A stretch of 64,000 bases of DNA from Azolla caroliniana (taxonomy: Eukaryota; Plantae; Polypodiophyta), in assembly GCA_043228905.1 (NCBI GenBank), contig JBHGNT010000001.1, forward strand, positions 23,560,001-23,624,000, given 5' to 3'. The notes beneath the pieces are model-generated. The model was not told the origin of the DNA. It worked only from the letters and a program-made list of their open reading frames with translations, and searched no databases. Each line of letters begins with the position of its first letter. Within the stretch, counting starts at the first letter, position 1. The translations under genes and the position numbers were made by a program. Shown here piece by piece: positions 1 through 64,000 of this stretch.

Positions 1-620
1 GCACTTGTTTTTAATAGCATGACAAAGGTCGGATGTTGAGGATTTTACCCCCAATTGTCTACAAAAGACTTCTCTCTATTTCATGTCATGCACTAAGTGA
101 AATAGTATCGCCCCATGCCTCCACTCAATAAAGCAACACTTAAGACCACCATAACATTGAATAACATCAATCTCACTTCACATCCTTGAGTATCACTTTG
201 GTTGCATTGATTCTCAAACATATAACTATTCCAACCCACTTGAGGTCTAGATTCAAAGCATACATTCCACTTATCTGTCTATGGGACATCATACCAAGAT
301 ATTTGAAGCTTTACGATTGTATTGGTTCTCCCTTGTATGTTAAAGTGGGATAGAGTCTTGGTTCTAATGCCTTTATTGCCATCATTTTTGTTTTGTCCAC
401 ATTAACAATTAGCCCGCTGATGTGATAGAATGTTTCAAGTACACCAAGTATTGCATATCATCCAAAGTATATGACAATAAAATAACATCATCAAAATATA
501 GGAGTAAAAAAAATAGGCTGCTACATGAGTTTTGGGCCATCCAACCTTTCTTCTTTTGCGGCCTTGTTAATTACTCTTTCGAGTTTATTGATGCATATCA
601 AACATATGAAGACATAATAA
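1..620 (-). mobile_element. Degraded RTE-like LINE reverse transcriptase remnant, probably inside a helicase intron
   Basis: Minus-strand translation gives LLLYFDDVILLS (about 470-507, YADD-type box), SGLIVNVDKTKMMAIK (about 371-420) and SFKYLGMM (about 285-311), with stops between. Boundaries approximate. Confidence 0.7.
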
Positions 621-1283
621 TCTCTATAGGTATCATATAATAGAACTTGTAAACAAAACATCGCTTTCACATATCAATATAAAAGTGATGGTGATAATAG
701 CAAACTTCTAGGCAGGACTACACCTTGATAAATTAACAATATAAAAAGTTTAACCTATTTACTTTAATTCAAGCTTTGTTAGGTAAAATCATTAAAAAGA
801 GGAAAAACTCTACCCCCACGTTTTTCTTTATTTCAACAAATGCCACTTAAGTTTTTGTGTTTTCCCCAAATACCCTTGATCAACTCTGAAAGAGGAATTA
901 TATGGTTGATTAGACACTTTTTCTCTGTTTTATGCGCTATTTGAGCAATTATGTATATGGTTAATTCATCACCTTTATCTCTCTTTTGGGATTTATCTAA
1001 GGTCATTTGGGGAGAAACAATCTGGATATTTCAGGGTTTTCCCCTTTAAAATAATCAAGCTTTGTTAGTTAAAATCATAAAAATAATTAAACTTCGTTTG
1101 TTTAGAGGTTATATCATAAAAATATTTAAATTCTGTTAATTAAATCATAAAAAGTGAAAAACTTAAAGCTATTCTATTTAAATTATAAAAGGGCTTCCTT
1201 CATTTATAATTATAATAAATATTAAACTTTGTTAGTCTAGATTCATAAAGTATATAAAACAAGCAACAAAACTTAGTACTTAC

Positions 1284-1811
1284 TTGAGGAATCTGAGTGG
1301 TTTTACCACTTCCGGTTTCTCCCATGATAATGGTGGTGGCATGGTTTTCCACCAAGTAAAGAAGAGACGAACGATGCTTGTAAGCAGGAAGGCGTTGTCT
1401 CTGCTTCTCCATAGCCATATAACCAGAGGAGCTGAAGGAAAAAAGGAAAGAGGAAAAGCAAAAACATTTTCAAATACTGTGGGTGTTTTGGATATAATAT
1501 AACCTGAAAAAAGAAATAGGGATGTGTGTGTGCACGTATGCACGCGTGTATACGTATATGTATATGTACGTAAACTGTATTATTTTACACATTATCCCTG
1601 TACTTGAAAGGTATGCATGTATGCATAAACCTACAGATATATACAAACATACATGTAAAAGTACTTGCATATACAACATGTATACATAAACAAGACGAAA
1701 GGAGGTAGGTACTTACTAGTTTGAGGAGGGAGTGAAGAACGAAAATACATCGTCTTCATCTGTTAATAGCGGGGCAGGCTTCTCTGAGCCTGGTTTCCAG
1801 AACTGCGCCAT
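1284..1811 (-). CDS. DHX35: DEAH-box RNA helicase (DHX35/DEAH9-like), exons 1-2; the gene presumably continues left of the window
   Basis: Exon 1 1811-1717 (MAQFWKPGSEKP...) and exon 2 1431-1284 (...QRQRLPAYKHR...GETGSGKTTQIPQ, Walker A). GT-AG splice sites join them in frame (TA|C = Tyr). The FWKPG N-terminus is typical of DHX35. Confidence 0.9.
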
Positions 1812-1866
1812 AGCCAAAGAAACAGAACAAACGCAGCTTGAACAATTGGCTCGAAGAAGAATTCAG

Positions 1867-1867
<1 letters not shown>

Positions 1868-1897
<30 letters not shown>

Positions 1898-1900
1898 CTT
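1868..1900. repeat. (CTT)n/(GAA)n microsatellite just upstream of the helicase ATG
   Basis: Direct read. Confidence 0.9.
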
Positions 1901-2234
1901 TCGGACTGTTCTTCTTTTTTTAGTTAAAAAAAAACCTTCCAAACAATAACCTTTATTAAAAATACTCTTTTAAGTGTGTAAACTCTAAACTCTAGGTTTG
2001 ATTTTAATGTTTTAACTTTTTAAGTTAAAACTAAATTTTTTACTAACCTTTTTTTGACAAACAAATAACCTTTTTTCGAAACAAAAAACCTTTTCCCTGC
2101 ACTTATTTGTAAAAACATTAATACAATATTTATTTTATGTATTTCATTATCTTTGTGAGGTAGTTATGTTAATTTGTGTATTTTTATGTACCTTTTATAG
2201 TAACGACATGTATAACAATGTAACATTATACATA

Positions 2235-4225
2235 GGAATGCACTATTTGCCCCCCCCAAATAGCGCCCCCTCCCCCAAATAAAGATACTCGCAAAAGACA
2301 AACAGGGACTCGTCTAATGGATTGCCCATTCTTCGTTAGAGCAAACTTCTCGAAGAAAATGGGATAGTGGACTATTAAAAAGGCTGCTATTACGCACAAC
2401 CATCCTATCTCGGTGGTATATCAATGGCTCATAGACTAACTGAAACAGAAAAAGCCATTGTTCGAGACATGGCAAATGTTGGAACTAGTGCGGCTTCAAC
2501 TCTGGTCTACTTGAGAGAAAAAACCGGAAATCAATGGACCACCAGGAAAGAAATCTACAACGAAAAAGTGGTTGCAAGAGCCGAGTTTCTTGACGAGCGC
2601 TTGCCAATTCAAGCGTTGTACGATGAGATCTCCACTGGCGACTTTATCTTCAATGTCAAGGTGAACTCGAACAGCTCAATCAATGGCCTTTTCTTTTGTC
2701 ATCAGAAGTCGGCAGATCTTGCCAGATGGTTCAATGTGGTATTTGTCATGGACTGCACCTTCAAAACGAATAGATTTGGCATGTCGTTGCTCAACATCGT
2801 TGGAATTACGGCCACAAATAGCACGTTCAATGTTGGATTTGCGTTCATATGCAACGAGACGGAACCCATGTATGTTTGGGCATTACAATTATTTGAATTT
2901 GTGACAAAGCCATCAGTAGTTGTAACTGATCGAGAACTTGCCTTGATGACTGCAATTGCTATCGTGTTCCCTTCTACAAAGAATTTGTTTTGCATCTGGC
3001 ATGTCAACAAAAACGTTCTGGCCTATGCAACGATGAAGTTTGCAAGCACCGACGACACAAACGCCTATATGGACGACTGGAACCGGCTTCTATACTCTTC
3101 CAACAAGCTAGATTTTGAGGCTAACTGGGCCACGTTTCAAACGAAATGGCGACCAAGTCATGATGCGCTGGTGTTGTATGTATACGAGACTTGGTTGATT
3201 CACAAAGACAAGATTGTACGTTATTGGACTAGTCGCTTCCCCCACTTTGGAATGACCAGCACCTCTCGTAGTGAAGGCAACCATTATGTCGTCAAGAGGG
3301 TTTTAGGCATTGTAAATAACGATTTGCTCACTGTATTCAAGAAAATTTGTTTACTACTGGACACACAGCTGACAGAATTGAACACCAAAATGGAGTCTGA
3401 CAAGTCTACACAGGCACATCAACATGCACTCGAGTTCATGAGGCCGCTAGTAAAGAAGATATCCAAACACACATTAGACAAGTTACTAGAGCAGTATAAG
3501 AAAGTTATTGACAACGATTATGATGATGAATGTACGGGGTTGTTTCGATCAAGTTTTGATGTTCCATGTTGTCATGACATTTTGAGATGCATCCAAAGAA
3601 ATGAAAGATTCCATATTGAAGATATTCACCGTCAATGGCACTTAATTGCGTGTTCAGTGGTTCAACCCACCGTTATAGCTGAGCCATGTTTGTCTCCCAG
3701 AAAGCGTTTGATGAGGAACATCGGGCAAAGATTGTATGAAACTGACGATGGCCAGGTTGTTGTTCTCATGACACGATTGGATGAAGCAAGTTAGGTACCA
3801 CTGCAGTCTCTCTCCAATCCAGTGGTGGTGACTAGGAAGCGAGGTCGCCCTGCAAGGTCAAAGAACAAAAAGGCCAACCAAAGGGAGAAGTCACTATTTG
3901 AGTACTCTACCGGTCGCAAATGTTCCAAATGTGGTCAAGCTGGTCACAACACACGCACTTGCGATATGCATTTGCCCCCCCATTTTGGCTATTTGCCCCC
4001 GTAGTACCAAGAAAGTTATTGACAACGATTCCTTTTTATGTAATAGTTGATAAACCTTTTTATGAGGTTGTAAAGTGTAATAGTTGATACATATCACAAA
4101 AAAAATTTGGCTGAGGTGAGAACTATCACAATTTTATTTTTTATTTTTATTTGGGGGGGGGGGGGGGGGGGGGGGGGTTAGCCAAAACGAGGGGGCGGAT
4201 TTAGGGGGGGCAAATAGCGCATTCC
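2235..4225 (+). mobile_element. Mutator-like (MULE) DNA transposon, internally deleted near its 5' end
   Basis: TIRs GGAATGCACTATTTGCCCCCCC... and ...GGGGGGGCAAATAGCGCATTCC; 8-bp TSD TATACATA (2227-2234 and 4226-4233). Confidence 0.92.
2424..4004 (+). pseudogene. MULE/FAR1-type DDE transposase with an in-frame stop at 3792-3794
   Basis: Motifs MDCTFKTNRFGMSL, VVTDRELAL and FCIWHV (CxxH). The same frame continues past the TAG into RKRGRP and a CSKCGQAGHNTRTC knuckle. A FAR1-like CPF..W..HNH remnant lies at about 2280-2420. Confidence 0.88.
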
Positions 4226-4349
4226 TATACATATAGATCTTTTCATTTTCTAAATTTATATGTATGTCAAATGACATGTTAGTTTTTGCAATCTTATGTC
4301 GTATGACATACGTCTTTGAAAAATGCCCGTCAAAAAACTTTGATACTAA

Positions 4350-4632
4350 CCCTTCCAGTTTAGGTCGTGTTGGCGTTGAACAGAATTGGTTGTAGATTGT
4401 ACAAGATGTCTCTATTTATAGGGTCTTAAGGAGTATTCCTAGAGTTTCTAAAAAGTTCCAGAGTACTTTAGATTGTTCTTGAATTTTGTAGATTATTCCG
4501 AAGAGTTCTAGAATCTAGTGAAATATTAAATGAAATATTTTATGTATTACAATATTTATTATAGTGGTAAAGTCTTAACGCATGTACCATAATGCCACGG
4601 GTTCAAATCTTACTCGAGGCTATATCATGACA
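4350..4632 (-). mobile_element. Truncated LTR with the same architecture as the element F LTR
   Basis: Minus-strand TATA (about 4413-4422), GAA/TTC array, tRNA-like box, and terminus ATCATGACA identical to the F LTR end. Left edge not resolved. Confidence 0.6.
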
Positions 4633-5561
4633 CCTAATGGCCAAGTTGACACCATCCCTCTATTCCATAGTGGCCCTCCCCATGTAGCATGTTCCATGAT
4701 TGTTTTTCAAGACAGTGATAGTCTCGTGGAGGCCTTGTAATTAGGTAATGAGTGCAAGATGTTGGATGCAACTTTCGTAAGTGCGACCAAGTGTAAAGTG
4801 TTTCAGGCCCGTGCCCCCTTAATTTGATGAGGAATTGGTGCATGATCATGTTTAAGGCATTTTGCATGCACATTATCATGGTCATGGTTGTTTAATTGTT
4901 ACATATGGCACAATCGAGGCAACCAAGGGTACGAACAAAAATTTGTTATGGAATGATAGGAACAATGCCTTCACCTTTGAAACATGAGGACAAACACCAT
5001 GATCCTAAACACCCCAAAAAGACAATATTCCACATACCAATCTCCTGTGATGGAATCATCAAGTGTATCTTATATGTATGTAACTCTTCTAAGATCACAT
5101 ATGTACACATGGGATGGCATATGTACACATAGGTGAATCCTAAACAATGATGTAAACCATAGACGATATAATCCTGACATATAATTGAGGTCTCCAACCC
5201 CTACACACAAATAACCCATAATAGTGTGCATAATACACAACGAGGTATTGACCTCCTATGTATACAAAACAAACATCACATATCAAGTGTGTATATTATG
5301 AATTTTGAATAAAGTAATAGCATATGTAATACACAATGGAGGCATGAACCTCGCCATGTAGCAAGCCATAATACAAAGCACCTTTAATAAATAAAGCTAA
5401 TAAACCTATTTTTTACATTCTTGGCTAGTTTGTATTATGATGGACAAGCAAGGGAGTGGGTTATGGAAGTGGACAAAGTATGAAAACTATGTGATTGTGT
5501 AACTAAGGTTTATGCACGAAGAACTAGTAATCCTCTATGGATGATTTCTAAAGACATGGAG
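4633..5561 (-). mobile_element. Heavily degraded Gypsy fragment, possibly related to element A
   Basis: Carries the GAGGTATTGACCTC motif of A's leader (about 5242) and a YPW protease-end-like remnant (about 4920). Confidence 0.4.
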
Positions 5562-6002
5562 TATTAGAGATCTTGGTACTAAAGTAAGCTTAAGATAAGG
5601 ATAAACTAATGATAGATAGAAAGGAGAAAGAGAAAGAAGGGTGTCGATCCACCCGACCACCCCCGAGCGAAGGGATCGAGACGGACTCGAGCCTCGATCG
5701 GCGTCCCATACCACCGTCGTGGCGTCGAGTCGTACCTGGTGTTGGTGCGCTCGCTACAAGAGTTGACCAACCACAAGAGCAGAGTCTCGATGTAGTCAAA
5801 AGATGATCAAATGAGGGTAGCTAGGCCTCTTATTTATAGCGATACCCAAGGCCCCCAGGCAAGTTCACACTTGACCTAATGGGTTGTCTCAATCCCGAGG
5901 ATTAAAAGTAATCCTCCCCTTCTTTACACTCTCATTTAACCCTCACACTTATCCACGTGTATAGAATACTACGGTAAATTCTCACCACGGGATATTAAAT
6001 GG

Positions 6003-9000
6003 TCATGCCCGTAACATACTCCCCCTCTTTAAAACATTGCACTCTTGCAATGGAAAGTTAGGGAAGTTAGTTCTGAGAGTATTTTCGCGTTCCCATGTGG
6101 CATCTTTTATTGATTTATCCATCCATTTTATTTTAAATTCTCGGATTTCTTTAGTACGTATTTTTTTTGTTTTAACATCGAGAATTCTTTCTGGTACATG
6201 TGGTTTAGAAGATAATTCTTTAGAAGTAACCAGAGTTTCAGTTGTAACTGTATTGTCGCAAGAACCTAGAAGTTCTTTTAGATGACTCACATGAAAGACT
6301 GGATGAATTCCAACACCATTGGGAAGAGTGAGACGATAGGCTGATGACCCAATGCGTTTGAGAACTGTAAAAGGTCCACAAAACCGTGGGGCTAACTTAG
6401 CGCACTTACCCGTAGACGATGTCATAGAATTGTGAGGTACATGTAAAAATACCTTCTATTCAGGGTTGAATACACGAGGTTGCCTATGATGATCAGCATA
6501 AAAACGTGCTCTATCTTGAGCTGTTTTTATATTATCTCGTGCAATATGCAACATATCTTGCATATCCCAAAGAAAGTTTTGCGTACTTCGCAACTCATCA
6601 TGATGTATATTAACATCAATCGGGGCTCGTGGCTGAAAACCATACATCAACATAAAAGGACTATATCCTGTCGACGTATGCTTGGAACTATTATAAGCAA
6701 ACTCCAAATTTGGGAGATAACGTTCCCATTTTGTTGGTTTTGCACCAACGTATGCTCGAAGCATGTCCTCAATAATTTGATTTACTCGTTTTGTCTGTCC
6801 ATCGGATTGAGGATGATCCGTGGAGCTCATGCTCAACGTAGTTTCTAACTTCTTAAAGACTTGCGTCCAGAAGTCACTAGTAAACTTTGGATCTCGATCA
6901 CTCACAATATCCATCGGTAACCCATAAAAACGAAATAATTCGTCAACGAATTGGTAAGCCAATTCAGGAGCTGTTACCGTCGTTTTAGTAGCAATAAATC
7001 TGGCCATTTTAGTTAGTCGATCAACGACAACCCAGATGGCATCATCACCTTTTTGGGTGCGAGGAAGGCTAACAATAAAATCCATGGATATACTTTCCCA
7101 CTTATTATTGGGAATGTCCAAGGGATGTAAAAGTCCTGCAGCTTTAAGTCGCTCGACTTTGTTAACCTGACACTGGTGACATTTAGTCACATAGTTATGT
7201 ATGTCAGGACACATCTTAGGCCAATAAAAATGAGTGGAGATGAGAACGAGTGTACGATGTATTCCAGGGTGCCCTGTTGAGGGTGCATCATGGCATTAAA
7301 AAAGAATCCTCTGTTTGACCTCGGGTAAATCTGGAACACAAACCTTCCCATTATGGTAGAGCAAACCGTTAGCAATGTGGAAGTATTCCTTCGAGGATGT
7401 GATGGTGTCTGTTCCAGACTCAACTCTTGCCCAGTATTTTGCAAAATAACTGTCATCAGGATACTTTCCTCGAAGGTGATCATAAAGATCTAATGTTATT
7501 TCAGTGAAGCTAGTCATGTTAACGTCACGGATGCGACTTAGTGCATCAGCGACAATGTTCATGGAACCTTTACGATATCGTATGGAGAAATCAAAGTCCT
7601 GGATGAGATCAGCCCATCGTACCTTACGACCTTTCAGGTCTTGTTGGTCACAAAAATATTTCAAGGACTCGTGGTCCGTAGTTACCACAAAGTGATTCCC
7701 ATAAAGATAATGGCGCCATGTTTTGAGCGCATGTATAACTGCAAATAATTCCTTTTCTTGAACGGTATACCGACATTGAGCAGAATCAAGTTTCTTACTC
7801 TCGAATGCTATTGGTTTACCATCTTGATACAAGACAACACCTATAGCATAATCGCTTGCATCGGTTTGAACCTCAAAAGGTTTTGAAGGATTAGGTAAAA
7901 GAAGTGAAGGAGCCTTGCAAACCAGGTCCTTGAGTTCGTTAAAGGCGAGGTCTAGTGTAGCATTCCACACAATAGGTTTTGTAGACTTACGTGTTTGACC
8001 TTTTAAAAGATCAGTAAACGACGTCGTCAATTGGGAGTAATTACGAAGAGATTTTCACAAAAACCCGACAAAACCAAGGAATGATCGAACTTCTCGAATA
8101 TTCCGAAGAGTGAGCCAAAGCTTGATTTTCTCGATGCGAGAAGGATCAATTTCAACTCCTCGTTCGGTTATGAGATGTCCAAGATAAGTAATTGATTTCT
8201 TGAAGAACTCACATTTTGAGATCTTCGCATAAAACTGTTTGTCACGCAATGTTTGTAAAACAAAGCGGGCATGTTTAACATGTTCTTTTAATGTACGACT
8301 ATAAACTAAAATATCATCCAAGAAAATAACGACAAATTTTCCAAGTTGTTCTCGGAAAATGTCATTCATTTCTTGTTGAAAAGTAGCCGGAGCATTGGTC
8401 AAACCAAAAGGCATAACCAAAAACTCGTAATGGCCATAGCGTGTACGAAATGCCGTTTTAGGAACATCGTCCTCACTTATTCGTATTTGATGGTAGCCAG
8501 TACGGAGATCAAGTTTCATAAAATACCGAGCTCCCTGGAGACAGTCAATTAGATCGTCAGCCCGGGGCAATGGATACGAATTTTTGATCGTCACTTTATT
8601 CAAGCGTCAGTAATTAATACACATACGCCATGTGCCCTCTTTCTTTTTAACCAAGAGAAATGGTGCACCCCATGGAGATTTACTATAACGTATATAACCC
8701 ATTCGTAAATAGTCCTTGAGTTGCTTAGATACCTCATCCTCTTCGGATCGACTTAAGCGATAAGGAGGTATACTTATTGGTGCAACACCAGGTACAATAT
8801 CTATACGATGGTCTATATTACATTTAGGAGGTAAGCCATCTAGTAGTTCACTCGGAAAAACATCACGAAAATCATTTAAGATTTCATCAAGTTGTTGTTG
8901 TTCAAAATATGTTAATTGAACCGAGACATTATCGATATTATAAACGTGAATGTCCGGATCAAGTACACAATAAAATAGAGTAGAACAAGACAAGTCGAAT

Positions 9001-10436
9001 ATTGATGGACACGAGGAAACAATCGAGAGGGATTGTTTTTTTACACATTGAATAAAATGAGTACAATCGTTCAATACAAATGTAATTGAATGATGAACCC
9101 ATTCAATAGATAAAGAAGAGTTTTTATTATAAAACCAGGGATAACCTAGTATTACATCGGTGGTACAAAGATTCATTACATGGAAGTCTACTTCCTCTAT
9201 ATAAGTATCAATAGAAATTCCTAATAAATGAATCGCCCCGTTGATGTATTGTACTCTTCCATCAGCCAAGTGCACCGTGTAGGTGTGATCACTTACGGTG
9301 GGTTGGATTCCCCATATCTGAACCAAACGATCATTCACAAAATTGTATGAGCTTCCCGAATCAAATAAAAATTGTACGAGAGATCCGTTGATATACCCGT
9401 TTGCACGTAGTAAATCATTGGGACCCAATACATAGTGAGGGAAAGAACATTGACAATTACTTAAATGATGTGTATAGACCTGAAGGACATTAGGAATCCG
9501 ACCTTTATGGTCTGCAGCTTTAGCTTTGTTGTCGTGCTCTTTCCGTTGGAGCTTTCGACATTGATCTTTTGTATGACCCTTCTTTTTGCAGAATACGCAA
9601 AAAGGATGTTGTCGCTTACAATCACGATCCAGGAATTCGTTGGGTGTCTTGCGTTTCCCAACAAATTGCGACTGCTTAGTCCCGGGCGCTTCGTTGGGTT
9701 TGTTGTGGTCCTTCTTCGAAGTGCGTTGATAGCGAAAAACTATTTCAACGGCCTCTTCGAAGGATTTTGGATCCTTATCGTGCACTATCCAGTGATAGTC
9801 CGAATTGGGGATGCCATTGACAAAACAAGCTATGAACCAATTGTCCCCTTCTAGACCCGATTTTTGGATTTGGGTTCTAGCATGGTGAACATAGTCTTCT
9901 AGCGAGGAAAATTTCCTGCTAGAGAGGTTCATTAAAGCTTGTGCTGCCTCGGTTCAAGAGGGAGGTTGCAGAAATTGGCCCTGAAAAACCGTGACAAAAT
10001 CTGTCCAGGTATCGGGCAATTTCCCCATAGTACGGAGCCCACGCCACCAGGCGGCGGCCTTACCCCCGAGTTCTCGGCCGACATATGCAATCTTCGTACT
10101 ATCTGGCGTGGGATAGAGCTCAAAATGAGACTCCCATCGTCCCAGCCATGTGCAGATTACTTCTTTGGTTCTTTCCTTTTTGTCTCCCGTAAATGGCTTA
10201 ACGACAAATGATGGTTCACCTTGTTGCTCATCAGGTCTATTAGTCTCACGTTGTAGACTAATGACACGTGCCTCGAGAGCACTTTGAGATTGCCGAAGTT
10301 CGGTCATCTGTTGAGCGGTGAAATTAAGGTATTGGGTTATTTGTGCCAAATACATCTCAGTGGACATTTGTCTAGGAGGATTTCGTTGAGTTCCTTCCGC
10401 TTGAGCGGATGACATCGGGTCGTTAATTTGAGCCAT
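6003..10436 (-). pseudogene. Element A gag-pol (Gag, CCHC, PR, RT, RNase H, INT, chromodomain), multiple stops and frameshifts
   Basis: [56 protein letters not shown], and chromodomain PERILD..IKW..DATWE. Confidence 0.92.
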
Positions 10437-11624
10437 TAAAGATTATTTTTGGAAAAGAAATAGGATTAGGTCAGAGAGATAGTCATAACATCATGTTGTG
10501 ATGTAAACATATCATGGGCAAACATTAATCGATATCATGATCTCACGTCAATACCCCTCTAGACGTATGAGATGAGGTTCAAGATCAGGTGACTATGGTA
10601 ACACAAAGGTGTTTTAAAAACCATGGGGGTGACAATTTAATGTCTTTCCCTGATCTCTATATCGATTTTTTCATGGCGGCTCCTCGAGGCTCAACCATGT
10701 ATGTTCGCGTCATGAATAGTTTATACACGAAAAAAATGTTAACAATAAACTATGTTTCGGTGCCCACATATGTGGTTTCGGCTCTTTAAGTCCTATTACG
10801 AGGACCCCGAGGTGCACTTAGACCTTAAGTCTAAACATGTGTTATAGTCATATGTATCAAGGATGTTGTATAATCTTGGTCATATTTGAACTCGAGACCT
10901 CGAGAACAAATACATTAAACACTTGAGCCAACCAAGTAAGTTGCTCTTCTCGAATGCTTAATGTTTGATGCGTATAAGAGATATGTGAGGCAATTGATCA
11001 TATATGTTTTTTTTAAAAGAACATATATTTCAAGGGTCCTTATTTCGCCCTCATTTACCAAAACTATGTTGGTACGTTACCTAACCTCAAGTTTCGTAAT
11101 TACGATGGCATACGCCAAATTGCAACCTAATGGTCAAGCCAAATGAGCCTTCGTTTCATAGTAGGCCCACGTGGCCCATCACATGGTCACGTCATTACGA
11201 ATGCCTCTCGTAAGAACGAGCTCATGGTGGCATGGTATCCATGTAACGAGGGAGGGATGTTGGATACATGTGTCATTGGAGCGACCTCACTTGAAGTGGG
11301 TCAAGCCCTACGTACTCAACATCATTATGGCTATAGGCGTTTCTTTACGTAACGAAATCGAGGTCATCAATGGGGTTGTCAACAATCAAAAATTGTTGAA
11401 AAAGGGATGGTGACAACGCCATTCTCACAAAAATGTGAGGACGGCCACCAACATCCTTTTCCTGACAAGGACAACTTTCGATATAATCACGTAATAACGA
11501 ATATACACATATGTTTACTTATCACATATATACGATCAAATACATATATACGTGACCACATATGCCTATATTAAACATATCGTTATATTAAATAGCCACA
11601 AATGATGTGATCGAGATACTTAAT

Positions 11625-11870
11625 CGAGGTATATACCTCTACGCACACGAAACATCCACAAATAAGAGATCATCATAATACGCAATTGAGGTATTGACCT
11701 CTTACGCATACGAGACCAACCGCATATCGTTTACAACAAATCAAGGTATTAAACTCATACGCAAACGTAACATCTGTTCCTGAACGTAATACGAAATTGA
11801 GGTATTGACCTCGTACGCATACGACACTCATCACATATTATTAATATGTCAAACGAGGTATTGACCTCGT
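11625..11870. repeat. Five units of about 55-62 bp, each centred on the hairpin GAGGT-ATTG-ACCTC, in A's 5' leader
   Basis: Copies at about 11625, 11687, 11742 (degenerate), 11798 and 11854. Confidence 0.75.
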
Positions 11871-13400
11871 GCACATAAGTAAACGTTTTAGATAATCAAT
11901 TAAAGACCACTACAACATCATTAACTTAATGAAAAAAATGACATATAAACTAAACACATGATTAGATGGGAGAAGAGAGAATAGAAAAAAAAATTATGGA
12001 AAGAGTTACCGAAGTTCTTTGTTGATCGTTGTCTAGATCAAGACCGACCGCACATCGATCGATCACCATCAATCAAAAGACAAATGAAAAACAAAGAAAC
12101 ATTAGTACATAAATCTAATATCAAATATTAGAGATCTAGGTACTAAAGTAAGCTTAAGATAAGGATAAAGTAATGATAGATAGAAAGGAGAAAAAGAAAG
12201 AAGGGTGCCGATCCACCCGACCACCCCCGAGCGAAGGGATCGAGACGGACTCGAGCCTCGATCAGCATCCCATACCACCGCCGTGGCATCGAGTCGGACC
12301 TGGTGTTGGCGCGCTCCCTACAAGAGTTGACCCACCACAAGAGCAGAGTCTCGATGTAGTCAAAAGATGATCAAATGAGGGTAGTTAGGCCTCTTATTTA
12401 TAGCGATACCCAAGGCCCCCAGGCAAGTTCACACTTGACCTAATGGGTTGTCTCAATCCTGAGGATTAAAAGTAATCCTGCCCTTCTTTACACTCTCATT
12501 TAACCCTCACACTTATCCACGTTTATAGAATACTATGGTGTCGAGATATTACGCAAGTGCGTGTGGAAACGAGGCGGGACCGCGGGGGTCTCGAACCAAA
12601 GAGCAAGCGAGGGAGGAGGAAGAGAGAGAACCGGCTACGCAGGACCGGGGATACACAGGGACACGGCCCTTCAGCACGGAGAACGCGAACAGACACCGAC
12701 ACAGACAGATGCGAATGACTAAATATGTATATTAACAAAAATGGCTAACACGACTACAACCCTCGATGGGGCACAGGTTGGTTACAACCGAACAGGCCGG
12801 CGAACAGATGTCGATGCTTGTTCGCTTCGACGCACAAAGGGGCAGCAGGTCGGAGGTGCTGCCGGAAGCACTCAGGCGTTCCTCGAAACAGCGCGAGCCT
12901 CCTCGGGACCCTGCACAGAAAGCTATGGAGCTCAAGAAGGAAGGAAACAGAGAGAGAAGCGTCCAGAAACGGTCCGACAGCACTTCGTCCTCTCTGCGCG
13001 AGATGCCTGCAACAGCTCTTTCCTGCTCCTTATATAGGCCGACGACAGGCCGTCATGTCAGCTTTATTCCCTGTCCCTTTCGAACAGGGATCCGCTCCGT
13101 TCTTCACGCATCCGCGTAGTTACGCCGCCGACTCGTACAGTTCCTTAGCTCGCGCGCGCGACCGAAAAGACTGTTCGCGCGGTCTTTGTCTCCACTTGTG
13201 TTAGGGCCCGTTCCTGCCGATTATCCTCCTAATTCGCTTCTATGTACAACTTGGAGCGTGCGCGCGTGAAGAACCGGTTCCCACGCCTTGGTGCGCCGAT
13301 TCCGCTTATGGGCGGTTTTCTTCACGACATCCGCCCTCACCTAACCGCGCATCCTCCGGTATGCGCCAAGAGAGTTGGGACGGAGAAAACCGGCCCGTCT

Positions 13401-16400
13401 TCATTCCTCGCCCGTCGGTTCTTCCTCGTTTCCGGATCGTTCGTCACTGCTGACTAGGAGAGCCGGGTCTGGCTCGTCGTCGTGTCGCTTCTTGAACGCT
13501 TTGATCCGCTTCCCTGCAACTGGTATCGCCATTCTCGTGCCGTCGAGTTCCGCCAGGTGATATGTCCCGTTGTCATTGGCGCTCCGTACCACGTAAGGCC
13601 CGAACCACCTTCGTGCGAACTTCCGTGTAGCTCGGTGCTGGTTGTCGAGGCTGCTGTCGTAGACGAGCACCCAGTCACCTTCTTCGATTTTCTTCGGTCG
13701 GAGCCGGTGCGTTCGGTCGAACCTGGCTTTGTTCTTTGTCCTCGCCACCCGGAGCTTCTCCGCAGCCAGTTCCACGTCCTCCGGTCTCCGCTCGAGCTGT
13801 CGTATACGCGCGGCCAACAACTCCTCCCGGCTCATCTCGTCCCTCCAGTCGACCGTTGCCCACGAGGAGATCGTCCGTTCCATCGGCATGATCGGCTTCT
13901 GGCCGAACATGAGCTCCGTCGGCATGTACCCGGTTACCGAACTGTGCGTGGTCCGGTCTGCCCACAAAGCATAAGGTAGCAGCCGCGGCCAGTTACCGAC
14001 TCGGCCTCCGCATGCCCGAACCAACGCCTTGACGATCGGCCCGTGTCCGCGCTCCACCTTTCCATTCGCCTCCGGATTGTACGCAGTGGTGAGCGAGAGC
14101 TTGACTCCCAGCCGGTCGAACAGCTCTGCGGCTTCTTCGGCGTCCAACTCCCCTCGGTCAGCCACGATCTTCCCGACGCACCCGTACCGGCATATCACGT
14201 CCTCGATTAGGAACCGACATACGGCCGCGGTCGTTTTGTTCGGAAGGGCCCGACCTTCCACCTGGTTCGTCAGATCCTCCCGCGCTAGGACCAGGTACCG
14301 CATCTGTCCTACCCCCATTGGCATCGTCACCAGATCTACCATCCATTTGAAGTGGATGGTCGGAGGGTACGTAGGGTGAAGCTCGTCCCGGTGTCGGACC
14401 ACGGAGTGCATCTGACAGCTCTCGCAAGTTGTCACGAATCGATGCACGTCCCGGTACTGCCCCGGCCACCAATACTTCCCCTTCAGTTTCTCAAACGTAG
14501 CCCATGTTCCACGGTGTCCAGCCCAAGGGCTGTCGTGGTAGGCCGCTAGCAGCTCCTCCTGATCTTCCTTCATTGCCACCACCCGGAGCGGGACGCCGTT
14601 CCTCTTCTTCGGGTGCTTCCACAAGTATCCATCCCGGAGAAAGAACCGGTACGCTTTCTTCCGGATCCGGTTGGCCTCGTCCTTCGTCCATGACGCATCG
14701 GGCGTTATTGTCTTCAAAAACCCACCGATCTGCAGCCACTCCCCGTCGTACTTGCTCGCGTCGAAGTCGTTAAGCGCCGGAGTGCTTGTTCCGTCGGTTG
14801 TTACATACGCAGTCTCGAAGAAGTCCACGCCGACCTCTTCGTCCTCCGAAACCATGCCGCCCTCGTCATCGAATCTCGCCCTTGAAAGCATGTCGGCCAT
14901 GGCGTTGTCTTTCCCGGAAATGTGTCGTATTTCCGGGTCCAGGGACTTGATGTACGCTATCCACCTGAGCATTGCCAGGTCCGGCGTCGCGCATCCGGAA
15001 ACCATGCCGAGAATCGGCATGCAATCCGTCTCTATGATTACCTCTGTCCCGATCAGATAGTCCTTGTCGGCCTTCACCGCCGAAACGATACCCCAGAGTT
15101 CGCGTTTAACCTGGGCGTATCCTCGCTGCCGCTCACTGAGGACCTTCGCGCCGAATCGGATCGGAAACCGATTGCCGTCCTCGTCTTCTTGGTTGACGAC
15201 CCACCCGATTCCGGTCGGACTCGTGTCAACCGTTATGTACACTGGGATGCCCTTCCTGTAGACGGCCTTTCGGAGCGCCGGTGCTGCCGAAAGAGCCTCC
15301 TTCAGCTTCCGGACCGACTCCGTGTGCTTGTCTAGCCATTCGAATCTTCGCCCTTTCTTCAATAATCCGTACAGCGGCTCCGCGACGTGTGCGTAATGCG
15401 GGATCCATATGTGGTAGAAGGCGCATGCTCCCAAGAATCTTCGTACTTCCGTGACCGAGCTGCAATCAGGCTTCATCGCGGAGATGGCTTCTACCTTTGC
15501 CGGAGACGGTTTCCGGCCATATGGACCACATAAATGTCCGACCACCATGATTTCCGACTGCCCGAAGGCTGACTTCTCCCCCGAGAAGGTGAGCCTCGCA
15601 TCCTCTAGCCTTTGCAGCACCTTCTCGCAGTCGTCGATGTGCGTCATCACGAATCGCCGGCATCCGTCCGGCCCGATCGTCTCGTCCTTCTCTTCTACCG
15701 GGCATCCCTTGATCGGGATGTCGTCTAGAAACGGCATGGTGATGTCCGGGATGCAGTCCCTCAGCACCTTGTTCATTGCATTCACCATGTGGGCCACCGA
15801 GTTGGTCCCTCCTTGCGGCAACGTACACATCCGCACTAGGCCGAGGGGAGTTCGCATCGTCGTAATGTCTCTGCTCTCCACGGCTAGCTGGAACTGGTCG
15901 TACCCTGAGTATAGATCACCGACCGAGTAAATCGACCTTCCGGCGAAGGCCTCCGCGAACTCGTCTATGGTCGGTCCGATCCCTGCGTTCCGAATGGTCA
16001 CTCTGTTGACCGGCTGCAGGTCCTGAATGAAGCGCAACGATCCGTTTTTCTTTGGTACGGTAAACCATCGGTTTGAATATGGGGCGCTCGACGGCTCGAG
16101 AATGCCCATATCAACTTTCTGCTTCAACAGCTCCATCAACTTCGGGATGTGAGCTCTCGGAACCGGAATTGGCTTGAGATTCCACGGTACATGCGGTACC
16201 GTGAATATCACCATTGGCTCTACGATCGTCGGGTCTACGCACCCGATTTCCTCCGGTGAGAATGCGAAGGCTTTCCCGTGCCTTCCGAGCATTCTCCGAA
16301 ACCGGTCTTCCTCCACCGGCAGTAGGAACCCGCCCCCACCGATCTTCAGCTCGCGGAGCGTCTCGTTGGTGAAGGTGTGTCCTATGCAGGTCGGATCTCG

Positions 16401-16889
16401 TAAGCTGGGGTCCGATGCAACCCCTTTGATTCGGGATTCGCTGCCCTCCGGTAAGGGCGCCGCAACTGGCCTCACCTTCCGGTCCACAGTCTTGTACTTG
16501 GTGCTAACTCGGGCCGTCCGTTCCGACTCGAGCCCTCGACCGAAGTCCGCGATGAATTCGTACATTTCTTCGGAACATACCGGTATCGTCCGGTCTTCGT
16601 TAAGGTCTTCTTCGACTACCTTCCCCAGCATTCCCAAGGTGTCGTCGAAGGAGACTGCCTCCACGGCTCCGTCGATTTCTTCGTCAGGGCCGAGAACTCC
16701 GCACGCCCGAAGTCTCCCCTCTGTCTTTGTTTTCTCTCGGCCGGCGATGCCGACCATCGTACATGCTCCGCTGTCGGAGAAGCAAAATTTCCTACCTATT
16801 GTACACGGTTTTATCGTACAGATGTGGGGTTTTCCCGGAGCATCCGGACTGTCGCGGCCCCACGCCTTGGCAGTCCTCTCTAAAAATCC
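13401..16889 (-). CDS. Element B pol (RT-RNase H-INT), intact frame, probably entered by -1 frameshift
   Basis: RFIQDLQPVN, GDLYSGYDQ, PFLDD, VDTSP, H..H..C..C, DLVTM/ADRGE/NGKVE, WFGPY. The frame stays open upstream of the annotated ATG (16757) back to the slippery site at 16883-16889. Confidence 0.92.
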   Translation of the reverse strand, partial: GFLERTAKAWGRDSPDAPGKPHICTIKPCTIGRKFCFSDSGACTMVGIAGREKTKTEGRLRACGVLGPDEEIDGAVEAVSFDDTLGMLGKVVEEDLNEDRTIPVCSEEMYEFIADFGRGLESERTARVSTKYKTVDRKVRPVAAPLPEGSESRIKGVASDPSLRDPTCIGHTFTNETLRELKIGGGGFLLPVEEDRFRRMLGRHGKAFAFSPEEIGCVDPTIVEPMVIFTVPHVPWNLKPIPVPRAHIPKLMELLKQKVDMGILEPSSAPYSNRWFTVPKKNGSLRFIQDLQPVNRVTIRNAGIGPTIDEFAEAFAGRSIYSVGDLYSGYDQFQLAVESRDITTMRTPLGLVRMCTLPQGGTNSVAHMVNAMNKVLRDCIPDITMPFLDDIPIKGCPVEEKDETIGPDGCRRFVMTHIDDCEKVLQRLEDARLTFSGEKSAFGQSEIMVVGHLCGPYGRKPSPAKVEAISAMKPDCSSVTEVRRFLGACAFYHIWIPHYAHVAEPLYGLLKKGRRFEWLDKHTESVRKLKEALSAAPALRKAVYRKGIPVYITVDTSPTGIGWVVNQEDEDGNRFPIRFGAKVLSERQRGYAQVKRELWGIVSAVKADKDYLIGTEVIIETDCMPILGMVSGCATPDLAMLRWIAYIKSLDPEIRHISGKDNAMADMLSRARFDDEGGMVSEDEEVGVDFFETAYVTTDGTSTPALNDFDASKYDGEWLQIGGFLKTITPDASWTKDEANRIRKKAYRFFLRDGYLWKHPKKRNGVPLRVVAMKEDQEELLAAYHDSPWAGHRGTWATFEKLKGKYWWPGQYRDVHRFVTTCESCQMHSVVRHRDELHPTYPPTIHFKWMVDLVTMPMGVGQMRYLVLAREDLTNQVEGRALPNKTTAAVCRFLIEDVICRYGCVGKIVADRGELDAEEAAELFDRLGVKLSLTTAYNPEANGKVERGHGPIVKALVRACGGRVGNWPRLLPYALWADRTTHSSVTGYMPTELMFGQKPIMPMERTISSWATVDWRDEMSREELLAARIRQLERRPEDVELAAEKLRVARTKNKARFDRTHRLRPKKIEEGDWVLVYDSSLDNQHRATRKFARRWFGPYVVRSANDNGTYHLAELDGTRMAIPVAGKRIKAFKKRHDDEPDPALLVSSDERSGNEEEPTGEE

Positions 16890-19001
16890 TCTCGGTTTTC
16901 GGAACCGAGGGAGTTGCGGTTACGTTCGTGGTTCGGCCGTACCGTCAGAAACTGGACCGAATGGCGCCCGTCTTGGCTTTTGACCCTCGCGTAGGCCGAA
17001 CCATTGTCCTGCACCTTGGTCTCCATTCGTGCCGCCGTGATGTACGGCTCTCCCAGTATGACCGGATGCGAAGACGTCTCCTGCACGAAGAAGTGCTGGT
17101 CAATCTCGACGTCGCCGATCTTGACTCGCACATTCGGACAGGCCCCGTGCAGTTCCTCGGTGGCGCGCGTTGCTGCCCTTATTTTCCACCCGTGCTTGGT
17201 GTTGATCGGCCATTTGCCCTTCTTATAGAAGTCCATGGACATCAAATTGATCTCCGATCCGTGGTCCACCAAAGCTATCACCGGTTCCTGGACATCGCCG
17301 ATCTTCACCGGGGTTTCCGTGGTCGCTCGGGCCCAGTGTGGTCTCGAATAGTGGCTTTCCGCCCACTCGTCTCCCAGCGCCATGTCGTCTAGGTGCGTCG
17401 TCCGCACTTCCACCGGTCTTTCCGGTTCTGTCTCCGTTGACAGCCTCTTCCGTTTCACCAAGTCCACGATGGAGTCGTGGAACTCCTTCTTGGCGATTCC
17501 CAGCACCTCTCGTAACGACAGCTCCACCTTGCTGTCGAGGATCCGTTCCTCCAGGACCTTTCGTAAGTCCGTGGTCCTTTCTATCTCCGTCCCCAGACGG
17601 TACCCGCCCTTCTGGGGTTTATCTTGCGTACCGGCCCCGCCGGCTTCGTCCCGTCGTGGTCCGGACCGGGTCTCGTATCGTTGTGAGGGCCCGGTCGTCC
17701 CGGGTTTCCCCACCCGCTTCTCTTCTACCAGAGCCTCGTAGTTCTGGCAAGCGGCTTCCACGAAGCCCGTCTTTTCCTCGACCGGGTCGCTCCACCCGGT
17801 CATCTCCCGTACCCGTTTCTCCGCACGGTCCGATTCTTCCCTTTTAAGCCTTGCACCGGCAAGGCCTTCCAGCATCGTCGGCCAGAATCCGGCTTTGCTT
17901 TCCCTTCGGGCCTCGCCGCCCCCGACTCGAATGTCGGCCGACGCCGAGTAGTGGACGGTTTCCGCGTGTCGGGCCGCCGCCTCTTCCATCAACCTTTTCA
18001 TACCACCTCGCCCGTCGTTTCGGCTCAGGGCCCTTCGGGTGTCGCTGGCATGCACCCGTCCTTCCCACAGGTACACCACCCTGTTCCCGAATGTGGCCGA
18101 CTTCATTGCACCACATGCACCTGTTTCCTGCCGCCGGCCGTCGGTCACGAGCCAGTTCGCCACCTTCCCTTCGGGCTTGCGCGATTTGGAGGTCCTTTAT
18201 CGCCCTCGTCAATTCCTCCAGCGCCGCTCCTCCGGTTGAGCCTCTGACTACGCCGGTCGAAGCCGAACCGGTTTCCAACCACTCTCGGGTCTCTTCCTTT
18301 CGCACCTGTGGCGCTGGTTCGAGCTTCCTTGCTGCGACCGAGCCCGACCCGGTTGCCCCGTTATCCGCCCATTCTCGTCGTTTGTCGAAACGGCCACAGA
18401 CTTTCTTGACAGCCGCCCAGTCGGTAGTGAGCCCGTCTTCGGTTTCCAGCAAGAGGCCCACTTGCTCCCGATCCCGCTCGTCGACCGACTTGACAAACAG
18501 CAAGACTCGGCTTGTGTCCAGGATGGTTCGGTCGAGCGCCGAAAGGCGCGCAAAGTTTTCCTCGAACTCCCGGAGGAGTGCCGACGCGTTTCTTCCCTTC
18601 CCCGGGGACTCCACCCATTCCATGAACCTTCGCTTCGAAAGCCGGAGCGCGTCGTCCAGCCCGTATTTCTCTAGGAGCCGACCTTCGAACTCCTCCCAGG
18701 TACGGCTCTCCGCCCGCACCTCGAGCACCTCCGCATGGATGCTCGGCATCGCCACTCGGGGAAATCCGGCAAGACGCCTTTCTTCCGAAATGTCCCGCAT
18801 CAGCATCTCTGCACCGTAGGACGCCAAATACTTCGTGGCATCCTTCCCATCGAACCGGCCGATCGTGCCGACGACCGCCTCAATAGCTCTGTCGAGGGCA
18901 CCGGTGCCCTCGCGCGCGTTTACAATCCGATCCACGGCCGAAGCCATGGCCTCTGCAAGATCCGACCCCCTCATCTTCTGCTCTTCTGCCGCCTCTTTCA
19001 C
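16880..19001 (-). pseudogene. Element B gag-protease, broken by a small deletion in the zinc knuckle
   Basis: RFDGKDATKYL Gag; CMWCNEVGHIR truncated relative to element C (which continues KECADFAEALRT); protease LVDHGSEINLM...ILGEPY. Confidence 0.85.
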
Positions 19002-19856
19002 GTCGAGTTCACCAAAGATGTCGAGATATTACGCAAGTGCGTGTGGAAACGAGGCGGGACCGCGGGGGTCTCGAACCAAAGAGCAAGCGAGGGAGGAGGA
19101 AGAGAGAGAACCGGCTACGCAGGACCGGGGATACACAGGGACACGGCCCTTCAGCACGGAGAACGCGAACAGACACCGACACAAACAGATGCGAATGACT
19201 AAATATGTATATTAACAAAAATGGCTAACACGACTACAACCCTCGATGGGGCACAGGTTGGTTACAACCGAACAGGCCGGCGAACAGATGCCGATGCTTG
19301 TTCGCTTCGACGCACAAAGTGGCAGCAGGTCGGAGGTGCTGCCGGAAGCACTCAGGCGTTCCTCGAAACAGCGCGAGCCTCCTCGGGACCCTGCACAGAA
19401 AGCTATGGAGCTCAAGAAGGAAGGAAACAGAGAGAGAAGCGTCCAGAAACGGTCCGACAACACTTCGTCCTCTCTGCGCGAGATGCCTGCAACAGCTCTT
19501 TCCTGCTCCTTATATAGGCCGACGAGCAGGCCGTCATGTCAGCTTTATTCCCTGTCCCTTTCAAACAGGGATCCGCTCCGTTCTTCACGCATCCGCGTAG
19601 TTACGCCGCCGACTCGTACAGTTCCTTAGCTCGCGCGCGCGACCGAAAAGACTGTTCGCGCGGTCTTTGTCTCCACTTGTGTTAGGGCCCGTTCCTGCCG
19701 ATTATCCTCCTAATTCGCTTCTATGTACAACTTGGAGCGTGCGCGCGTGAAGAACCGGTTCCCACGCCTTGGTGCGCCGATTCCGCTTATGGGCGGTTTT
19801 CTTCACGACAACGGTAAATTCTCACCACGGGATATTAAATGGTCATGCCCGTAACA

Positions 19857-22800
19857 GCCGTAGTGAGCGAGAGTTTAACCCCTAACCGTTCAAACAACTC
19901 TTCAGCCTCCTATGCATCCAGTTCCCCATGGTCCGCTACGATCTTTCCTACTCACCCATACCAAAACACCACCTCCTCGATTAGGAACCGGCATAAGGCC
20001 GCGGTCGTCTTGTTCGGTAATGCTCGGCCCTCCACCTGGTTCGTTAGATCTTCTCGAGCTAGCACTAGGTACCGCATCTGCCCTACCCTCATTGACATCG
20101 TTACCAGATCCACCATCCACTTGAAGTGGATGGTCGGCGGGTAAGTCGGGTGTAGCTTGTCCCGATGTCGGACTGTGGAATGTAGCTGACAGCTTTCGCG
20201 CGTCGTCACGAATTGGTACACATCCCGGTACAGCCCCGACCACCAATATTTCTCTCTCAGTTTCTCGAACGTGGCCCATTTCCCGTTGTGTCTGGCCGAA
20301 GGACTCTCGTGGTACGCCGTTAACAACTTGTCCTACTTGTCCTTTCTCGCCACTACGTGGAGTGGAACGTCGCCTCGCTTCTTTGGGAGCTTCCATATAC
20401 TTCCGTCCCGTAGGAAGAATCGGTATGCTTTCTTTTGGATCCGGTTAGCCTCCTCTCGGCTCCACGTCGCGTCCGCCATCATTGTCCTCAGGAATCTTCC
20501 AATTTGGAGCCACTCCCCATCGTACTCGCTCTCGTTGAACTCGTTAAGTGCCGGAGTGCTCCCTGCCCTTGTCGCTACGTGAGCCGACTCGAAGAAGTCT
20601 ACGCTGACTTCTTCGTCCTCCGAAACCATGCCGTTCTAGTCGTCGAAATGCGCTCTAGAAAGCATATCGGCCATGGTGTTGTCCTTTCCGGAGATGTGTC
20701 GTATCTCCGGGTCCAGGGACTTAATGTACGTGATCCACCTGAGCATTGCTAGGTCTGGAGTCGCGCATCGGGAAACCATACCGAGGATCGGCATGCAGTC
20801 CATCTCGATGATTACTTCTGTCCCGATCTTGTAGTCTTTATCGGTCTTGACCGCCGAAACGATACCCCACAGTTCGCGTTTAACTTGGGCGTATCCTCGA
20901 TGTCGCTCACTAAGAACCTTCGCCCCGAACCAAATCGGGAACCGCGTATTGCTCTCGTCCTCCTGATTGATCACCCATCTTATCCCGGTCGGGCTCGTAT
21001 CTACGGTTACGTAGATTGGGACCTCCTTGCCGTAAACCGCTTTCCGGAGAGCTGGTGCCACAATAAGCGCCTCCTTCAGTCTCCAGATCGACTCTGTATG
21101 CTCCTTGCCCCATTCGAATTTACGCCCCTTCTTCAGCACCCCGTAGAGTGGTTTCACGACGTGTGCATAGTGTGGAATCTAGATGTGATAGAATGCACAC
21201 GCCCCCAAGAACCTTCGGACCTCCGTAACTGACCTGCAATCGTCCTTCATCGCGGAGATGGCCGCCACCTTTGCCAGAGACGGTTTCCGGCCGTAAGGCC
21301 CGCACAAGTGCCTGACTACCAGTATATCCGACTGCCCGAAAGTTGACTTCTCTCCGGAGAAGGTGAGTTGTGTGCTCTCAAGTCTCTGTAGCACCTTCTC
21401 GCAGTCGTTGATGTGGTCCGCGACGAATTTCTGGCATCCGTGCGGCCCGACCGATTTGTCCTTATTCCCCACCAGACATCCCTTGATCGGGATGTTGTCC
21501 AAGAATGACATGGTGATGTCCGGGATGCAGTCCCTCAGCACCTTGTTCATCGCATTCACCATGTGCGCCACCGAGTTGGTCCCTCCCTACGGCAGGGTAC
21601 ACATCCACACTAGGCCGAGATGAGTCCGCATCGTTGTGATATCCCTGCTCTCTACGGCTGGTTGGAACTGGTCATACCTTGAATATAGATCACCGACCGA
21701 ATAGATTGACCTTCCGGGGAAGGCCTCCGCGAACTCGTCGATTGTCGGTCCTATACCTGCGTTTCGAATGGTCACCTTGTTGACCGACTGTAGGTCTTGT
21801 ATGAAGTGCAACGTGTCATTCTTTTTCGGCACGGTGAACCACCGATTCGAATACGGGGCACTCGACGGGTCGAGGATGCCCATCTCTAGTTTCTGTTTTA
21901 GCAGCTCCACCAACTTCGGGACGTGAGCTCTAGGTACCGGAATCAGTTTGAGATTCCACGGCACATGCAGTACCGTGAATATTACCATCGGTTCTACGAT
22001 CGATGGGTCTACGCACCCGATCTCCTCCGATGAGAATGCGAAGACCTTCTCGTGCCTTCCGAGCATCCTCCGAAACCGGTCCTCCTCCGCCGGCAATAGA
22101 AAGTCACCCGTACCAACCTTGAGCTCCCGTAGCGTTGTCGTGAAGATCTGTCACTACGTGCGGATCGTGAGGCGGAACCGCTAGGGTTCTGGACCGGAAG
22201 GATTCGAAGTTTGCACAAGCTTTAGCGAGAAAGTATTTAAGATAGATTGAAAGAGAGAGATTGAGATAAGATAAAACGCGTGACTTTAGATTTGAAGAAC
22301 AAGATTGATACATCAATTGGATAACGAATTTTCTTCTTAATTTTAATTTTGGTATAAAGCTCTTGATAAGAATTTTACATTTTTTTTTTCATCTTTTTCC
22401 CCTCCTATTTTATAGATGCCCTCATGCATTTGAGGGTACAAGACATGCATAAAATGCATGTTTGCCTCATGTATGAGAATTTACATGTAAAGTTATAATG
22501 ATAGAAATATAATTTCTAAAGAAATGGTTCGGCTTAATGGTAAGCCTATTGCTTCCTATCTTGGAGGTGTTAAGTTCAAGTCTTGCTTACATCTTTTTCT
22601 TTTATGCACAAAATACTATTAGGCTTTTGGACCAAACATCTTTAAGACACCATGCACCGCGATCAACCGACCCGACCGATTCGTCCGATTTGCATCCGTT
22701 TGGTTTGGCCCAGTCCGGTCGCCGGTTGTTTTCTATGATTCATACTCGATTTTGTACATTTTATGTGATTTTCATACCATTGCCGAAAATCTTCACGACA

Positions 22801-25538
22801 GCGTTACGTCGGTGAACCGGTGTCCTATGCCGGCCGGATTCCGCAAACTTGGGTCGGGCGTGACCCCTTTTATCCGCTCCTTGCTGCCCTCCGACAAGGG
22901 AGCCGCGACTGGCCTCACCTTCCGGTCCACAGTCTTGTACCTTGTATCCACGCGAGCCGTTCGGTCCGACTCAACCCTTTCTCCGAAGTTAGCAATGACT
23001 TCATACATCTCCACCGAGCTAACCGAAATCGTCTGGTCTTCACTAAGCCCTTCTTCCACCACACCGCGTAATCCCCCCAAGGTGTCATCGAAGGAGACCG
23101 CCTCCATGGTCCATGTCGCCGCCAATCTCTTCGCCAGGGCCGAGGACACTGCACACCCTTAATCTTTCCTCCGCCCGCTTCTTTTCCCGGCCGTTGATGC
23201 CGGCTATAGTACAACCTCCGTTATCGGAGAACCAGAATTTCCTATCTATGGTACATGTGTGGGGTTTCCCCGGGGTGTCCGGACTACCGCGGCCCCACGC
23301 CTTGATAGCCCTCTCTAAAAATCCCCTCGGCTATCACCGCCGAGGGTCTCGCGGTTACGCTCATGATTCGGCCTTGCCGTCAGAAATTGAACGGAGTGCT
23401 GCCCGTCCTGGCTCTTCACGCGCGCGTATACCGAACCGTTGTCAAGCACCTTCGTTTCCATGCGTGCCGCCGTAATGTACGGTTCGCTGAGTATCACCGG
23501 GTGCAAGGATGTCTCATGCACAAAAAATGTTGATCTAACTAGACGTCGCCAACCTTTATGCGTACATTCGGGCACGCACTATGCAGCTCCTCCGTAGCGC
23601 GTATCTTCCACCCGTGCTTGGTGTTGATCGGCCATTTCCCTTTTTTATAGAAGTCCATGGACATCAGGTTGATTTCGGATCCATGGTCTATCAATGCTAC
23701 CACCGGCTCTGGAACGTCCCCGATCCGAAAAGGGGTCTCCGTAGTGGCTTTGGCCCAATGCAACTTCGAATAGTGATTGTCCGCCAACTCGTCTTCTAGG
23801 GTCGTGTCTTCTAGGCGTGTCGTCCGCACCTCCACAGGCTTCTCCGGCTCCGACTAGCCGCTTATGCTTTACCAAGTCTACAATGGAGTCGTGGAACTCC
23901 TTCTTGGCAATCCCGAGTACCTCCCGTAACGACAACTCTACCTTGCTATCGAGGATCCATTCCTCAACGACCTTTCATAGGTTCGTCGTTCGCTCTATTT
24001 CGGTGTTTAGTCGGAAACCGGCCTACTTCTTTCTATTTGGCGCGCCGGTGTTGGCGGCATCGTTCGGCTTCGGTCTGAACCGGGTCTCGTACCGTTGTGA
24101 GGGATCGGCCCCTCCAGCCTTCCCCGCGCGCTTGTCTTCTACCAGAACCTCGTAGTTCTGGCATGCGGCTTCCACGAAGCCGGTCTTTTCTTCAACCGGA
24201 TCGTCCCATCCGGTGACCTCCCGAATCCTTTGTTCCACGCGGTCCGCTTCCTATTTCCTCAGCCGAACCCCTGAGAGGCCTTCTAGCACTAACGGCCAGA
24301 ATCCGGAGTCTTTCGCCTTCCGGCCCTCGTCACCCCCGACCCGAATACCCGGCAACGCAAAGTAGTGGATGACCTCTACGTGTCGTGTCGCGGCTTCCTC
24401 CATCAACCGCTTCATTTTGCCGCACCCGATATTCAACACCAGGGCTTTCTAAGTCTCGCTCGCATGTACCCGCCCATTCCAGAGGTACACTGCGTTAGTC
24501 CTGAGTGCTTCTGCAAAATCCGCGCACTCCTTCTGGATGTGACCGACCGCATCCCACTACATGCATCGTTGCCCTGCCGGCAGCCTCCGGTCACGAGGCT
24601 ATTCGCCGTTGTCTCTCCGGGCCTACGCGATCTGGAGATCCCGCACCATTTGTGTCAACTCTTCTAAAGCTGATCCCCCGGAGAGACCCTTGACTGCGTC
24701 GGACGGACCTGCACCCAACTCCAGCCAAGTCCGAGTCTCGTCTTTCCTTACTGATGTCGACTCCTCGAACTCCCTTGTCGGGACCGGCCTTGCTGCTGGC
24801 GATCCCTCGTCGCTCCATTCACGCCGTTTGTCGAAACGACTACAGACTTGTTTTACCACAGCCCAGTCTATCATGAGCCCTTCGTCCGTCTCCAATAGGA
24901 GACCCACTTTCTCCCGGTCCAACGCGTCCACCGCTTTGACGAACAACAGGACCCGCCTTGTGTCGAGCACAATCTGGTCCAGCGACGACAACCAAGCGAA
25001 CCGTTTTTCAAATTCCTAGAGGAGCGCAGACGTGTTCCTCACCTTTCCGGGGGTCTCCACCCACTCCATGAACTCTCGCTTTGAAAGCCGAAGTGAGTAG
25101 TCATCGAGCCCGTATTTCTCGAGGATCTGACCTTGAAACTCTCCCCAGGTCCAACATCCAGCTTGTACCTCGAGCACCTCTGCATGAATGCCTGGCGTCG
25201 CCACTCGAGGGAAACCGGCGCCTATCTTCCAGAATGTCCCTCATCACCATTTCGGCCCGGTAGGGCTCCAGATGACTCGTGGCGTTCTTACCATTGAACC
25301 GGCCTATCGCGCGACAATCGCTTCAATGGCCCTGTCAAGGGCGCAAGTGCCCTCTCGAGCGCTTACTATTCGATCAACTGCTGCCGCCATGGCTTCGACA
25401 AGCTCTGATCCCCTCATCTTCACTCCTCTGCCGCCTTGCTTCACGTCGGGTTCACCAAATTAATGTCGTGCAGTTCCGTTCACACGGGAGAAACTAAGGC
25501 GAGACCACGATGGTCTTGGACTGAGGGGTTTAAGAGAT

Positions 25539-25611
<73 letters not shown>

Positions 25612-26243
25612 CGTGAGCGTATCGCCGGCTAGGCCTGCTCATTGCCGACAGTGTTACTGGCCGAATAAGACCTGAACACGTATAGTCTTCGGACCTGATA
25701 CACGCTCACCGGACACGGAAGAGGGAACTCACGAGAACACAAGAGAGAGAAAACAGAAGTTTGAACTCAATAACTAGCAAGGTTACAATGTATGCAAGAT
25801 TACAACCGGCAAGCCGACAACAGACCCAACACAGAGAACCCACACACACGCGCGCGACAGAGAGAACGCACGATGGAGCCTCTACTGGAAGCACGCGGGC
25901 TTACACGCAACAGAGGCAACCGACCCTCAAACAGAGTGGAGAGCAACAATAGAGGAGGACAGAGCTCGAAACCCTAAACGTGATACCTTCTTCTTCTTCT
26001 CCCCTCCCTTTTATAGGTCATTGAGGAGACCCTTACATCAAAACACGTCAACTTTATTCTCTATCCCTTTGGACAGAGATACGCATCAATTTCCTAACTA
26101 ATAAATATCCCATACCTAGCATATTTACATCAGTCGTCCTATTCCTAGTTATGTACAATGTATCAATTCGTGCACACTCGTGCAAGGGCGGGTTCACGCC
26201 TTTAATTCCTTGATTCCTCTTAGGGCCGGTTTTCTTCACAACA
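19857..26243 (-). mobile_element. Element C: older relative of B, 3'-truncated
   Basis: 5' LTR 25464-26243 with an (AG)n tract at about 25541-25608. PBS TGGTGAACCCGACGTGAA at 25440-25457. gag-pol is colinear with B but has many stops, and ends mid-integrase (GVKLSLTT) at A's LTR. Confidence 0.92.
22136..22800 (-). mobile_element. Element D: solo LTR inserted in C pol
   Basis: 12-bp terminal IR TGTCGTGAAGAT/ATCTTCACGACA; 4-bp TSD GCGT; minus-strand TATA at about 22406-22414; same CTTCACGACA end as B. Confidence 0.9.
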
Positions 26244-29200
26244 TCAGTTTGGTTGGAGAAGACTCGTCGACATTGTTGTTTCCATAGAGTCCAAAAAGTT
26301 ATTGGGCTGACCAATTCCAACACAACTTGAGATTTGACGTTGATAGGAGTTGAGTGGACATTGTCGATGGTGGAGAAAAAAAACCTCTTGTGCTTTTATC
26401 ACGAAAGTCATCCCCTCCTGATGCTTGTATCTGTCAATTGGGGCTTGCCATGATAGCCAACATACATTTCCCCACATGATTGAGCCTTGCACCTGGCATA
26501 ATTGCAATAATTGGCCAACCCCTTGCCATATTCGATGAGTCTCTGGGCAATCCCACAAAGTGTGTCGGCTTGATTCTATTACATTGGGGCACACTACACA
26601 ATTAGGAGAGCTAAGGTTCCCACGTTGCCATGCACAAACCGGTAGTGACCTATGTATTAACAACCATTGGAAAGTGGTGATTTTCCATGCATGTTGTTTC
26701 CAGTTTTTTTGCAAAACTTGGTGATAATTGTGTGAGGAACCTGATATGTGTGCCAAACCTTTGCAACAGCCTGGTCTCGGGCGGTTTGAGCAACTAGAAT
26801 ATGGCGACCCAATCTAGTTGTGAATTGAAAGAAAGGGATGGGTTTGCTTCCTTGCCCCGCGTAAGGATCATGCCATGTCCATTGCAAAGGGTCCCAACTA
26901 ACCTTACGTAGCCATGTGTTTTCGTGAGTACATATGTGCCAATCTAGTTGTACTTTGATAGGATCAGGATCCACAATCCATTTATGCCCAGTATACGTGA
27001 GTACTTGAATTGCCTTATTCTGTGTTGGTGTCTCATTGTCTTGCAATTCAGAGCTTACAATCCTGTCTAGTGTTTCCCTACCTCTTGGGATCAATGAACC
27101 CTCCTCCTCATAGCCTATCCATTTCTCTGTTGTCGTCCTTTCATGGGTAGCTTCCCTAATCAGTAAAGCATTGATGATTTTAGATCTCATAACCCTTCCA
27201 TGGAGTATGTTGGCTTGGTCTTGTATTGGCAATGACATAAACTGTGGCCAACATTCTATACTTTTTTCTGGACCATTTGTAATGTATCACCATGACATCC
27301 CCTTACTTGACCCAATTAATTGATTAGATTCATCTTTGATACATGGGTTCCATAGGATACGTTGACTAAGCCAAGCAGGTTCAGAATTAGGTTGAGCGCA
27401 CTTGAGCCCTCGTCTAATGTCACACCACGCTTTCCACATGGATGCACTGAATCTATCCTCCAATTGGCGAGTGAAACTAGGTTTGAGCTCCATGTTTAGA
27501 ATCTGTCCAGTTTGGGGGTCCCAATTGGCCCCGTTTTTTGGCTTAAAGTACGCAAATTGTAACAGCAACAACATTTTCCAGCAATCATTCCCTGGTTGGA
27601 GTCCTCGCACCACAAATTTGGTGAGTAGGGCTTTTGATTGTGAGAGGGGATCAATAAGACCCAATCCTCCTCTCGACTTAGGTGTAGTGAGTATAGGCCA
27701 CACCACCTTGGCCCGAATTGCATGATCTTCCTTACCAGACCAAATGTAGTTGCGTACCAATCGTTGAATATGGTGTATACTTTCCTTGGAGATTGTCCAA
27801 CATGATAGGTTGTACCACATTGTTGCGAGTAATACCTGATTTGCCACTATGATATGCCCCGCTAGCGAGAGTTTCTTCTAACTCCAATGTATCAACTTTT
27901 GTTGAATGGAGTGAATAATTGGTGCAATCATAGTCTCCGGACGTATGTAGAACCCAATTTGGAAATCCAAATATTTGGTGCTCGCTCCTTGATTGATCCA
28001 GTTGAAAGCGGGATGAGGGTGCCACACAGTATGTGCTTCATGAGAGAGCCATATTGCACAAGATTTGTGCCAATTGATCATGGCATTGGATCTCTTGCAA
28101 AATACGTCTAAACCACTTTCTAGCATTTGTAGATTTTCCAAGTCCCCTTGTAGGTATACTGCGGTGTCATTTGCAAATTCTATATCCAGGAGGCTTTGGT
28201 GAGAATGCGGCACACAAAGACCACATAGGTTTAGTTGTCGCGAGTTGAGAAAGCTAGAGAGTTCTTCGGCATATAATAAAAATAAGGATGGAGCCAGTGG
28301 GCATCCCTGTCGTACAGACCGTGATAGTCGGAAGAAGGGGCCCCTTTCACCTAGTAATGAAACACAACTGTTGGCGTTCCTATAAAGTCCTGCAATGCCT
28401 TGAATCCATGACTCTTGAAAGCCAAGTTTCCCCATCACACTTTCTAGAAAGTTCTAACACACCCTGTCATATGCTTTCTCAAAATCTAGGAGCACCACAA
28501 CCACCTTGTTGTTGGTATGCTTGGCAAGGGCTACTGCTTCCCAAAACGAGAAAACGTTGTCTAGGATGCTCCAATTTCTAACGAAACATGTCTGGGACGG
28601 GTGAATGAGTTGAGGGAGAAGTGGTGCTACACGGCGTGCCACGGTTATTGCAAGCAACTTATAGACAATATTGAGAAGAGTTATGGGTCGCCACTTACTA
28701 ATGTAGTTGGCACTCCCACCACTTTTAGGAATGAGATGTATCATCCCCTGTCCAAATTCCTCTGGCATGTTTCCAGAGGTGATGATCTCCTCATATGCCT
28801 TGCGGAGGTCTTCTTTAATAGTGTCCCAAAGGCACGTGAAAAAGTGAGGAGTGAGGCCATCGATTCCGGGGCAACTATCTGCATCCAAATCGGAGAGGGC
28901 CTCCCATATCTCGATGGTTGATAAGGGGTGCACGAGCCATGTATTCATTTCCATCGTGACTTTCGCGAGTATGCTCTGGAGGATAATATCTTCTCGTGTG
29001 TTGTCCCCTGTGGCCATATGATCTTTGGTAAGTAGTCGCTTGTAGTAACTTGTGGCAATAATCCTCATTTCGTCGCCATCCTCAGTGATCCTTCCATCCT
29101 CTCGGTTGAGGCTATGCATCATTGTTCTAGCGTGCCTCAGTCCCTTGGATCGGAAGAAATCCCTCATGGATTTGTCCCCTACTCGAATCCATCGAGCCAT

Positions 29201-29460
29201 GTTTCCATGAAACTCCATGTCATAGATTGTCTTTTCCCCCATGATGAGTTCATGTTTGGCCATGACAACTTGTCCCGCAATCCAACTACATGCCGGGCAT
29301 CTCTGTTGGAGTCGTTGTAAGGCTATTAGTCCTCGTTTTGTTCTCTGTCGCTTTTCGTGAGCTTCATCGCTTCTGGTCTTGATAATCTTGTGTAGTAGAG
29401 CTGAAGCTCTTGTTAATTTAGCTAGAAGTTTGTTAGAAGTTAATGCGGTATTGACCAGTA
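26244..29460 (-). mobile_element. L1-type LINE ORF2 pseudogene (RT plus zf-RVT-like), truncated at both ends
   Basis: PGIDG, WRPITLLN, DFEKAYDRV, SVRQGCPLAP, FANDT, GGLGL, CVVC..ES.RH.LWDC. Cut at 26243 by element C. Confidence 0.9.
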
Positions 29461-31039
29461 ATGACCGGTAATAATCATAAAAACTCTTTGGCTTCCCCTC
29501 TTCAGAGATCAAGACATAATTTGAGCTAGGATACGTCATAGACTATTGTTATTCTCTAATAGACCTTCTAGTTTTTTGATTATCCGCCTCTCATAGGAAG
29601 TGTGCTCCCCTTGCTCAATGCTTGTTTGTGGTAAATAGCATCATGTTTAGCTTCAACTCAATAATCCATAACATAGTATAAACCATATGTACCATACGTG
29701 CATTCACATTTGCGAATGGTTCAATCATTCGCGAAAGAAAAACACCCTCAAAGAATGATAAATACCATACTTTTGGATTAACTATTTATTATGAGGTAGA
29801 TAAGCCTAAAAATGAAAACAAAACAAAAAAAAACATTAAAAAATGGGGAAAAAACAAAAAAAAACACAAGAATGTTTGGATAACATTCGCATTCGTTTTT
29901 CAACGTAGGAAAATGAATGTTATACTAGACGAACACAAATTTTACGTACTGTGATCCATAATACACGGCTCGTCAACATCCTCACTTTCTTAGTCTTGTT
30001 GGGAAGCATCTCCATGTGTAGCATATGTGGTTGTAGGAATTGGTCAAAATCAATCAAGTCATCATCAATTTGAGTATTTGACCCATTTACCTTTTCAATG
30101 TCCTCGATGGTTTGATCCCCAACAAGATCAACCAAATTCAAACAATGTCATCACGTATGGAGTTTGAAGTAGGTGTGAAAGAAATTACAACAAGAATATA
30201 GAGGATCATCATACTCACAAGCGATGAAGTGGTTCAACAACAATGGCCTCAACATGGAGAAATTGCCACACTTTTGATATTGTATGAAGAACATGTGTTG
30301 ATAACATGGATGTCTACATACCCCCATTGCACTGGGATATATAATAGTCATGCACTTCATGTTTGTAATGCATCTCCAAAATCATTATAGCCCATGAGCT
30401 AAAATCCTTAACACAGATATTTAGGGAACCCGAACCTTTTATTTTTGTTTCAATACCTACATATATCTTCTTTCTTGTAAGGAACAAGGTGCTATAGTGT
30501 TACAAATACTACAAACATTTGGTCCATAGTGTCTTCAAGCCAATTTGTTATAAATATGACTTTTCCTCTCTTTAACCCTCCCTAAGCAACATGAGTACTA
30601 ATTTATTCAATTTCTCAAATATCCTGTGCCACAAGGCTGACCTAAACTAGATTAGCATTTGAGGCCTTGTGACAATTTGCAACAACACATAACCCATGGT
30701 AATTCTGTTTCAAAGACAGAAAGAAAGTTACCCGCTGGTTTGTATGTAAACTTCTAAAAATAGGCATCTATAACGGGAAATAAATCAGATTCTATAGCCA
30801 ACGTCCGATAGAAACATGAAAAACTGATGGGAAATTAATGTTATCATCATTTAGATGTATCCCTTTTGGAAGAGGCAATACCACCAATTCATAAACTTAA
30901 AAGATGAGCACCTTCCCCACCTCCACAAACTTTTCATGAACTACAAAAGGTGGGCACACATGCCCGGTTCACTTCCTTCGGCATAGGAAGATTTATCTTT
31001 AGTATTTCATCTGAAACCTTGAGATTTCATATTATAAAA

Positions 31040-31805
31040 CTCAACTCCAAGCTGCTCAATATACTAAGATGTAATGCCTTATTTCAAAAAACTATTACTC
31101 AAGCAATCATAGCATATCGGGGCACTTATTCGTTTTCTCGATTGACATGCTATAATGCAACGCTTTGCAGCCAAAAGCTATTATTTCTTGATGCATATAC
31201 TATGATCTAGAGAGTAGTACCTTGCTTCTAGAAATCATCATTACCCAATGTTTTCTTGATGTACATGCCTCGCTTCTAAAAACTATCATCCAAACAAGCA
31301 GAATCATAGAACATTGAGCTGTTTATTTGCTTTCTTGACATTTATGCTATGACATAGCACCTTACATCAAAAACCATCATTACACTGCTTGACTACTAAT
31401 ACCGATCATTACACAATGATTTATGGATGTATATGTTACTATGTGGTATCTTGCTTCTAAAAGCTATACTTACGCTTTCTTCTAAAAGCTACAATTATGC
31501 TGTCTTACAACTAAAGCTATAATTACACTGCCTTACAACTAAAAACTATCATTATGGAAAGTTTTTCCAATGTATATGCTATCATATAGTGCCTAGGTTC
31601 TAAAAGCTATCATCCATGCAAGCAGAATATACTATCATATAGCGCATAGGTTCTAAAAGCTATCATCCATGCAAGTGGAATCATAGTACATTGGGCTATT
31701 CATTTGCTTTCTCAATCTAGATGCAATGAAGTAGCGCCTTACATCTAAAAATCATCATCCATCCATCTAAGCAGGAATCATAGTGCATTGGGCAGAATCA
31801 TAGTT
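31040..31805. repeat. Degenerate tandem repeat array downstream of VPS26
   Basis: Recurrent CTTGCTTCTAAAAGCTATCAT and GCAGAATCATAG motifs. Confidence 0.65.
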
Positions 31806-31918
31806 AGAGCGTGGGTAGAAGAGAGGAGAAGCTACAATTTTATTGTTCAAAATAGACGTAGCATATTTCCAAGCATTTGTTTCAACACTAGTGATATGCC
31901 CCTATTCAGGTGCCATGT

Positions 31919-34900
31919 TCAATCCAACCGGTACAATGTAATCTCTTGCTGCTTGAAGTACCTCCTATCCTCTTCGTCAACTAGCACAAGATTGAAAAAA
32001 TATTTTACACTGAATTTGTTGTTCACGTTATTATATGTAGGTGTCAGATCATATTCATTCAAGAACAATCTGATAGGTATTGCTTCCCCTGTTTCATAAA
32101 AAGGTGTTCGGTGTTAATAGTTTTTGATATCAAAAACCAAAATACAATACTAAGAATGTAATATTTATATACATATATACATGCACGTATATATAGATAT
32201 ATATTCTTTCTATATACATTGGGGTGAGGGGGTTGGCCAAAGGCTTATTCAAGAATTGAACTCCTGCCCACCCTCAGTTGCCACAATAAAACAATGTATC
32301 TATATGTGTGTATGGATCCGGATCTAGATATAGGGATACAGATGCGGATATCGATATGGATGGATATGGACGTGGAAATGGACATGTACATGATGCACGT
32401 GCATGTGGAGCTGGAGATGCAGGTGAAGGTGGATGTGCATCTGTACCTGTACCTGTACTTGTATGTATCTGTATCTGTATCTGTATCTGTATATGTATAT
32501 AAAAATGTAATGCATGCACATTTATTACTTAGTTTCATGTACTCACCTCGAACAGGTGCACCATCCATTAACTCATATTTCACTAGCGTCTCTGTCTCAA
32601 CAACTGTATTCGAACCTGAACCAGTAGATTCACGACGTCTAATCTCAAGCTCCATGTGCTTAATCTTTATACGAACCAGCATGAAATAAATCTTTCCAAT
32701 GACCACGTCACTGAGGTGGTACCTAAAAAATTAAAATGAGGCAAAGACTATAACAAAGTGCATAGTAATATATCCACAGAAAATTGACATAAAAAATTCT
32801 TTACCATACTTGTTCTTGCTGTATTCGAACTCGATGTGTAAGCAATCTTCAATGCCAACTTCCATCTGTCGTTAAACTCTCTTTCTCTCTCCTTTTTTCT
32901 TTTTTCATTTTTTCATTTTTTCATTTTTTCATTTTAGAAAAACATGGCTGTATAATAATTGTGCGGAAAAAATCATCAGAATTCCAAGGAACCTGATTAT
33001 AAGGATTTCACAATAGTACAGACAAATATATAACACTAGAGTATCTTCATCAGTCAATACTTATGCAAGCCATCCAGAATAAGCCACTCTGCGGAGTGAA
33101 CAACTTTGAAGGATGTACAGAGTAGAAATCTCTACCAAATCCATTAGTGTCGCTCCCTTCCATTTCTACTTTCTTCACTGTCGGTATAGAAGGAAGCTAC
33201 TGACATATTGTACACTAAGAAATATATAAGATCATGATGGTCTAGATGTAGAAATTTATTTACATGACAGAGACATAATTGTAGAGCTATTGGCCTCGAT
33301 GTTCAATAGAGCAACGTGTGAGGGCTTTCCTGAGACTTGGAAGTATCACTGCAATTGTGACTTGTCAGGAAACACTGCCTTCATTACTTGCTACCGCACT
33401 ATCCATGATTGATCACTCTATAGCCAAGTTGTATGCATTCATATTTGATCATGAGCTGAGCAGATGGGCAGAGTATGAGGGCTTTAGAGTCAGGGAATGG
33501 GGACGGGGACAAATGTGAAGGAGATTCTCTACTTTGGATCACATATTTGCACTAAGAGTATGTATACCCATCGTTCATGGATAGAGATGCACTATTGGAC
33601 AGATGTGCACCTCATTACATCATAGAGATGAGATAGGTACATATTGGGGTGTATTTCCCAATCAGAGGACATGTCTGTATACAGAGCATGATCCGAGGGG
33701 CACAATGAGATCTGAGGAAGTGTCCACTGCCTCTTTACTGAGAGATTTGGGGCATGAGCGTCTATGATCAGAGATGTTTGGGGCTGTTCCTACTAGATAT
33801 CTGTAGATTTAGAGTCTTTACAAAGGAGTAGACAGCCAGCAGGGCCTGCAGATAAGTTGATGTTATGACTTCTACAGAATGCTGTATATGACTGCAAAGT
33901 ATATTGACACCATACAGCACCATCCTCTGAAATGGTTCATGGGTTGATCCACTGAAGTTATACTTCCTTTTTATGTAATATCATTGTGTGAGATTGAACA
34001 TGATCCCCACAGGTGGCTCACTGCAAAGGACATTGACATCATACAGCACCATCCTCTGAAAGCGTTCATGGGTTGATCCGCTGAAGTTATACCACCTAGA
34101 TATGTACTAATTTATTAGACAGCGCTGTCCTACTCCGTGCCGTTTGAGATGCCCTCTTCTACCCACCAGCACCTCAAGGAACAACTTTTGCATTAATATA
34201 ACGTATTATTGCATTTCTCCACTTGAAATAGAGTGGAAAAAATCAACTTATTTTATACAACAAAGGACAGAGGACATGAGTATCAAGGAAATGGAGGTTT
34301 CTGTGTATACACTACCAACGCAGGTTAACTTAGTGGATGGTCAAATGTGTGAAACTTGGAAAATAATATGGAACTGCTAAAATACTGCCTGAAGGTACAA
34401 AATGGGTGGCAGCCTTCTCAAACAGCCTTCTCAATACATTCTAATAAGGAGAAGGTCCCAACTTTTGATTACACAAAGAAACCAAATTTCGCCCAGACAA
34501 TATTCAGTACAACTTTTGGATATGGGTTTTCATTCTCTTGATTCCACAAGTTGTACTTTATCCCCTCTGATTTCAGCTTGAGGGCTGTATCATTCTTTGC
34601 ATGAAGGGTTATAATTGGCCTTATCTGTTTAGGTGTTAACAATACATGTAAAAAAGTAATGCTTGCCTTAATGTTGTTGCTAAATTCTGGAGGTGGTGAA
34701 ATGTTCCGCACCTGAATTCATGAAGGAAGAATAAGAGTTTATTATCATAGATTGACCAAGGGCACCCATAAAAACGTGAATAACTTACCAAAAAATCATT
34801 GATAACTACCACGTTGGCTGGAAAGTTGCGGCCCACAGTTACCCTTAATATATACCTATCAAAACATTGAAAAGTATTGCAATAAAAGTATTTCAAATAA

Positions 34901-37900
34901 AATGCTATAAATGATTAGTGTCAGTTATAGTGTGGCTCATTTTTATACCCATGTTATACCAGATTATTTTTATGAACCCCACCACCAATAACATTATGGC
35001 ATCAAATGCGTCAAATATAAAGGTATGTAAGGTATGTGATGAAGACCTTGTAGAGGATGAAATCGCTTTCTTTTTGCATGCTCAGCATATAGTGCAATTT
35101 ATGAAAGCTATGGTGCTATATTATGAAGGGATGATAACTTGAGTGGCATACTTGAGACACCACCTACAAGGTTGACCTCATATGTGTATGCCTTATTCGC
35201 ACAGAGACTTTGTGCTTCGAAGTATGAATATCCCTTCTTAGGGAGGAAACGCAGATCAAGGAAACTTGTTCCATTGGTCAATATTGGCGTCTCTATGGAT
35301 GCTAAAAATACATTCACATTTATAATTCTATCTACAACCTGGCTGCAATAAAGATAATGCTGCTACTGAAAGCTCATCTGACTTAATCTGAAGTATAAAA
35401 AAAACAGAACAAGCAATGATTTCAGGTTGTTAATTCATACCTTAATTTGACATGAGCTCCATAATACGATTCGTACGGCATTTCAACAGCTTGGAACTCA
35501 AAAGGGTAGAGTCTACGTTCGACAATTTCTCCAGGAACGTCCAGTTCTCTGACTACAGCCAACATGAAAAACTTCACGATGTATGAAGCCAACATAACCA
35601 TAGGGTGAACACCCTTCTGTCAATTCAAAATTTCAAATAGATCTTTACCAATGGTTTGCATAGTTACTTGTCATTCAGATCATGAAAGTAGGGATTCAGC
35701 CTATAATTATTTGGCATTCCCTATTGAAGGTCTATTTTCTTTGTTCTTGCACTCTCTGAAATGCATTTGACCTTTAGGCTACAACACTGCTAGTCATATT
35801 GATTCATTAAAACCACAAGCAATTGTTAATTAATCGAGGGAAATTCATATTAGTCATCTAGAGGGCTGCAATTTGAAGAGGTTCATGATAGCTAGCTGCT
35901 GCATGTAACTTGGAACCAGCAAACCAGCTTCTACCTTATGGTTAAGAATATTGTACCATGTGATATTCTTTCCAGGAGAATCATGTATATTTATTTTACT
36001 CATGCATAAATATATATACAATTGGAATTACATGGGCTTACAGACTAAGCCTGAACGTTGTATTTGTAAGTGTGTGAATAATTTTAAAAATTCTAAATCA
36101 AATTAATCAAAACAGTACTCCCTACTCTTATAGAACTTATCTATGATTTTGAGCAATCCAACTGTAATTCTATAAAGAAACTTTAACATGATTCAATATA
36201 TTCTGGACTTTCTTCATAATCCAATTATTTTGAAATCATGCAAACTACATATGGTTATCCAATCTATATGTGAAGGAATGTTTGCATATTAGCATTACAG
36301 ACTGGTGAGAAAACATTTAGACACTTGAATATTCTCTTCTGTTCGATGACTTAATGTTTTCCCATCTATATCAAAACGTATAACCCTTACATCATGAAAG
36401 GCTGCAGAATAGCCAAATTTAAAAATCTAAAAAAACTGCAGGCAGTGCATATGGGATATTTGGAAGTCAACTCAAATGAACTTCACACTAGAAATATAGC
36501 ATCTACGGAATTGCTGTAACTCCATGAACCTGTACATAATTTCACATCAAATAACATGACCAGAAATCTCATGGATTGTTTGAACTACTTACCAAGAGAT
36601 GTAAAATCATAGGCATGGCTTTTATCCAGAGGAAACTCTGTGGGAAAAAAATGAAGTAAATTAATATTTTTACAAAGTTCTATGATGTTTAGAATTAATT
36701 TAATCTATCCGCATATAGACATTCTCTCCTCCATAATGCCTCATATGATCTAGTGAAATCTCAAAAAGGATACAGCACCACAGTACTCTATATTATAACA
36801 ACAGTTATCAAAATGATGAAATTTCATAACATCAATTTAATGCAGCAAGTTCAAAGTTAAGCATCCAAGTAAAGGACACCTTTTCACAAAAAAGAAACTG
36901 AAATCAATACAACAAGCGGCAAATCACAACAGCTTTACTTGTTCAGCATCTTCTGAACAATATACCATTATCCTTGCATGTTGCTATATCTTGCATGATC
37001 AAAATTAAGGATCCGTCATTCATGTTTTCCATCTATCATATAATATACATGACTTGTGTATTTTCAGATGTTTTGTTCTTAATATTTTTCTCATTAACGA
37101 TACTGTATCTTTTAATCAATGGAAAACAACTGTGGGAAGATATCTAGAGTGCCTAGAGATGATACTCTCATTCACTCAATCTGAACCGATTGTATATATC
37201 CACATTTCCAAAAACCATGGTAGAAAGACATATAGAGTACCTAGAAATGGAACTCTAGTTCACTCACTCTGGAGCGCATTTCAGATTGTATATACCTATG
37301 TTTCCAAGGTATCCTAACAAACCAAATATATAAGGAAAATAGATATTTATGTGCATATCTTGCAAGGGTGATTTGTGATATCCATGTCCTCTGTACATTT
37401 AGCTTTGGCAAACCTAATCTCATAACTGTATTCCTCTTCGCATGGAAGAGAGCATTTGTTCAAAATAATGGCATAGGAAACTGAAGGTTTTCTCAAATAA
37501 TTTCATCAGAGACTAAAGGTTTAGCCCCTATCTTGATGTCAAAAGGTCACCTCTTTCATTAATATAGGCCTATTAGAAACCATTTAGCCAGTACATTAGC
37601 ACTGAATATGATGATTCCTAATATGGAAGGAAAAATGAAATAAGATAAATAGACATTGGCAAGAAGAATCAATACACATCTATATTATTCTCTTAACGCT
37701 TTGCAGGTCATTGAAAATAATTAAATTCTACAGCTCTTACTGTCTTGATATGTTTAATCTATGTACAAAGAAAAAAGTTAGAATTTAATCTGAGAGTGTC
37801 AGATGTTCTTACCAATTTGACCGATGAGTTCAATTTTTACACCAAGGTGTTCCACCTTCTTGCCATGGATTGGATCTATCCAAACCTGCAAATTATGAAT

Positions 37901-39731
37901 CCATCTTTTACAAATAAAGTTGTCTACTTCCCCCGAAAGTGAATGAAAATCCAAAATAGCTACATTGATTCTTCTCTATTACAGATAAACAGTTGATACC
38001 TCTCCTGATACAGTATCTTTGCTATGAAAGATTGGATAGGTTCCTGTCTCCCCCTTGTCCTTTTTAACAGTAGCCTGGGCACAGATAGGATCCGTCATGA
38101 AGAGGAATTCACTATATTTCATGGATACATCACACTTTTTTTAAGTTTGAACAAAATGAAATTTTGTTCAAGGAAGCATAGTATTTTGTTTAAGCTGAGA
38201 AACATTCACATTGAATAAAAAAGTCATTGACTTAGCATGCCTGTTTTCGAGTCTCCAAATTCGCAAACTTAATGGAGATGGTACATGGCTGTTTGAAAGC
38301 TCCAACCAAATAATTCTGTAAGCAAACATACCCACACATGAGTAATTGTCTATAAACACAAACCAAAGTACCACTACATGGGGTTATAGGATAAGTTTCA
38401 GAATTGAATATCGGTCCTCAAATGCTTTCCTCTGATTGCTCTAAATTATCTATATATAACTAATCTTGTACTTTATCATTTTTGCCATTTTTCATATATC
38501 CCTTTGGCTTCCATTTTTGCGATCTTTGAGACAAATTAGGCTTCAGATGAAGATCAAAATGCCCCTTGAAACTAACAAATTGGGTTTCAAATTTGGTAAT
38601 GCTAAAACTTTAAATTCTGACTAAATTATAAACCTAATGTATGGTTTCATATGAAAACTTTTCATGCAATCATGAAAGTGAAAATATGAATAAGGAGCCC
38701 CAGAATTTTCTAGCTACCTTAAATTACCCAGAGTTTCCAAATCTCTTTAGAGTTTCATTTTTGAGAGCATTAAAAAAAATTGGGACTTCATTTGTAGCTG
38801 AGAACACCCAAATTCTGGACTTCAAGGGGTCTTTCACTAGTTAAATTTGAAATCCATTTTGGGTTTAGGATGTTTTTCACTGAAAAAAATTAAGACTTCA
38901 TTTGGATTGCAAATTTAACCTGATGAAAGGTCCCTTGAAGGCCAAAACACCCGTAAAACCCAAGAAGGGTCCAAATTTTCGCCTTCATTTAAAGACCTTA
39001 ATGCCCCTTGAAAACCAAAATGGGTTTCAAATTTAAGTTCTTTCCAAACAGTTAATGCTGGTTTGAAGCCCAAACAGGTTTCACATTTAAGCTCTTCTGC
39101 AAGCATATAAGCTTCTTTTGAATCCTAAATGGGTTTCAATTAAATAACGTTTGAGAACATTAACTGGAATTCATTTGAAGCCCAAAATGTGCATTAAAAT
39201 TCAAATATACGCCCTCACATTGCTTCATTTGAAACCAAAAATGCGTTTTTAATTTTGGCCAGTCAGGTTAGGAATGCTTCTGGTAACCACATTTGAGGCA
39301 ATGACAGCAAAATTGCACTAATGGCCAGCAAAGCGACAGTGGTGCTACCAAAGTATTAAGAATTTTGATTACGTTAACTATATAAAACTCATTACACATA
39401 CTAAAATATCTTGCAAGAAGTTGCCATTAACAATAATGGAAAAGATTATGATGTCTAAACCCTCCATCCATTGATGGTATAACTGAAAATCTTACAATAT
39501 CTAAAGTGATGAAGAAAATCCCATTCATTATAAATTTCCGCCTAAATGAAATACTACATCTGAAACGATGATCAAAGAAACCACATTTATTATATACTGA
39601 CAATGTGATGGAAAAGCTAACTAAAACAACAATATACTGATCATAAAATGGAAAAGCTTACCATACCTGAAGTGATGGAGAAGAAAACCATACTTATTAT
39701 ATACTAATGACGTAAGGGAATAGCTTACCAT
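31919..39731 (-). CDS. VPS26: Vacuolar protein sorting 26 (retromer subunit), 11 coding exons, 298 aa
   Basis: Exons 39731-39729 (ATG only), 38315-38241, 38074-38000, 37885-37813, 36637-36593, 35552-35441, 34855-34789, 34711-34667, 32865-32810, 32722-32547, 32088-31919 sum to 897 nt. Motifs NYLVGAFK, KVEHLGVKIELIGQIE, IKMEVGIEDCLHIEFEY, ELMDGAPVRGE, DEEDRRYFKQQEI. The ATG exon is the least certain part. Confidence 0.95.
38540..39260. repeat. Intronic array of direct and inverted GGGTTTCAAATTT / GCCCCTTGAA motifs, possibly a non-autonomous DNA transposon
   Basis: Motifs occur in both orientations; no clean TIR or TSD resolved. Confidence 0.4.
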
Positions 39732-39760
39732 ATCTAAAGTGATGAAGCAAACCCCTTTTT
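39470..39760 (-). repeat. Tandem duplication (units of about 60-70 bp) covering the VPS26 ATG and first donor
   Basis: ATG|GTAAGC at 39731-39723 and again at 39664-39656; decayed copies near 39491 and 39555. Confidence 0.7.
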
Positions 39761-40239
39761 TCGATGAGAGATCTGAAGAGACAAAATAGATACACTTAAA
39801 TTATATTATGCACACTGATATAGAGATCAGCGCGCTAAAAATGAAAGGGTGGGTGGGGGACATCTAGAAGCTCTTGATGAACGTGCATTTAATATCGAAG
39901 ATATATGTACACAAACTACATTATAAATCAATAAAACAGAACCCAGAGAAAGATTGAAGTACCTGGATATGGAAAAGCTCAATGTTAAGAAGAAGAAAGG
40001 CAGGGAAGATTGCTCTGCTGTGCAACTTTTCGTGTATAGCCTTTTCTTTTCTGGTTAAACGAGTTTTACATACAGAAAAAGTGTCAGAAGCATGTGTTTC
40101 TTACCTTCTTAGAAGGATATGGGAATGAATCATGATGATGTCGAAGTAGTATGTAATATGTATGTAGTAGGAAATCAATGACTGTGACTAGACAAAAGGT
40201 TTGGCATTTTCTCTCCGTCTACATTGAAATACATGCATA

Positions 40240-40455
40240 TACATATATAATATATATGTAATTTGTAAATATAATATATATGTGTGTATGTGTATATGTA
40301 TGTGTGTATGTATGTATATGTTGTATGTATATATGTATATATATACATACAACATATACATACATGTATGTATGTATGTATGTATGTATGTATGTATGTA
40401 TGTATGTATGTATGTATGTATGTATGTATGTATGTATATAGATAAGTATATATAT
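40240..40455. repeat. (TATG)n/(TA)n microsatellite complex
   Basis: Direct read. Confidence 0.9.
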
Positions 40456-41526
40456 GTGGATGCATCATCAACTTGCTTCATACAAAATGGCATCGGCATC
40501 AACATTGGCACCAACACTGCCCATATTACGGCCATCATCGGCACCATCAGAATCAACATCTCCTTCCTGGCATGTCCGCACGCACCCATGTTATATCTTA
40601 GCATTTCCTAGCTAGCTAGCTTGCCCTCTAGTTATGATTTGTGACTTGTCTCGCTTCTTACGTATAAAAGGTGTAAGAAGAACTCATAACTTTTTTTTCC
40701 CAAGAAAATTTGTCCTCCCATGATTAGCTAACTTAGAAGCCACCTCGACACCAATGTTCATTCTCTTCTAACATGTGTTGAATGGAGAATTTGTTAGTAT
40801 GTATAAGTCATTCAACCTTGAGGTGGATGCCACATAAGCACATAGAACATCATTTGTGAACATCATTTACATAATAAACTACTAATTAGGGATCATGTCG
40901 ACCGACAATTATGGTGTTGTTAGACTTCCTAATGTAAGCTAGCAAACAATGAAGTTGGGAGCCACCTTGCCATTTGTTTTCATGGGTCAATATTGTCGTG
41001 TTGCCTTTTGGCACACTATTTAAACTAACCTCTCGTACAATCATAGTTCACAAGTCACAAGTGGATGTATATTGGATGGGGGAAATCAATTTGCACACGT
41101 GCACATGTGAACAATATGATGTGTCCAAGGATTAGGCAACAACATGCATGTGCACACTTTTACTCAAGGAGTGCCATATGGCATTGTTAGCCCTCGTCAC
41201 CACCTTATAATAAAAGAGACTCACAATAAGTTTGCACAAATCTAAAGTTTGAGTGGAGGTAACTTACTCCAAGGAAGAGAAATGCTAAACTTGGGATCTC
41301 TTTAGACTTTTACTCTATTCTCTAATCAATTTTGGACCTACCTAAAATATTATGGCCATTTTTGTTATGGAAGTCCTTTACTCCTGCAATACAAACATTG
41401 CTACCAAATTCCCTTGCACGTCTATTGTCTACTAGTTTATTATGAAATATTATCTTATTTATTAATTCATATTCAATTGTTACAATTCTTTCTTCCACCT
41501 CTTGGTTAAGAAGCCTAGTGGGTTAC

Positions 41527-41855
41527 TGTTGAGAATCAAACTCAACTTCCTCCACGTGTGGGAACACACTCTAGGATACTCAAGTGTGTGAACACCCCAC
41601 CTCCTTGTATAGTAACTAGTGTGTCATAGAATGTTCTATGACACACTAGTTACTATAAAAGAAGACACGACCTCTTTCCTAAGAAGAGTTATTAGTGAGA
41701 GAGATTCGAGAGAAGGTGACTACATAAGCACCTTCTTTCTCTTTGTAAGTGTGGGTCATTCTTGTCTCTTTGCTAATATAATTTTAAGTTTTTTTGTAAT
41801 CTTGAGCTCTCTCTCTCTCTCGCTCTCTCTCGCTCTCTCTATACACATATATACA
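41527..41855 (+). mobile_element. Partial Copia-type LTR related to the E/G family
   Basis: Starts TGTTGAGAATCAA (reverse complement of the E/G LTR end); shares the GTCATAGAA..TTCTATGAC palindrome; TATAAAA at about 41654; (CT)n tract. Confidence 0.7.
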
Positions 41856-41859
41856 GAGA

Positions 41860-43930
41860 GACTTTACCAAATCCCAAACCAACCACCCATTCCAATGCCT
41901 TCCACACCCCGACCTACCACGGGGACACTTTTCACGACATCTAGGGTCGCGAAGGTCATAAAGAAATTACAACATAGGAAGTCCATGGACCGCACAGGAT
42001 TGCGAGCAGAACACATTATATATGCGAGAGAGTGCCTACCTCCCTTGCTAACTCTAATCTTCAATCGTGCCCTTGCGGAGGGTTTTCCACCACAGTGGAC
42101 TATGAACACAATGGCCCCCATACATAAAGGGGGGGACCCCATGGACCCAAATACATATAAGACCATTATGATAGGTCATACCCTTGCTAAGTTATCTGGT
42201 GCAGTAATGGAAGTAGAGCTTAGCGATTATATGGAGACCCTAAATCTTCGTGCACCTGAACAAGCTGGCTTTAGACGAGCCTTCTCCACCATTGATCATA
42301 TCTTCACACTTAGATGCTTAATTGACCAAACTAAGGCTCGCAAGAAGAAACTATATTGTTGTTTTGTGGACTTTCGCAAGGCCTTTGACACAGTCCCTAG
42401 AGAGCAGTTGTTTGATAGGCTTAAAAGCTTGAGGATACTAGATGACATGGTCTGGGACATCTACGCACTATATGAACAAGTGTCCGGGTGTGTCCGATGC
42501 CCAGGTGGCCTATCCAATTGTTTCACTAGCACTATTGGTGTAAAACAAGGTTTCCCCCTATCACTGACACTTTTTGGGATCTACATTGATGAGATCACAG
42601 ATTTTATTGCTCGTAAGGGAGGCAACGGAGTAGTCCTTGGGGATACGTAGGTTCGTATCTTGCTCTATGTGGATGACATAGTTTTGCTCTTTGAATCCGA
42701 ACACGACCTACAAAGGCACCGTAATGCCTTAGATGATTTTTGTGCACAACGAGGATTGGTAGTGAATCCAGGGAAAACTAAAGTCCTTATCTTCCACACA
42801 TCGGCCCAAGTTAGAGCTAAGTGTCACCTAACTATCTCCCATAGCCCAGTTGAGGTGGTTGGATCATACATCTATCTCAGAGTCACTTTTAGTGCTTGCT
42901 TAGGTAAATTTTCGATGACACAAGCAGCGAAGGATAGACTTACGAGAGGACATGCATCCCTCTCACTCCTAGAGAGACAATGCCACCAAGCATACTTTCA
43001 AGAGCCACGGACTAAAGGGTGGCTCTTTGACTCATTAGTGACCTCCTCCCTCATGTATGCATCAACGGTTTGGGCTCTAGGATTACCATCTTTCATGTGG
43101 ACGCAATTAGAGAGACCATTGGTGATGATGTTATCACGCCAACTCCGAAGCAAATCAACAGTACCACATGACATTATTAGGGTTGAGTTCATGTTACCCC
43201 CAATGTTAGTAGAGGCAGTTTTCCAACTTGTAGTCCTTATTCATAGGATACATAGCCAACCACATGATAGAATATCTCATCAAGCCTTTAAGGCCTCTCG
43301 ATCATTGTATGAGTCCGACTATACTAGCTCATGGTATGGCATGATGGTGAGTTGGCTTCTTGCGAATGGTCTAGACATTAATAACCTACCTCCCCTTAGG
43401 TACAACCACACGATTGATAACACTTTAATCTCTCGTGGGGACCGCAATAAAGTAATACGCCAAGACATATGGCAAATTTACACTCGGTATAAATGGATCA
43501 CCCCACAAGAGCCACTCCCATCTAAAATGTTGTACTATAAGGAACACTTCATGCACTTCTCCAAGTTAGGTTTTATCACGCGGCCAAAATATCTAGATGT
43601 ATTCTTACCACATGCACTAAGGGTTGCCATTGGACAACTTAGAATATCATCTCACCAACTTGAGATTGAGAATGGCCGCACTAATGGGGTCCTTAGGGAG
43701 GAAAGGATATGTAGGTTATGTCACATAGAGATCGAGGATGAGTATCACTTTACATGCAAGTGCCCAACCTACGCCGAGATAAGGCAAAATACCAAGACAT
43801 ACTTGGTTCCTCTCCCACCCTCCCCAAACTATTAGATACTCTAGATATAAAGAAATTAGGCAAATACATTCTAGAGCTAAAACAACACACAGAGAATAAA
43901 TTACAAAATGTTGACAATAATGTTGCTAAT
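41860..43930 (+). mobile_element. 5'-truncated RTE/RTEX-like LINE ORF2 pseudogene
   Basis: QAGFR, VDFRKAFDTV, GVKQG.PLS, LLYVDD, KTKV, YIYL, and C-terminal LRISSHQLEIE..RICRLC..EDEYHF..C. One stop (42648-42650) and a late frameshift; 3' end interrupted by E. Confidence 0.88.
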
Positions 43931-45082
43931 TGTAAAGAATCAAGAGATGGATTCTGTGCAGCGGAATAGATATGAACAATGTGTGTGTGACAGAGAGAGA
44001 GAGAGAGTGAGTGAGAGAGACAAGGAGTAAGACACAGAGAATACGCAAGGTAAAAGTATATTAACAAAGGAGAAAGACTCAACATTATACAAGGTGGGAG
44101 GAGGGTGCTTTATATAGTCACCCTCTCTCTTCATTAACTACAAGACTCATGGAGCATGGGGAATGTGAAAGCTCATAAGTTATGTGTCATAGAATATGAT
44201 TCTATGACTCATACTAAATGTTAGAATACAAAGAGGTGACATAATGGTGACTCTTGACCGTTGGAGTGTCTATTCACTCTCAAGGTGAGTTCACACACTA
44301 GACCAAGTTGAGCTTGATTCTCAATATGTGTCATAGAATATGATTCTATGACACAAAGTTAATGTGTAGAGAGTAGTGGTGTGACTCTTGACCTTTGAGT
44401 AATCATAGATTCTCAAAAGGTGTGTTCACATGTTGCACTATGTTGAGCTTGATTCTCAACACGCCCCCTCAAGCTTAACTCGGGTCGGTTCCTTTCGATT
44501 GATGTCCGCTTCGGCTGGTATCCAGTTCGGACGGTATCCGTTCTCGCTTGTACTCCCCCTCAAGCTTGGCAAGTCAAGGATCGTCAAACCAAGGTCTGAC
44601 ATGAATTGCCGAAGCTTGTTGGCTCCTAGGGCCTTGGTGGAGATGTCGGATGTCTGAAGATTCGTGTTGATGTGTTGAAGATCGACATCTCTGGCCTGAA
44701 CACGCTCTCGAATGAAGTGGTAGTGCACTTCAATATGCTTTATTGCGTGGTGGAACACCAGGTTCCGAGCCAGATATATACTACTCATGTTGTCGCGGTA
44801 AATGGGAATCAGATCCTTGATGGGAATGCCCAGATCCTTCAAAATCTGCTTGAGCCATACGACTTCACATGCAGCTATGGCTGCGCCCCTATATTCGGCC
44901 TTCGTACTCGAAAGTGCGACGGTAGGCTGCTTCTTACTACTCCAAGGTATTGCTCCGCTACCAAGCGAGAAGACAAATCCAGAGGTCGATCGTCGATCAA
45001 CTTTGTAGCTGGTCCAATCAGCATCCATGTACCCTTCGAGTTGAATTGGTGTGGCCGATACGTAGAGGATGCCGTAATCCAT
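43931..45082 (-). mobile_element. Element E: 3' end of a Ty1/Copia (RNase H, PPT, LTR with a duplicated terminal segment)
   Basis: DADW, WSSKKQPTVALSS, KHIEVHYHFIRE. LTR 43931-44326 is near-identical to the G LTRs and is followed by a diverged second LTR end 44327-44461 and a PPT. Confidence 0.88.
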
Positions 45083-45651
45083 TGTGTGTGCATGAGTTGC
45101 TTTTTACACTATGTTTTTATTTCCTAAATATAGTGCTCATGCTCGCTAGATGTGCACGAGTAATTTTTTATTGGTATACATTTTTCTTATAAATAAAGTA
45201 TTCACGCATTCTAAAAATGCATGGCTTACCTTTTAATAAAGGTAGGCATAAATAACGGTCTTAAACGTATTAAATCTATATTTGAAACATTTAGGATAAG
45301 TTATTACAATGGTAAGGTTGGGGATTGTCTACATGGAGGTACAGGGTTCGAATCTTGCCCTATGCATGTAACAATCTTTTCTTCTATTTACAAATTTATC
45401 TCTTCATTCGATGAGAGACTCTCATCGGTCTTCTTTATCCGGCTCTTGTTGGTTCTGCTTGATCCGGTTCTTACCGGGTCCTCCTTACCTGTTCCTCCTT
45501 CATCCGATTCTCACTGGTTCTCCTTACCGAGTCCTCCTTATCAGATCCTCCTTCATCCAGTTCTCACTGGTTCTCCTTACCGGTTCCTCCTTGTCCCATC
45601 CGGAGGAACCAAAATGCAATTTTCACATAGTGTGCGAATTACACTACGACA
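45083..45651 (-). mobile_element. Probable partial LTR of a D-like family
   Basis: Same order of parts as D: AT-rich tract, tRNA-like box, ATCTTTTTCTT, short CCGG-containing repeats, terminus ACGACA. Confidence 0.5.
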
Positions 45652-46836
45652 CTCGATGTCAGGAATGGTACTAAACAGAGAGAGAATTAGTACTAGAGAA
45701 GATAAGTACTATTAGTACTAAGAGGACGAGACTGTGTAAGATTCCCGAGAGAGGAAGAGAGAAGAGGAGAGAAAGAAAGAAAGATGATGACAACAACTAA
45801 TATATTATGTGAAAGATAAGTACAAAGTGGCGAAGAGGCTTAAGACTGGCATTGAACCAATTTGGTTCAAAACAATGCCTTGTGCCTCCTTTTATAGTGT
45901 TTTTAGGAATAATCCTTAAGCTTTTAGAATGTTCCAGAGAGATCTGGAATATACATCAATTTTCTATGATAAAGCATAAATGAAAATAATATCCTACAAA
46001 TTACAATTCATAGTCTAATGGTAAGAGCTCGACCCATGTAGCATAAGGTCATGGGTTCGAGTCTTGCCATATCATGACACTATCTCCCCCTTAAAGACGA
46101 TGAGTGGAATGAGTCGGCGCTGATTGCGGACCGGGTTTGTCCAAATACTTGCGATGGAAATCAACAAGAAGATCCTGAGCATTGGCAACATGCTCGACGG
46201 GTTCCCAAGTACGTTTGCTCGGACTATAACCGAGCCAATTGACCAAATAATAAAGTTTATTGCGAACAAGTTTGGAATCAAGGATGGTAGCAACTTCATA
46301 CTCTGGGCCGACGTCCAACTCCAGCGGGGGCGGCGGTGGTGTAACACGATCGAGAATGGTGTTTGCTTTATAAGGTTCAAGAAGAGAACAATGGAAAACC
46401 GGATGTATCTGAAGCTGTGGAGGGAGATCAAGGCGGAATGTGACATCATTAACCTTACCTGTAATACGGAAAGGACCGAGTCGTCGATAATCCAACTTGT
46501 CGCACGGTCGAGTAGTCTTAATGTGACGACGTAAGAGCCATACTTGATCTTTGATGGCAAAAGAGGAGGGAATCTGATGTCGATCTGCATAAGTCTTCTG
46601 TGTGTGTTGAGCATGACGAAGGTGAGTAGAGAGATCCATTTGGATCTTGTGTAGCCTCTCCAAATGATCCTCGGCACGAGGGTTCGTAGGTAGCTCCGGG
46701 GTGTCGATCACCGACCAACGAGGATGAAAACCGGTATAAGCAAAAAATGGGGAAACCCGAGTCGAGGAGTGAATAACATTATTATACGCAAACTCCGCAA
46801 AGTGGAGAATCTCAGCCCAATCGTCTTGTTGATAAC

Positions 46837-46892
46837 TGTAAAGAATCAAGAGATGGATTCTTGTGAAGCGGAATAGGTGTGAACTGTGTGTG

Positions 46893-46942
<50 letters not shown>

Positions 46943-49900
46943 AGTATACGCAAGGTAGATTGTATTAACAAAGGAGAAAGACACAACTCTATACAAGGTG
47001 GGAGGAGGGTGCTTTATGTAGTAACCCTCTCTCTTCATTAACTACAAAGCTCATGGAGCATGGGGAATGTGAAAGCTCATAAGTTATGTGTCATAGAATA
47101 TGATTCTATGACTCATACTAAATGCTAGAATACAAAGTGGTGACATAATGGTGACCCTTAACTGTTGGAGTGTCTCTTCACTCTCAAGGTGAGTTCACAC
47201 ACTAGACCAAGTTGAGCTTGATTCTCAACACGCCTCCTCAAGCTCAAGTCGGGTCGGTTTCAGACTGTATCCGAAATCCGCTTCAACTCGTGTTCTGGAG
47301 TCCGCGTCAACTCGTGTCGACTCGCATGTATGCGGAGTTGCGGAATCCGTGCTCCAGCTTGCGTTGTGCGTAGTTATGAAGTCAGTGCTTCAGCTTGCGT
47401 GCGTAGTAGCGAAGTTTGTGCTTCGGCTTGTGTCTTTCTTCGCGGCTTTGTTGCGTGGTTGCGGAATCCACGCGTTATTGCGTAGTGCGCGGTTGCGGAA
47501 TCTACACGTTATTGCGTAGTGTCTTCAGTACTCCCCCTCAAGCTTGGCAGGTCAGGGATCGTCAATCCGAGATCGGTCATGAATTTCCATAGCTTGTCGG
47601 CTCCTAAGGCTTTAGTGAAGATGTCAGTCGTTTGAAGATTGGTGCTAATGTGTTGTAGGTCGACATCGCCAGCTAGAACACACTCTCGGATGAAGTGATA
47701 GTGCACTTCGATGTGCTTTGTCCGCGCGTGGAACACCAGGTTCCGAGCCAGATAAATACTGCTCATGTTGTCGTAGTAAAGGGGAGTCGGATCCTTGATG
47801 GGAACGCCCAAATCCTTCAAAATCCTCTTAAGCCATACGACTTCACATGCAGCTACGGCTGCGCCCCTATATTCTGCCTCCGTACTCGAAAGAGCAACGG
47901 TAGGCTGCTTCTTGCTACTCCAGGATACTGCTCCGCTGCCGAGGGAGAAAACAAATCCGGAGGTTCTTCTATCGGATTTGTAGCCGGCCCAATCAACGTC
48001 TGTGTACCCCTTGAGTCGTATTGGCATTGCGGTCTTGTAGAGGATGCCACAATCCATTGTGCCGCTCACGTATCGTAGAACTCGCTTAGCGCAATCCAAG
48101 TGAGTATCACGCGGTGTTTGCATGAATTGGCTAAGGAGACCGACCGGATAACTCAGATCGGGTCGTGTGATCGTGAGGTAGATGAGACTCCCAATGAGTT
48201 GCCGATACTGAGTCGGCTCACACGCTTTGGTGCCGGAGTTCGCATCTAGTTTGAGATTACGATCGAGCGGGGTTGCCATGGATTTGCACTCAGCCATCCC
48301 AAACTTGTATAACAAGTTCAGGATGTAGTGCCGTTGAGAGATCATGATTCCGGCCGGAGTCCGAATTACCTCGATGCCGAGGAAGTAGTGGAGCTCCCTC
48401 ATGTCCGTCATCTCGAACTTGTCGGAAAGGAGGGATTTGACTTTATTGATTTCAACGAGATGCTCACCTCCAATGACTAGGTCATCCACATATAAAATGA
48501 TGATGATCGGACTTGCGGAATCGCTTCGTATGTAGAGGGAGTTGTCCGATTTTGACATACGGAAGCCGATTTGATGAAGATATTGCGTTATCTTCGAATG
48601 ACAAGCACGCGGTGCTTGCTTGAGGCCGTAGAGTAGCTTCTTGAGTCGGCATACAGCTTTCGGATGGGTGCTCGAGTTGAAACCGGGTGGTTGGATCATG
48701 TACACCTCCTCTTCTAATTCGCCTTGTAGAAAGGCATTCTTGACGTTCATTTGATGGAGGTGCCACTCTTTCGCCGCGGCAATTGCAATTACGGTCCGCA
48801 CCGTTGTCATCTTTGCCACCGGAGCAAAGGTCTCTTCATAGTCGACGCCATGTGTCTGAGCGTATCCTTTCGCTACGAGTTGAGCTTTGTAGCGGTTTAC
48901 GGAGCCATCAACGTTATACTTCACCTTGTAGATCCATCTGCATCCGATCGCCTTTTTGTGTGGTGAGGTGGGAACGAGATCTCACGTCTCGTTCTTCCGT
49001 AGTGCCTGCATCTCCTCGTTCATTGCTTTGATCCATCGCGGGTCCTTCGCGGCTTCTGAAAAGGTTTCCGGCTCTCGTACTGTCACTACCTTCATCATAA
49101 AGGCGTAATGGTATGCCATATAATCGTTGTAGCCGAATCGGCTTACGGGGTTCTTTTCACGGGTGGAGCGACGGAGCTTTTCATTTGCTGAGATGAGGGC
49201 TTTCTTAGCTCCGATTGGTACATCGAAGCCGCCGAACTCACTGTCGAGTGAGTGAGTCGATTCATCGTCGTTGAGGCAATCGTCTTCATATTCCGCCATT
49301 TTCGCCTTGCCTTTGTCCATCTTCGGGCTAGGCCGTGATGTGCTTTGATCGCTCAAAGGCTCTTGTGGTCCGCTCAGTCGGGTCGTGATCGGACTTTCTT
49401 CGATCATGCGCGTAGGACGATCTTCATCCTCGATCTCTTGTTCGGCAAATTCCGGGTCGAGTGGAAGCGAAGTTGTCTCTGGTGCGTACTAGGATGTGGA
49501 CTCGTCAAAAACGACGTCTCGACTTACTCGAGATTTTTGAGTTGAGGGGTTGTAGCACTTGTACCCCTTTTGCTCCAGTGAGTATCCTACGAGGATACAT
49601 TTCTCCGACTTTGGGTTGAGCTTTTGACGCTTCTCGTCGGGGATGTGCACGTATGCAATGGAGCCGAATATCCGAACATGTGATAGGTTCAGCTTCTTTC
49701 CGAAGAATCTTTCGTGCGGAGTGACCTCGTGCACGCCGGATGTTGTGCACCGGTTCATTAGGTAGACGGCCGTATTTGCCGCTTCGGCCCAATATGACTT
49801 GGGCATATGCTTCTCGTTCATCATGGCCCGTGCTACTTCGAGGATGTGCCAATTTTTGCGCTCAGCTACTCCGTTTTGTTGCGGAGTGTGTCGGCAAGTG

Positions 49901-51879
49901 AATTCTCATCGAATTCCTTCCTTTCGGAGATACGTCGTGAAATCGTCTGAGAAGTACTCCTTGCCGCCATCTGATCGAAGGCACCCTTCTTGGTCGAATT
50001 GTACTTGCATCCCTTGCTCAACCATTTGGCCAACCGAGACCAAATTCTTTGTGATGGTGGGTACATGCAAGACATTTTTAATGTATGTTTGCTTACCTCT
50101 TTCGCCGAACAGAACATTGCCGATGTGCCGAATCGGGTGCGTAGTGTCATCTCCGGTTTCGACATAACCGGGTCGCTCCGGCTCTTGAAGTTTGAGAAAC
50201 CATTCTTTGTGGGATGTCATATGGTTTGAGGCTCCGGAGTCAACAAACCATATGTCCTCCGGATTGAGGGCACTAGTTGAGGTAGAGGCCGACATAGACT
50301 TTGCTCTATGTTTCATCATGAACATTCTGCCACGGTCGGAGTTGTATGCGTACATTCCGCCACGATCCTCGTAGTCGGAGTTGTGCCCGTACATTCCACT
50401 ATACTCTTCGTAGTCAGAATTGTGCGCGTAATTCGTGAGTTGTCGGCTTGTGGAAGCCGATTCACGCATCTTCTTTCGGCACTCTTCTTCGTGGTGGCCA
50501 AGCTTTCCACAATATCCGCATTCAGTTGCGTTTTGACGGCTCGGGCCGGAGTGGAAGCTCCCCCTTCTTGCGAAGGTTCCTCGTTGGCCTCCGTTTTGCG
50601 GCCGAAATTGGGAGTTGTTGTCGTAGGTCAGACCTCGTCTGCCTTGTCCTTGGCCGAATCGGCCTCTCGCTCGTCTGCGTCCTCTTCCTCCATTAGAGTG
50701 CGTGTAGAGCATGTGGCCTTCCGACTCATTGCTCCTTGTACGCACGTGGTTTTCTTCGATCAATAGCATTGATTGGAGCTCGAAGAAGGAGGGAGATTTC
50801 TCCCGTGCTAGAACGGCGGTTTGCATTGCGCCAAACCATGGTGCGAGGCCGCCGAGGCATATTTGCACCATCTCATCATCATCTATACTTACGCTTATTG
50901 AGCCAAGCGAGTCGCAAAGCTCCTTGATCTTTAAGGTGTATGTCGTGATGGACATGTCCCTTTGTTGAATGTTGTTCAACTCTTGGCGGAGTTGAAGCTT
51001 CCTCGCGGTCGTGTTGGCAGCGAAAATCTTTCGTAGATTTTCCCACGCTTCCTTCGGCGTCTTGGCTTCTCGAATGTAACCGAGCATGTGGTCGTGATCA
51101 CATGTCGCCAAACAATACATCATGCGGCTTGCGGCTTGCTCCTATGTCACGTATCCGGGAGCCGCTTCAGCGGGTCGGTCTTCATGCGCTCCTTTGATGT
51201 AGCTCCAATAGCCTTGTCCGACAAGGTATTGGTGCATCTTGTACTCCCAAGATGCGAAGTTGTTTCGATCCAACTTCTCGGTAGGGAGAGCGCTCCCCAT
51301 TTGAGTATTCATTATGTCGATTCTTCTTCTTCTTCTTCTTCTCTCTTCGAATGCGAGCTATGTAGCGAAGCTATGATAGCGATGAGCCGGTTCTTGGTCG
51401 TCGGCGTAGAGCACAACACACGATCATGATGAGGCGAATGGGCTAGATCGAGCTACCAAATTGCTCTGATACCATGTAAAGAATCAAGAGATGGATTCTT
51501 GTGAAGCGGAATAGGTGTGAACTGTGTGTGTATGAGAGAGAGAGAGAGAGAGAGAAACAAGGAGTATACGCAAGGTAGATTGTATTAACAAAGGAGAAAG
51601 ACACAACTCTATACAAGGTGGGAGGAGGGTGCTTTATGTAGTCACCCTCTCTCTTCATTACAAAGCTCATGGAGCATGGGGAATGTGAAAGCTCAAAGCT
51701 CATGGAGCATGGGGAATGTGAAAGCTCATAAGTTATGTGTCATAGAATATGATTCTATGACTCATACTAAATGTTAGAATACAAAGTGGTGACATAATGG
51801 TGACTCTTGACCGTTGGAGTGTCTCTTCACTCTCAAGGTGAGTTCACACACTAGACCAAGTTGAGCTTGATTCTCAACA
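46837..51879 (-). mobile_element. Element G: Ty1/Copia inserted in the F integrase
   Basis: LTRs 46837-47230 and 51475-51879; 5-bp TSD ATAAC; PBS TGGTATCAGAGC (tRNA-Met) at 51463-51474. Confidence 0.96.
47509..51300 (-). pseudogene. Element G gag-pol with stops and an internal deletion removing the integrase N-terminus
   Basis: CGYCGKLGHHEEEC, WFVDSGASNHM, junction FDQEG|CLRSDGGKEY, YVDD, KHIEVHYHFIRE. Confidence 0.9.
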
Positions 51880-54800
51880 ATAACTCAGGAAACATAAGAG
51901 ATATTGTTCTAGTGTTTGGTTTATTCGTTCCGTCTGCCCATCAGTCTGGGGATGGTAGCCGGAGGAGAGGTTGCAAGAGACCTTGAGCATCTTGAAGAGA
52001 TGTTGCCAAAATTTGGAGACGAATTGAGGTCCTCGGTCACTGATGATACTGTCTGGGAGGCCGTGATGCCGAAATACCTCACGCATGACGAGGGCGGTGG
52101 TTTCCTCGCTAGGGATGGCCTTAGTACACGACACAAAATGTGCCATCTTCGTATATCGATCGATGACGGTTAAGATAGCATTGAACCCCTTCGAGACTGG
52201 CAGATCGGTGATAAAATCAAGACAAATAGATTGCCATGGCTTACTTGGAATCGGTAAGGGTTCCAACAAGCCATATGGATGGTGTTGTAGCATCTTTGCT
52301 CGACAAAAAGCATCACAGGTACGAACGTAGTCGTTGACAAAACGACGCATGTGGGGCCACCAAAAAGATTGTTGCACTAGATCCAACGTCTTAGTACTAC
52401 CCAAATGTCCTGCCGTATGGGTGTCATGACAATTCTGGACGATTTGAAGACAATAGGAGCAATCAGGGACATATACGCGCTTTTTAAAGAATAACAAACC
52501 ATCATGATATTAGAATTGTCGGTAGTCAATACCTGGTTGTTCAGACTGAGAACAGGATGCCCGAGAAGTATCAATGTGCGCCAGGATGTCTTGAGAAAAA
52601 CTATCCGTCTTCAAGTTTGCACGTATGTCATCGGTAATCCGTGAATCCATCGGGGTGTGAAAAATCTGCGTTGTGTGCAATCGTGTTGGTCCCAAGATTA
52701 CTTGCTTTTGATTATCAAATGTTGGATCACCAGGACGAGGTGCAAGATATGAACGCCGTGATAGTGCATCTGCTTTTCCTTGCTGCTTCCCCGGTCGATA
52801 TGTGATTTTGAAGTCGAAATGCGTGAGGAATTGAGCCCACCGAGCTTGCTGTCGATTTAGTACACGAGCGTTTTGGAAATAAGCAAGATTTTCATGATCA
52901 CTAAAGACAATGACCTGATGTGGAGAGCCCTCTAAGAAATGCCGCTATTGCACAAATGAATCCACGATGGCTAATAACTCCTTGTCATGTATTTCGTAGT
53001 TGATTTCCGCGACATCGAATTTGCGCGAATGGAAAGCCACTGTATGTAACTCTTCTTTATCTCCTTGTTGAGAAAGGATGCTACCAAGGGCGAAATCTAA
53101 TGCGTCGGCCTCCATGATGAATGGTTTGCTTGTATCCACATGAGCTAGAATCGCTGCTGATTTAAAGGCTTTCTTAAGATGCCGAAAAGCCATATCTGCT
53201 TCATTGGACCAACGAAATTCTTGTCCTTTCTTCGTAAGTTGTGTGAGAGGTAAAATAATCTTCGAGTAATCCTATATAAACTCACGGTAGAAGTTAGCAA
53301 AACCTAGAAAACATTGTACATCTCGTACCACCGTGGAATTTGCCAATCTAGTACAGCTTGGACTTTAGCTGGATCCATGGCGATGCCCTTTGAGGAGATG
53401 ACGTAGCCTAGAAATTCCACTTGCTTGCAGTCAAAGCTACATTTTTCTAGCTTGGCATAAAGACCATTCTCGCGGAGTCGCTTTAGTACTAATAGTACAT
53501 GAGAATCGTGCTCTTCCTGGGTCTTCGAATAAATCAATAGATCATCTAGATAGATGATCAAACAGATATCCAAGAGGTCTCTGAATATATCATTTGCCAT
53601 GTGTTGGAAGACTGCGGGTGCATTGGTTAGGCCGAACGACATAACAGTATACTCGAAATGCCCATACCGCGTGCGAAAGGCGGCCTTCCATTCATCTCTC
53701 GGTCGGATCCGCACGAGGTTATACGCTCCTCGTAGATCGATTTTTGGTAAAAAACTTGGCACCATTAACTCGCTCTAAAAGACTTGATATAAGAGTAAGT
53801 GCATACCTATTCCGGATGGTGACCTTATTCAATCCGCGGTAATCAACGATGAGACGAAGTGAGCCATCTTTCTTCTTGACAAAGAAGATGGGTGCACCGG
53901 CCGGAGATTTCGAATGACGGATGAACCCTCTTGCCAAGTTCTCCTCTATGTAGGCTCGAAGGACTTCTAACTTGGTGGGTGACAAGTTGTAAATTGGTCC
54001 CCATGGTGGCTTGGTTCTTGGTTGTAAATCGATGGGACAGTCATAGGGACGGTGATGAGGAAGGGTACCGGCCTTTACCTTGTCAAATACATCGGCATAA
54101 GGATGATATTTTGCCGGAAGTTGTACTGAGGATTCCTTCTTAATAGTGTTGGAAGGATGTACTGATATTGCAAATAGGAACATTGCCTCATGTCCTTCTT
54201 CACGTAATTGATGGAGTGAAATGGTCGAAACTCGGTGAGTAGATTCTTGGGGTTGTCGATATCAGACTTCTCTTGTTCTCCAATCTATGGTTGGATTATG
54301 TAATTCAAACCAAGGTAATCCTAGGACAATGGGATGCTCTGGACTACTAATTATATTAGATGATACTACACACACAAAACTACCTAGGACAACTTGAATG
54401 GGTTCTGATTCTTCTACAATATTCCCGGAAGCAATGGGACGACCATCAATGACTACTACAGATGCGGGACAAGGAAGTTTTCTTAAGGATATCTGAGAAG
54501 CTTGGGCAAAATTTCTATCCATGAAACAAGAATTAGCTCCGGAATCTATGTTACCCGGACCCGGACAGTCAGTTTTACCGAACAAGTGGGAAAGCGTCGA
54601 AAACGGAGTCGGTTCGGATCGACTGTTCGGATCAATGACTCAGTAGTAAACGAAGAGAACTAAGTTAGTTAGATAATTTTGTAATTCTTGATAGTAAGTA
54701 GGAATAGTTCTTGATGAGAAAAGACCTTCGGTATACCTATAAAAGGGAACCGAAGGCATTGTTAGAAAGGTCGTTTTATTTAGTAATATAAGTTTAAGTT

Positions 54801-55064
54801 AGGAATATCCTGTACGGATTCTGTGTTCTTCCTATTGTCTATGTTGTTAAGTGCAAGCTTCCTAATTTATAACTAAGTAACGATCACGGTAATTACCGAT
54901 TAATATAGTATAATTCCGTTCGTAAAACACAATTACTTGTTAGAACGTTGGGTAGCGACGTTCACTCTTCTGTATCGGTAGTAGTTAGTAATTAGCCGAT
55001 TAACACAGAAGAATTTTGGCACGCCCGGTTACATCTGCAATTAAGCAGAGAACAAATCGAATGG

Positions 55065-58000
55065 ATGTCGTATAAAGAGGAGACACCGGTCACTTGTAAG
55101 CGCCCTTGTACAAGGTCAGTTACGAAGGCAGTGCAGGAAGCGTTCATTGCGCAAGAACAGCCGGAATCAAGCACAAAGTGGTCGAAACTTCCTGACTTAT
55201 CCGATCAATTACCTTCAGACGAAAAACAGACAGAAGAGGTATCGTTTTACGACATTTGGGACGATATGCCTTATACTTATTCTAAGTTCCGGGAAGGAAC
55301 AGATGCGGAAGCACATGTTAGGGATTTCTTAACGACATGGGAGATTAACCATGGAGCTCAGCGATTGTCGGCAGATGCCGAAGATAAGTCAAAAATCGCT
55401 GAGTTCGTCTTATCATTAGACGGATATTCTGCCAATTGGTTTGCGCAGAACGGTCTTCAAGGATTTCCATCCTTTGAAGTGTTAACTAGTAAATTTTTAC
55501 AATTATTTCATCAACAAATTCCGCAAAAGGATTTGATTGCGCAATTTTATGCGTTATATCAAGAAAAAAATGAAACAGTATCTCAGTTTGTGATACGATT
55601 TCAGAACTTACAGCTTCAGATTTCAAGGCCGATTCCGGATAATGAATTAAAAGAAGTCTTTTTGGAAGCTGTAAAAGAACCATTAAGGACGACATTGAAA
55701 GTGTTCGATTTTCGAAATCAGACTATCGAACAAGTAATTGATAAAGCAATAGAAATGGGTCGACCACCAGTCAATGTTCAGAGTATGGACATGTCGGCAT
55801 TACACCGTACATTACCGACAATAGAGGAGTTACAATTTCGACAAGCAGTTCAATGCACCACTTGTTTAAATACGGGGCATTCGGCAATTGAATGTACGTT
55901 AAGAACACATTGTACAATATGTCATTCAAAGTTACATTCAGTAGAACAATGTGAATATAATCTGCTTAATAAGACTACGGCGTCAGTACGACAAATTTTT
56001 ACTGACAATGGTTACCAAAATAACAATAATCTGTTCAATGGTTATCAAAATAATAATTTTTCACAAAATCAGCAAAATGTACAACAAAATCCGGTTCTAC
56101 AGCCAAATCAGATCTTTTCACAACAAAATATGCAACCCACTCAGGTGACTCAAGCATTTCAACCAGGTTTTGCTCAATCCAACCCACCATTCGTACAGAA
56201 TCCGAATCAATATTTTCAACAAAATAATCAAAGTTTCCAACAAGGTAACCCACCATTTCAAGGGTTTCAACAGAATTGTCCGAATGTGCAACCGAATTCT
56301 ACATTTCAACCAAACCCGACATTTCAACCGGGTAATATGACCTTTCAACATAATACTCAAACCGTTCCACAAAATAATCAAATGTTTCAACAGAATAATT
56401 TTCCGCCAAATCAGGAGTTCGGGATAACACAAAATGTAGCACAACCAAATGATAATACTGAACAATTTAGGCAGAATCGGTATAAAAACAAGAGATTTTA
56501 CAAACCAAAAGCTACACGTCAATACCAACAAAACCCGAGTGGTAATGAAGAGCAACAATTTAATAACGGCCAATTTGCACATGGAGAGACCAGTGCAACA
56601 TTTGTACCCACTTGTTATATTTGTCGACAACTAGGCCATTATGCTAATCAATGTCCGGTTAAAGGAAAGGGTACAGCAGTTAATATGGTAATACCGGAAG
56701 TTCAGCAAGTAACGACACGCAGCAAAAGCAGACAATCAGAGTGGGAAATTCAGGAAGAAGTTCGGAAGGCGGCAAAAGAATGGGTGGACGAAGCAAATCA
56801 AAGTAATGTGAATCGAATGTTACAAGACAATAACATTGACCAGAACATCGCTGTACAACAATCATTGGGGAATAAGGAACAGGAAGAAACTTGGAAACTG
56901 TTGGCTGATTGCCAAGTGTCATTACCACTTACGGGCTTACTTAAGTTAGTACCAAGGTTTACAGAAAAAGTGGCAGCATTAATTGCATATAAAGGTTCCG
57001 AACAAATAGCAGTACACTACAATCAGCCAAGTAATAACCCTTCGATCATGGATGAACAGAATCCGTCGATTAAGGTAATACTTTACGGGCAAGAAATCGG
57101 AAATGTGATTATAGATGGAGGCTCGGGTGTTAATGTGATTAACAAAACTACATGTGAAAAACTGGGAATCACGGAATGGGAAGCATGTCCGTTTTGGTTA
57201 CGAATGGCAGATACAAGTACGGTACGACCGATTGGTTTGCTTCGACAACTGGATGTAATAATCGGGGGACACAGTTTTCAGATTTCGGCAGTAATTTTGC
57301 AGTTAGAAACACAGGGAGCATACCCCTTGTTATTGGGGAGACCATGGTTAAAGACAGCTAATATTAAACAAAATTGGAAACAAAATGTGCTAACATTTAG
57401 GAAAGGAAAAACTAAGGTCAGGATTCCAACGCACAACAAAGTGACAACAAGCAAACAGAGTTTACCTGTACATGCAGAAGCAGTTAATATGATGGAAGGT
57501 TTGGACGAGGAAGAAGAAAGTCAGTATTTCGATGATAATCAGAAAATCATCCCTCTATTTGAGGTAGATATTTTGCAAGCATTAACACCATATGTAGACT
57601 CACACGAAGAAGTGCCAATAGATGAGCAAACAATGAAAGAAATACGAATGCAACAAGAAGCTACAGATAAGGAAATGAAGGTATCTCAGAGAGTGCAAGC
57701 CTCAGCATTGGAGGAGATCGATTTGGCAGGAGTAGAGGATGCTGAAAGAAAAACAGTCTTGATTGCTAGAGACTTGGCGGAAAATGATAAACGGACATTA
57801 ACAACATTACTATTACAATATAAAGATGTTTTTGCATGGTCGTTTGACGATATGAAAGGTCTGGATCCCGCTTTTTGTCAACATCAAATCAATTTGCATA
57901 AAGATGCAAAGCCAGTACAACAACGCAGGTACAGGTTGAATCCGAATTATGCTATCAAAGTAAAAGAAGAAATCGATAAACTCTTAAAAGTAGGATTTAT

Positions 58001-58487
58001 TCGACCCGTCAAAAAATCAACATGGTTGAGTCCGATAGTAGTAGTCCCGAAAAAGAATGGGAAAATTCGCGTATGTGTGGATTACAGAAAATTGAATGCA
58101 ACGACAATTACGGATGCGTTTCCGTTGCCATTCACAGATGGGATATTAGATGCAGTAGCGGGACATGAAATTTATAGTTTCTTGGATGGGTTCAGTGGGT
58201 ACAACCAAGTACAGATGAATCCGGAAGATCAGGAAAAGACAGCTTTCGTCACAGAATGGGGTGTCTTTGTGGCAGTAGTAATGATGTTCGGTTTAAAAAC
58301 AGCTCCAGCTACATTTCAGCGGGTAATACAGGAAATATTCGGGGAATATATTCCAGCTTTCATGCAGGTGTTTTTAGATGATTTTGCAGTATATAGTCGG
58401 AAAGCTGATCATTTTGAGCATTTACGGCTATGTTTAGAAAAATGTCGAAAAGGGCGTCGGAGCAGGTTCGCAAAGAGGCTTTATTAG
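55065..58487 (+). CDS. Element H Gag-PR-truncated RT polyprotein
   Basis: 1140-aa ORF with a capsid region, three CX2CX4HX4C knuckles, a Q/N-rich tract, IIDGGSGVNVI, LLGRPW, FLDGFSGYNQ and VFLDD, followed by a deletion junction. Confidence 0.9.
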   Translation: MSYKEETPVTCKRPCTRSVTKAVQEAFIAQEQPESSTKWSKLPDLSDQLPSDEKQTEEVSFYDIWDDMPYTYSKFREGTDAEAHVRDFLTTWEINHGAQRLSADAEDKSKIAEFVLSLDGYSANWFAQNGLQGFPSFEVLTSKFLQLFHQQIPQKDLIAQFYALYQEKNETVSQFVIRFQNLQLQISRPIPDNELKEVFLEAVKEPLRTTLKVFDFRNQTIEQVIDKAIEMGRPPVNVQSMDMSALHRTLPTIEELQFRQAVQCTTCLNTGHSAIECTLRTHCTICHSKLHSVEQCEYNLLNKTTASVRQIFTDNGYQNNNNLFNGYQNNNFSQNQQNVQQNPVLQPNQIFSQQNMQPTQVTQAFQPGFAQSNPPFVQNPNQYFQQNNQSFQQGNPPFQGFQQNCPNVQPNSTFQPNPTFQPGNMTFQHNTQTVPQNNQMFQQNNFPPNQEFGITQNVAQPNDNTEQFRQNRYKNKRFYKPKATRQYQQNPSGNEEQQFNNGQFAHGETSATFVPTCYICRQLGHYANQCPVKGKGTAVNMVIPEVQQVTTRSKSRQSEWEIQEEVRKAAKEWVDEANQSNVNRMLQDNNIDQNIAVQQSLGNKEQEETWKLLADCQVSLPLTGLLKLVPRFTEKVAALIAYKGSEQIAVHYNQPSNNPSIMDEQNPSIKVILYGQEIGNVIIDGGSGVNVINKTTCEKLGITEWEACPFWLRMADTSTVRPIGLLRQLDVIIGGHSFQISAVILQLETQGAYPLLLGRPWLKTANIKQNWKQNVLTFRKGKTKVRIPTHNKVTTSKQSLPVHAEAVNMMEGLDEEEESQYFDDNQKIIPLFEVDILQALTPYVDSHEEVPIDEQTMKEIRMQQEATDKEMKVSQRVQASALEEIDLAGVEDAERKTVLIARDLAENDKRTLTTLLLQYKDVFAWSFDDMKGLDPAFCQHQINLHKDAKPVQQRRYRLNPNYAIKVKEEIDKLLKVGFIRPVKKSTWLSPIVVVPKKNGKIRVCVDYRKLNATTITDAFPLPFTDGILDAVAGHEIYSFLDGFSGYNQVQMNPEDQEKTAFVTEWGVFVAVVMMFGLKTAPATFQRVIQEIFGEYIPAFMQVFLDDFAVYSRKADHFEHLRLCLEKCRKGRRSRFAKRLY

Positions 58488-58816
58488 TATTAGAAGAAGA
58501 ACGGATTCAATCAATGTCAGCACTAGAACACAAGCAGAGACAAATCAAGGCATTCGTAAATCGACATCGAAGGAAATCGGAAGAGCAATTCGAAATTGGG
58601 AAACCGGTATTGGTATTCCAGACGAGAATGGGACTTATGCCTGGGAAACTCCGGTATAGATGGACAGGTCCAGTATGGATAATTAATAGTAAAAATGGTA
58701 CGTATCAGCTGGGATCATTAACCGGAGAGTTTTTACCGAAATGGGTAAATGGATTCCGGCTTAAACCGTATTTGGGAGATATGCCGGTAAATCCGTTTAT
58801 TCAAACGGAAGAGTAA
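58455..58816 (+). pseudogene. Element H integrase C-terminal remnant
   Basis: GKLRYRWTGP...VNGFRLKPY (GPY/F module), out of frame with RT. Confidence 0.85.
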
Positions 58817-59018
58817 AAAAAAAAAAAAAAAAAAAAACTAACTAACTCACTCAATAGTTCTTGTCAAATGCAGAAATACAATCTTGCCATAACAGTCTGA
58901 ATCGACTATAAATAGAAAGAGTAATTGCATGATTATTAGTAAGTAGTACAACCACTACACGAAGAGTGAATACTAATTAATTCCTACATTAATAGCAATT
59001 ACTATTCTTTAAGTCATC

Positions 59019-61691
59019 ATGCATAAGTTAATATCTTTAAAGCATATTTCTGTATCGTCTGTGTCGCCAAAACAACAGAAACGAGTGCAGATATCGAAAC
59101 AGTCTGAGCCTTCGTGCCCTAGTTCGCCCAAACTCTGTTTTTCTGATTTTCATCGCTACAGAAGCTGTGCAGATCTCCAACCGTCATCAACAAGTGATTC
59201 AGAACAAGCAAACACAGAAGTCATGCCGATTCCTGTGTCTGAAGAACTGCGATTGTGGCTTCATGAGAGAAACTTACAAGGTTTCATCAAAGTAGCAGAA
59301 GCGGAACCTCATCCGCAGGCGGAAGAATTGGTACAACAAATAGACATCACCAAAATCACCACAAAGAAAATACGAAATGCATTACAGATGCCAAGAGGAG
59401 GCTTTGAGGCAGTTAAAAAACCTTCATCAGAAGCACTCCAATCGTATTTCGGGGAATACTCACCCTCAGCAAAAGCATATCAGACTTATGGAGGTAGGGA
59501 TGAGTTTTTCCATGAAGTGGCTAGATTTTTATTAGAGGTGGGATTTGTCAGTCTTCGTTTTTATTGTATGCCGAAAAAAAGGGCTGGGTTTATCATAGCC
59601 GCATACGAAAAAGAGGATTTCAACTGGCCACTATTGTTGGGGGAAGCTCTGAGAGAGCAGCTACAAGGGGTAAAAACAGGAAAACCGATGAAGCAAATTT
59701 TTGGTCGTTGGATATCGGTATTGTTTCCGATTCAAGAATCGGAAACTCCTGTTCAGTCAAGAAGACCACCGATAGTACAAGCACCGCGAAGACACCGACA
59801 GGTAGTACATGAAGAATGGATAGAGGAAGAATCGGCACATGCCGATAATATACAAACAAATATGCCTCAGTCGGAACCACCAAGACCAGAGAATTCCGAA
59901 AACAGGCAACCAACAGCCGAACAAGAAACAGTTGACAATTTGATAAACAAGCAACAGCTGACAGAAAATCGACAACAAGCAGAGAAGTTGCGACAAAGGA
60001 CAAGGATTAAACAAAAGGCTAATCGGCAATTCCAACCAGAAAACAGTGAGGGGTCAGCACCGAAAAGGCAACGCACAAAGGAAAATTCGAATACGCCTGT
60101 AGTGGCAGAAGTAATAAAACCAGGGAATGAGAGTGTTTCGACACAACCTCAACAAGGACAATCTTCAAAAGTAGCAATTCGGGAAGCACATGGGTACTTG
60201 GATATTCCACCAGCAGCACATGAATTAGCTGCCATTTTACAGTTCGGAACTTCATACGAACTGGTTGAATGGTTGGCTAAAAGAATGACAGAAGTATCAG
60301 AACGGCTGGCTCAAGAACATAATGACCGAATAATGATACAGAAAGCCTTACGAGGAGTGTTGGAACCTCAAGAAAAAGCAGAGATAGAGAAAATCGGCCG
60401 GAAAAGAAGTGCACAGAATAGAGGGGAGGCTATTGAAATGCCACCATTACATGAAGCACTGGTCGAAATTCATAAAGAATATGAAACGGCACGCAGAGCA
60501 GCCAATGATATGGCTGAAAGATACAAAAGTGTATCAGCATCGGCGGAGGTGCTGAAACATTAGTTTTGTAACATACAGGCAGAAAATAAAGAACTAAAAG
60601 AAAGTCTGAACAAATGGGAAACACAGGCACGGCTTATGGTGTCGGAGTCAGAATGGCAGCAGAAATTGGAGGACGCTGAGAAAGCACATCAAGCAGAAAC
60701 AACAAGGGCCAACAATGCTGTATTTCGAACTACAGAATTAGAAAAACAAATAGAAACCATTCAGAATGGTCAATACAAAGTTCTCAAAGAAAAAAATCAA
60801 TTAATAAACGAATTACAACAAAATCTAGAAGAAGCTAAGACGGCCAATCATACATATACCGAACAAATTGAAGAATTCGAAAGGTATATAGTGTCACAGG
60901 AAAGTCAATTGACAGAAAAAGAGCGGAATCTTGAAGAAGTCAACAGAAGAATTACGGAACAGCAGGAGGAATGGAGCAAAGAGAAATCGGCATTCGAACA
61001 ACAACTGGACGAAATTCGGAAGATATCGGAACAAAGACGGCTGGATATATATGTAGTCGAATCCAAACTAATGCAAGCTGAAAGTGAGAACCGAACCACT
61101 ATTACAGATTTACGGAAAGAGTTGCAAACCGCCCAATACGTCGCAAGCATCACTAGGGACAAAGTGCAGCACATCATAGGGAAACATCGAAACCTAGCAA
61201 AGAAAATGATCGATGAATCCCTTGCGCAAGGATGGAAGTTATGGACGGCACAAGCGACGGAATTACAGTTATTGCGTGCCGACAAAAATAACCGTCAGGT
61301 CCAAGGTGCAGGTTTTTTTAAAATGGCACAAAAGGATATTGACAATATCCAAGAGGATATCATGAAAGATATGGACGAAATTGCGGCATTTTACAGAGAA
61401 GAAATTCAACGTATTATGCAAGAATTCGACAAAAATGATATAGGCACTTCCGTCCAGTTGGATAAAATCGAAGCCGAAAGAACCAGCAAGACTCCTGGTC
61501 TTCAAGCTCCCGGAAGAAGTGAACCAGAGCAGCCAACCGAATCACAACATTCAAAACCTACTCCGAATGACGACTGTGACACAGATGAAGATGAAGATGA
61601 AGAGGAAGATATAGGTGGAATACATCCAAGGCCAAAAGAGCCTTCGATTTTTGATATTCTGAACGATTCGGATGAAGAGCTACAGGAATAG
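59019..61691 (+). CDS. Element H additional sense ORF (about 890 codons, one internal TAG at 60561-60563), coiled-coil rich
   Basis: ORFs 59019-60563 and 60636-61691 share one frame with no other stop between them; E/Q/K heptad-like C-half and acidic tail; lies between pol and the 3' LTR. Confidence 0.8.
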
Positions 61692-63869
61692 GCGTGGGTT
61701 CGCTGGACAAGGTCCTGGCCCACGGACGTGCCAAGTGTTACCCGGACCCGGACAGTCAGTTTTACCGAACAAGTGGGAAAACGTCGAAAACGGAGTCGGT
61801 TCGGATCGACTGTTCGGATCAATGACTCAGCAGTAAACGAAGAGAACTAAGTTAGTTAGATAATTTTGTAATTCTTGATAGTAAGTAGGAATAGTTCTTG
61901 ATGAGAAAAGACCTTCGGTATACCTATAAAAGGGAACCGAAGGCATTGTAAGAAAGGTCGTTTTATTTAGTAATATAAGTTTAAGTTAGGAATATCCTGT
62001 ACGGATTCTGTGTTCTTCCTATTGTCTATGTTGTTAAGTGCAAGCTTCCTAATTTATAACTAAGTAACGATCACGGTAATTACCGATTAATATAGTATAA
62101 TTCCGTTCGTAAAACACAATTACTTGTTAGAACGTTGGGTAGCGACGCTCACTCTTCTGTATCGGTAGTAGTTAGTAATTAGCCGATTAACAATCTAAAA
62201 GTGCTAGGACAGGTACTAGGGGCGTACTTTTAGTACTAACAATGACTTGGGCTAGGAACAGATTGCTAACTTGCTTGGAAGGAATGGAACCACTAATGGG
62301 CTCTACAGATCTAGGGTTGCTGTCCAACCAAATGGCTCCTATTTTGGCTGGACTCAATCGTTTAACTCTTCATCTAATTGACTAAGGATTTAAAATTTGT
62401 TTGAGATACTTGGGCTATTAGTACTATGAATACTATTTGACACTCTATTAGTACTATTAATACTATCAGACACTCCGAAGGGAAGAATTGACTTGGGTTT
62501 AGTACAGGCGACGATTTGATTTACCTGTCTTCTTGGTCTATGGGGACAATTGATGGCGATATGCCTTGGTCCACCGCAATAAAGACATAATCAATTGGCA
62601 CGTCGTCGTTGCTTTTCTTCTTCCGATAACGGGCCGCGTCGACGCATGGTGTCGATCTCCATCGGTGTCGGAATATTGGCTTGAGGTACGTCGCATGCAA
62701 ATGGTTTAGCCGTGACTAAGGCGTATGTGGGTTCCGGCCGAGAGTGTGGTATTTGTAATTGACGTTCCGAACGCCATTCGAAAAGGCGGTTGTCGCATCG
62801 GACCGCTCGACTGATTGCCTCCCGTAAGAGACTTTGGTTCTTCGGGGAAGGTTAAAAGCAAGTCTTTGACATCGTTGCGCAAGCCGTAGTGAAACTATTC
62901 CATGAGGGCCTGATCATCCCAGGGGATATCTGAGGCAAGTAGACGGAAATTCGCCGCGTAGGCAGAGGCTAGACAATCGCCTTGACGCAATCTTCGGATT
63001 TTGTTGATCATCGCCCCGATGCTGTCGGTATCTCCAAAGCATGCTTTAAACTCACTAATAAAATCTTCAAAGTTATTAAGCAAGGGCGATTGTTTTTCTA
63101 GAAGCGGAGCGAACCATGCCAAGGCTGAGCCGCTAAGTAACGTGCCTATTAGGCCGACTCGAGATGCATCAGTGAGATATCGGGAAGGATGCATCTGGAT
63201 GACTAAGCGTACCTGATTAAGGAATCCCCGGAATTGCGATCGCGTTCCATCAAATTTCATAGGAAGTCCAATCTTGGGCTCTTTATGAAATCCTTGGGGA
63301 CTTGATCCTTGTTATTGCAACGCTGCTTCGAGTTGTTGTACCCATAACGCTAACTCCCCATGTTGTTGTCGCATTTGTTGTTTTTCTAGAGCGATTTGTT
63401 GCAGATCCCCTATCAACCGTTGGTTTTCTTGTTCGAGGGCAACAAACTTTTCTTTTAGACACTGTAGCTCAGAGAAAACGGATTGATATTCTTGGGCGCT
63501 AACAGTAGCCATAGTATAGAAAAAGGATAGGAGGAGGAGGGAAAACGACAAGTAGACTTGAGGAAGGCAAATTGGTTCAAACTGTCAGGAATGGTACTAA
63601 ACAGAGAGAGAATTAGTACTAGAGAAGAGAAGTACTATTAGTACTAAGAGGACGGGACTGCGTAAGATTCCCGAGAGAGGAAGAAAGAAGAGGAGAGAGA
63701 GAGAGATAGCGAGAATGAGAGAGAGAGAAAGATGATGACAACAACTAATATATTATGTGAAAGATAAGTACAAAGTGGCGAAGAGGCTTAAGACTGGCGT
63801 TGAATCAATTTGGTTCAAAACAATGCCTTGTGCCTCCTTTTATAGTGTTTTTAGGAATAATCCTAAAGC

Positions 63870-63897
63870 TTCTAGAATGTTCTAGAGAGATCTGGAA
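63870..63897. promoter_or_regulatory. Heat-shock-element-like array in the F LTR U3
   Basis: TTCtaGAAtgTTCtaGAgagaTCtgGAA about 25-55 nt upstream of the minus-strand TATA; variant in the 3' LTR at about 45922-45949. Confidence 0.6.
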
Positions 63898-64000
63898 TAT
63901 ACATCAATTTTCTATGATAAAACATAAATGAAAATAATATCTTACAAATTACAATTCATAGTCTAATGGTAAGAGCTCGATCCATGTAGCATAAGGTCAT

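Follow-up and report, generated by a model that had tools for sequence, protein, structure and literature searches.

Antisense tRNA-type A-box/B-box cassettes in the U3 region of Ty3 retrotransposon LTRs from Azolla caroliniana

Results

Self-comparison and Pfam resolved the window, a 64-kb stretch of Azolla caroliniana DNA, into a nest of retrotransposons. Chromovirus A occupies 5.6-12.5 kb (self-comparison and Pfam), while Pfam places a MULE transposase ORF at 2379-3791 and pieces of LINE reverse transcriptase at 26.2-29.5 kb and 41.6-43.8 kb. The window also holds a Ty3 element, B, and an older relative of B that is interrupted by a solo LTR, D. Element B is a DUF4100 Ty3 with LTRs 99% identical to each other, and sits inside the 5' LTR of A. 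Its target site duplication (TSD) is of the 4-bp NCGN type (12535-12538 and 19811-19814), with a CpG-type change in one copy, and its primer binding site (PBS; 18995-19019) starts a few nucleotides from the LTR. Copia C (46837-51879, TSD ATAAC) lies in the integrase of a further element, F, and a second C-like copy, deleted and with a tandem duplication of the LTR end, is found at 43.9-45.1 kb. In element G, a purine tract is absent before the 3' LTR (61710-61735), and the stretch preceding this LTR ends in TGCCA plus 2 nt, resembling a tRNA 3' end. By self-comparison, the insertions nested in the window land in the internal region of F.

Element F lies on the minus strand and codes for gag, reverse transcriptase, RNase H, integrase, and a chromodomain, this copy having acquired stops. 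Its 3' LTR (45657..46079, TG...CA) is 91% identical across 418 columns to its 5' LTR (63583..64000), which is interrupted by the end of the window. A polypurine tract (PPT; 46080..46092), identified from the sequence, adjoins the 3' LTR, followed by the integrase C-terminus with SH3 and chromodomain (46094..46780, Pfam); the remaining pol and gag (51877-54261 and 62778-63515) are separated by the nested Copia C and element G. A Pol II TATA box is located at 45890..45896 and the likely start of R at 45852..45863, of which 12 nt are complementary to the PBS (63568..63582), the 5' LTR carrying a single mismatch. The PBS lacks the TGG start of a tRNA-primed site, and the pairing is a Tf1-type self-priming signature. 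Complementarity of 9-12 nt between PBS and R start was found in 13/13 loci listed, both sides changing between families; loci with this signature include L034 (4643), L039 (4747), L041 (4450), L044 (2117), and L047 (3617), and a CACCAGT/CGCCAGT word is conserved after the R start. By its chromodomain at the integrase C-terminus and its self-priming PBS, F is a full-length Tcn1-like chromovirus, a likeness that rests on these features, the integrase trees having been built from fetched loci without named reference elements.

A tRNA-type cassette is located in the 3' LTR of F at 46011..46067 on the plus strand, antisense to the element. Its A box (T8-A21) spans 46011-46023 and its B box 46054-46063, with AGGTC at tRNA positions 44-48; some 16 nt separate the end of the B box from the outer LTR end, and the TATA box, which faces the opposite direction, is about 113 nt away from the A box. 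A fifth cassette starts at 63959 in the 5' LTR, where an earlier note made from the letters of this DNA had seen the start repeated; A box and spacer are present, and the B box falls beyond the window. Solo LTR D (22136..22800, minus strand) is bounded by a 12-bp terminal inverted repeat and a 4-bp TSD, GCGT, and its termini resemble those of Ty3 element B. Its cassette (22530..22598, plus strand; A14 at 22536, B box 22573-22582) lies 114 nt upstream of a minus-strand TATA box at 22408-22414. Behind it, 12 nt past C61 and directly after position 73, comes a T5 run, the layout of a tRNA gene plus terminator. The third cassette (4557..4613, plus strand), found by pattern and blastn, is near the outer end of an LTR at about 4341-4632 with 66-75% identity to F, L056, L063, and others, which belongs to the wider clade of F. 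The fourth (45302..45358, plus strand), found by pattern, is carried by an unplaced 287-bp fragment (45087-45373) that has an LTR-terminus-like end 19 nt past the B box; no TSD was seen, no relative was present among the LTRs compared, and no firm orientation could be read.

The geometry of these cassettes is constant. Position A14 (tRNA numbering) of the four complete plus-strand cassettes falls at 4563, 22536, 45308, and 46017, and the distance from A14 to G52 is exactly 37 nt in 4/4. The strict A-box/B-box pattern occurs four times in the window versus zero (maximum 0) in 100 block shuffles. The four cassettes of the earlier note were all located, with the tRNA-like spacing it had described. 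The LTRs of F, D, and 4341-4632 are on the minus strand, as read from the TATA box and, for F, also from the ORFs and PPT; in 3/3 LTRs that can be oriented, the cassette thus points against the element and precedes its Pol II TATA box, as claimed. F is indeed a chromovirus, as judged by the Pfam chromodomain, and the GCGT duplication places D in the 4-bp-TSD group. The description of the carriers as unrelated LTR families held only in part, since the LTR with A14 at 4563 is related to the F clade, leaving three groups. Positions 34-36, those of an anticodon, read CCT in D, GTC in the cassette labelled E, and mostly ATG in the F clade. By pattern, 4/9 window LTRs scanned have a cassette, and those of A, B, the older relative of B, Copia C, and G have none. 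Copia C gave a single 5-bit profile match but no pattern match, and D itself scores only 5.7 bits with this chromovirus-trained profile.

When the strict pattern was run on viral contigs, 30/30 matches fell inside tRNA genes called by ARAGORN, in identical register; the cassettes therefore have the geometry of a short-arm tRNA gene. They share with tRNA genes an A and a B box at tRNA spacing. The cloverleaf with its four stems is absent: ARAGORN called 0 tRNAs in the window, Rfam gave no tRNA match, and stem pairing did not exceed that of shuffled partners (fraction of shuffles reaching the observed value: acceptor 0.055, D 0.27, anticodon 0.18, T 0.72). Relaxing the ARAGORN thresholds yielded 10, 274, and 1674 calls, all noise. 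Of the proposed tRNA or SINE derivation, the tRNA part is supported; neither a SINE body nor a SINE TSD was seen.

Conservation was assessed within families from D and between families from the loci fetched below. Pairwise comparison of 10 distant cassettes gave mean identities of 0.70 in the A-box core (14-21), 0.81 in positions 44-48, and 0.76 in the B box (52-61). The corresponding means were 0.38 in the anticodon-arm region, 0.42 in upstream DNA, and 0.32-0.37 in downstream DNA. With the anchoring G18/G19 removed, the A box remained at 0.63 versus a background of 0.38 (permutation p 1e-5, by a statistic that ignores relatedness). Fourfold-degenerate integrase sites of 9 families were 0.40 identical (36 pairs), which makes neutral retention of boxes at 0.70-0.81 unlikely. 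A14-to-G52 spacing was 37-39 nt, constant within 2 nt. The boxes are thus far better conserved than the flanking U3, the comparison on which the earlier note had staked its claim, with spacer and flanks near 0.3-0.45. Boxes that were kept while stems were lost indicate a selected DNA motif, and neither a tRNA nor a sporadic SINE insertion. At the level of sequence, this pattern points to selection on a promoter-type DNA element rather than on an RNA fold, an argument also made for Helenus elements (PMC10886601).

Further features recall tRNA genes. DNA upstream of the cassettes is 80-92% AT, and CAA occurs near +1 in 8/15 cassettes, several of them close kin, versus 0-3/15 control windows; plant tRNA genes are reported to have AT-rich upstream DNA and CAA near +1 (PMC7544208, PMC3082873). 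Most copies have position C56 of the B box within a CpG. C56 is intact in 7/7 high-coverage versus 5/10 low-coverage contigs (p 0.04), a contrast expected if amplifying copies keep C56 while old copies decay, and partly artefactual in that collapsed contigs show fewer private mutations. Many single copies have decayed boxes, with C56T in 5/17 contigs. The AGGTC block (44-48) equals the boxes in conservation, yet lies outside the textbook B box and reaches an identity of only 0.34 among 152 phage tRNAs; another factor may read this block. D and E share only AGGT of it while keeping both boxes, and their spacer identity to chromovirus cassettes is 0.26.

The occurrence of the cassette among relatives of F was scrutinized in 79 loci fetched by integrase alignment irrespective of cassette. 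Scanning of 13/64 parts of the collection had confirmed 582 stretches, of which these 79 ranked best. An LTR start was located with at least 90 nt of 3' LTR in 64/79 loci, which were evaluable. Because the profile had been trained on 15 carrier loci, presence was counted with the training-free pattern. In the integrase clade of F (SH-aLRT 97-98; members 52-89% identical to F), 16/18 evaluable LTRs carry an antisense cassette and 3/18 a sense match, and a second chromovirus clade has the antisense cassette in 3/6. Among the remaining relatives, antisense (8/39) and sense (8/39) matches were equally frequent, which is background. The integrase tree came from a quick search that did not include L064, L082, and L090; L064 and L082 were assigned to the F clade on the strength of 65-70% integrase identity and similar LTRs. 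The cassette is a lineage trait of the F integrase clade. Its absence was recorded in A, in L049/L050 inside the clade, in L044, and in families around L053-L079. Viral contigs yielded no real relative of the F integrase (one 22-residue match) and none of B.

Carriers of the F clade have the B box ending about 16-40 nt from the LTR end, which leaves no room for a SINE body. This position, the presence in 16/18 members of the clade, and bridging contigs that make the cassette family-wide in D together refute ordinary SINE insertions present in only some copies; body, tail, and own TSD of a SINE were likewise not found. Repeated acquisition, as proposed earlier, finds support in F versus D (no blastn similarity, spacer identity 0.26) and weak support in the second chromovirus clade: joining both carrier clades was rejected at AU p 0.029, for a group named after a tree had been seen. 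By contig names, every carrier belongs to one assembly series, and LTR exchange within one host group is thus as possible as separate capture.

The distance between TATA box and cassette varies in this clade. A fixed value of 113-114 nt, as in F, D, L032, and L056, was considered and fails across the clade, where TATA-to-A-box distances range from about 113 to >200 nt. Two profile matches in L034 were discarded because they fall within the coding sequence of pol, and so was a weak A/B-box cassette at 12717-12772 of L061, which is in noncoding DNA of another assembly series without LTR context. In the first 150 nt of the LTRs of L046, L102, L047, L052, and L055, B-box remnants accompany worn or displaced A boxes, possibly stages of cassette loss. 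A reversed L068-type LTR piece with its cassette lies at 140-200 of L042, beside the gag of another chromovirus.

LTR D is an unrelated high-copy family with NCGN targets and its own cassette. It has no blastn similarity to any other LTR compared. Four runs recovered 1339, 1308, 339, and 343 contigs on its U3, and CG occupies TSD positions 2-3 in many insertion flanks. The cassette is family-wide, with several contigs spanning it and both flanks; only four single contigs, at depth 12-20, join the flanks without it. The box variants listed affect positions 15, 57, and 60, all of them degenerate, and most depth has tRNA-type letters at positions 8 and 52, where the window copy deviates. LTR comparison and a search of viral contigs recovered no internal region of D, which is known as a solo LTR.

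Discussion

Given this contrast between kept boxes and lost stems, we favor, tentatively and as something near an even call, a selected tRNA-derived A/B motif in U3 that is likely bound by TFIIIC and would shield or open up the neighboring Pol II promoter. Retention of the boxes amid drifting DNA makes it likely that the cassettes recruit the host tRNA-gene machinery. TFIIIC, and probably also TFIIIB and Pol III, would bind the cassette back to back with the Pol II promoter, and the bound cassette would most likely be a chromatin barrier or opener that travels with the element, so that the promoter stays usable after insertion into silenced DNA. Because U3 is copied into both LTRs whenever the element is reverse transcribed, the motif in each new insertion is located close to the outer edge or at it, with host flank on one side and the TATA box on the other. 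A cassette that faces outward cannot drive genomic RNA, and with no primer to hold either, a role for TFIIIC/Pol III on the DNA, or an antisense RNA, is left. We infer that the source of the cassette was a captured tRNA gene, a SINE head, or a Helenus-like LTR piece; an ancient SINE head is possible. Overall, the first interpretation of this locus, a tRNA- or SINE-derived Pol III module with candidate roles as insulator, antisense promoter, or targeting aid, is partly supported.

Precedents for a barrier come from yeasts. Fission yeast tDNAs are reported to be heterochromatin barriers through TFIIIC and Pol III, active in both orientations (PMC2040200), and in budding yeast TFIIIC sites are reported to block stray Pol II transcription (PMC4228148). 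The barrier idea alone leaves the uniform antisense orientation unexplained; with the cassette facing outward, Pol III would be kept clear of the Pol II start. The many cassette-less relatives and the variable TATA distance count against a barrier role. So does methylation, as LTRs are usually methylated. In Arabidopsis, methylation is reported to repress tRNA genes (PMC7544208).

The main rival is antisense transcription, in which the cassette would be an active Pol III promoter whose RNA matters, reading from the 3' LTR through the PPT into the end of integrase. Antisense or small RNAs could then limit copy number or pace replication, D giving an RNA of about 75-80 nt. The invariably antisense orientation and the retention of both boxes at 37-39 nt, not of box B alone, favor such a promoter. 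T4 is absent for about 2.5 kb past the B box of F in the window and for about 500 nt in L032 and L042, and the T5 of D directly behind position 73 could end a defined RNA. Foamy virus LTRs are also reported to hold Pol III units that give miRNAs. These foamy virus units are located in U3. However, the first T4 lies 0-53 nt past C61 in most families, >500 nt in some, and none is within reach in L033. A terminator at such variable distance (0 to >2000 nt), together with the lack of conserved RNA structure, argues against a defined RNA product in the F clade, where a transcript from the 5' LTR would moreover enter random host DNA. We therefore consider an active antisense promoter unlikely, if still a serious candidate.

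It is less probable still that a Pol II factor, or proteins of the element itself, read the conserved block, the tRNA origin having supplied raw sequence only. A TGAC/CATGAC-type site resembling the LTR terminus overlaps tRNA positions 44-51, positions 44-48 are the best-kept stretch (0.81), and CATGAC-like words recur in the U3 of the cassette-less L044 and L053 and near the LTR end of A. Such a factor leaves unexplained why an A box is kept 37-39 nt away, and why D and E, with AGGT alone of the block, keep both boxes.

We regard as improbable an action at the RNA level, whereby U3 in the genomic RNA, being complementary to the D and T loops of tRNA, would capture a tRNA of the host or a fragment of one. 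In its antisense orientation and its place in U3, the cassette does resemble the bipartite primer site of Ty3, in which U3 sequence is reported to be complementary to the D and TPsiC arms (PMC5371799). Ty3 differs in being tRNA-primed and pairing with one tRNA, whereas the F clade bears the self-priming signature in all 13 loci listed, predicting no primer tRNA, and keeps the boxes alone. Docking of one tRNA species should also have preserved stems and anticodon arm, both of which drift.

That the cassette is a selectively neutral remnant in U3, left by an old insertion of a SINE, a tRNA, or a Helenus-like piece, is most improbable and largely refuted by the conservation contrast: decayed boxes in many single copies and the relatives without a cassette would suit it, but not the identity of the boxes relative to synonymous sites, spacer, and flanks, nor the constant spacing. 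Just as improbable is a landing pad for Pol III-targeting retroelements of the same or other families, for although Ty1, Ty3, DGLT-A, and Skipper-2 are reported to target tRNA genes (PMC5911963), no element terminus was found at a constant distance upstream of the cassette among the LTRs examined, the D-family loose ends near the cassette, among the 24 of about 400 rows listed, appear to be subfamily variants and not TG/CA termini, and the nested insertions of the window lie in the internal region of F.

The closest known system is Helenus/TRIMp3, where tRNA-derived LTR sequence is likewise conserved at boxes A and B without a working tRNA, and the LTR of Selaginella Helenus has a similar layout of AGGTC and then B box close to the CA end (PMC10886601). 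Box-focused conservation is thus common to both. Helenus is described as a short nonautonomous TRIM whose tRNA part, sense in the LTRs examined, is proposed to drive its own transcription (PMC10886601), whereas F is a gag-pol element that codes for proteins, with relatives found via integrase, and its cassette lies antisense upstream of an ordinary TATA box, as do those of D, the LTR with A14 at 4563, and 16/18 clade members. According to Kojima, autonomous partners must use Pol II, and tRNA-like parts occur in "not a few" LTRs of Repbase, TRIMs alone having been followed (PMC10886601). Cassandra and Ajax TRIMs similarly keep an internal Pol III promoter inside plant or animal LTRs over long periods, but theirs is 5S-derived, the elements are nonautonomous, and the promoter serves genomic RNA, as shown for Cassandra and proposed for Ajax (PMC10886601, PMC12786077).

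Among autonomous elements, Tcn1 chromoviruses share with F the chromodomain and predicted self-priming (Neumann et al. 2019, PMC6317226), and Phygy-like non-chromoviruses share 4-bp NCGN-type TSDs with D and B, D being compared by its TSD (PMC6317226; Novikova et al. 2010, PMC2864245). The accessible parts of these descriptions mention no tRNA-type U3 cassette (PMC6317226, PMC2864245). Yeast tDNA/ETC barriers resemble the cassettes as TFIIIC-type boxes that act as DNA elements beside Pol II units, but they are fixed host loci active in either orientation, unlike the mobile cassettes found here in one orientation (PMC2040200, PMC4228148). Outside subscription journals, we found no antisense tRNA-type boxes described in autonomous plant LTRs; Repbase may hold cases.

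These comparisons bear on a broader reading, possible although we would not call it probable, by which a tRNA gene was domesticated independently in at least two unrelated autonomous Ty3 lineages and now serves in U3 as a Pol III/TFIIIC module that faces outward, so that a chromatin barrier would arrive with every insertion. Pol III promoters described so far in plant LTRs belong to tiny nonautonomous elements and serve their own RNA. A selected antisense A/B module in full-length elements points to a different use, as an element-borne insulator or antisense promoter, and offers a testable explanation of continued promoter activity in elements inserted into heterochromatin. Plants would gain a defined, high-copy test case for the TFIIIC barrier function shown in yeasts. 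If the reading is true, heterochromatin-seeking chromoviruses would stay transcribable, and many tDNA-like insulators would be scattered across the plant genome.

Loose ends at 22534 and 22546 of LTR D lead to other repeats that have the A-box region of D and differ upstream of it or in the anticodon arm. One of these repeats again shows CTCCTA, and such repeats are probably more carrier families.
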